Assembly (NCBI GenBank): GCA_000708835.1
Contig: DF236981.1
Span: forward strand, 186,001-250,000
Length of the DNA: 64,000 nucleotides
Source of the DNA: Klebsormidium nitens
Lineage: Eukaryota; Plantae; Klebsormidiophyceae
Reading direction: 5' to 3'
Each line of letters starts with the position of its first letter. The first letter of the stretch is position 1. A program made the position numbers and the translations under genes. Below the pieces are notes generated by a model that was not told the origin of the DNA, made no database searches, and was given only the letters and a program-made list of their open reading frames with translations. Positions 1-64,000 of the stretch are shown one piece after another.

Positions 1-3000
1 GTTCCACCTGCAGTACCTCGGCCAGCCTGCGTGCCTCGCGCAGTCGCCGCAGCTGTACAAGCAGATGGCGATCATGGCCGACTTCGGGCGCGTCTTCGAA
101 GTGGGGCCGGTCTTCCGGGCGGAGAAGTCGTTCACGCACCGGCACCTGTGAGCGAACGGAACGACTAGCTTGTTTGATTGTTCAGGTGTTGTTACCTGTA
201 AGCAAATCAGGGACCTGGAGAAGTCATTCAAGCACCGACACCTGAGAGCGAACGGATCCACGTCGCTGGTCTGATACTTATGCATCGCTGCCTGCTCAAG
301 CAAAGCGGAGGATCGAACGGATCCTGACGGCTCGTTTGATCTGTCCAAAAGCGAAAAGCTCATCTTATGAACATACAATCAGCATGAAATCAAAACGGAG
401 CATTGTGCAGAAAAGTCGTTGGTACAAACTGTGGTACTCGGGAAGGCTTGCATTTGGTGCGTCTGCCCTGCGAGGCTGACTGCATGACTCGCTTGTGGAA
501 TCTTTGTCGTCGCCCGAAACTTTTTCTTGCTGGTGCTTTCATAAAAGTCCTGCATGAACAAAAGGTCCCGCGATCAGGGTAGGATCAGGATACGATCCAC
601 TCCATCGTAAAGCGTATCCTCATCCTGGCAGCTGCTTCGTAGTAAAGTTGCGCAAGTCGTGGCGGTCAGTTTTTATCTTTACACCTTCAAGTCTCTGGTG
701 CTGGTTACAAATTTGTCGTGGGTAGAAGAAAGTTTACCACGTAGTCAAACTGCCCCACGGACCCTTAACATTCTCACTTTTAGCATTTCTGATTTCTCAT
801 GTCCCTGATTTGATGTCACTGTTCCGTTCAGGACGGAGTTCACGGGCCTCGATTTTGAGATGGAGATCAAGGAGCACTACGAGGAGGTGCTGGACGTGAT
901 CGACGGGCTGTTCGTGTCCATCTTCGAGGGGATCAACGCGCGGTGTCAAGAGGAGCTGGAGGCCGTCAACTCGCAGTACCCATACGAGCCGCTACAGGTA
1001 TTGGGTTTTGCGTCACCCCCGGGTTTGCTTTGAAGATGGGTTTGGGGTGAAGTTGTGAAGTGGTGCATTCTACCCTTCGACATTGCCGAGTGGTCGCTCT
1101 CTGGTTCTTGACGAAAGATTCGATCTCATTCAGTTTTATCAGCACGCAGAGTCGGCGATGTAGAATTTACTACTGATTTAGTAGACATCGAGAGCACGTT
1201 TTGGGGCGCCCTGCTTACGTTGCCATGATAAGCCTATAGTGCTTATATCAAGCGGAGTTGAACTTGTGCAACCTTATTTCGAGCTACTCTTTAAGAGCTA
1301 CAACGCAAGGAGTTAGAGGCCCAAAGCCTAGAAGCATCGATTCAAGCCTTACCAAGCATGTTCAATCTGCTATTCATACACTTGTCTATCCCAGTGTCAG
1401 CAAACTTGATCATCCCGCCAATCCCTTCTCGCTGCTTGTGCAGTTTCTGCCACAGGGCTGTCGCATCAAGTTTGCGGACGGAATCCAGATGCTGCACGAG
1501 GCAGGGTTCAAGGACGCGGACCCGCACGGGGACCTGTCCACGGAACTAGAGCGGGAACTCGGAAAGCTCGTCAAGGAAAAGTGAGCAACACGCACCTGTT
1601 CGGCAGATTGACCTGTTTTGCCTGTCCCTCTTTCCATTCTTCCAAGATGCTGCAATTCGTGGGTTGTCCCCTCTGTGAAGGCTGTACCTTTTGGCTCGCA
1701 GTGGTTTTTTCTCGGATCCTTGGGAAGGGAGCGGAACAGAATGGTGTGGGCTCTGCGGGGTAAAGGGCATTCTTAAGAGTACGACTTGTCAGAAGTATCC
1801 AGAGGCTCTTTTCATGATAGCAGGTTAAAAGAGGGATATCTTAGAAAGTGGTCAGGCGAAGTGACCGCGTGCAAGCCTGTCCGAAAGGACGATTTTTCTC
1901 ACGCACGAGTCTTCGAGCTTGACTTGTTAAAGGTTCTCAATGTACCGACAAACAATGTCTTGAACAAAAGAAAGGACTCGCACACCATGATGATTTCCCT
2001 TGTCTCAAGTGGGCCGAACGTACCAGAACAAAGTCGTCCGGTTGTACGGTTCGATCCGACGTCAATCTTTTTGCTCCTCAGATACCATACGGACTTTTAC
2101 ATTCTGACCGACTTCCCAATCGAGGCCCGGCCGTTCTACACGATGCCCTCCCCGGTTGACCCCCGGTACACCAACTCGTTCGACGTCTTCATCCGAGGTG
2201 AGTGCCACGTGTCAGTCGCTTGGGTCAGCCCCGTTTGCCCTTTTCGCGAAGGCATCTTTGAATTAGGCTGTTACTTTGACCAAACCAGACAGGTATGTCG
2301 GCCTCAGACCTGTATATTAACCAGCAAAAGGTCATGCCCCTGAGTTTTTCAAGAAAGTTGGTGCTTGGTAAAGGCGCCGGAAGTGGCTGCCTTGAGACTG
2401 GGCCGATGTGCAGTTAGTAAAACGTTGTTTTGGGCGGTTGAGAAGCTAGCGTCCAATCAGTTCTCATCAAGCAGATTCTACAACATATTAGTCACGGACA
2501 GCCAGCCTCAGGTTGAACCTCATATCGCTCCGGTCTTCATTCTCCTTGTGGGAACAAAGTATGTCTACTTCTCGTTGATTGTTGGCGTTTAGTCAGGGGC
2601 CCAGTCCAATATCTGCTGAAATGTCGCTTCCATCCTTTGCAGGCGAGGAGATCATTTCCGGCGCTCAGCGAATTCACGAGCCGGAGCTCCTCACCAAGCG
2701 AGCGACGGAATGCGGAATTGACGTGAAAACGATCAGCGCGTACATCGATGCTTTCAAGTAAGCCTGCCAGCAGTCCTCGCGGTTCTGTACTTTCGTGCAT
2801 CCTGTCCCTTCAGAGATTTACTGTCAATCACCGTTTTTTCTCGATCAGCAGGCCTGTTAGGCTTTCAATGTTTGCCGAGGCTGAAATGCAGTAGAATGGT
2901 CTCGAAGCAAGATTTGCCAGAGAGATCTAACAGTCAAGTACGTCTTTTGCCAGTACCTCCGCAACCAGAACCTGAAGTGCTTCAAAACTGTGTTGTCTCG

Positions 3001-3244
3001 GGTCTGCCATTACGATTCTTGTTCTTCTGAGTTTCTTATCAAGTGACGGCAGAAGCAGTACGTTATCTGCTTCCCAACACTCTGCGTACTGTAACATGAA
3101 CCCAACGATCTCTGCAGGTATGGCGCACTCCCTCACGGTGGGGCGGGCGTAGGCCTAGAGCGTGTTGTGATGCTCTTTTTGGCCCTGAACAACATTCGGA
3201 AGACGAGCATGTTTCCTCGCGACCCTCAAAGGTTGACGCCCTGA
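1..3244 (+). CDS. DARS1: Cytosolic aspartyl-tRNA synthetase, 3' part (5' truncated by window); exons 1-147, 832-997, 1444-1580, 2082-2197, 2643-2757, 3118-3244
   Basis: Spliced translation with consistent GT-AG phases gives class II motif 2 ([28 protein letters not shown]), [27 protein letters not shown] and motif 3 with the C-terminus ([37 protein letters not shown]). Confidence 0.97.
217..345 (+). repeat. Degenerate copy of the AspRS exon 3' end plus donor inside the following intron
   Basis: 121-160 GGAGAAGTCGTTCACGCACCGGCACCT|GTGAGCGAACGGA recurs at 217-256 as GGAGAAGTCATTCAAGCACCGACACCTGAGAGCGAACGGA (donor GT mutated to GA); a third CGAACGGATCC...GTTTGAT remnant lies near 312-342. Confidence 0.85.
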
Positions 3245-4330
3245 TCAGGTGGTCCATAGGGGCGCTAGTGCGTACACCAACGTTGGATCTTATTGCACTG
3301 GGAAAGTGAAGCCTTCGGCATTCGTGCTGACTAAATTTTGGTCGACGGCTGGAGTATGTGTGCAGATGCCTTCAGCTTCCGGACATCGCATTCCCTGTCC
3401 ATATGCACCAGGACCTTTTGGGAGAGCTGCTCATTAAGACATGCGTCGATCTATGTTCAACGTGCAAAACTGGTCGTTCCGATAATGTATGCGCTCTAAG
3501 TCGTCAAATTCAGTAATCATAGCCAATAACTGAATTGTAGGCTGGTTGTTTCTGCATATCATATGTTCGATTCGATCATCGCACGTTGCATATCGCTTAA
3601 TTGGATTGGTCAAATCACCCATGCCAATGGGTGCAGGATCGGATAAAGTTCATGATCTACCTATGCAGGCCAAAGACCTGAACACCGTAACTGCTTTCAA
3701 CTGAATTGCGCATATGATCAGCACCGCCTGCAAGCATGCAGGTTTGCGCGACTCACCATGATCCCTGGGCTGTACCGTATGAACGTTTGGATGCATTTGC
3801 ATGTACGTGTGAGATCCATTGTTGGTCATCCCATCCGACTGCAAAGCTATCTGAGAGCTCGACGGTCACTTCGACATATCAGCAAGCTTGTATGGTAAAA
3901 GAACACCTTTGCTGACCTTCTGGGGCTTCATGCCAGTTTCATAATAGTTCAACACAAGTGTTGATTGCGTTATCCTACCATTTGCAGCAATATTCATATA
4001 CACAATTGGACGCAACGGAGTTCCTCGGAACTCATGAATGCTTACAATCTATTACGCTCAAGAATTGCTTGTAAACACAGGACAATCCAATGGTGACGTC
4101 TTCAGGGGGACCCACTTTGCTGCATCCTTCATCAACCGCTGCTGGACAACACTTTACCCTACAGAGACGCAACAGAGTTGTCATCGAGAATGTCATGATT
4201 GGCAAGTTCATAGGGCTGCAATCCCGGGGTCACTTTGATTGGTCATCATGTTTCCTTTGGACAAAGCCCTATGCTTCTTGACGATCCATTCTGCGCATAT
4301 GACCAATCACTCCTTTTCCCTCACCTTGGA

Positions 4331-5989
4331 CTATCCCACCGCAGAATTCGCCCTCCCTGGCACAAGTCCCTTCCGCAACTGGTCATAGCACGCCTTGCAG
4401 TACCCCTGAAGGCCGTCGGGCCCTTTCCGCCACCGATAAAACGCTTCTGCGGGCTTCATTGTTTTGCAACACGCGCAGCGCTTGCTCTCTACTTTTGGGG
4501 CTGTCAGACTGGGGCGCTCCTTGTACTGTTCCCGTCTCCTTAAGGAGTTGCAGTTTTTGCACCAGGCTAGCAGGCCGGTTGGGGCTTTGGGCATACGGGA
4601 AAACTTGCTGGCTGGTTTTACCTGGTGGCACAGCGAGCACTGCTTTTCTAGCACGGCTATCTGATCTGGCCGCGTGATCATTTCGATGCACCTGGCCAAA
4701 CACAAACAATCTCATAAATCAGAATCATCGGACGAGCACAGACGTTCGTCAGAGGACATTATTACCTGGTCTTAGTAAGATGAGCAAAGTTCTCATCTGT
4801 ACACTACTTTGTCATCCATTTCTCTCGCTACTGTCGTTAAGACAAGATCAGAAGAAGTAGGAAAAGCGTTAGATTGGGCTCCGAGTTCACCGCAATGTCA
4901 TTGATTCATCAACTCCCCCAGCTAAGTTTCTTAGCATCTCCTCTGTAGAATTGATGGTCAAGTTGATGGTCGATGGATTATTCGGAAACTCCGCTTCGGC
5001 ACGCAGAGGGAATGGAAGCTTTCTTACCGTTTGCAGGACCGACACCGCGGTTCGAGCTTTCCTTTAAATACGAGGAAGTCTCTGGCCGGCTTAAAGTGCT
5101 GGCAGGCAGTACATGTTCGCCCCTCCATGCTTGCTTGCGGAAACTCTTTGTTTGTCCGCTTGCAGAACTCTTCTGCGTAGCATGCACGACACTGCACCAC
5201 AGAGTAGCTCAAGGTCAATGCAATTAATTCATGGAAGAGGAAGAGATCTGCACCAAAACTTGGTCCCTTGAAAGCTGATGTTCAGCAACTTTCCCGGGGA
5301 ACATCATTGAAGAGAGTGGCTGCATTCGAGGCCAGAGGGTCTAGGGGGAACATGCGTCATTGCGGAAAGTGGACGCTGGAACACGAAAGCTGCCGCAGAG
5401 CTGCCAATGCAGCTCAAGCAAACACTTCACCCATGTTCTTTGTTGTTCAAAACAGAAGGCTCACCTGATAGCTCCTACCGTCAGCTGTCGTTCTGAACTC
5501 CCTAAAATCTCCAATCACCTTCTCTTCGCGGCAGCATGAGCAGACTTTAGTGCCAGCCAGCGTGGGTGCAATCATTGCTTGGATGTCATACTTTGTCTTC
5601 GTCTTCCTCGAATCCTGCTGCCCTTCTGACTGCGCTCCTTGAACCTGGTCGCTCGGAGGTGAAGCAGCTCCGTTTTGCAACTCTGATACGAGGACTTGCT
5701 CTCTACTGCATACCGCTCCATAAACCCTAAGATTTTGCCGTCGCCCAGTGCAGTCTCCTTCCTGCCCCTCTACAATGCCGTCACTCTGCAATGACAAGTC
5801 GGGCATGACGTAAAGCCTGTTGACCGGAAATGGGGCCAGAACCCTCCGGAACATCCTGTCACCCGGGGCGTATACTGCGAAAATGCTGGAGTAAACAGCT
5901 TTACAGCAGGGGATGCCCCTTGGTCCATGGGCGGCATTGCACCAGCTGCAGCAAGCATGATCTGCGTGGATAGCAGCGGCGTAGTGAGC
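4331..5989 (-). CDS. Protein with four Cx2C-x3-K-x4-F-...-Cx2C zinc-finger-like repeats (Stc1/HNH-associated type); start codon uncertain
   Basis: In-phase exons ending at 5465, ~5028-5187 and ~4331-4691 join to give KVCSCCREEKVIGDF...DGRSYQ|CRAC, RTCTACQHFKPARDF...PRCRSC, KQCSLCHQVKPASKF...GLLAWCKNC and KRCACCKTMKPAEAF...DGLQGYCKAC. The N-terminal exon (ATG 5989) is only tentative. Confidence 0.65.
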
Positions 5990-6638
5990 ATGGCTGACGG
6001 CCATGGCGCTCGTGCAATGCCGACCCCAATGCACAAAGCAACCACCGGCTGCCCAGGAGATCTTGCAGGACCGCAAAAAACAAGAACTAGATCGAGAGGC
6101 ATGTAATTGTACATATGAGGTTTACGAAGTTCACGAAGTTAACGAGATCAATCGAACGGATGCGATTGCTTGAGAGGAAAAGTCGTCATTACTGCCGAGG
6201 CTAAATCTGACCGTCGATCGTGAGCCTCTGAGCGCCCCTCTAGGCTAGTCTGCAGACGGCGGATGACGCGGACGGCGTTCATTCACTCATGCGCCTCTTT
6301 GCCAGTGAGTCTGTATCATCATAGCAGCGTCATTCTTTCATTCTTCCCAATCCAATTGTAAGATAATCTTGCCGTTGGCACCGGAGCATGTCAACTCTGC
6401 TGACGATCGCAACTCAGGCCTGTGCACTGATCCACAACTGCCTTGGAAAAATTAGCCGCGGACGCTTGCATCCGTCTATCTACAAGAGCAACACCTGGTA
6501 CCCAGACTTCGACCCGCCATTTGAGAAGATTCCGAACGCGAAAACGGCTTGCCTGAGCTGACTTCGCGCTCGACAACAAGCTTGTCACCTTGTGGTCGTT
6601 TGACCCTTCAATATCTGCTGTTTGCTTCAAACACGTAA

Positions 6639-9600
6639 TGGACGATCTTGACTTGAGCTTCAGCCCTTTGAAGAAGGAAGCGCCTCCTTCGGGCTCAGCT
6701 GCTTCCATCGAGGCTGGAGATGGGCCTCGACCGGGACCTGAGAAGAAGATGTTTCTCGGTGAGAGTTGATTACTGTGCTACCTGGGTGTGACAGTCGTGT
6801 GGCATGGGAAGTGACGGGGGAAGTGAAAGGATTGTTCATGCAGACGCATTAAAAAGGATCTCGAGCTCACGGATTTCACTACTGCGTTAGCGAATGAACC
6901 CCAATATATCTTCAAAATTTTGCATCCCGCATCTATCTTTGCAGACGATGAGCTTGGGGACGACTTCCTCTTCGACCTGCGGAGGAAAAGTGACATGACA
7001 TTCGAGCCTTCTCCTCATAAACCTGGAGCGATCAAGAAACTGGACGCGACAAAACAAGCTGACATGTTGTAAGTTCCAAAATTTTGCATAGAGCCTTGAA
7101 GCCCTGATATACAAGAAGTGACAGTCTTTGGAACGTGTATTGCAAGCCGCGATCATGTGGCGAAAAAAGCATTCATTTCTTTACTGCTGATTCGCAGGGA
7201 TTTTGACCTGACAGACTTCGGGGCATCCATTGGCAAAGTGAAGAATACCGCAAACTTCGATTGGACAGCAGACCTGGAGAAAGGCGGCGGCTTTGATCTT
7301 TTCAAAGCTTTTGAGATCCCAAGCTCCCCGGAGAAGTTCCGACCAGAAAACAGCCCGCACGTCCAAGCACTTCAGAAAGGAATCGAAGACTTGCCAGTCT
7401 TCAGAGACCCCACCGAAGGATCAGTGTAAGGCGAACTGAGATGTCTATTACGACAGCACATATGCTTGCAGAACGTGTCAACCTTTGAATGCAATTTAAA
7501 GCACCATGCAGGACCTTGTGCCACTTCCTATAATCTGTTCGAGTAGATTCAAAGATGATGAGATGTTTCAACTTATGTTGTGCAGGACAACTGAGAATCT
7601 GGAGAAAGAGTCGAACAGAGACCAGGAGCAAGTTCAACCGCTTGTGGCCCTAGAAGTGCGGAATGTTGATTCTGAGCTAGTGAAGAGAGGTGCCGCCTCT
7701 AAACAGCCTCCAGAAACAGGAACTCTTGAAGGAGAACACTCGAAGTTCGAGAAAGAGGAAGACAAGGACTGTCGCCAGCGGTCAGAAATCGACGACGTAT
7801 CGACACTAAGGTAGGTCAATTGCCAGTAGTTGCAATCAGAGTCCTTCGTTCAGCACTAATCACCCCTGCTACTATATATTGCTCGTTTGGCCTTTTCACT
7901 TGATCATGCCTGCCTCCTTACCCGTATGTCGCAATATTCAAAGGTCAATTCTACTGTCAGCAGGAAAGAGACCGGTGTTGTGGATGAAAAGGACGCAGAC
8001 AGAGGGAAGGCATCAGGTCCAAGCAACCCAAGCCACGAAGTGCCTGTCGTCGATGGAAGAATTCCAAACCCTGGCGAGACCAAACAGTCCACGGCGCGGC
8101 CTCCACTATCTCAACAAGTCAAGTAAGGCTGTCAACGGTACCCCAAGGAGACTGAGCTTGAAGCATTCTCAAAGCCTGAAAAGCACTTCGGACAGCCTGG
8201 ATGCGCATTTCTTAAATGGCGCCGGTGGAAAACGTGATCTGTCAAAGCGTTGTGCATGCAGGTCATCGATGGAGAAGAAAACGTCGAAAGATCTGTCTGC
8301 ATCGGTCGACACTCCAACAAGCAGTCAACCAGCCAAGTTCGAGTCCATCTCGCGGGCCCTACAGGTTCCCGTGCCTAATTCTTCCTCGCCGTCATCCTCG
8401 AAAGATAAAAACCTAATCAAGAAAGGCATCACCGTTTCTGGTCTGAGCCTGAGCAAGTCACAACCCCTATCGACAATCTTAGGAAGCAGGTTAAGCAGCA
8501 GCTTGGCCAATGCATCCAGCCGTCTCGCAACCGGTTCTCAGATGAAACCACCAGCTTCGGTGCCTGTGAAGGCTGGGCTTGCAGGTCCTCAAAGGTAATC
8601 AGCAATTTTTCCTGTTTCCAATTCTGTCGAGATTGGTATTGATGTCGAGGCTTTCTAGAATCTTGATAGCTTTGTTGCAGACAGCAATCTGCGGCTTTCA
8701 GGCTGCGCGCTGATGATTGCGTGCTGTGTCCAGGGCTCAAGTGGCGCCCGTGGTCGCCCAGACTTTGAGAGAAGACAAGAAGACAGAGCAGGAAAACCGT
8801 GGACCGGGAAGCTTGTCTGGGGGTTCTTCTCTCAAGCGTACCCTTCCTATGCCGGTAAGGTTGGAAAATGCGATATGTGGAGGATCTTGTTCTTGTCACC
8901 GTCTTACGTGACTGCAAGCTTTGCAACCTACTTGAGACAAGCGAGCGCAATTGTCACTGATCTGCTCTGTTAATCTGCAGGAAAGAGAGCCGAAGAAGGA
9001 TTCTCGACTTGATGTCAGCGAGACTTCCTCCAAGCTTCTTTCACCGAAGAATATTGGTCTTGGACGACTTCAGGTGAATCGTTAACTAGTTGCCCGTATT
9101 GCGAAGGTTCATAAGAATTGAACACTGAGCCCAGTAGTGGAAGGCACCGTGTGGAACATACATTTCCAGGCCTACTTGATGGTTTCACTTCATGCTGTTG
9201 TGCCACTGATATTGAACTCCTTCCTCTTTCTTGCTAGGCTGGCACATCTCCATTTGCTCGCAAAGTACTCTCGCCTTCCTCAGGACCGTTGAGAATCCAG
9301 GTGAAAGCAACCGAGCCTTTCGAGAAAAGAATATTTGGTGCCTTGTGAGTCGTTTTTCAGAGTCCAGACTGCTCGATCCCAGTATCCGCCTTTCCTGCTT
9401 AAACATGAACCTGCGAGGTGTATACATCGATTTGTAATTAAAACAGATCGGTCCTTCATCTCAGAGCTCCTTGCTGAAGCGGCCTTCAAGACAACATGAG
9501 GAGGATTACCCAAGAGCAACGTCTTTACCGGGTTCGGCGCCCAGTCTCGTCAGGTAAGACCTGCTCAGTGCCAGCAGCGGTTTATGTATCCTCTCATCGC

Positions 9601-10791
9601 AGCCCTGTCATCTTCAAACAACCATCGTGAGCTGGCCGAAAAATTTGAAACGATATGTCTTCTGCTTTGCTGCTGACGCGTCATGGGCAGACTGTGTCTC
9701 TGCTCTTGTGTTTTCAGGTCATCGCAACTGCTTGACATGTCGTCTTCCCTTGCGAAACCGAGTACGCCAGTTGAAGATCATCCAGCTAACAGCCCCATGA
9801 AGCAGGTAAGGTGCAGGAGGGAAAGGGGTAGTACTGAAAGTCATGCAGCCGATATCTTAACAAGATAGCAAATTCATCAAGGAAGTGGGGAAATATTGAG
9901 CCGAAGCGATGCATCAAAGGACGCGGCCGCTCCGCAAGGTAATCGTGCTTTGATTTTGCAGAGTGCGCCTGAGGCAGCTACTCCGGCCAACGATCCTCAG
10001 ACCGCGGACATGGATATTTCGCCGTTCGATAGTATCATGACAGTTGCAAAACGCGGTGCACCAGAGTCTCAGGAACTGGCGGAAGAGATCATCAAGAAGG
10101 GCGAAATTGCGAAGAAAGCTGACGAGTACACCAAGGAACTTGATCAGGTACTGCCGTCAATGACTTGGCAGTCGTTTCCTCGGCAAAACAATAGGTACAA
10201 GAACGGCATTCTTCGTCGGCCGAATCTTTGCATTCACTGTCCCGTTGTGCTCTTCCTATATCTGCACCTGCCTTGACGGTCGACGTACGAGACTCATGTT
10301 CGACAACCTTCTGAGTTTGACGTTTGAAAATATTTGCAGATGTATGCTTCTCTGAAGAAGAAGCACGAGGAGGCGAAGGACCTGCTCGTCAAGGCCCTGA
10401 TCAACAACAACCGAATGCAGATGCTGAACAACCCAGTGACAGAAGACAAAATATCCTTTGCACTGCTTTTCCTTCCAACGCTTGATTTTCAGTCATCCAT
10501 GTGTCCGTGATTGCCTGCTTCAGCGGACGAAGTGGAGAATTCCACCTTCTCATCTGAAAGCAATAGTAAGAAACGCACTCATCAATCTCTCCAAGGATTC
10601 TGTCTGTTTCTCGCTTTAGCTCAAAGATGACTGCTGACCGCGATCCCTGCCCCAGTGGTTAGAAGCTTCCTACTGCCTTCAAGTCCTTGACTGTGACTTT
10701 CTGTGGACTGGAGCACATATGTGCCATCCAACGCTCCATCGCCCAGATGTTTTCCACAGAAGGGACCCCTGGACTGACTGTGGAAGAGTGA
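6639..10791 (+). CDS. At4g18490-like uncharacterized plant protein: long low-complexity region plus conserved C-terminal coiled coil
   Basis: Phase-consistent multi-exon chain from ATG 6639. The C-terminus [12 protein letters not shown]|[37 protein letters not shown]|ICAIQR matches from memory the land-plant motif [42 protein letters not shown]. Confidence 0.75.
10451..10716 (+). other. U12-type (minor spliceosome) AT-AC intron, last intron of the At4g18490-like gene
   Basis: Donor ATATCCTTT directly after codons GAC AAA; branch site TCCTTGAC at 10684-10691; the AC at 10715-10716 restores the frame as [11 protein letters not shown]...* (TGA 10789-10791). Confidence 0.75.
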
Positions 10792-11485
10792 TTACGTTCG
10801 TAGGAGGCATCTCGAGTAGTGACATGCAGAAATGTACTGCCCAAATTGAACGGAGGAACAACAGAACGGAGGAACAACAGAAGGAATCGGGACTTCCAAC
10901 TTGGCTGTGGCTCTCTTTGGAATCTGTGGGTTCTGATCAGTGTAAATATCGCATAGAATTCTCCCAAACAGTCCCCGTTCAATATTCTCGATCCAGCGCA
11001 TCAAGCACATGGGAAGTTACCAGTCCATGAGCTTGCACAGCAGTGACAGCAACATCTTGATCATCCCTGTCAATCATGCAATGCCAACATTCATGCATGT
11101 CTACGCAACAATGATGCATCGTGCTTCGTTATATTTAACGATCAGATATTTGGATGCTATGTAAGAACCGGGATTGCTCAAGTGCGGGATATGATGTCCG
11201 AATGTTAGCACAACTGAGATATGATGCGTAATCACAAGTTGAAAGTGACATGCCTGGAGTGAAAGGGCTCCACACCCCCAGTACACACCACTAGCATGTT
11301 AAGACGACGTCTAACAATACGCATAGGAGCGATCCAAAAGGCTCCACTGACGCAAAAGAACATGCGATCTGCAACCATAGTGAGAATGGGCCTCTTGAAA
11401 ACTCTGATATAGAACACTCTTCCTTCCCCAAGCTTTGTACAGGATATCCTCGGTTACGATACAACACCCCCTGCGAATGTCGGAT

Positions 11486-14400
11486 CTAGTGCAGCCTTTG
11501 GAGCTCCTCTATCCGCTTGCTCAGGTCCTCGACGGTCGTGTCCATCTTCTTTGCGACCTCCTCCATCTTCTCCCGCCGCAGGTCCAGGAACTGTTCTATC
11601 AAGTCACCATCTAAGAAGTTTCTGGCTTCGTTTGTTTTCCGCTCGTTACTGAAGGACCTCCAGTGGTCGTGGCTGAACCCGCCCACGCCCTTGATCACCT
11701 GCAACGTGCAACGCGTGGAGTGAGAGCAGGTCATAGGATGACGGAAGAATATTGTTGCAAGCGTGTTCACTCAGCGTCTCGTGCCCACTCAACAAGACGC
11801 CTCGTTGAGTGGGCACGATGATCTCTTGCCCATTTGATGATCGTAGTGCCCCCCCATGAATCAGTCAGCTCATTCAATACTTTAATTTGCCCACTCCATC
11901 GGGCCAGCTCAAAGCGGCCGATATACACTCACAGGAAGCTGTCAACAAGTAAAGGGGCTTGAACCTTAAGCACCAATCGGAAACTAACGTAGTCTGGCAT
12001 TATTTCGGAGAGCGCCCGATTCGGCAGACCGATAAAGAGAGAACGCGTTTCAACAGACCGACTGGAGCCCTGCGGGACGGCGGACAAAGTCAGCACAGTG
12101 CCTAATACGAGGAGAAATGAATGATGAGACTCCAAAAACTGCAAGAACTTAAAAGAATTGAACAGGGAGCCCACCTCCGTCAAGCAGTTTTGCAGCTTGT
12201 GCAGGTAGGTGAATTGGTCCTGCGGCAGGCTGGCAATCACCCCGATCACTCCGTTCACCGTGCCGAAGATGACGGTGGGGATGTGCGCCGCCTCGCTGTC
12301 CGGCATTCGCATGACGAGCGACCCGGGCCGGAACCGGTTCACGAACTCGCCCAGGTGGAACTCCCCGGTCACCTCCAACCGGCCACGCTCCTCGTCCGAC
12401 GCGGCGTCGCTGTTCTTGCGGACTGCACGACCGGACTTCGAAGGTCAGATCGGTTGAGACCGCATCACCGCAATCACATCAAACAGAAACTGTGGTCCAA
12501 ATAAGTTGGCTTCGATCGATTCTGATTATGTTGGATCAAAGAGTCAGGTTCGATCAACAAAAAAAGGACGAGGTAAGACTGCGTTAAGAAGACGAAGGAG
12601 CAAAAGCCTCAGATATCTCGGAAATCTCGCTTCGTATAAAAGAAATTTTCGTCCGGAAGCCTCTTAGCCTAGAATTGATCGGAAGTGGCGGCTCGCTCAA
12701 AGGTAAAAGCCTCCAGAGCGAAGGCCACGAGACCGAGCGCAATCATTTTCCACATTGGAAACGCAGATTACAGCCAATGTCACGATGTCAGATGCCCGAA
12801 AGCTCGAACAACACAGGTTCCGTAACCCAGAAAGCGGCCTCAGAGCAGCACTTAGGAGGCGAACACAGACCAAAAGGGCCTTACCAGTGAACAGGTTGAA
12901 GCTGTTCTCGGCCCCCAGGTACACGTCATCGTCCAGCGCCTCGACCGCCGTCATCCAGTTGGCGTTGAAGTCACGCGCCCTCTCCTCAATCGCCCCCTCT
13001 TCCGGCTGCGCGAGATGCAGACAATAAACAACTTCAAGTACTGCCAAGCTGGAGGAAAGGACGACAGCAATTGCATCTCTAGATCGTCAGCTAGACAAGG
13101 AGCACGAATCAACAGAAAACGGTCACCTTTCGAGGCTGTCAATTGCACAGCAAGCTCGAGGGAGGCAAGCGCTACTGGCCAGGTGGCGATGCAGAGTGGC
13201 AGTACCTGGTCTGACCAGCGTTGCCCTTTCTTCTAAGACATTTCCCATACGCGCTATGCGCTTATCGACGTTCAACACACACGCAGCTTAAAGCAGCTGC
13301 TGTTGATAGAAAAGAGAAAGTCGTAAGATCAATATTCCGACTGCGCGTGCTAAATGTAACCAAACATCCAGACCCTCTCTAACCCGCAGCCCGTCAGCGA
13401 CACTTGGTACCTCCCCTGTGGTTTTCCCCGTGCATCGCATGCGAAGTCAGCATCGGCTTGAACATCAAAAGCCCAGCAAAACGTCGAACCCACAAACGGT
13501 TCCATCGCACAACTGAACACTCGCCTTGTAGAGCAGCAGCGAGATGCTCTTCATCAGATCACCCACGACGATAAAGTCGCCCCTCGTCACCACGTACAGC
13601 GCCAAGATATGTCCGTGATGACCGCACTCGTTCGTCAGCTCCCGCGAGCCGTCGTCTCTTTGAGTCCACTTGTACAGCTGGATCTTCTGGTTGATCCCCG
13701 CCAGGAGCTTCCCGTTGAACGGATTCAGATTGTAGACAGCGCCCTTGGTCTCTTTCTCGGCGACCAGGGAGAGCTTGCCGTCTTCCACGGCGAATATCAG
13801 GATGCGGCCCTGGGAAGCGGGAAAGACAGTTTATTATAAATTTGTCAAAGTTAGCATGAATAACCGCTCTGGGCAGGCTGACCATTTTTTGGATAATTGG
13901 CAGTGGTAGCTTGGATCAAAGTGAGGGTTTAAAGGTAAACAATTCTGGGTACCGATTGCGTCCCTTGAAGGCTAAGATGCGGCTGTGAAAGCGAGACCCG
14001 CTGTAGCGTGACAAAGGCGGTTAAGGATCAGCTTCCGGATCCCAAAAGATTCTTGAATGCCGACTTCTTGGGAGGGACTCTCTCTTACCCCGCGCCAGAG
14101 TCGCTTTGTTTCCGTCTCAAGTGGTCATTTAGCAGTTGCGGATAGAATCCGAACGAATGAGTCGAAAACGAGACACATCCTCTTGCACAGGCCCCATTGC
14201 AAGATTCCAAAATAAGGGTATCGACAAACGCCTGCTAAGCTCTCCCCCTCACTTTGCTGGCTCGATCTCGTACACCGAGTGTCTTCCTAAGATGAGTAAA
14301 ATTCAAAGCAAAGAGCAATGCAGACAATTCAGAAGCAAGACCAAGCCAGTGTGAGGACAAAGAGACACTAACCCTAACCAACTCAGACCAGGCGTTTCCA

Positions 14401-17400
14401 CGCTAAAGTTCTCCACCTCACCTTGGTGGGTTCGCTCTCCTCTGGCACCGCATACGCCGTCCCCACGCAGTAATACGTCGCCGGGTCCTCGCTGAACGAG
14501 CAGCTTATGATCGCGCACCCCTGCTCGTCCTTATCCAGCGCATACGACCCCACAACCTCGAACGTCTGGTCATCCACCAACCGCACAAAGTTGCTCTCGG
14601 GCTCGTCTCCGGAATTGATGCTGTTGTATTTCACGGTGATGATCCCGAAAGTGCGCGACGGCTCTTGGTGCGCGATGCGGCGCGCGTGCTCGCCGAGCGG
14701 GATTGTGCGGATGTGCAGCTTCTGGATGTCGTCGATGGTGCCGATCGTGAGCTCGGACTCCATGCCGATGGCGAGGCTGTCGGGGAAGGAGGCGCTGTTG
14801 AAGGGGCACATGTGGTTCACCTGAGGAAGGGGTGCAATGTAATCAGGAATAGAGGGACAAGTCGAGACAGGTGAAGAAAGGGGAAGAGCAAACAGAAGAG
14901 ATGAGGAGGAGAAGACCCGCCTTCGAAAGGACGAGCTGTTGAAGAGGCAAAAGCAGTTCACCAGGGGAAATGAACAGGAAGGGATGCAAGATCCAGCAAA
15001 CATCTGGAATGTCTCGTCAAAGAACAGAAAACCATGAAGAATCAGCAATCGACTGAAACGTCTGTTCATGGGACAGGAAGGGTTCAGCAATAGCGAACCC
15101 GGGAGAGCAATGTTCAGGACTTTACAACCTCAACAGAGGTTAAAGGTCGAAGAGATGAGGGCGATAAGTACGGAGCTTCGGAAGACATTCTTACGCAGAG
15201 GCTGATAAGAGCGGCGTTGAAATAGCGGCGAAGAGAGCAGCGCCATTAAGAAGGAGGCATCGACGAGGTCCAAGAGGTTCCATCAAACGACACACTGGAA
15301 CCAGAATAACTGGTCTCGTCGAGATAAAGCACAGATTGTTTCTATAAAAGTCTATGCCGCGTTTGCTGGACGCGCTGTAGCACACTCACGCATCCGCTTT
15401 CCTACCAAGCGAGCGACTTCAGATGAGGCAACGTTTCTGTCCAACCAGAGTATACCGGCCTCGCGCCTTCTCTCACCTCCTTGAGGTTGACGTTGCTGTA
15501 GAGCAGCTTCTGGTTGCTGGAGTAGATGACCGTCGGGCGGTCCGACGCGGCGAAGACGTGCGTGGCGCTCTTGGACTTGAACGTCTTGAGCGAGATGGGC
15601 TGCGTGCCGAGCGAAATCTTCTTGCGGTCGGTCAGCTCGCCACTGGCAGGGTCCACACGGAAGTTGAACAAATGACCGTCACCAAGGGCAGCTAGCAGGT
15701 ATGGCACCTGGAAAAGAGAAGGATTTGATTGATAAAAGCGCTTGACAGAATGCTGACGTCACTTGTCGTTTGTGACGAGCGAGATCTTCTTGCGGTCAGT
15801 CAACTCGCCGCTGCCGGGGTCTACCCGGAAGTTGAATACATGGCCGTCGCCCAAGGCAGCAAGCAGGTACGGCACCTAAAAAGGGGGGGGGCAAGTATGG
15901 GGTGAGTAGGAATTGACGATTTGCTGACGTCAATTGCTTTTTGTGCCGAAAGAGATCTTCTTGGGGTCGCTCAGCTCGCTGCTGCCCGGGTCCGCCAAAA
16001 AGTTGAACAAATGGCCGTCACCCAAGGCAGCTAGCAGGTATGGCACCTCGGGAACAAAGGGAGATAAAAGATTGTTTTCGCTACGAACTCAGAGCCGGGC
16101 TTGATGCAGAAGGAGGGGAAAGCGCAAAAAACAGCTTGAGGGTCGATAGGGGGCGAGAAGATTTACTTACACCGCGGATCAATCACAGCGGTCTATGAAA
16201 GCGAGAAAGCCCCAGATGATTGGATTCGCAGCGCCGAACCGCCCCTGGCACAATTACGATGCAATCACAGCTTGCAAGAGGAATCCTCAACTTCATCTCG
16301 ACTAAAGAGCGTGCTTGGATGAGAAACGGACTTTGAAAGTACACCTAAAAAAGACACGCTCCGCATTTGTACACCCGTACAAACCGACCTGGGCACCTCC
16401 GTTATTCAACATGTATCGAGCGAACCTGTCCGCTCACCCCCTCAAAGGCGCAGAAGAGCACGGAGCGCGGGATGACCTCCCCCCCAAGCGCCACTTTCGT
16501 TAGCGGCTCCATCCCCGGCACTGAAAACACGCGCACGCTCATGTCGGTCCACATGCCCACCGCCGCAAGATTCGCCGCCGCGCCATCCCCCCCTAACGGC
16601 GAAATGTCCAGGCACGAAATCTCGTACTCCAGCTTCACGTGCTTCTTCTCCTGCAGCTTTCCGGGCTCGACTTCGAGATAGACAAGGTTCCCGCCCCCCG
16701 TCGCGAGCAGGATTTGGGACGCGTTCGCGGCGGTCACGTTGATGGAGTGCTCCGGGGGGGCGTGCCACTCGTGGACGAGCTGGCGCGTCGGCGCGGCCGC
16801 GAGCTTCAGGGAGGATGACGTAGCCTGGAAGAGATGACGTCAGCGCACGGTCAGCAACCGAAAGAGGGTGAAGAAATCGGCTTCGCAGCAGTGACGTTGA
16901 TCGAGTGCTCCGGGGGCACGTGCCACTCATGGAGGAGCTGGCGCGTTGGCCCGGCAACGATGACGTGTCCCGGAAGGGAGGTGACATTATTGCGAGGGTC
17001 GGCCGATGGATAGCTTGACGACCTTTTAATTCGACACTGGACAGGTGATGTCACTTAGGGGAAGCGAGACGCGGAGCAAGAACCCAGCATTAGAACCGAC
17101 GGAAGATCGTGTTCCAATTCGGGGAATCGGAATCCAATAGAGCAATTCGAGGACAACGCTCATTAAGCAACCGCGCTCGGAAAACAGAAGCAGTTTACTA
17201 CCTACATGAGACGAGCATCGACCCCCTCTATGTCATGCAAAGCACCCAAAAATGGATGGAGAGCTTGCACCAACGAGCACTCTCAAGTACCCTGCGCTTG
17301 TGACTGTCCAGCGAAACTGTCTTTCAGCCCATCCCTCAACAAAAGTTCCATACTTGTAAACCTCCCGATCCCAGCAGCTATTCATACAATTCCCAAATGA

Positions 17401-20400
17401 ACGCAAATCGATGCAGATTCAAGAAGCGGAAACGCTGTCATGAAAGCCTCACGTACGGCCGCTGATCATGCACCACGTTCCCACAGAACAGCGTCTGCGC
17501 CTCTCCGTAGAACCCATAAAAAAACAAACTCCAACCGCATATCCCAAACCTCCAAGCGACCCAAACACAGACAACCCTGTAAATGATGTATCGCTTAACG
17601 CCAAACCAACCTGCAGCACCTGGTCGTGCACCACGTTCCCACAGAGCAGCGTCTGCGCCTCGCCGTCAAACCCTTGAAAATACTTGACCCCAACACAAAT
17701 CCCAAACCTCCGAGCAACCCAAACAAAGACATCAATGTGAACCATAAATTGCTTGACCCCGAACCCACCTGGAGCAACTGATCGTGCACCACGTTCCCGC
17801 AAAACAGCGTCTGCGCCTCGCCATCAAAACCCTCGATCTCCGTCTCGTCCAGCTCATCCTCCTCGTTGATCGCCAGGATCCTCGTCTCGCTGATGAACGT
17901 TACCACCAAGAACCGATCGTATGTGTCTTCGGACGCCGCGCGCAGCGACCACATGCCCTTGATACCTAGCAAGATTCGAAACGAACGACTCAAGAACACT
18001 CCCTCGCCAAGAAGTCAGCAGGAGGTAAACCAAAGGCATACAGATCCAACCAATGGAAGTGGTCCGGCGGAATCAATTGGAAATGACAGCGCGGAAGTCC
18101 GACTCTCATGTATTTCGTTGGTGCGCTGAACAGTGACGCCAGTCATAGTGACCGGAACGGGTAGAGTTCAGGGTTTGTATGGGTGCGGACTGCAGGAATC
18201 TCTGGTTCTGATATGAAGCTGACAAAGTGACTGTCATTGGGTTTACATTTACTGAACCGAGATGACTGAATTCGCAAACGCAACGCACCTGTCACACATG
18301 TCGACAAGGGGAAAGGGCCTGCGAATACTCTTGAAACAAAGAGAATAGGCCAATCATGCAGAGCTGTCTTCCATACCTGGCAGCTCGACGGTGGCCTGCT
18401 CGTTGATACCAATACCGTTCCGCACGATGCGCAGGGAGCCGTCTTTGAAGGCGCCACTGCAGGTCACGACTTGCCCCTGGCCCTGGCGCTCCAGGTCGAC
18501 GACGCAAAAGTCGACGATGGGACCCAGGTTCACGAAGCTCTCCAGAATCTGCAAAATTGGCGGATACGAAAGTGAACTCATGTTTCAGAAAAACGCTCAA
18601 GCCCTCGAAGTTCTCCAGAACTCGAAGGGGGTGGACCCGTAATCGCAAACCCTGGTTTAAGACCCCCTGAATAAACCTGTCCGGATGAGAACCTAGCTTT
18701 CACCATTTCACCAGATCCTGTGAACGAAGGATACTGTACTTAGAGGTCCATCTGCGCCCCAGGTCGATGCCAGACTTTACAAGGTCCTCCAAAGTTTCCG
18801 GGATAAGAGGCAACTCCACGTCAAGATGCCAAAGGATCCTAGCCCCCCGAATGGACCCCAGGTCTACCAGGATCCGCAGGCCTCACCTCGACGTACGAGC
18901 CATTGGCGTCGGGCGTGCCATTGAGTTTGACGAGCTGGCTGTCCCCGTAGCTGGAGCCCACGTAGACGACCGCGTTGTCCAGGTACGAGATCGTGCTGGC
19001 CGCTGACGTCACCCCGAGCTCCTGGATGTTCATGCTCAGCACCCTACAGGAAAGCAAGATCAAACACTGGTCAGAAGGGGCTCTAAAACCTTGTCTTCTG
19101 CGGGATGAGACACGCGGTTGGAGGTGATGGGATACATTCCAAGGAAAAAGCGACTCGTGAGTGGGGGACTTTTCAGAAACAACATCCGTGTGGAAATCGT
19201 ATCGCTCTGCCTCCGCAAACACCACGAATGAACCACGAAAGAACGACCGCATTTGTGAACAATCTCAGTAATCTTGGTCACAGGTGTACGATGTCGCGAA
19301 CTGGGTCTACCTTTCTTTGTCGTAGTCAAGTACGAGCAGGAAGAGGCGGCCCAGTGACTTGCGGAGCAGCGAACTTCGAAACAAACCGCATTCAAGGACC
19401 GACAAATTATCGGAAAAAAAACGTCGGAACGGAAAGGCCAAGTTAAATAGATGCCGACCCATCGTTGTCGTGGTTGACTAGCAAGAAGAGCGCGGCGAAA
19501 CAGTCAGAGAGCAGCGTCTGTCGCTGATACCTCTCGTTCAGTATCACCGCCAGAATCGGAGAATGACGCCGAAATGGAAAGGCTATCACACGATCCTCGA
19601 GAAGAATCTAGCAAGAAGAAGCAATGCTGACCTCTCCTTGTCGTCGTCGAATCGCAGGAAGAGGCGGCCGAGGTGATTGGAGAGAAGCGACTCTTGCAAA
19701 TACTTTCCAATCAGAATCACCGCCAGGAAAAAGATAAAGACGTCGAAACGAGAAGATGTCGAACTGAAGTGATGTCTACAAGAAAAACAAGCAAGAAGAG
19801 GCAATGCTGACCTCTCCTTGTCGTGATACAGTACGAGCAGAAAGAGGCGCCACATCTAAACAAAAAGCAAATCTTGTGAAACACCTACCAATCAGACTAC
19901 CTCCCAAAAAGAAGAAATAGTCAAAACGGGAGGCCCAAATGACGCGATGCTGACCTCTCCTTGTCGTGGTTGAGGACTAGCAGGAAGAGGCGCCCGAGAT
20001 AGTCGGAAAGCAGCCAGCGGGAGCCGTCAGGGTCGACGCGGCCGTAGGCCTTCATGCCCGACTGCGGGATGCGCAGCGTGCGCAGGCTGCCGCCCTTGTG
20101 GTACACGATCGTCTGCTCGCCCACGATGATCGCGCCGCCCAAACTGCAAAGGGATCACGACCTTCGAATTGCGGGAAGGTGGAGGAGTAATGAAAAGTGG
20201 GACTCAGATTATTATTGAGGTTCCAATCCTTTGGTTGGTATCCTAATACACTAATGTGTGCTCACCCCCAATGATCGCGCCGCCCAGGCTGCAAAAACTT
20301 AACTTTTCAGTAACTGTGCAGAGAGTGACTGGAGATTTTTAAAGAACACCCAGGAAGTGTGCAGGAATAGAGATTGACGACGAGGTAACTGTCTTGGTGA

Positions 20401-23400
20401 ATTCCGTGACTGGGCAGTTTTGGTGGTACCCAATCGTCCCGGTCGGCGATAGCCGTTGCCGCCCCGGCCGCGAAAAGGAATTGAGTAGAAGCCGTCCAAG
20501 AACACGTAAAAGAAGGGGTGCTCGAACCTCCTCTCAAAAGTCTCGATACCCGTGGACCCTTGGAAATCCGGTACTTCAGCTCCGCCGAGGACTCGCGGCC
20601 CAGAGCGCACGGATAAGTCAACAAGTGCCAACAGCATATCTTTGGGACATTGCAGGACTACCCAAGCTCGAGCGATTTGAATGGATTTCGCAAGATGTCA
20701 GATCCTGTCCACAACCACAAAAACGCTTTCGCACTTCACCTCGCTCCTACTGGGTCAGGACCGGCAACCCAACTTATGGGACAAGTTTTTGAGGGCGAAT
20801 GGGCGGCTTACGGTGTCGGAACGGGAATGATGAGGCAGGATCCCGCGTCCAGGTTGTGCTGGTTCCAGGGCCCGTCCACAAAGTCCTTGTCCTTCAGATT
20901 GACCTCGTATGTCTTCACGTGCCGAGAATCCTTGTTGTCCTGGACAAGAGCAAGATTAATTCCGGATCAGGATCTGAGCTGATGCAAGAAACAGAGTAGC
21001 TACTGAAAGTGAAGGCGTTTGATGCTAAAAGCAAAAGTCTCGAACGTTATGGTCAACTACCGATCATCACCGGTCGCCTGGAAAGGCATCCCTGATGAGC
21101 CCCGTACCAAGGTGACCTCTTGTCACTCAGCTGTTCTGGTTTTGATCAACCATTTCTCCAAGCGCGAAAGATCAACGGACATGTTAGGTCGAGGATGTAT
21201 CGTGCACGTAGACCACTAATCAACCAGACTAATCAAAGAAACCCGGATTTGCACGAACCCAGGCCTGATTACATGGCAGAATTTTTTTGGGACGGGCGCT
21301 TACCTGGAAGAGGACTGCGATGGTGGGCCTCGGGCAGCCATAGAGAAATTTGATGTCCAGGACCGTGAGCTCCTCCAGCCTGCACCAGACACACCGTGAA
21401 CGCTTGAGCCATCGGGTCGCGAGTTTGTGCGTCCGTTCCAGAGAACTCTGAGCGAAACATCGAGTCGATCGGAGCGCCAGGGCCCATTGGCCGGTAGCCG
21501 AAGCAGGAGGGAGACGCACGCGCTTGCGATATGAGAAGGCAGCCACTCATCGTGCCGCCCAACAGGAGAATTCCTCTCAGACGGGTGTGTCTGACATACG
21601 CCAGACAGAAGCAGAAGCCAAGCTATGTCTACGCTGCGACGAATTCAGAGGGAACAGGCTGCAAGCCAACATTCCGACAACCAGTACGTAGGAGGCAGAG
21701 AAGAGCGTCACCTGATGTTGAACGCCTCCTTGAGCTGTCCCTTGGAATCAATGGGGATGACCTTGAAGAGCCCATCATACAGGTGCAGCCCAATCAGGCG
21801 GTACTCAGGATCCACGATGCCAATCTGCAGCACAACGACGGCGTTCCATTCATATTTGTTTCTCTAACTTGCAGTACAAGACTTAAAGCATACACCATGT
21901 TGTCTTATTCCATGGAAACCTTGACTCTCAAAGCTCAAAAGCGACACAACGTCCTTCTGAACGACCGTGATGTCACCGGGCCTGCCAGAACGACAGTATC
22001 CTTGTGACAACGTGGAGAGCGGTGCAGATACCAGAAAAGGACATCAACCAAGCCAAACAGATGGCGCTCTTTCTGCTGCCAGCTCCTCTTTCAACCGAGG
22101 AACGACGTTCCCTGTTGTTGTATGGCAATATCCCATAGCCAGACATGAACACTGCTTCTAAGCAAAGCGCAAACATTTGTACGGCCAAGTTAGGTTAGCC
22201 CATGCGGATCTCTGCATGGGACCGCACTTGACATGCTCATCTGGGAGCTGGGCAAATGCAATGCAGGAGGAAAGTAGAGGTGAGTGAGAGCGCACCTGTC
22301 CGAGATCGCACGGCCGACCGATTCTGTCGGAGACGTCTCCCATTGCCCTGCAGAATCAGGCACTCTGCTTAGTCTGCTGGTGGTATTGGCACTGGGAGTA
22401 CGCAGACTCATGGCAACTTTCTTCAAGTAGAACCTTCTCAAAAAGGACCAAGTCGTTTGTTGACATGCAAAAAAGGACCAACAGAGGTGCCACCTCCCAT
22501 AACTTTACTTTGAAGGTCGTAGCACACATTTTGAAAAAAGTGGGGGGCTCACTTCGTGATAAGCTCGCCTCGGGCCGCATCCCACGAGAGAAGGCAGAAC
22601 TTGTAGCGCTCGGTAGCAATAAACAGCGACTGCTGGCTCTCCCCCTACAAACCATAGAAATGTTACTCAGGGAGTCAAGTGCATTGAGTTATTGAGTACT
22701 TTGACCTGCTGTTGCCTCCTTGTCGCCCCACGTAAAATAAGACGCGGCTTTGCCTAATCTGCTGTCCATAACAATCCGTTTTAGAGGGTTGCGGGGGAGC
22801 TTGGAAGAGATTGAGCCCTTTGTGCCCACTGCAGTTCCACCACAGCCATGAAGCTTTTTGTAAGCAAGAAAAGCTAAGTCCTGCCACCAGAATCAAGCTC
22901 CAAAGCTTCCAGCTCCAGCACTGTTGCTACGTCTCAAACAGAGTAAGCCCCGCCTAGACTTACTACTTGGCAATTAAATCCTCTCTACCCTCTGCTCGGC
23001 ACTGAAATACTTTCTGGGTGGGAAGCGTCACCAGCAGGCTGTTCACACTCACCGGAGGGCTGAAGAGCTCCATTGTAGCAATGCGCCCGTAGATTGGGAC
23101 GTCCATCAGGGGCTAAACACAGCAGAAAGCACACAAGTGAGCGCCAAGACCATATTACAAATCCCAAACCCAAGGATAGTGCACTGCATGAAACCACTGA
23201 GGATGCTAAATCTCTTGAGATTTTTCACGTTGCCTTGCCGTCCTAGGGTGGTGGAGAGTTACACAAAACATAGTACATACAAGAGAAAGATGGGCGTTCT
23301 TGTAGGAACGATTTGGTACCATCTGAGGATCTTAGCAACTACATGTAATAGAACTTGTCTGCCTGCGGAGCTCTCAACAACATACGGTCGCACCAAGTAT

Positions 23401-24228
23401 GTCCCACCAAGCTAAAGTGATTGATTCAACGCCCCAGAAAGAAAGAAGTTTCGTTGCAAATTTGCTGCAAAAAGCAAGATTAGAGTGGGCAAACAGCTTC
23501 CATATGACCATGTCTTTCCGCCACCACTAATAGGGCAACCAATGACCTTTTTATATTTCAGCCGCTGCCACTTGAGTTGGTGATGACAATTCCCGCCAAG
23601 CATCTGTGTAGAATCCAGACGGGCAAGAGTCTTACCTGAAGCCCCTGAGGCGTGAGGAGGTGAATCTCGATGCGCGTGCATTTTCTGACGGGTGGTAGTG
23701 CGTCAAGGAAAACTGGCTTCCTTTCTTAGGGGCCACAGGCACTTGCACAACATACTTACAAAGATTGAGCTATGCTAAGGACATTGGCTGCTGAATAAAC
23801 GCCCCACAAGCACAACCAGAATTATTGATTAGTATAGATGAGCAGACCTGGCAAAGCATAAACAGGTGAAGGGGACGCCGAAGTCCACCTAACTCTAGAA
23901 TGTCCGATTGATCAGAGCCACATGCAGGACAAAGTGCTTCACAAAGACACCATAAACCCTGAAAAGAAAGAATAACATGCAGACACCTTTTTGCGGAATC
24001 AAACTGAATCCATTTAAACCCCTGGAAGTTGCCCAGGTTGCAAGACTAGGTCACCTTTACCAAGAAACCACATTCAGAGACTCAATTGCAAGCATATAAC
24101 AGCAGCACCGCCTTGAGAGGATACGCAATGATCAAGTTCAGGTGTGTGGGGCTTGTGAAGTTCCCAACCGCAGAGTGGGTGACATTCGTCGGCTTATGAG
24201 CCGTCACTACGTAATTGTAGATCGACAT
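11486..24228 (-). CDS. DDB1: DNA damage-binding protein 1 (CUL4 adaptor), about 19 exons
   Basis: Exon translations give [145 protein letters not shown] and [13 protein letters not shown]...RIEELQRLH*. Confidence 0.98.
13006..13524 (-). other. GC-AG intron in DDB1
   Basis: Exon ends LLYK (AAG) followed by GCGAGT; the next exon [12 protein letters not shown] follows CAG in phase 0. Confidence 0.8.
15706..16050 (-). repeat. Two degenerate ~170-bp tandem copies of acceptor plus 5' part of the DDB1 [11 protein letters not shown] exon
   Basis: AG|GTGCC...[13 protein letters not shown]...KKIS starts at 15706 (functional), 15875 and 16046; periods 169 and 171 bp. Confidence 0.92.
16880..16975 (-). 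repeat. Degenerate copy of the 5' part of the DDB1 exon starting at 16824
   Basis: Copy encodes [23 protein letters not shown] versus real [23 protein letters not shown]; the acceptor AG is mutated. Confidence 0.85.
17448..17830 (-). repeat. Three ~158-bp tandem units: 3' end of DDB1 exon ([18 protein letters not shown]) plus donor
   Basis: Exon-like ends at 17769 (functional, GTGGG), 17610 (GTTGG) and 17453 (GTGAG). Confidence 0.92.
19305..19960 (-). repeat. Four degenerate copies of the DDB1 exon 3' end ([15 protein letters not shown]) plus donor
   Basis: GACAAGGAGAG|GTCAGCAT recurs with exon-like ends at 19955 (functional), 19812 and 19632; more decayed copies end near 19458 and 19311. 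Confidence 0.88.
20266..20288 (-). repeat. 23-nt copy of the 5' end of the DDB1 LGGAII exon bounded by TTGCAG and GTGAG
   Basis: GTTTTTGCAG|CCTGGGCGGCGCGATCATTGGGG|GTGAGC versus functional TTTGCAG|TTTGGGCGGCGCGATCATCGTG at 20143. Confidence 0.8.
23685..24124 (-). other. U12-type GT-AG intron, DDB1 intron 1
   Basis: Donor GTATCCTCT after LNLIIA; branch TTTTCCTTGAC (23712-23702) shortly upstream of CAG; phase 2 join to KCTRIEIH. Confidence 0.85.
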
Positions 24229-24779
24229 GGCTGCCGGCCCTCATTCAACAACCCCTTTGGTCCACAAAAATATGCTCAGCTGCCGAGTAGGGAAAAGCCC
24301 TGCTGTCAAGTGCCGCGACGACCAAAATTTTCCCTCTAAGGCTTCTCTACTTCCTCATGGCGGTGCCAAACACTGGTACCGCAAGCAAAGCCACTTTCTG
24401 CTAGCTTCTCCTCTGTATCCCTGACGCCCATCAACAGTGTGCACTGTGTCTATTTGTGTGACAGTTCGAAGAACAATTTCAACTTGAAATTCAAGAAACG
24501 AGAAAGTGAAGAAGCTGAAGAAGACGCAAACCCATTTTCGCATTAGCTTGGTAACCCGGCTTTTCTAGAGGAGAACAGGGTTAAGCGAATCGTTGTACTA
24601 ACCAGTCCCGCCAAATTGCAGCTTGAGGGTGGAACCTCCATCTGCACAGCCTCAGGTGCATTGGTGCATTTGGAGCTCACTCTTTTCTCACACTGTCTAG
24701 CTTGTCGGCCTCGGAGTTGCTATTCTCAAACTCTTCACAGGCCAGAGCTCAGGAAGTACTGCCAGAGCGCCCTGCCTCG

Positions 24780-27584
<2,805 letters not shown>

Positions 27585-29112
27585 GTCCTTGCAGCAGCAT
27601 ACTTTTCGGTCGCTTGGAAAGAGTCAAAATCTGTTGATGAAGTTGGGGTGGCGCAGAGTTGCAGAGAGCCGCCGCCCAGCGGTTTATGCGGGCAAGCCAG
27701 GAGCTATCAACAGTGATAGACGTCCGCGTTACTCCGTTCAGTTCCAGCTTTCGTTAGCTCTGATTTCGGACACTGTTGGTTCTCGCGATCATGTGCATGG
27801 CATGATTGAGTCACACTGAAAGCGGCACTGTAGAATGCGCGGCCTTAGGATCTAGTGCAACGTGAATCCAAGGATCTGAGGTGGTACAGGATCTTTCTTT
27901 GATTTCCCAATCATTTGCTCGTCATCCCAAGTTTCTCCAAGTACCAGACCATGGACGGGGTACCTGCCAGCGGTGGGCAGCGAAATGGGGTTGACACTTT
28001 GAGATGATGTTGCCTTGCGCTAGCGCAATGCCGCGTGCCTGAGCGGCTTCGAGTTGGAACATAATGCGTGCAGGTTTTCAACTCGTGAATGTGCTAGCTG
28101 GGCGCTAGGACAATCGTGAGCTCGAATTGGCCGATCTCCACAATAGTAACCTTTTTGGGGGGTTTACTGAAACGTCCGCATGTTTAGTGCATATGAAGCT
28201 AACTATAGCATACGCATTAGTACATATATATACATTAGTGATCATTAAGACCGTATACACACATTGCATGTCATTGTTGAGCAAAGCTCAACTTACCAAC
28301 TGACGTAGCATGCAAATATAGATTCGAATTAGGGTAACAAGCGTTCAAAGGTCAAACATTGTATGCCATGGAAAGCCTATGGCCCATGTGTGTGGCTCTT
28401 GCGTTTGACTGAAAGGCTTCGATGTTCTCTTCGATCGAGCGTCCTTTCCTGAAGCCCGCAACCATTTGGGTGCGCGCGCAGATTGCATGGGAACTCCTAT
28501 ATAGTTTCATCATGGTTGTTTATCCTTGATACATTCGGCCAGAGGCCTAGCCCTCAGGGCATGCAGCTTGGATGTTGTTTTGAATAGCTGTCTGGCCCTG
28601 ATCAATATCGAAGGTATAGCAGATCTCGCACTTGGCAGGGCTCATTTTGAAGATCTGGCCGGGCGCGCTATATTGCAAACAAGCTGGGCCACAAGGACAG
28701 ATATTTGCTTACCATGCAAACAACGAATACCCGAAGGTCGGAAATCCGGAGGTACTGATTTGAGTTATTGTCGAAAGGGCAGAGTAGTGGTCCTTATTTG
28801 CAGCCTTACAGGTTCAAGTGCCAGATTCACCAAGACTATAGCTGTGCGCAACAACTTATACCAACTGATGACGCTATGTAATCGGCTGTGTATGTATGTA
28901 ACCTTGACGACATTTTTCATCCCTATGTATCCGCTATCGAAGTTGCACCAACGTCCCCTCATGCAACTCGTATAACAGGTCGATTCATCATCTAGTTAGC
29001 CTGACCAGCTTGCGTGCTGGTCCTCAATCCCCTACCCAATTATTCACAAAGCGCATTGATATATATCTAACGACAGCAGCATGTTTTTTCGCAGAGCCTT
29101 CGCAGAACCAGC

Positions 29113-32100
29113 CTATTGCTCACCCGGCAAGAGCGTATCCCCGAAGGGAAGGTCGCAGACACCACCAAACTCTCCGAAGAGGTGCTTGACGCAGTTCTTC
29201 TCGGCCTGGAGCTCCTCCTCGCTCTGCAAAACACAAGCAAAAACACGTTTTGAGCTGACTTTTCCCAAGAAAATTTCCTCCTGTTTCAAAAGATCAATTT
29301 CTACTCAACGGATAGGGCGGACTCTGACCAGCTCAGACGATCCGGAGCCATGTCAAAGATGAGAGAGCAACAATGTCGTCCCAAAGAAAGTGACCTTCTT
29401 TCTTACACAAAGCATCACGAAGGGGCTACACGACGAAAAGTTGATTCAAGACGACACAAATCAAGGGATAATGTAAACCGCTTTTACCTTCTGAATGCGT
29501 TCTCGCAACCACGCGTCAATTTCTAGGCCGCTCACGACCTCGTAGTTGCCATCACCCTGCAAATAAAAAAGGCAGAAGTGAATTTCGGCAGTATAAAGTT
29601 TCTACTTGCCACCGTTAAAATCAAGAACTCCGGTTCCTTGCAATCGCCCACATGTAAGAACATGTACATAACAACGTTTTTTTAAAAATCCCCTTTTCTG
29701 AAATAGAAACAATTACCGGCCACTCAGGTCGAGTCGGTCGGACCAGGTTGAAAGCTGACCAGTACTCAAGTTTCCAAAACCAGTGCGTGCTTTATGGTCT
29801 TTTCGCCAGATTGCCTGGCCGCACTTCCATGGAGAGTTAATGCGACGAGTATCAACTTCCGAAGTAGTCCGGGTCCCACCCTAAATCTCATACCAAGAAC
29901 TGAAAGAACAGGCGGATCAAGGGGTCAGCTCGAAAGGCGGTTAGCCCTTCTGCACGCAAAAAAGACAAATGCGACCTCTGATTAACCTCACTGGAGCCTC
30001 GCTGCTAAGCTCGGCAGATGGTCGCCACGTCAGCCAGCCGCTCACATAGACAATCACCAGCCGTTCCCACTACTTTGTTCTTTGATGATAAAAACAGGCC
30101 AACATTTACCACCGATCAGTGAAAATCACCCTTACCTCTGATCTGCAGGGCAGACTGAAGACCAGGTCCTGTGCGATTCCGTAGGGGTTCCCTTCCGACC
30201 AGACGCCGGACGAGAACCAGTCACCCTCCGGAGTGGGCGTGACCAAGCTTTTGATGGCGTCAGCAATGGACACGGCCGTCGAGGCAGCGGAAGAGCGGCC
30301 CCACTTCTTGATAAGCTTCCCTCCCCTCTGCAAAATACGTCGTGAAGTTTAAGGTAGGGCCACGCAAAAATGCAAGCAGGATGATCGGAGTAAACTGCGC
30401 TCGATCTCTTGTTGCGTATGTCCCTGTGTTGACGCCCCGGTTTGCACTTCGAATCATCAGGTTACAAGAAAAGAGAACCACATTAGAGAGAATGTCAACA
30501 CATCCGCTTCCCGGGTCGAAAGCTTCTGAATTGGACAATGCTCCACATGCTCGAGCCCTCGTGTTGTTCTACTGTAACGAGGAGTGGGACTGTATTCAAG
30601 AAGAAAGCTGCCTGCACTTGGCAACTACTATCGGACTATCAAAATGAGCAAGTAACATGCGCCACAAGCTGTTGAAGAACTGCTCATCAAGAGCTTGGAG
30701 GCAGATGCTGTGCAAACTTCCCCTTCTGAACTTTCAATGACCAGTCCGTCGTAAAATGCAGAAGCACCAGCCAAGCGGGAGCAAGCGTGGCTCCACGCAA
30801 AGAAGATCCGCAGACAGAGTAGATGAATTATAGCATCGGTCGGAAGATTTCTCCTCTTCTTGGACAACGACTCAGTCCGTCCAAGGTCCTGAACTCTTAG
30901 ATAAAAAGCAGTGCACAATTCACGGATAATGTTGGGCGCCACTAAAGGCAATATTCAATTTGTACTTTGGTAGGGACTCCCCACTTTATGTGACAGGTCT
31001 CCGCAGATGACTTTGTTTCGTCTAACAGGTTACAGTACGTGTCACGAATGGTGGCAGTCAAATGCAGAGACACTCAGCACAGCAAGGAAAAGAGACTCGA
31101 AGAGGATCCAACGGGCAAAACTGCACTATACCGTTGGCAGGGCCATTCCAACGAGAAACCTTTGGCCAAGCCCCAGAAAAGCTTACCGTTTGGATGGCGG
31201 GCGTGAAGTCGTTTTCCAGCCAGTGCGTGTCCTTGATGACGTCCTTTACAGGGTGACCGTAGATCTTGGCGTTCACGAAGTCGGGGACTTGAGTGGTGGA
31301 GTGGTTACCCCAGATGGTCATGTTGGTTACCGCATCGTACCAGACGCCGGCCTTGAGGGCCAACTGCAAGAGGAGGCCTTGTCAGGAACGACACAACTGC
31401 TCCTCAGTCCTCTGTGCTAATCAAAACAATGACGGAGTCTCTAATAACAAGGCCTTTCGACCACATATCGTCACCTGAGTCAAAGTAGAGCCTGATCTGC
31501 CCCACCTTTCGGGCCAGCTGCAATACATTCCCCCCCCCCATCTAACGTGTATTTCATTCGTTCTTCGTCCGCTCTTCTTCTTTTCTCCCAATCAAATCTG
31601 GTGGGATATGAAATCAACCACTACCTCCAAAAACGTGAGCAGTCTTTGCCAAAATCGAACAGAAGAGGAGAGAATACAAGTTTAAAATGTGGCATGTGCT
31701 GTCTAGATCTTTCGTTCTGAAGGATCACACACTCTGGGGTCAAAACTTTCATATCCAACGGCACTCACCTGGCACTTAGCCCTATTCTCGTCCAGCCGAG
31801 TCAATGCGTGGAAGTTCTTTTTGGGGATGTCGGGTGCGTTCTCCATGCAAATCAACGCGCTGCAAGCAAGAGTACAAACCTTGAGCTTGTACAATCACCG
31901 CACCTGATCATTAAATACAGCATGCACCTCTTCAAAGATTGAATTGGTTATCAGGATAAGAAGCTTCTTTCCTACGGTCGGTCTCTTTGGTCGAGTAGCG
32001 TCAAGTCAAACTCACTTTGTATTGCACGGGTTCCCAACAACCAGAACCTTGACGTCCTTGTTTGCAACAGCGTTCAGAGCCTTCCCCTGCACCAAGCAAG

Positions 32101-34585
32101 GCAAACTTTAGCACCTCTGGCAGGAGCCTCTGCAACAGTCAGCAAGGGTCGAGCTCAGTTGTCCGTCGAGCTCCAATAAGCCTCGTGGTTACTAGTGGAC
32201 TCAGTACCTTAACAGGAGGTAGAATTGTGACTACAAAACGTTGTGTAGATGTCACACAAGAAAGCCTTGCGGGTTTGTGTCTCAAACCTGTAGCTTAGCA
32301 GATTGAAGAACACCTTTCCACCATAGATGACCAGTAACCAGGCACCACAGCCGAGAAATGCAATTTGCCATCCAGTACCACTGACCTGATCGGCGAAGAT
32401 CTGCCCGTTGAGTTCTAGAAGGTCACTGCGCTCCATGCCCGGTCCGCGTGGCTTGGCGCCAATCAACAGCGCCCAATCCGCATCTCTAAACACCTGCATC
32501 GGCTCAACACCGATGCTGACTTCCCGCAACAATGGGAACAAAGAGTCCTCCAACTCCATAGCAACACCTGAAGACAGAGACTCTTGTTAGATTAGGCTTA
32601 TTCTTTGTTAGTGGCTCAAAAGCAACGCAAGGACAGCTTGCACACTGAAAACAGAGGGAAAGCACACCGAAAAGTAGCTGACCAGGCCATGCACAGTGTT
32701 CTCCCCAAATCTCTTCAGTGGTGGTGATGCAGAGCTCTTAATTGAAGTCAGAACACTCACAGCAATTTGACCAGCTGACAAGGACATATTGCATGGTGAA
32801 GTATTACTACGCACATCAAAAGGGAAACTTGCCTTCAAGTGCCTCCCGGGACCTAGAGGAGCCGAGAAGGTTCAGAGCGATGGGCTGATCCTGACCAAAG
32901 ACTTCACCAGCGGCAATCTGCAGAAATCAGAAAAGGTGGTGAGAACTCTGCAAACAAGTTATGAGCTAGATAAGTGGTATCCTGCCCAAGTCTCAAAAAG
33001 ATCAATCACCAAAACCACCTCCGCCACTCTGTTGGCAGATAAGTTGATTGGAGAGACAGTCAGTAGATGCCAACATCGTCGGGGCTTGGGGCGCCCTACC
33101 TTGAAGAGAAGGTGGTTTGAGATTTGGCCAGCGGCGCCGGACACAGCAATGCGCAAGGTCTTCTTCCAGGTCTTCGGCTTCTCTTCCTGCAGAAGCAACC
33201 AATCAAGCTCTTGTAAGTCCGACAAAAACATTGGCCTGTGAAAGCTCTCGACAGCACTCCGCTTGCTGAGGGGCAATGCAGAACCTCATGCAGGCTGAGA
33301 AGCAGCCAGAATGAGATCCGCAATGAAAGGAAAAAAATCAAAAGCAGGCTCCCGATCTTGCTCTGCAGTACTCCAAGCCAGCAGTGCCCTTCAGTCACAA
33401 ATAGGGCGCACGCTTAGAGATCCCTCACCTTCGTAGGATCGTAAGTGAGGCAGAAAACGCCAAAGCAATTGTCGCCTTCGCTCACTGCTCCATTCTGAGA
33501 AGCAGCAGCTTCTGGCTTGGCAGGGCTGCAGTTGGAAGGGGGGAAACTGAGAATACTTGCGAGAAGGTCATCCGGTTAAAGGTGGAACTCATGTCTGAAC
33601 TCATTTTGTCTATATGCCAAGCCACCAAAGCAATTGCCAAAACACCTTGGACAACATGCATTTGGCATATGATTGATAGATACACAATTATAGATACAGA
33701 ACAAATCAAATAACAAAAGCACGCCTGTATATCAGAACCCTAAACTGCACATGTTGAACTGCATGCTTCCTTCGTATGAATGCGAAGGGATAAGCATGCT
33801 TGACAACTAGAGTGACAACAGATGATACTACTCAGATCAGCGAGTAGAAGCTGCACAAGCAGGTGCACAACGGCAGCTGAAGGGAAACCCTGATCATTAG
33901 CAGGCTCCATAGTACCAGCCAAGCTTCATGTCATTGAACTGATCTAATCAAGCTTAGTATTGAAGCCAATGGATCCCCCATTCGATTACATGCAACAATA
34001 TCCACTCAACATGGCTAGTCTAGCCAGACAAACATGGTAATCATTTGCATCTGGAAATGGTGATCTTGCAGGTGTGCAAAAAGCCTCCGTAGAAGAGAAT
34101 GCATCAAATCATTACCACATGTTTTCGTGCAAATCAAGCACCCACTGAACTCATCCAACACAATGATGGAATTGCTCACCTTCCATGCACACCAAACTAT
34201 AATGGTAGCTTCACACACTACTCAGAGGATTTTTCGGCAAGATTGTCGAACCCAAAAGATCAGGGCCCAGAGACACCTCTGATCAGGCAAACTGCAAAGA
34301 AACTGGAGAGGTAGCACGAGTCAGATCCGGGTTTTGAAAAGAAGCACTGGATAGCAGAAAGTAATCCACTAACCTCTCTGCCAAAGCTGCGCGCACTCCT
34401 CCCCCCCTTGTTGCCTGCTTCGATCTTCCCATACCATTGTGCTTTGCCTCAAATGAGGGCACAAACAAGGATCTCCGCAGATTCAAGGGAGCAGCATGTA
34501 TCTTCCTGTCCAGAAGCTTGCTCTGAGAAACTCCAGCAAGAGTGCCAGCCGCACTCTGCAGGGTTGCTACTTTGGCTGCTGCCAT
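29113..34585 (-). CDS. NADP-MDH: Chloroplastic NADP-dependent malate dehydrogenase
   Basis: Transit peptide [10 protein letters not shown]..., [90 protein letters not shown] and C-terminal EKNCVKHL...[15 protein letters not shown]. Confidence 0.97.
32568..32832 (-). other. GC-AG intron in NADP-MDH
   Basis: ...GAA G|GCAAGT donor; TTCAG|GT GTT GCT ATG restores EGVAMELED. Confidence 0.85.
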
Positions 34586-35062
34586 GGTGAAACCCAAAAC
34601 TCAGCAAGATGCACCAAATCAGACCTTGACAAATCGGGCGATGAGGCGAAATCCAGCGACGGTCTCCGCTTCAGAGCCTGCCAAGAGAAGCTGCGTTTGA
34701 CAACTTTGCACGAAGAGATCCTTCCACGGCGCCCTAAACCTCGTGTAGTAAGGAAAGCCTGTGTTTGGTTTGGTACGTGACGAACAGATGCGCTGAGGGC
34801 AGCCCACTGGCACTGGCACAGGTTGGCCTTGGAACCGTCGCCCAGAAGGACTCAAGACAATTCGGAAACTTCTTCCCGGATAATTTTGTGGATTTCCCAA
34901 AACTTCCGGCCATGTGGCACCAAGTGGATATTTTATCCACGTGGAGCGCTTCAAGCTTTGAAAAGTGCCATGTGGGTTTTGATTATGACGCAAGCCTGCC
35001 GTCATCAGATTTTGCAGTCTTCAAGTTCGTGCACTGACTACAAAGCGCAAGGGGTACATATT

Positions 35063-35400
35063 ACAAAGAAGCCAAACATTTTTCGGGAAGTTGGCGATTG
35101 TCCTAAAGAGGTAGGTACCGCGCAAGCTTGATTTCAAGTACCATTACAAGCGAAGGTACCCACCACTGCACGGTCTCTGTACCGGGCCAGATTGCTACCG
35201 GGGACCCTCCGACCAACACTAAAAACCTGAATACAGTGACTCAACCCCAACTCCAACACCCTAAGTCGTTCCGTCATAGCCCACCCTAACCCGCCCACCA
35301 ACCCCACCAAAGTCACTCGGTTGTGCTCGATGAGAAGTGCCCGGCTCAAATACCCTGCGTCGACGAGCATTCTATTCCCAAAAATGTTTGGCTTCTTTGT
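35063..35400. repeat. 26-27-bp inverted repeat bracketing ~340 bp (MITE-like) in the divergent MDH/M20 intergenic region
   Basis: ACAAAGAAGCCAAACATTTTTCGGGAA (35063-35089) and TTCCCAAAAATGTTTGGCTTCTTTGT (35375-35400) are reverse complements apart from one inserted base; no clear target-site duplication. Confidence 0.6.
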
Positions 35401-35733
35401 CCATTTTGCCTGACTAGGTAGCTCCGAGAGCACAAATCGACAATCCCACCTGGTGGCCATCATGGCTGCAATTGTAAAGTAGGTACCCGAATCGATCAGG
35501 GAGACTTTCTTGGGCGGCAGGTGGCGGCAACTTCAAGTGGGTGCATAGAAAATTGAGGATAAGTGTATTGTAGCTTGAAGTCTCGGTCCTTCTGCTTGAA
35601 TCGATATTGGAAATAGGTGCCCCCTAATACATTTGTTGCCTGCCAATATTGCAAACTTCCGCTTACGTGCTGGCCCGCGACAATTCCAACCGCTCTTTCC
35701 AATTTACTTCAACTGGCATGCCGCATTGCAATC

Positions 35734-38700
35734 ATGATGCTTCGTAATCAGCTTACCACCACCTTGCTCATCCTTAGTAGCTTTCTCCTTATAAACCAAT
35801 CGGTACTTTGTACTGAAAATACAAGCAGACATAGTTTAGCCCCATTGGACGGCTACTTGAAAGAAGCACGCCAACAGGTGCGGAGGTTTCGTGCCTAAAC
35901 TCTTCTGAATCCCACATTGTAGAACTATGGCAAAATTGTCATATGAAAGTGATTCCATATGTGGACGTGCCTCGATGATAGGAACACCAACTATGCGAAG
36001 TGGTGGCTTGATTCGCAGGTTTGATTAAGTACTAAGTTTTGACCGAAACCTTAAACGATGGTTTAAAGGCACTGGGCTTGCAGGCAAATATGCTTTCTCG
36101 ATACTTCATCATCAATTCTCCCCATCGTTGTTGACAGAAACCTCAGAAAAATTAAGAGGATTCTTAAGGTTTCCCTGAACCCTTGCAAAGGCCTTGGTTT
36201 GTCCAAATGTAGAGCCATAACCCTCATGAAAAGGAAGAATATTAAGGGTTCATTCGCGAGGGAGAGAAGGCAGCTCGCACTAGCAAAGACAACGCTTCTA
36301 TTTTTCTCAGATCCGGTTCAATGATCCCAAATATGAAGCTACACTTGAAAGTCCAGCCCATTTGTAGTCTTGTCTACCTGGAGGATCATGAAATACACCT
36401 TCACCAGACTTTAGCTTCAACAAAGTACTGCCTCATGTACTTTTGCAGGATGTGGCATCATGGATCACAGGCATCCGGCGGGAGCTGCATCAGTACCCGG
36501 AGCTTATGTACGAGGTGAGGGAACCCTTGTCTTTCAAACTAGAGCCAACTTGTCTGGCGAGTTTCACCTTCATTGTTACGAATCTCCATGGATCGCCGCA
36601 GCTTACTCTGGCGTTCACAAATTTTGAATCTGCATGCTTGGTCACAAAACGCATTAACAACTCGCTTTCCAGTACGATCACCCACCTTTGACCAGGAGTT
36701 GTGAGCTTATAAAACCCTCAGGATTAGACAATTGATTGGATTTTCATTGGCTTACATGTGGCTGTCCGTTGGTGATGAAAATGAGCGCATCGCTTCGCAA
36801 AACCCTCGACCTCGCTGGTCAAAAAAAATGACGGTCCATTGCTTTTGAACCATGCACTTTCACCCTCAACAGGAAGTGCAAACGAGCGCCCTCATCCGCA
36901 AGACCCTCGACTCGCTGGGCATCAAATACAAGTACCCCCTCGGAAAGACGGGCGTCGCCGCAACATTAGGAACTGCAAATGGACCCCACGTCGCGCTGCG
37001 AGCCGACATGGACGCTCTCCCGATCGCCGAGGCTGTCGAGTCTGAGTTCAAGAGCAAGAACGAAGGGAAGATGCACGCGTGCGGTCATGACGGGCATACG
37101 TCCATGCTGTTAGGGGCGGCTCGGATGCTCAAAGCCAGGGAGAAGGAGCTCAAAGGCAAGGTGAGACCCGGTGTTCCGACACAGTCCTGTGCCTTCCAGT
37201 TGATGCTCAAATTGGGTCGCTCGTCAGGGTCTCAAGCTCTGATAATCGCCTGTGGGCATTTACGAAACAGGTAGCGAGGAACTTCTTGAATCTTTGAACT
37301 CGGGTCAAACGTTTCTCGAGAACTGGCGGACTGATGCTGTAAGATTTGGTCCTCTGTGGTTAAAGTGCGCCAGTTCCCCTGTGCCCGCAATTACTGGTCG
37401 TCTGATGAATCTCAGTACTAACCACGATAACCCCTGGTTTGCAGGTAACTCTGGTTTTCCAACCGGCCGAGGAGGGCGGCGCGGGGGCCCGCCTGATGAT
37501 GGACGAGGGCCTCTTCGCAGATGACAAACCGGACTTCGTTTTTGGGTTACACGTTGACCCCTCGCTTGAAACCGGGCGGGTTTCGTTAACACCCGGAACA
37601 GTGCTCGCAAGCTCAGGGGCGTTCATTGCCAAGATAAGCGCGAGTGGGAGCCACGCGGCCTTCCCACACCTGACGGCAGACACGATCGTCACAGCTTCGG
37701 CAGTAGTTGGAAGGTCAGCGAATTCCACTACCCTTCTGAGGACAACTCTGCGCGCTGTTGGTTGATACCGTTGGTCCTTTAAAAGGTCCCGGGATTGAAG
37801 TTTGTCTGGGGGTCGAGAAACATCATTTGGTCGTCAATTGACGTCCTTAGCAGATATGCGCAGTGGTGACGGGCTGCTCGCCTGGACTGCGATCCCTCTT
37901 TGTGCGCTGTTTTCTCAGCAACGAAAGTCGACAGTAGAAAAGTGAGTGTTTTCGGAAGCGATTAAAAGCATGAGATCTGTCAAAATGTCCTCAAGAAATG
38001 GCAACTTACTTTGGCTTTGCTTAACGAATATGAGAAAGGAACCGTACAGACGTGGAAGTTGGCTCAGCTTCGTATCCGTGTCGGGGTAAGTCTCGAAGGC
38101 TTTCGGCCCATAGCTTCTCTTCGTGTTACCGGCACATATGCCCAGCTCTCCCATTCGAAATCAATCAACGTTTTCTGGTTGACTCCACTGTTTTCGCTGG
38201 TTGGACTGAGTGCTTTGATTTCTTGTCGTCGTTGGTCCAGCTTCGTGAATTTAAGCACCTCGTCTTTCTGGTTCAGCCTGCAGACCCTGATTGCCCGGAA
38301 GCTGGATCCCCTCGAAGCGGGCGTCGTGTCCGTGACGATGATTCACGGAGGGACGGCGCTCAACGTGCTGCCTCCGGAGGTCGAGATTGGTGAGACTCGA
38401 AGCTCTAAGCCGCCTTTGCTAACCCGGGTACCTTAACCTCGCACCCAAGATGTTGCACGGGCAGTTCGCAATTCATAAGGTGCAAACTTTTACAAAAGTT
38501 GAGTTATATTCTACTTTCCCCCGCCTATGTCAGCATCATCGAATACCAGGTCGAAAAGAACATCTTGGGTGCAAGGTAAAGGGGCCCAAGTTCGCGTCCA
38601 GTTTCTTTCCCGTTCAGGATTCTCTGCTCAGTCTACAATGCCAACAGAGAGAGCTTACTTCAAGAGCCCGCTGTTCTTGAGAAAGTCCGAACGTGGTCTC

Positions 38701-40817
38701 GAGGAAATGGCAGTAATACGATGCAGTTTGCGCGAGTGGATATTCAAAAGATTGCTCTTGCCTCTCGTAATCTTGTCTAAAGGAAGCCTCAAGCAGAGAG
38801 CAAAGAACCCTAACTTGAGTAGCTCAGTCGATGGTCGTGCATCGGATCTGATGACGACTGCCACCTCAGGGTTGATCAGTCGGCGGTAGATAATGTGGGA
38901 GACCAATGACGGACAGTCTCGTCCGGGTGCTTCCGCAGGCGGAACGTTCCGTTCGCTAACAATGGAAGGGCACCACAAGCTGCAGCAGTGGATCGAGCAC
39001 ACCATCACTCAGCAGGTGAGGAACGTCGCCCAACTCTTCCTGGAAAGGAACTTTCTATTGACATTCCGTATCGACCGGACCCCTGCTCATTGGCCAGTCC
39101 TCTCCAGTGTCGGCCCCTTTGATCAGTACGGACAGTATTTGCGGACCGTGTCAAGCTCGTGATACCTAGCATAACTTGGAGAATCTCCTCTGGTACTGCG
39201 ATGATCGACGCCGTATGCAGACCGCACCAACCCGCGAACTTTCGAGTCGAAAGTCTTGTCGAAGACTCTTTTCAGCTTGACACCTCGTTAAAGCGCAAAT
39301 AGGAACGCGTCGCCCTCGTGTCCAGGCCGCCGTGCACGGGTGCAACAGCTCGGTCGACTTCCTGGAGGACCGCCACCCGTCATACCCCCCCACCGTGAAC
39401 GACGCTGCCGCCACGGCATATGCACGCAGCATATTGGAGCAGTGAGCTTCCACGTGCCTATCCCTGAAGACCTCCAGCGCAAGGCAACAGATTTAAATAG
39501 GTTTCCTCATCTCGATTAGCGTCCGAGGTCCTGAGGTCTGCGAGTTTGTTGAACTGCGGCGCCCTGCAGAGGGCGTCATTTCGCCATTTTAGGTTATTGC
39601 GGCTGCGTTTTTGAATCGTGAACTTGAATCGTGAACCTAGTCGCAGCGCCTCGTGCTATCTGGGGTGTAACCTGGCGACACAGGCAGTCGTGACACTGCC
39701 TTTCTGGTCGTTGAGTGAAACTAAATCTGCCCTTGCATACTTTGGGAAAGGTTGTTGACACTCACTTTTCACACGACTCTTGCAATCAAAGCGGTTCTTG
39801 CAGCATGCGGCGCGAAATGTAAACTCGCTGATAGGCTTCTGGAACGTTACTCGAGGAAGGTTCCTGTGCAGGACTCTGGGCCTGCAGAGCGTCTTCCCCC
39901 AGGCCGCCCCGGAGATGGCCGCAGAGGACTTCGGCTTCTTCTCCCTCCGCTTCCCGTCCTGCTTCTGGCTGCTGGGCACGAGACATAATACCTCCAAAAG
40001 TGCCGCACTTCTGCACACCCCAAATGTGAGTTTGTAGGTCCATCTCGCGTCTCTCAGTCCGGCTCAAGATCGTGTTTCTTACACTTTTTGCAGGGTCGTG
40101 GGGGCAGAAAATGCACTACCAGGCACCCCCTGGATGGGCGCGGAAGACTTTGGCTTCTTCACGCAGCGCTTCCCGTCGTGCTTCTTCATGCTGGGGGTCA
40201 AAAAGCCGGGGACGGACAGCGCAGCAAAGCTGCACACCGGAACGGTGGGTGAATAGTCTTTGGGACATTTTGGAAGCTTGCAAGCCGCTGGCGCTTGTTA
40301 CTGCAATTGTTCGCATGTTTAAATTTGTGTCGTATTGCAGGCTTGCCTGAGTTCACCTTCTAAGTCGAATCGGATTCGACGATCTGTTCCTCGAAGCTTC
40401 GTTTTAAATCTCAGTGATTGGGCTGCCAACTCTGGTCGTAAGCGGACTCAGGATTCGTCATCTGGATCCGATCTCGCGTTAGTTTTATGGTTCGGGCAGG
40501 CCTACGACAGGCAGTGAAATAAACACAGCCTCTTTGGCAGTTTAGCCCAGCTACTTTTACAAGTCTTTTTAAAGAAAGGGTCCGTCTCAAGTCAAAGGTT
40601 TCTTCCGAAATCTTCTTGCTTCTATTGCCTCAAGCCTGCCTTCGCTAGTCCTCTGTCCGCTCCGCTTTCTGCTCAGTTCAGTTCCGCTGTCCCCCTGCAG
40701 TTTGGTCTCGACGAAGATGCGCTTCCAATCGGTGCAGCGCTTCACACGGCGCTCGCAGAGCAATACCTCAAGTCGGAGACCGAGCGCCGAACATCCGACA
40801 AAAGAGAAGAACTGTAG
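35734..40817 (+). CDS. ILR1-like: M20D amidohydrolase, IAA-amino acid hydrolase ILR1/ILL-like, with signal peptide and KDEL-like REEL C-terminus
   Basis: IRRELHQYPELMYEE, ALRADMDALPI, MHACGHDGHTSMLLGAA, FQPAEEGGAGA, FGLHV, GGTALNVLP, YPPTVND, AEDFGFF, LHT and DEDALPIGAALH...DKREEL*; hydrophobic N-terminus LTTTLLILSSFLLINQSVLC. Confidence 0.95.
39872..40025 (+). CDS. M20 gene duplicated exon copy A (154 nt): TLGLQSVFPQAAPEMAAEDFGFFSLRFPSCFWLLGTRHNTSKSAALLHTPN
   Basis: GTGCAG acceptor, GTGAGT donor, phase 2 in and phase 0 out, no stop codon. Confidence 0.85.
40094..40244 (+). CDS. M20 gene duplicated exon copy B (151 nt): VVGAENALPGTPWMGAEDFGFFTQRFPSCFFMLGVKKPGTDSAAKLHTGT
   Basis: TTTTGCAG acceptor, GTGGGT donor, phase 2 in and phase 0 out, no stop codon. 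Confidence 0.85.
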
Positions 40818-42373
40818 GTCACATTTGGGATCACCAATAGCACACCGCAGACGGCTTGGACGAAATTGTAGATATACAACAGCGCTGTATTGTCATCAGC
40901 CAATTCTCGCGACTCCGTTCCGTGTAGATATGAATCTGCTGAAAGGATGCGCTTTCATTCGGTTGAGGTGTGAGGTTTGGCAAGGGGTTGCCGAGGTGTT
41001 TGATTGAAGTGAACTGCTGGCGTCCGGAGCTTGCGCTCAATGAAGTACATTGGAATGGGGTCACGTTTTGTTCGGTTTGGGAAGCTACAATCAAGCAGCG
41101 AGACAGGGCCCTGACTTCGAATGGCTGAAACGTGAATGTAGATTTGACATATGCATGTAGACTCAGACGCGGTTGCAACACTCGACTGTTTGTTACTATC
41201 ATTGCTCGGTACGTGCCGCGGGCCTACATGAGAAATCCGCCCTTGTCGTTTATGTTGCAAACATGGTCGGTGTGCACCCACCATATATGCGCATGGGGCG
41301 CTCATGATGTGTGTATAATCTCTAGCCAAATTGCAGATCGAGGCCCCACTGCCGGGCATGACAGGCACTCATGAGCGTAAATCTTTTCGAGCAGGATTAG
41401 CATGTCATCATGTATGTAGAAGGTCGAATTCAAATGTAGACAAGACGTTGCCATGCTCACTAGATGCAAGATCGGACCACTATAACGCAATCTTCCCCAC
41501 ATCATACCATGATGTACTATATACCTATGATCATGGCTGGCTGTCGGGTGCATGATGGTGTGGATTTTTTGGCGCCAGCGTGCTTGTCAGGCCCGCCTTG
41601 CGTTTGCCCAGGCTGATCCCCGAAATACCATTTTCAAGGGGCCACCATGCGTTCGAACTTACATGATAGAAGTATATATATGCCAGGTAACTCACCGTGT
41701 AGACCACAGCTTCAGACGAAATGCTCAAATAAGCGGGGACATCACGAGCGGCCTTGAAGAACTCATACCCTTTATGGTGGCAGCCATTTCAAGCTGCCCC
41801 AAGTCGCCCCTGCATTGCACTGGCAGCAAGTCGCCTCACGAACTAGCTGGGCCCAAACTTTTCATGTGCAGCTTGCACTGCGGCCCCGGGCTCTTTACAA
41901 TCCAGAACCTTTTAAGGTTAACCCGGCACATACCGGGTGCCTGAATCGCGAGCGTCAACTAGGTATAGGTAGGTAGAAGTGTTGGGTACTGACTCCTGAG
42001 TCTTTGACGACTTCTAGAATCCGAGGTTTATATGTCTAACCCAAGCACAGTTTATCTTCGACCTGAGATTTGGTTACATACCTTCTGAACCCAGTGGTTG
42101 TTGGGCAAGGTTGACAAGCTGTTGCAGTGCATAGAAGTGGTGGTGCCCTGCATTTGGTGGCATTGAATACAGGGGAAGGTATCCTTGTCAATGTTGGAGG
42201 TGGCGCGAATGCAGGAGATTCGAACTTTTTGACGAGCTCGCAGATGCTGATCGGTGCCCGATCGACATCCCAACTCCTTCTTGACCTTGCGGCCAGGGGG
42301 CGCTTTGAAAGTTTGCAAGTTCAAACAAGCCCACCGTCTGGTGCTGAGCCCCTGAAAGTCTGCAAACGTTGCG

Positions 42374-45300
42374 ATGAAGGAGGTGGTCACGCTTCAGTTT
42401 GGAAACTATGCCAATTTCGTCGGGGCTCACTTTTGGAATTTTCAGGATGAGCTGCTTGGGAGATCTGAGAGTGCCACCGACCAGACTTCTGCAGAAGAAG
42501 GAACAAGGGCAGCTGATGTGGAGTCTGACGTGCTTTTCAGGGTGGGAGAGACGCATCAGGTAAGTCGAATTGTCAAAGCTTGGAACGGCCTGCCCCATCT
42601 TGCCATCAGTTGCATTGAAGGAGTACCACCCTTTTTTGTCGCAACTCAAAAGCAAAGAATGCTTACTCGATGAATGTGCTGCACAACCTGCTTATTTATC
42701 ATCTCAATAAGGAAGCCTTCTGGAGATTGTAATCCACAGGCATCTCAGATACTTGGAGGCAATGCTGACCTCAGAATACCCGTGCATGGGTGTCATGCAA
42801 GACCTAACATTGTGGAAGGTGGCTGTTTGAAAAGCACTTCAATGTTGTGGCCACATCAAGGAACTTCCAATTGCACCATTTGACCAACTTGTTCTGCATG
42901 GGGATGGAATACTCCTATGATGACCCAGAAAACTAAGGTGTTCTTGTCGGTGTCCTCTTCGCCGAATATAACTGAAGGAGAACGAGTTTCTCAATAGCTT
43001 CGAAGATACAGTGGGCCTCATCCTGCACTGCTGCCGCCAAGATGGCTTTCCTCTGCATGAGCAGGGAGCCGCGACCTACACCCCCCGCTTGGTGGCACTT
43101 GACGTGCGAGGCAGTTCAGGGACCATCCCCCCCTCTGGCGTTCTCTATCAAGCGCCCCTCCCGTCAGCAGACGAGTCCATTATCCAAACATGGGGGGGCC
43201 AGAAAGCTGTATACCGGTCACAGCCAATAGAGAAGAACGCCTTTTTGAAGAGCTTAGATGAGGAGGAGGATGGGGAATCAGCAGAGGGAGGTGCGCATGG
43301 AAGTGGAATGGAGGTTGATGGGGGGGCGGAAGCAAGGGAAGCTGACTTGGCAAGGGTGGCGGGCCTTGAGGATAGTGTGCAGTATTGGACGGACTACCTC
43401 AAGGTGAGTCCGGCATGTGTCACTGGCTAACCTTGTGCAAGGGCTTGACAAAAAGCTGGAAGAATCGACCAAAGTGCTGGCAGAGTAATAGACAGTCTTA
43501 ATATGCCAATCATCAGCTTCCATCCCTTGGCCCTCATAAACAGTGAAAGCCAGGCCATTTCAACGAGTTCTAAGTCCTTTGATCTGGATTCTTAGAACAC
43601 CACTGAGCTTGGCCTTACCATCACGTCTGTGAAGTACTCAAATACTAAGAGGTTCGTGGCACTTAGTACGCTGTCTCCCCCCCTCATTGTTATCTGCATC
43701 CCAAGACTCATCACATAGCTGAGTATTAAATTGTCAATGCAAACCAGAGTTTGAATCATCAGCGTGACCCGCAGAATCAGGCGCCTCTTATGATACAGGT
43801 TCACCTGCATCCAAAGAGCTTGTATGAGCTGCCTGACACATGGCAAGGGATGAACGAGCTGAGCACGTATGGTGAGGGCGTGGCGGCTTTCCAAAAGGAG
43901 GAGACCCGCGAGGAAATGGAGGAGAGGGTGCGCTTCTTTGCCGAGGAGTCGGATCACATGCAGGTGAGTTTTTCTGCGGGGGTGACTCTTACGGCTCGTT
44001 GCCTGTGTTGCAAAACTTGAACTTGAAAGCATGAGAAGACCGAAGCAAAGGACGCGGTCTAGAGAAGGAAACTCCGTCATGTCTAGAACCACCATCGACT
44101 TGGCCCTGCTCCTGCCAAGGAACAACGGTTCTGAAATTCCTAGTCGTCTGCAACTTGTGTATCATTCCACATGACTGTGCTTTGTTGATCGGCAGTGTTG
44201 CTCTCACTGCAAAAAGATGGAAATTGAAGGCGAAGATAGGCAGGCGCTCATATAGACTCTGTTGTGGAGAGCCTATGCGAAGAAAGGCTGTGATGGTGCA
44301 AAATCTGAGCTTGTGAAGCCCAGGCGGCGTTGTCGACTAACCTGAGGCCTTTCAAGGAACATTGAGCCGCATCCCTTCAAAATGGCACTCCGAGATCCTG
44401 TAGCTCGGATTCTTGGTTGGGTGACTGCTGGTCGTAATCTGACGTTGTTTGGCAGCATTTGTGGTCCCCTGAAGCAGCCCCAACATCTTCTCTGTGTTTG
44501 AGCACAGTTCGATCCTATCCAAGTTTTCTTCGCTGCGCCTGATTGGGGCGCCTTTGCTGGTGCGCTTCTCAACGCTTCGATTGTGCGAAGAAGGGAACCT
44601 CGCGCTTCTGTTTGCATCTTCAACAGAACCGCCTAGTGCTCATTGTTTATTCGCGAGCTTCGAGATGGGGTTTGCATCCTCTCACCTTAGACGTGGCTTC
44701 AGTGCACCGTTCCTGGCGCCCAATCCGTGCGGTCGGGAGCATTCGATCTGAGGCATGTCTGACCTCAAAGGACTTGTGGAGCGGTCCTGGGCTCAACACA
44801 TTCTTGGTATTCCAATCTCCACTACAAGGGGCAGCGCTTGTGATGGATACTTGAAAGGGCAGTGATGCATCTACCGACGGGCTCTCAGCTCACATCTGAC
44901 CTCGTAGTATAGTGAAGCCCTCCGAAGGGTTGCGATGGCAATGACGCGTGTAAGCTTTCAACACTATGTAAAGAACCAGTATTGCAACGTCTACTGATGC
45001 CATCAATGCTTTAGCTGAAGATTGGGTGAGAGGGTAAAGCTTTCATGCCCATGCCCCCTTCTGAGTGCGTCTGGTTTGTTGACAGGTTTCTCTTTGAACA
45101 CTGTCTTTTGGAAGTGGGTGTAATTATGACAAGCGCGTGGAGGTCCATCTCGGAAATGACTGCTCGTTGGTGGCCGTTTCAAAGGTTGTAGTGCTATGGA
45201 CAGACAGGCAATGCCGCTGCCTTTCTCTGAATCCGTGAACGTGTTTGGATGGAGGTGTCGTATTAACTGGTCCAACGTGCAAGACGCTTCAAAGCCGCAA

Positions 45301-48300
45301 TACCGACTGCGTTTTTCTAAAGGACACTACTGAAGAGGGCTGTGATGGTTTCCATATTGAGCTCATGCTCACCGATATGCTTTTGTTTTGAAGCCAATAT
45401 CAAACAGTGAGCCAAGATATCTGCTGTATGGCGGTAGAAAGATACACTGTCACCTTTGCCACTCATTTGCTGCAAGCTTGACGAAAGCACGAGGACAATT
45501 GCTAGGTAATGGCTGTTGGAAGCGTTCCGGACAGTCGAGATTGTACGATAGCCGCTCCCGCTCGTTCGTCAATTCCATCCGTTCCTGAGCATACATGTCG
45601 GGGTGGGTGGGGCCTTGAACTTGTCTCTGCCAATTGTCGTTTTGCTGCTCTTTAGCTGCCGAGATTGTCGGTCCTGAGTATCGTGACCGTCCTGTTGACT
45701 CTGGTGCAGTATTTGGGTCTTCGGTCTTGTCGATGGCTCTACAGCTGCGGTTTCTCTGCACTATAACCTTTTCTGCAGCCGCTTTCTGAAGTGCTGGGGG
45801 CGTGCTCTTCATGGTTCCTGCTTGGTTGTATGTCCAGGCTTCCGTTCTGTTCTGTCCTCCATCCCTGTCAGCACGACTTCCCCTTCGGACCGATGTTGCA
45901 TTCAATTACACCATGCTTAACGTCCTGCGGCATTCTGACAAATGAGGCGTCCCGAAATGACAAGATTGACAACCAACCATCAGCTCCCGACGCTGGTTAG
46001 GGCTGGGTTCGAAAACGTGACAATGTTTCGTGTTGTCGGAACGACTTAGCTTTGCCCGTCGTTTGATACTTATTGCACGGATTCCGTTTTGACCGGTGAT
46101 TAAGTGAGTGCATTCAGTACTGACTTGTTGTCAGTACTATTTCGGCCTTAATCGGATTCTCTCAGCAGCCAAATCACCCACTTTTAGGATCGTGGATCGG
46201 CGCTACTTGGTGCAAGTTTTTCCCATTTCCGAAGCATTTGGGGACTACATAGGATCCCCTCCTCGAGAGATCCTGTTCCTTCTGAAAGAGAAGGGATGAG
46301 ACTTGTAGATCCAGACCGGTTTTGGAATCTGAAAACGGCTGTGATGTTTCTGGACAACGAGCTTTGGAGCTCAAGTGCTCGATGAATCTGCCCGAGGCCC
46401 CTGTTCCTGAATCGAGTAAATCAAACTTGCGTGCAACCGTTTGTATCGTGGAGTAGTTTTTTGTTTCATAGACGCCGATGCGAATGCTTGAAGCCACGAT
46501 TATCATAGACACGAAGTTGCATTTGGGACTAGCTTTCGCAGTCCCTCCCTTTTTTATGTCACAAGGTCGGGTTCTCATCTCTGGCGCTGAGACTGAGTCA
46601 GGCACCATCTCCACAGGACGTCACGGTTGCAAATATCTGCCGTTGCCAAAACCTGCTGCGTCATTTACTCCGCTGCCTCTTTCTCCCTGGAGTCGGGTAG
46701 CCGCTGGTCTTTGTCCACTTAAGAAACAGGATCCGCTCTCCTTCCCAGCATTGCCTTGCGGGTTCGTGTTGCATGTCCCTTAACATACAGATAACGTCCG
46801 CAGCTTTTCAGGACATGCTGAGCGTCAGCTATATGCTGCAACGTCCCCAAAAAAAGCCGTCACTTGAGCTTTGTAAGGCAAGCCCATCTTCCACGGCAGT
46901 TTCTTTGAAAGGTGTAGATTCACCTGTTGCGCCCGCCTAACATGACGTCATATCTGCCACCGAATGTTTCCAGCTAGAAGGACAGACAGAAAGGGCACGA
47001 TGGTGGTTATCTTGAGAATTCAGGTTGAAGATGGTTCCCAAACTTGATGGGCATCTTGCAACTGGTCGAGTTGGCCTCGTAGCGGCAAGCCAGCCGTTCT
47101 TTCTTTTGCGTACGATGATCGTTCCGGCTGTCTGTTTCATATTGGTAATCAAACGAGTTAATCATCACACTCCGAAAGTTTAGAAGTCAACTACCGGGCG
47201 CTATGTCCTTTCTGCCTCTACGTTGGCTCTTACTGGCTCACTGCTGAGATGGATTGCTGAAAAGGCAACGATGCTCCTCGAACCTTGGAAGTTGTAGAAC
47301 GAGGGAGGCTGAGCCATGCAGCTCAAGCTCATTGTGGAGACTCGTCCGTTGTCGCATAGTTACAAGGCTCTTCTGAGTCGCGAGTTCAAGATCACGACGC
47401 ATTTCTGCCCACAGATGATTCCGACATCTGAGACGCCAAAGCGGAAAGCGGTGTGTCTTATTGGCACACCCCCAGCGAGGAAAGGCGACGAGATTGCTTT
47501 CCCAAGGATATCGCTCCGTTCACGCATCAATCTGGCGTGAGAGCTTTGCAACCGCATATCAGCGAAGCGGACTCAACGGATTTCGTGCGTGGACCAGCAC
47601 GGAAGGTCCAGCGGCGCTTGCACACTCTGGCTCCTCAGCAAGCTGAAAGCAGCACTCGGGCGCGCACAGAGTCACTGCCCACGATGTTCTTTGCTTTCGC
47701 ACCTAATTTGAGTTTCAAACCGGTGACTCACGTAAATTTAGTTCCCTGCAAACGCCGCTTCGCAGTAAGACGCACGGAAGTGAACAGTTCGAAGAGGTAG
47801 ATTGTGATGTTCAAAGCATCTGCGAATCTTATTTCGATCTTAGTTCTTAGTCGTTGCTTTGGCGATTTTCCTCGTAGGGCTTCCAGTGCATCGTTGACGA
47901 CTCGGGCGGATTTGCCGCCGTCGCGGCCGGGCTGCTCACCAGCCTTTCGGACGAGTACCCCCGCCTGCCACGTGTCCTTTTCGCCGTCCGGCCGCACACG
48001 TCACCCCGTCCGGCGTCCGCACTGAACGCGGCCGCAAGCGCGAATAACCCGCTGGCGCGCGCGCTGCACGAAGCGGTCTCGTTGGCGGCGCTGTCGAGGG
48101 CCAGTGACCTGTACATAAGCGACGGTAAGTCGGATACAGTTCGTGCCGTTCTAGAGTTGTGTTTCTGGAGGGATATAGCGGCTGTGAGATGCTTGCACGC
48201 TATGCGGACAGCTTCAGAATGATGCGCGATCGCAACAAAACGATGCAATGTACGGGAAGGCTTGTTGCGACTGTGCGTACAGAAGCATGACAAATCGCGG

Positions 48301-50126
48301 AAGTAGACCTCCGCCTCTGACTCACTCAAAGTCTCGGCACTTGTCCCGTCAGAGAGCTGCTTGTTCCGTCAAGTATCGTTCTCATCAACTCGAGTGATGT
48401 CCCCCATAGCGCGAAAGCATGTTTCCCCAACCACCAGCTGACACGGACTCCAAGAGTGGTTTGAGGTTGGTAGGTGCCCTCGTGCCCCGCTTCTGGCGCC
48501 CGCTTTGAGAGTGTTGCACATTCGGTTCCAAGACCCGAAGCTGACCTGTCGCGCCTCTCGCTTCTCGATATGCTCAAGCTCTCCGTGACCCATAGCTTAT
48601 CCGCCCACAGGTGCGTGTCTCCACCCCGACCTCTTCCCCCACCTGGCCCTCCAACCCTCCAAACCCTTCCACACGAGCGCCGTCCACGCGGCCGCGTTCG
48701 ACGCCTTCACCACGCCCTATCGGCTGCCGCCACGTGGCGCCTCATCCTACACCAAGAACGCCGAGCCCCTCGGCGCGCTCGACATGCGGGATCTCGTCCG
48801 GTTGCTCGCGCGAACGGACCGCCAGAAAGTCACGGAAGTGGCGCTCAGTTTTCCGGCACCAGGGATACCGAAAATGCCAGGACCCGATGCGCGGCTGGAC
48901 AGGAGCGAGAGCGCGAAACTGGGAGAGGGTTTGGGGGGTTTGGTGCGCAGCCTCGTGGTGCTGACGGACGAGGGCGCGCAGCCGGCCGCGGGGCCGTCGT
49001 TCGCGGAGTCGCTGGTATTCCGGGGAGCCCGATATGCAGGTAAGAGGGGATGGACTGAGATTGGAAGTGGTCAAAATCTTCCCGCCCTCGTCTCAGGGCT
49101 CGTGCAGGAGGGTCCCATTAATCCAGAATGCTTGTAGCAAGAGCGCAACTGTCGGACTAGAACATGCTCCGGTTGACATGCTGGTCCGTAATTTTAGGAC
49201 AGGTTTAGTACCTGCTTTCGTCGCACAATCTGCTGCTTTGCGATTCAGTTCGGGACTTTCTGTTGAGTCAAACGCCTGTGCCTCCAGCTGGGACTTCAGG
49301 AAACACATCTTGCAAGTTTACAGACTGATGTACGAAAATAGCTGTCCATCCTTGTCTCGTTCTTCGCCGTCGTTGTTGCTGTCATCCTTCGTTGTCTACC
49401 GGGCCCTTGCTGTCAAAGAACATATCTCAGATTGACCTGTATCGTCTCCATGCTTTTGAGTGGCCCCAGAACAGGCTGCTTAAAGGATTGTACCTCATCA
49501 CCGCGCACTCTTTCCTGCCATGCACAGAACCAATTCTTGAAAGGCTACTAATTTTCTTTAAAAGGCACCGTGTGCTGTCTGTTCCCAAGCTTACATGTTC
49601 ACTAGCTCGTTCATGGATTCTCATCGAGCAGGCCAGTCATTCTTCGCCACGTGTCTTTCTTGCAGACGGCTCCGGCCCCGTCCCTCCCCCTGCCGCCGAA
49701 AGCGCTTTGCACGCGTCGCTCGAAGCCTCCGGCAGCGGCCGGGCCGTCCGTCATTTCTCCGTCACTTCGACGCCTCTCCCCATTCCGCTGCCATTCCCCA
49801 AGATCTTCCGCCCGGAGGTCGGGCGTCATGGTGACGTCAGCACTGGCCGGACGTTGGAGACGGGTACCGTCAAGGGCGGGGTAGACGTAGAGTCGGTTCC
49901 GGTTATGAGTAGGTTAGCGGTAACCCCTCGGCTTGCTCCGATGCTGCGGAGCAAGCTGGAGGGTTTAGAGAGGTATGGAGGGTTTAGAAAGGGGACGGAT
50001 GGGGCTAGAATCTTAGAGGAGTGGGGATTTGGCGAGGAGGAAGCGAGAGAGATGCGGGATGGCTTGAAGGACATGGTGAAGGCGTACGAAGGAGTCGATG
50101 AAGAGGACTCCTTCGACAGCGATTGA
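42374..50126 (+). CDS. MSTO1: Misato/DML1 tubulin-like protein; exons 42374-42559, 43065-43403, 43799-43963, 47878-48124, 48611-49039, 49666-50126
   Basis: MKEVVTLQFGNYANFVGAHFWNFQDE, TYTPRLVALD, VQYWTDYLKVHLHPKS, RVRFFAEESDHMQ|GFQCIVDDSGGF, FHTSAVHAAAFD; splice phases are consistent. Confidence 0.95.
43964..47877 (+). other. Unusually long (3.9 kb) Misato intron 3
   Basis: GTGAG donor after DHMQ and CGTAG acceptor before GFQCIVDD split a conserved contiguous motif; no convincing exon was found between them. Confidence 0.85.
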
Positions 50127-51486
50127 GCAGAGTGATCATGAACTTAGCGAACGTTGTGTGTTTAAACGTGCAAGTGCAATGGTGCTTTTGAGATGGTCGG
50201 GCAACGGCCTTCTCGCATTGCTGGCGACTTTCGTCTACTAAAGAATGGTCTCGAGATGTGCACAGTGCTGAGTGGTATCCCGAAATCAAATAGGGTCTTA
50301 ATATATCGATGACGTCAAAGAAGAGCTTTGGGAAGGTTGCCGGGCTGCTGTGAAATTCATTGAGACCAGATGGATCTTGGGACTGCCAAAATCGGTTACG
50401 ATAATTATGGTATTGACTTGGAAGTCTGCTGTGTGGGTCCCTTGTATTTCCATCAGCTTGGCATGATCAAAGCGTACCGGGGGCCGTAATGGCAGGTTAA
50501 ATGAGATCTCAAAACACCGTGATATCATGGACGGTAATAACTTTGTTTAAGAAATGCAACATGCTCTTTTATTCGACTCAATCTGTCTCTGGACCGTACG
50601 GTCAGACCATCGCATCAACGTGGCCCACATGTGAAGTGCATGTACTCAAATCGCTGACTGAGCATGCAGATTCAAAGAGTTGGGAGTGCACGAAGCCCCA
50701 ACTTGCATGAAGCTCCACAAGCTCGACCTGCTAGGTTAAATTCCCCTTGCTGATTAAGACGACCGGCTAGCTCAACTATTGTGTTTAGATTGCAACGAAG
50801 CTATATTGGCCGGGCAGCTCCGCGAGAACGTAGGTTATTGATTGAAGCTCCCAGCGAGCCCGGCCTGATATAAGTTCACCATAGTACTGAGTGACTGGCG
50901 CGGGCGCGGCAGCGCCTGGCTGCAATCGGACCGGCCTATGAGTACGCGGCCGCCCCCTGATCAAGCGCGGCCGCCATCGACGCGGGGGTCTAGAACTCCG
51001 GACAAGCAATCAACCGCACGATCAAATATAATCGGACGGTGTCGGTGCGTTCTCTGACTTGGCGCGCGCGAAAGGAGTTTCAAGTTTTCGGTAGATCTGT
51101 TGTAGGCCTGGCCCTCAGCATGTCTTCGTACCTACTCCTACTCCTAGTAGGTACCTACCTGGTACTGTGGCTCCGCCGTCCCGTCAATGGTCATAAGTTT
51201 GAGACCTGCATGCATGGGATGAAGCTGAGCAGCATGGTGGTGACGATTTGCTAGCTAGCTTCTTCTGAAGCCTCGGTTTTACTGCGCCGCCTCATCCGCA
51301 TCGCTCTTTGCTTGCCCGCAGATGCCCCGTCCAGCTAGCAAGTCCTGCGCATTCTAACATCGTGCCTCTCTCTTGGTAAAATACCTAAGAACTTTGAACA
51401 CCATGAAGAGAGAGTAGCGTACTTCATTGACGTTGGTCGCATACACTGCCCAGCTTGAGCTCCATGTGAAACCCAAACTTCTAAAA

Positions 51487-54400
51487 ATGGCGTCTCCAAG
51501 GCCTCCGGGCGCGACAGGCCCGATCCCCTCTCCCAACACCAGACCCAAGTCCCCAGGCAAAGGCCCTCTTCCCAGCCCTGGAGCTGCCAGGTCGTCCGCC
51601 GCCGTCCGCTCCCCACCGTCCACCAGCAATGGACGTCCCAATCCTCAGCAGGGGGCAAGGTCCCCAGGCGAAGCAGGGGCAGCTCGGAGCCCCCCTCCGA
51701 CAGCGCGCCGGCAGTCAGGGGGTCCGGGCTCTGCCGCAAACTCCCCCCCGGAATCGCCGGTGAGCACTTCGATCAAGCTGAACCTGGGGGCGAAGAAGGC
51801 TCCTGTTGGGGGAGGGGGGACTGGTGTTATCAACGGGACAAGCAGGAATGCGACGGCCAGAGTGAACACCAGGGCTGAGGGGATCGACTTTACTTTCGCC
51901 GGTAGCTCAACCAGCTCGTATGCTAGTTCCTCAACCAGAGCTTATGCTGAAAGCAGCACAGTTGAGGGTACTACTAGGAGGGTTGTGATGGAGGGCAGCG
52001 AGGGTGGAGCTCGGAAAGTCAGCCCGACCAAGCGGCCAATTGAAGCTGGACAGCTGTCGCCCTCCGGGCAGCCTGGCCCGAACAAGACTACGTTTGTCAC
52101 CCGGCGGCCGCAGCAAGGGGGGCAAGGGCCAGCCCCTGCTGCTCCTGACACTTCTCCCCAAGTTCAAGCACGGGGCTCTGTGTCGCCAACTAGAGTCGGG
52201 ACAAGAGTGACGACGAGCACGACAGAAACCACGACCCGAACTTCGACTTCTCCAACTAGAGTGGTGACCAAGGTGGTCACAAGCACGGAAGCGGGGGTAA
52301 GAGCAGCTGGGACAAAGTCCCCCCCACAAAGCACGACGACAAACATTACCCGCTCTCCTGGGGCAACTCCCCAACTCAACGGTTCAGGGTTTACTGTGCA
52401 ATCGAGCAGGACCGTGGGCCAAAGCGGGCAGACTGGGGCTCAATCCGATGCGGCAAATCTTGCTGCAAAGCGGCGGACGGTCGTCTCGTTTGCCGACCCT
52501 CAGGAAGATGCTTCAGCGGAGGGCATTGATGATGACATCAGCGGAAAGAAGGTGACGTCAGCAAAGGTTTTGCGGGACCGGCGGCCTACCGGGTCCCCGC
52601 GCGGTAATGTCGCAGATGAGCAGGACGGAGAGGAGTACAATGACGTCAGTGTGGCGAGGTCAGCTGAGCGCACCGTAACAAGGTCAGCTGCTGACGTCAG
52701 CGGCGGAGCGGCGAGGCCGAAAGTGCAGCCCGCCGTGTCCCCAGCTGACGTCAGCAACGGTGCAGGGAGGGTGACACCAAAAGCGCAGCAAGCGGCGGCG
52801 CTAAAGCCGGCGGGCAAAAGTCCGGGGACGGAGACAGACGACCAGTTCCAGGCTCGAAAAAACGCGCTGCTGTCAAAGTTCAAGGAACGGGCGGGGTTGC
52901 CGTTTCCGAAGCCAATGGAAGCCGACACCGAAGCTGTGGAGGGCGACTTGGGAGGCCCGGAGCAGGGAGCCGAGGTCGCCAGAAGGCCGACGCCGGTGTC
53001 AAGTGCAATGCCAGCGATCAGTGAGGAGACGCCACGGTCGATGGCTGCGATGGTGACACCGAAGAAAGAGGAACTAGGAGTGGAGGGAGTTGAAGCGCGG
53101 GTGGAGCGGAAGAAGGCGGCGCTGGTGGCAGCTAGCGCGCGGCGGCCAGTAGTGACGAAGGCGGTCGTCAGGGAGGCGCAGATTGAAGCAGCTGAGGAAC
53201 TAGAGGTGAGGGATTCGTAACTGTGGCGGGCATCGTGCTTCTCTGGCTCGATAAGGAGACAGCACACGTAGCTTTCACTTAGACATCTTCAGCGCAACGG
53301 AAAAGCACTCACTGTTGTAATCAGTGGTCAACGTGAGCAGTAAGTAAGGTCGTACCGAAGAGGCTCCTTTGAATAGACTATTCTCTTCACTGTGAATGCA
53401 CCGCTCATCAGAGGGAGTGCTTTTCGGCTGCGTACCAAACTTGTGCTGAGGGTCGAAAGAAAGATGAAAAAGAATGAGGGGAGAATCACAATGCAGCTGC
53501 TTGAACTGCGGAAGTGAGAGTTTCCTGGTAAGGCTTTGAGATATCGGGCGGCGTGTCTGATGAGGGGCTCTCGTCCTTTAATCTCACCAGCTCAGGGCTT
53601 GACGGGCACGTCACGAGCATCGTAGGACTTGCGATAACTTGTATGGAACAGATAGACCTCCTGCATTGTCACCCTTCAGCCTGCGTCTTAAAATTATCAA
53701 AGCGCTCCTCGACCGCGTGAACGGTTCGGGCCTCATAGCATGGCTCCAGGAAACAAGGAGGGCGTATTGTGGTTCAAGCCCCCTACTATGGCACAAAGAC
53801 GGTCAACCCAGATTGCCTTGCTATTCCAAGCCTGAATGCTCCTGACATTTGTTCAAACCCCAGCGGACTTCACGTCATCCTTAAAGATCGGCTCCTGTTG
53901 CATCTATTTCTCAGCATTCCCACTAAGAGAACAACCTTTTTTCCTTATGTAGGAGGAACCGGCTGACAGATATGAGACGATTAAGGCTCCTGCGAAGACT
54001 GCAGTCCCAATCATTGAGGAGCGAGTTGTTCGGGCAAGCCCGCTCAAGTCGGCTCTGAAGCACACGCAAGCGCTTTCCTCTGACGGAGAAGTGGAGTGAG
54101 TCGAGAAGAGTTTGGAAAGTTTGACAGTTTGCTGTTCTTGTCGACAGAAAATGTGGCTGGATAAAAGCGCGCGAGATCGATGAGCATCTCTTGTCTCTGA
54201 TTGCATTGCTCACGAAGTCCCCTTTCCAAAAATACACACTTTGACCGTTAGTCCTCACTGATACGTACTGACAGAGTCTTGCTTTCGGTGTTTTCAGGGG
54301 GTTTCAAAGCCAGGCACCAGACGAGTACGAGGTTCATCAAGAAGGTAAGCGGAAGCTTTCCTTCTTGCGATGTCCGTGGTTACAGTGTTGTCTAATGACT

Positions 54401-57400
54401 TTCGCAGGTTCATAAGTATAGAAATCTAGGAGCAGGAACGTGAAACCCCTTTACAATGCTTTCCAATGTATGCTGTGCTCACATTTGGTTTCGAGACCTG
54501 AAAGGACCCTGTTGATAGTATTAGTGTCGTCATCCATAGCGAGGTCTATCTGAGGTCCTGCACTCGATCCTTGTTGCAGGCGTGATCGTGTGTTTTATTT
54601 TTACTACAAAGGCCTTTCAAAGAGCAAGCCAATCTGGATTGAGTGTTTTCCAAGCGGAAAATCTTGAATCCAAGCGGAAAATCTTGAACACAGCGGAACG
54701 GAGCGCCCACAGACAAATCACGAACTTCTCCGTCTTTGTGCAGCCAAAACGGTGCCACGTGGCAGCATCGAGGCGACCCGGCGGGCCGCCGCGCCGGCTC
54801 AACAAGCTGAGGAATCAGAACCGGCCCTCGACGACGAGGAGACTCCTGTGCAGAAGAGACCCGTTTCTAAAGCGGTCACTTCCGCCGCCGACAAATCCAA
54901 GTACAACCGTCTCAAGACCGTGCTCAAAGTCGAAGAAAGGGATCTTCACTTCAACCGGAGCGGAACGTTGGCAGCGGAAAAGTTCGAGTGGCTGGAGGTC
55001 AAGCGGAAGGCGGAAGAGGAGGAAGAACTAGAGGCGGGAGAAGCGGAGGAAGAACTCGAGGCGAGAGACGACGTGGAAGAACTAGAGGCGCGGGCGACGA
55101 AAGCGGTGGCGAGGAGTTCCAAGGGCAAGAGCGGGCGCTTCGTGTTTGACAACGAGGACGGCGACGAAGACGGAGACGAACTTTCCGGGGGGCTGGATTC
55201 CGGGGCTGCGGATTCCCCTGAAAAGGGTGAAACAAAAGGGGGCCCAGGCGTGCTGCGCCAATTGAAGGGGGTGCTTCGCACCGGCGCGCGCGCGATGGAG
55301 GTGCGCGAGCCCAGCGAGTGGGGGGATGATGACGACATGCACCTGCGCGACATGACGTCAGCGAGGGACATGGAGAGCGGGGCGGAGCCCGTCTCTGCGC
55401 GGGCTCCCGTTGAGCGAACCGGGCCTTTTGATGGGGAGGAAGCTCTAGACTCCCCCGTGGCGCGAAATGCCCGCCTGGGAACCCTAAAGGTCCGCACCGC
55501 CGCCGCGTTGGGCGCGGACCGCGGGGCCGGGCGAGCGAGTGACGTGAAGAAGACGCAGAATGTGACGTCAGAGAAGCAGGCCGAGAAAGAAGCGGTGAGA
55601 AGTGCTCCTCGGTCCGACAGTCCGTGTCGTAAGCAAACGCTGTTTTAACGTGCTTCGATTCTTTGCGTTTATCACTAAGATTACGTTAATGAAGAGGGCG
55701 GCTTCTTTAGACGATCGTATGCTGTCAAGCTCCTTCTTTCGCACATGCGAGTCGTTATTTTAACAGACAGTCGCCGATTTTCTGGGCAAAATGCTTCAGT
55801 CACGTTGCCGCAAAAACTTGGCGACTCCGACATTTTACAGGCCCCCCTTCAGGGGTCAAAAGAAGAGCCGTCCACCAAGCGCCTTTCGGAAGCTGCCGGG
55901 GGCAAACCGGGGGGTAAATTCTCAGCCGAGGATTCCGGCTCACGGGCGCTTCGGCCAAGCGACCCGGGGCAATCTACAGAGGAGGAAGAAGAGCAGCCTC
56001 TAACTGGAAAAGAAATGGTCCTCGCCGCGCGCGAGTACACAGGGACCGAGCTCGTGATTCATCCGGCCGCGGGAGACCTAGACGTTTCTCCCAGAGGGGC
56101 AGAAGGTACCGACGCGGAAAAACCGGTAGCGGGGTCGAAGTCCGTGGGGAAAAGCCGGTTTGCGGCTAAACCGGCTGAGATAACCGTGGCCGCCGCGGCT
56201 AACCAGGCGTACTCTGCGCCCGGGCAGAGGGGGACGGCCGCCGACGCCCAAGACGGTCAGGAAGGGTTTGCGGAGGGGGTTAAGGACGGGTTACCGAGAC
56301 CCGCCGGCGCGGCCGCGAGCGCGCGCCGGCCGCGCACCTTCGCGGCGATGGGCAGCCTTAAGGACCGCGAGGGAAGGTTAAAGGGTATGGAGAGCATCGG
56401 CGTTTCGCGCCGGGGGGCGCAGGGAGAGTGGGCGCCCGGGTCGCCGCGGACCCCCCTCTCCGAGCAGAACGTGCGGATCGAGTTTCTGAGGAATGAGTCA
56501 CGGCCGCTCAGCCCCAAGCTCAAGATGTGGAGCGATATAAAGGAGCGAGTGTCAAGTATGCTCATGTTCAAGTCGACGAAGCAAAAACCAGTGGACGAGT
56601 CCAAGAGTGAGTGCGGCTTTTTGAGTTTCCGTCTTTCTGTCTAGGATGATGTTGCATCTCTGTCTTCTTTCGGCGTCTCACGCTCGGTCGGAAGTTGCAA
56701 TTTGACCCATTCACAGTTACTTTGAAAGCGTCTGTGTTCTCGGACGGAAGTTTGCAGCTGTAACTTACGCCCCAAACCCGTCGTTTTTCCTTGCCCAAAG
56801 TCGCAGAGCAGTTTCTGTCATATTTGGACTCGGGTAGAACGCTTTACAGAGGCCGACGTGACCCAAGTATTACAATCATTGGTATCCAATGAACTTCAGG
56901 ATCCCTGGTGTCAGCTTTCTACTCAGGCCACGAGCATCTCAGCTTTGACACTTTTGCCCCGCAGAGCGGATCCTGGTGATCGGCGCCGAGTGCAGCGCGG
57001 GCGAGAGCACCTTACGTCATCTTCTGATACGCGGTGTGAATAGGTTCGCGGTCAGCTTCGCGGTGCCGTGCCTGGAGAGCCTGCAGCGCAGCATGACCGT
57101 CGATCTCGCGAGCTACCACAAAAAGTACTACGCGCAGCTGCAGGCCGCGGGCGCGGACCGCGTCGAGGTGCGCGCGCGCGGGGTTTTGTTTGCAAAGGTT
57201 TTCTATGACTAGTGGATTTGGGCGACTGATTTTTGGAAGCGTTGGCATGGATCTCGGCTTGGGCTGTCGCTCAGACATGCTTCCATTTGCTTTCTAGATA
57301 GAGATCCGAATGTTGGTAAGTAGCAAAGGGTTCATATACATGATGGATTTGGACGACTTGTTGCTTTGACGCGTTGGCATGAGAAGCGAATATGGGCTGT

Positions 57401-60400
57401 CGCTCAGACATACTTCCATTTGCTTCCTAATAGAGATCCGAAGGTTGGTAAGCAGCAAAGGGTGTACGTAACTACTGGTTTGTGACGACTTGTTGTTTTG
57501 ACGCGTTGGCAAAAAGATCGACTTCGGGTTGTCGCTTGGACATGCTTCCGTTTACTCCCTTAATGAAGCTCTGAACGAATCAAACAGCCCTTCTCGTATG
57601 GACCCAAAGGTGCCGCTATTGCCAGATTGAAGTGTTGGGCCACACTGAATAAGCTTCTGAAGTAAGCGACTGAAGTCTTAATATTCAGAATGAAAGCAGT
57701 CATTCCCGAGGTTGATGACTGGAGTGTTAAACTCAAGATCAAAGCAGTCCTTCACGAGATTGATGCGCAAGGGCGGCCACTGTCCTTACACAAACAGGCG
57801 TCCGATTCTCAGACTTCCCAGACTTTCGCCTGCAGCCAGCGACTCACTTTTTCTTCCTCCAGGTAAACATGCTGGACGAGCGGTCTCTTCTTGCGCGGCG
57901 TTTGGGGCGTGGTTTACGCGGAACAGTGGACCTTGTGGGAGGACGAAAGATCTCCGTCGACCTAACTTCCCCAGTATCTTCTTCACTAATGGGACTTAAT
58001 ACTCCCTTGTTTTCCGGTAAATGTTGTCATCCCCGCTGATGAAAGTTACTGACTCCCTCTTCTCAGGTCAACATGCTGGACGAGCGCTCCCTTCTGAGTG
58101 CGATGCGCGGGGTTTGGGGCGTGGTTTACGCGGAGCAGTGGAACCTGTACGACCCCGAAGAGGAGATCCTGCGTGGCAAGATGGTCGCCAACGCCGCATT
58201 CAAGGCCGGCGTGCACCACGTGGTCTACAGCAGCGCCGAGAGCGTGCGGTGAGCGCGCGCGCGCGGCATCTTTTCCTTCAATCACATGATGGTGTATTTA
58301 CAAGCAATCCGGTTAGGCAGTAAGCCAACGAGTTCGTTCATTGTCATCTTATGTTGCTCCAACGATGTCCTGGCCGCATTTAAGCAGCACTTCAAGTTTG
58401 AGTACTGACCAGCATGGAAAACATCCCGAACGTTTAGAGGTCTGTATTCTACAATTCAAATCCGAAGGTCTCTGATTTCCGTGCTTGATATATGTACTTC
58501 CATCGTAAGCGCACACAGCAGTGCTCAGAGCGTGCGCAGAACAAAACATATAGGGTTGGAGGGATGCTTCTGTCAACGCTTTGAAGCCTGAAGCTCCAAG
58601 AAGCTGGATTCGTGCTTCCTCGAAAGTGGTTCAGAACCATTTGGATGCTCCTTGACTTCAAGCGAAACCAGGCAGACATAAAACGACGGAGCCAAAGCAT
58701 TGTACCAAAGTTCGATATTGTCAGAACCTGATCCTCCTTTCGCCTCTCAGATTCAATAAGTGTTAGAGAGAGCGGTAATTGAAGATACTGGTACTCTTTA
58801 GCACGTAATTTCAGGTCTGCCGGACTCCCGAGGCGTTTCATATCTACTTACCCGACATCGAAAGTGACGCTGCCGCGGTACTAAATTTGAAACTCCGGCA
58901 GGGACTTGCAACTGGCGGGCTTGTCGCGGCTGGAGCGCGACCCGCAGTGGGTTGTGCCGCACTTCGACAGCAAGGGCGACATCGAAGCGTACATGGTCGC
59001 CATCGGGCTGCCGGCGACGTACCTGCGGTAAGAGGGTGGAAACGGTCGCCTTTGCTGGAAAAATACATTCTCATCTTTGATGCGAGATGAGAAGTTCGTT
59101 GGTGAGGTTCTATTGAGACCCGGTATCGGAGAAGAACCACGTTTCACCTAGCTGTGTCGCATTCGAGAAGGAGATCGAGGGGATATCAGTCTTCTCAAGG
59201 CGAGACTTTCTACAAATTTTGCTTCCTCGCAAGAGTCTTTTTTTTCAGCGAAGACCCTCTCTCCGAAGGAGATTGGAGCGCAGAGCCACCCCCCGAAGGG
59301 GGTTGGAGCCCAGCAAAAAACCTTTGTGTTCAGCAATTTGTTAGCAGCAGGTATCAAAAGTCCCTTAATCCAGCACTTTTCAGAATGTGAAGAGGGGGGC
59401 AGGGCATATACAGATCCTAAAACGGGAGCCCTGATGTGCGGGACTTAGGAGTTCCGCTCAGCGTTGTGAAATCTCGTCCTACAATGAGGCGTCATAGTCT
59501 CCTACGCGTCCTGTCTTTGTCGAGATGACACCCCTTCCCACCTTTGCCAACAGTTAGCAATCCAGTAGTAGCCACATCAAGCAGTCACCTTTTAGCAACC
59601 CACCGGGACCCCACATGTCTCGCTTGACCTGCCACCACAAAACCTGACTTCTAATGCCGCCGCGCGCGCGCAGAGTCGCGCCTCACTACCACGAGCTGCT
59701 CGACTTCTGCCTCTTCCGGACCGTCGGATTGGGCACGCTCGACGTCTGCCTTCCGATGGGCTCCACTCCGTTCCCGTCCATCTCGGCTGCTGACGTCGGC
59801 GGTTGCGTCATGAAGATCTTTGAGGAGCCCGGCCAGTACAGCGGACTGTGCATCGACCTGGTTGGGTCTTACATACCGATGTCGGACTACTGCAAGGTGG
59901 GTTAAGCGGTGACCCGATTTGCGAGCGGTGACCCAATGTTCTAAGCCAATCAGACATACGTACGTCGATCTGCTGCAAGGTGGGTCATATATGAATCGAC
60001 ACAGAGTGACCGGAGTGATCGACACATTGGCAGGGATTCATATGCTTGATTTCTTGTGAGACACGGACAGCTTTTCTAGTAGCGCTTCGTTCAAATCCAA
60101 GCCCAGCTTCTTGGGCACGAAGAGGACCCGATCGTCCAGAAAGTTTCATTTTTGGCACTGCAAGTTTAGCTCTGACATCTTCCCCGGTCTTTCTGAAGCT
60201 CATCCGAGCAAGATTTGTTTGCTTAGTCGCTCAAAAAAGACAGTCAAGTCCTCAGATCCACGAAGCTGGCAAGGATCCTCCTGAAAAATCAGAGCAATTG
60301 TAATTCTCCATTAAACTTTTCAGCCGTCTTCTTTCTCCTTTCTTCGGCCGTTGTCGTTCTCTGTTGGTAATTTTAGTCTGGATCAAAACAAGCCAGGTTC

Positions 60401-61887
60401 ATTACATCATTGAGAGTCCTGAATCCGATTTCAAATCTAGACCTCATGAATTCAATTCGAACGTCCGTCCTCGGTTGCTCCTTTCCGGCCAGATCTTGTC
60501 GGAGCACCTGGGCAAGACGGTCGCCTACCGGTCGGTCACCCCGGAGTGGTACAAGGAGAACGCGGGATACGGCCACGCGGCGTCGCTCGCGAACATGTAC
60601 TCCTTCCTGCGCGAGTACCCTGAGTAGTAAGTGCCGTCACTTAGTCTTAAATGGCGAAAGGATCATCAGATCGAAGCACAACTTCTGGGCTGATTAGATC
60701 GGATGCCACGTCGGCTTCGGACGCCTTTTCATCTCAAAGGAACCTGTGTTTTAATCCGACTTCTAATAGCCTTAAAAGATTCAAAAAAGAATCTGATTCG
60801 AAGACATCTGGGAAGAGTCATGCACGCACGGCTATGTTCATCAGACTTTCAAAGCTTAATTGTGCATCTAATTGTCGACTGAAGCTTTGTAAAGATCAGG
60901 AGCCTTCTCGACAACCATCTCGCTTGAATGATTCTGCTGTGCACCCCTACTCCATCTCCAACGTCACTCATGAACAGCTCTCAAATGCATCATGGTCGTT
61001 CAGTACTGAAGGATCACATCGAGGATCAACTAGTAAACGAGAATGCAATCAGCTTCTTCTGATGTGGTTCCATTAGGGGCCCGTGCTGCTATGCTTTTCG
61101 CCTTTCGTCCGATCTCGTTTTTGCGATCACCAGATTCCTGAACGCTCGTGCTTGCTTTCTTCCGCACCGCAGTTCCATGAGCCACGTGGAAGAGGCGCAG
61201 GCGCTGTACCCGGAGCTGCAGACCTTCGAGGAGTGGATGAACGGAACGACGGACGTTCCGTCGGAGAACGCGGCGGAACGCGGCGGAGCGCAGCTCACGC
61301 TGGACATCGTGCGCGACGACGGGCTGCTGGCCGGGAGCCACGCCGGAAAGAAGGCGGCGTTCGCGGAACTGCTGGAGCTTTCCGACCGGAACCAGCGGAG
61401 AACGGCGAGTCGGCGGTGGAAAAATATCAAGGCGAGCGTTCAAACGATGCCGCTCATGGGCGGCCGCGCTCCGGCGCCTCCCAAGGCGCTGCCCACCAAA
61501 TGGAAGAGCCCGGTTCCGGCCGGAAAGGCAGCGGAAAGGGCGGCGGAAAAGACGGCGGACGAAGACGACGGCGCGAAGCAGCTTTCCGTCGAGGTTCAAA
61601 AGCGGAACGGGGCCGGAACGGAACGGATCGGCCGGCCCGCCGCGGCGGAGCGGCCCGCACTGACGGCGGGAAGCGCCAAGCCTGAAATTCCGGGATCAAG
61701 GGACCGGCGGTCCGTACCGGAGCTGATGGACAAGCCCGGGTTGCCCGCGTTGAGGGACCGGCCAGCTGTCCCGGCGGTTCCCGAGCTGATGGATAAGCCG
61801 GGGTTGCCCGCTTTGATGAACCGGGCGGGGCCGCGGGAAGCGCCCGCTTTGGGCGGGAGGCTCGCGTTGGCGACAGGATCGGTGTGA
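51487..61887 (+). CDS. Very large (~1700 aa) protein: Pro/Ser/Thr/Gly-rich disordered N-terminal ~1200 aa, NmrA-like (atypical SDR) domain, disordered tail
   Basis: Phase-consistent chain 51487-53205, ~53987-54096, 54298-54346, ~54743-55628, 55767-56606, ~56964-57168, 58067-58248, ~58901-59027, ~59675-59896, ~60493-60627, ~61173-61887. NmrA hallmarks: RILVIGA, AAFKAGVHHVVYSS, VPHFDSKGDIEAYM, LSEHLGKTVAY, LANMYSFL, LQTFEEW. Confidence 0.8.
57215..57560. repeat. Intronic tandem repeat, ~131-bp unit, about 2.6 copies
   Basis: GCGTTGGCA...GGGCTGTCGCTCAGACATGCTTCCATTTGCTT...TAGAGATCCGAA.GTTGGTAAG.AGCAAAGGG recurs from ~57221, ~57351 and ~57483. Confidence 0.85.
57863..57955 (+). pseudogene. Pseudo-exon: frameshifted partial copy of the NmrA-domain exon at 58067
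   Basis: CCAG|GTAAACATGCTGGACGAGCG...GTTTGGGGCGTGGTTTACGCGGAACAGTGGACC versus real CTCAG|GTCAACATGCTGGACGAGCG...; an ~8-nt deletion shifts the frame. Confidence 0.85.
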
Positions 61888-62347
61888 AGTTGTCGCCTCG
61901 TTCTCGCGAAGCGCGCGTTGAATAGCTTTTCGTGCAAGCAGGATGATTTGAAATTAGGACCACTTGTTTTGAATTAACTTGTTTTAGGTATGCGTAAAAC
62001 CCAGTTCAAATTCGACGTTCTTGTGAGTGAAGCGTTGCTAGTTCTACCAGGCCCTGCTGCTTGGCAAGATCTAAAATTTTCAATCACGAAACAAGCCGCC
62101 AGGGCATGCGTCAGCAGTTTGCGAAAAGCGGTGCTGATATTGGTGCTGGCATTCTTTGGCGTTTGAAGATTCGACTTACTTACGAACCTGTACATTGTTT
62201 TTCCAAAATTTCGAACTTAAGAGTGCAAATGCAGCAGACTGTAAACCCGGTTGATCTGTGACTCATAATTGTCACTGCGCCAATTGAACAGAATATGTGT
62301 ATACGCAGATACATGCAGATTGAAGTGAGTCGACGCGGCTATGTGTA

Positions 62348-62590
62348 GCTAGAATTGTTCTATAATTCTAGCAGCTTATATACCGAAGATCGAAGCTTCT
62401 AAAGTCTCCCTTATCCAACGTTTCAATCCATACATTGCCAGTGGCGTAGGACAAGGATGCGCGCCCCGTCGAAAGTTCATTATACACCCATGTTTATGCA
62501 CACATGATCATGTGTGCTTGAACACATGATCATGTGTGCTTGAACACATGAACACATGCCAGAATGCGGACTCGAGTTCGCATTCTTCTC
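62348..62590. repeat. Cluster of palindromes, hairpins and a 22-bp tandem repeat
   Basis: GCTAGAATT...AATTCTAGC (62348-62372); perfect 20-bp palindrome GCACACATGATCATGTGTGC (62498-62517), tandemly repeated; 26-bp quasi-palindrome at 62561-62586. Confidence 0.8.
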
Positions 62591-63095
62591 TAGCTTACAA
62601 TATGCAAGCACAATCAAAACACATCACTATAGATGCGAATTAACCCGGGATCCTTATAGCAATCACGCGCGATCAATGCATATCAATCTCTAGCCATGCA
62701 TGCAGTTAACCGTATATATACTAGTTATATTAATTCGCTTGAGCGCGAAGCCTTCATATCTCATGCATCAGAACTACGTATCTCATTGCATCGATAGATA
62801 TATAAGTCAGTGATTTTGATCCTGGGATGTGCGAGGCCTCGCGGCACGCGTATTGAGATTGGTACGCGTGGTTCATTCCTCGAGAATTATCCTCTCCAAC
62901 ATGCGGATTATTATCTGCAAAGATTCTTGTGCTGACGCGTTACTCTTACTTCTAAGGTGCTGAGAGTATAACAAAAAGTTTTAAGCGCCACGTATCTTCA
63001 CACATTCCAGCGGTCCAAACAAATCCTGACTATAGCCCGACGAGTAGCAACATGCCATTTAACAAACACTTGAGTCCATTTAGGAGTACTTCGGC

Positions 63096-64000
63096 CTAAG
63101 CGTGGGCGATCCCGTTTGCTTTTGCCTTGCTCGGGCCTCCCGGACTCCGCGACTCAATTGCTTTTATGAATGCCGTCGAGTCGGCAATCGCCCCGAAGAC
63201 GCCTCCCTGCATCTTGATCATGTTGTGAGCCGCCAAGTGGTTGGCAGGGTCGGTTGCCCCGGTGCAGTCCGTCAATAAAAGGCACTCGTAGCTGCACAGA
63301 AAGGGTGACTCGGTCGGTGAGGTCAAGCTTCTTACGAGGGCATAAGCAGCGTACTACTTTCCTCAGTGTACGCAAGCGTCCATCAAACGAAAACGAAATA
63401 ACAAAGAAACGAGATTCCATGCGCCGAACGAGCCGCCGGAAAAAGGTTGCCGTGAATTCCGATGGGATGGCACGAGTCTGCCTCGTATCTCTGATTGGAT
63501 GGTAAACCTCCAGGTCAGACGCTCACAGAAAGGGCAGTCCTCGCAAGTCGCTTGCAGCAAAACATCAACGAAACGCACGTGATTGATTGCGGTAGAAAGC
63601 AGGGCCGTCAATGCAGAAGATGTTACAAAAGTCATTCATATAGGAAAAAAGGGTTCATCCGCGAAAATTCACAAAGAAACCCAAATGCTGGCCGATATGT
63701 TTAAAAACCTTGACGCTACTTGACGCAATCTTCTGAGACACGGACCTTATACGCCTGATCTGGCCAAAACGCGTCTTTGGCAACGGACGCTTTGCTGCAG
63801 TCCACCGACTTAAGAGTGAACTTCCACGATCCAAGAAGCCGGTGCCTTCTATGGTTAGTTTCGGTAACGGTTCCTAAGACTGATGTGAACGGATCGAAGC
63901 AAAGTCCACTCACCCCCGGTCGTTGGCGTCGCGCATCGTGGTGTGGACGCAGACGTCGGTAGTGATTCCTGCCAGCACGATGTTCTGGATCTTGGCGAGC
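63096..64000 (-). CDS. biuH-like: Isochorismatase-family cysteine hydrolase, biuret hydrolase (BiuH)-like, 3' part (truncated by window); exons 63914->64000 and 63096-63291
   Basis: [64 protein letters not shown]; catalytic Cys in TDVCV and the KMQGGVFG motif. Confidence 0.85.

Follow-up and report, generated by a model that had tools for sequence, protein, structure and literature searches.

Klebsormidium nitens has two ILR1-like (M20D) amidohydrolase genes, and in one of them, which consists of nine exons, the eighth exon is present as a tandem duplicate. The downstream copy (E8b) is the default exon and the only version seen in mRNA. The upstream copy (E8a), judged by its sequence, is an open, correctly phased and protein-constrained exon which has been kept in at least three genomes. 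We favour, with somewhat better than even confidence, E8a being a selected alternative exon that is used rarely or conditionally. An either/or switch between the two copies is plausible, still unproven. The gene lies in a window (the whole stretch of DNA analysed) of 64,000 nucleotides, to which its coordinates refer.

Gene product and anatomy of the exon pair

The coding region and its parts are arranged as follows.

35734..40817, plus strand: coding region of the ILR1-like M20D amidohydrolase (E1-E7, E8a/E8b, E9), from the spliced and translated exon model
35734-35877, plus strand: E1, spliced exon model
36449-36514, plus strand: E2, spliced exon model
36873-37160, plus strand: E3, spliced exon model
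37445-37713, plus strand: E4, spliced exon model
38277-38389, plus strand: E5, spliced exon model
38939-39015, plus strand: E6, spliced exon model
39326..39441, plus strand: exon 7 (E7), shared upstream exon, exit phase 2 (..GAG CA, then gt), from sequence and splice joints
39442..39871, plus strand: intron E7-E8a, in observed mRNAs part of one 652-nt intron
39872..40025, plus strand: exon 8a (E8a), upstream copy, 154 nt, 51 codons, acceptor gtgcag/G, donor AAT/gtgagt
39907..39976, plus strand: repeat core in E8a, pairing with 40126-40195 in E8b
40026..40093, plus strand: spacer intron E8a-E8b, 68 nt, GT..AG, from sequence
40094..40244, plus strand: exon 8b (E8b), downstream copy, 151 nt, 50 codons, acceptor ttgcag/G, donor ACG/gtgggt
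40245..40700, plus strand: intron E8b-E9, from joint 40244>40701
40701..40817, plus strand: exon 9 (E9), shared last exon, ending ...KREEL + TAG, from sequence, splicing and RNA

The deduced protein matches Arabidopsis ILL2 (1XMB_A) from end to end (E=1.6e-110; query residues 42-437 on chain residues 18-408) and passes TIGR01891 with 349 bits (cut-off 153.75). PF01546 is matched by E3 (58 bits) and E4 (41 bits), and weakly by E8a (15.5 bits) and E8b (18.4 bits). Together with a signal-peptide-like N-terminus and the C-terminal REEL, these matches bear out the identity as ILR1-like M20D enzyme proposed in the first-pass annotation. The Cys and His residues of HACGHD, the Glu of QPAEEG and the His of GLH are all visible in the ILL2 alignment, and the exon-8 His as well as the EDF motif, both 100% invariant in 108 homologues, are encoded by E8a and E8b alike. 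Metal binding by the conserved His, Cys and Glu residues is presumed from the M20 family in general. The public K. nitens protein P0157 ("peptidase M20/M25/M40 family protein"; precomputed domains PF01546+PF07687) is 100% identical in sequence to isoform B, the E8b form, and is the sole member of its own 90% cluster.

The K. nitens paralogue (P0012) possesses a single exon 8, and the duplication is thus specific to the gene lineage studied here. P0012 ends with KEEL (L002 1-13523, K. nitens DF237420.1), and a GH3 amido-synthetase gene is located ~6 kb upstream of it; a gene for a conjugate-forming enzyme thus neighbours a conjugate-hydrolase homologue.

Sequence inspection and splicing in silico confirmed the adjacent paralogous exons of 154 and 151 nt, the 68-nt intron between them and their intact AG/GT sites, as first described. 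The upstream donor, previously placed after 39445, required correction, since E7 ends at 39441 (GGAGCA/gtgagc). The 70-nt repeat cores (39907-39976 and 40126-40195) have 79% identity, and the two peptides are ~50% identical, with the shared motifs already recognised (MxAEDFGFF, RFPSCF and LHT) retained in both copies. Both exons are entered in phase 2 and left in phase 0, and splicing in silico yielded open reading frames of 447 aa (E7+E8a+E9) and 446 aa (E7+E8b+E9). Neither exon length is a multiple of three (154 and 151 nt, remainder 1 in both cases), and inclusion of both exons or of neither therefore shifts the frame and misses the normal stop; translation then terminates within the last exon, 20 nt (both exons) or 187 nt (neither) beyond the normal stop, and the C-terminus is scrambled and devoid of the His. 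The frame logic of one exon per mRNA put forward in the first-pass annotation is thereby verified.

Among the acceptors of the gene, that of E8b has the strongest pyrimidine tract (pyrimidine fraction 0.75) and that of E8a the weakest (0.45). Candidate branch points in the 68-nt intron are compatible with steric exclusion or with its absence. Inverted repeats with the potential to fold into competing docking/selector RNA structures were searched for, and none is common to K. nitens and the related contig L001 (see below). The intron upstream of E8a harbours a perfect 13-nt tandem repeat (TTGAATCGTGAAC x2) at 39611-39636.

Exon 8 in transcripts

Contigs of four runs from four studies (seven studies were found) were placed on positions 38200-41300. 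The RNA nature of the runs is evident from the constitutive joints 38389>38939 and 39015>39326 (depth 177-425). Among the exon-8 junctions to be checked, those of the downstream copy were recovered in all four runs, i.e., 39441>40094 (depth 183-358) and 40244>40701 (depth 150-361), and the E7-E8a intron, E8a and the 68-nt intron are removed together as the 652-nt intron of the observed mRNAs. The contigs of the four RNA studies, which can miss rare forms, contained neither the joints of the upstream copy (39441>39872 and 40025>40701) nor that of joint inclusion (40025>40094), and no loose end was present at 39872 or 40025 in the four runs. Since assembled contigs drop rare variants, these results do not prove that E8a is never used.

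Coverage of E8a derives from one type of unspliced contig only (39413-40123, depth 11-20). Its depth over E8a amounts to 4.5-6.5% of exon depth, with 0-7 in three neighbouring introns, and the E8a-bearing intron reaches 2-3 times the depth of adjacent introns, an indirect hint at use of E8a. In run X5, the unspliced contig terminates exactly at the E8a donor (40025), and positions 40026-40093 are without cover. Contigs from graph assembly terminate at a branch. The base following 40025 is G in the intron and in E8b, and T in E9; the contig end would fit a few E8a>E9 reads, which is only a hint. A contig of runs X1 and X7 connects an unrelated stretch of 130 nt to a point within intron 5 (loose end before 38425).

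None of the collections searched (proteins; a metagenome scan with the exon-8 motif; the C-terminal 127 aa of P0157) contained an E8a-type protein or transcript. Querying proteins with E8a by itself returned no match, which is uninformative due to the length window (28-89 aa) and to a prokaryote-style gene caller which places a minus-strand ORF over the E8a counterpart (E8a') of relatives. The metagenome scan returned one close match, the contig L003 (Ga0315919_1007475, 1-1595), which is spliced and of E8b' type; its other matches are ~40-55% identical M20D homologues of apparently bacterial origin. L003 comprises 1595 nt in the order E7-E8b'-E9 and shares 95-99% identity with L001 in most exons; the visible mRNA of the relative therefore also uses the downstream copy. 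Though filed as a "metagenome" contig, L003 represents a completely spliced mRNA from a Klebsormidium-like alga, and its sample therefore holds eukaryotic transcripts. The actual either/or use envisaged in the first-pass annotation is unsupported so far: the four RNA studies, the metatranscriptome contig of the relative and the public annotation display E8b only.

Conservation of E8a in related algae

The search among 1.8 billion representatives yielded as best match an exon-sized ORF, 86% identical to E3, on the 232-kb metagenome contig L001. Every exon of the gene is present on L001 in the same order, including an E8a-type exon (15022-15172) without stop and with intact AG/GT, a spacer intron of 67 nt and an E8b-type exon (15240-15390). 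Searching with the last 127 aa of P0157 led to a further contig of the same sample, L083 (L084 is identical in sequence), which displays the same layout with its E8a copy at 6599-6748; L083 and L001 are 82% identical across the alignable stretch of the gene and ~85% in introns. The length of the spacer intron is kept (68 nt in K. nitens, 67 nt in L001, 65-66 nt in L083), its sequence is not (interior identity 0.57, shuffle mean 0.56). L083 additionally carries a tandem second copy of the terminal E9 (7487-7603 and 8590-8706), ~1.1 kb after the first, with an intact ORF (...LREEL) and an acceptor that reads CAA rather than CAG; E9 is single in K. nitens and L001.

In a tree of the exons, E8a and E8a' are grouped (support 97/95) apart from the E8b copies and from the exon of the paralogue. 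Orthologous E8a copies share 73% identity, E8a and E8b within one genome 59-63%. The grouping of E8a copies across species implies that the duplication predates the split from the related algae and that gene conversion does not explain the similarity. Residues specific for each type are kept across species (E8a, TL..Q..PEM..FFS..LLG.R; E8b, VV..EN..PWM..FFT..LG.KKP).

Between K. nitens and L001, the exons are the only alignable DNA of the gene, with E8a among them. For this pair, NG86 omega values were 0.38 for E8a, 0.12 for E8b and 0.10 for the other exons pooled. Maximum likelihood estimates (GY94) amounted to 0.175 for E8a, a value similar to the 0.21 of E9, and to 0.06 for E8b and 0.03-0.05 for E3-E5, and the likelihood ratio test of E8a against omega=1 gave 15.3 (p=9e-5). 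The pairwise estimate for E8a versus E8b within K. nitens was saturated and is left out. Purifying selection on both copies, earlier suggested from K. nitens alone, thus holds against orthologues in two related contigs. Neutral divergence or loss of the unused copy in relatives, which would speak against a function, was checked as well: E8a is intact in L001 and L083, and its omega between K. nitens and L001 is below 1.

The more closely related L001 and L083 differ by a single synonymous substitution in the 151 nt of E8a', compared to 4.0% in E8b, 4.5% in the other exons and 14.8% in introns. At most one difference in 151 nt has a probability of P=8e-10 at the intron rate and of P=0.008 at the exon rate. 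A 42-nt indel immediately precedes the conserved block, which starts ~40 nt ahead of the E8a' acceptor. Alternatively spliced exons typically display such a combination of few synonymous changes between close relatives and an elevated omega.

This conservation beyond that of constitutive exons, extending to synonymous sites and to the 40 nt upstream of the acceptor, could also indicate a role of E8a at the RNA level, namely as a conserved regulatory or decoy ("poison") exon which tunes the output of isoform B by competing for the E7 donor or by inclusion with E8b to give a frameshifted, useless product. The stronger retention of the intron hosting E8a relative to its neighbours, the contig ending at the E8a donor without sign of acceptor use and the lack of a productive E8a mRNA among the transcripts seen agree with such a role. 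Over the longer distance from K. nitens to L001, however, synonymous sites of E8a changed freely (pS 0.45), with amino acids being held at the omega given above. Moreover, an RNA-level role needs neither the invariant enzyme residues nor the exact phase and length class, yet all of these are kept. The form including both exons has its stop in the last exon and is, therefore, no obvious target of exon-junction-dependent decay, and the search for conserved complementary RNA arms was negative for K. nitens and L001. We regard a purely regulatory E8a as unlikely.

Equally improbable in our view is that E8a was functional in the ancestor and in the lineage of L001 and L083, and has recently fallen out of use and started to decay in K. 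nitens. The strongest constraint was indeed measured within the L001/L083 lineage, and the K. nitens E8a forms the longest branch of the exon tree (0.33). It carries somewhat more derived residues than the E8a' of the relative, including substitutions at conserved sites (G>A in MGAEDF, N>S, F>W) and an additional codon. Its acceptor is the weakest of the gene, and none of the four K. nitens RNA studies displayed an E8a joint. On the other hand, the ORF, both splice sites and the phase are intact in K. nitens, and E8a retains all nine residues that are 92-100% invariant among 108 land-plant homologues (G, M, E, D, F, F, P, G and H). Simulations of neutral drift along the K. nitens branch leave little room for a long neutral period: the probability of an identity of at least 0.727 was 0.0014 at 0.55 substitutions per site, and that of an open ORF with all nine invariant residues at most 0.0006. 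Since the only transcript of the relative is likewise devoid of E8a', the non-detection of E8a is not specific to K. nitens.

Against a profile of 108 land-plant ILR1-like proteins, E8a scored 27.8 bits in K. nitens and 39.7 bits in L001, the respective values for E8b being 33.5 and 36.9 bits; E8a thus fits the family about as well as E8b. The match to 1XMB was 22.9 bits for E8a vs 20 bits for E8b, and the Pro of the H[ST]P motif is present in E8a and lost from the K. nitens E8b. That E8a is a dead duplicate (pseudo-exon) within an intron, its likeness to E8b being a leftover or the product of gene conversion, would accord with RNA and annotation showing E8b only, but is strongly disfavoured as very improbable by its exon-like conservation amid flanking introns that are unalignable (K. 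nitens-L001) or 15% diverged (L001-L083), by its omega significantly below 1, by the closer similarity of orthologous copies than of copies within a genome, which opposes conversion, and by the different appearance of true decay, e.g., in the second E9 of L083 with its lost acceptor AG.

Proposed use of E8a and comparison with known systems

According to the preferred reading of E8a as a rarely or conditionally used exon, exon 8 of this K. nitens ILR1-like gene would have been duplicated in tandem long ago, leaving two usable versions of the segment that contains the EDF motif, invariant in the family, and the metal-binding His near the C-terminus. In the mRNAs seen, the E7 donor is joined to the E8b acceptor with its strongest tract, and the weakest acceptor, that of E8a, is skipped. 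As protein-level selection maintains E8a, some mRNAs are probably translated with this exon instead of E8b, be it at low abundance or in conditions or life stages that the samples did not cover. The reading frame would enforce the either/or outcome, given the scrambled C-termini without the His in the alternative forms, and the short spacer intron of conserved length, compatible with steric exclusion, may add to exclusivity. The predicted product is a second isozyme of ER type with different residues around the active site. More tentatively, and with less than even confidence, a conditional swap of the EDF/His exon may provide two ER-resident amidohydrolase isozymes, the rare E8a form of which would differ in acyl-amino-acid preference.

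Arabidopsis ILR1, ILL2 and IAR3 are ER-localised, the tail of ILL2 being HEEL (PMC4827090). The algal protein resembles ILL2 (1XMB/2Q43) over its full length, with M20 catalytic and satellite domains, and shares with the ILR1/ILL enzymes HACGHD, QPAEEG, GLH and the C-terminal H[ST]P, a signal peptide and an xEEL tail (REEL vs HEEL). Hydrolysis of auxin conjugates by the algal enzyme is putative. In contrast to land plants, in which the family diversified via gene duplication (seven genes in Arabidopsis), K. nitens has a duplicated exon in one of two genes. ILR1-like sequences of K. nitens already served as outgroups in trees of the family (bioRxiv 10.1101/2023.03.13.532257), and a literature search retrieved no paper on the present exon-8 pair.

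Conserved, rarely included alternative exons and "poison" cassette exons are similar in that one exon is the default and in that E8a combines a weak acceptor and a raised nonsynonymous rate with lowered synonymous change between close relatives. Unlike these, E8a keeps the catalytic residues, has an omega well below 1 and introduces no early stop. As the present case also shows, selection can hold a duplicated exon for long (synonymous divergence of about 1) that is unseen in standard RNA assemblies, and the invisibility of E8a in such assemblies calls for caution in annotation.

To our knowledge, few mutually exclusive exon pairs have been published from streptophyte algae. Pairs of this type originating from tandem exon duplication are known, e.g., from animal ion channels and from human ATE1 (exons 7a/7b) (PMC6071210, PMC7797038). 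E8a differs from them in that it, the upstream copy, occurs in no transcript seen and in that no docking/selector structures were found. Like these pairs, E8a and E8b are adjacent, homologous, of near-equal length and same phase, and flanked by intact splice sites; the frame is lost when both or neither are spliced in, and type-specific residues are conserved in relatives. The pair shows the structural features (homologous sequence, length, phase, splice sites, conservation) from which mutually exclusive exons are predicted. Use of E8a would mean that K. nitens diversifies a hydrolase of the hormone-conjugate family via choice of exon rather than gene duplication, and that one isozyme is missing from the annotated proteome. 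A conditional swap, if true, would provide an alga closely related to land plants with an exon-level counterpart to the ILR1/ILL/IAR3 gene-family expansion.
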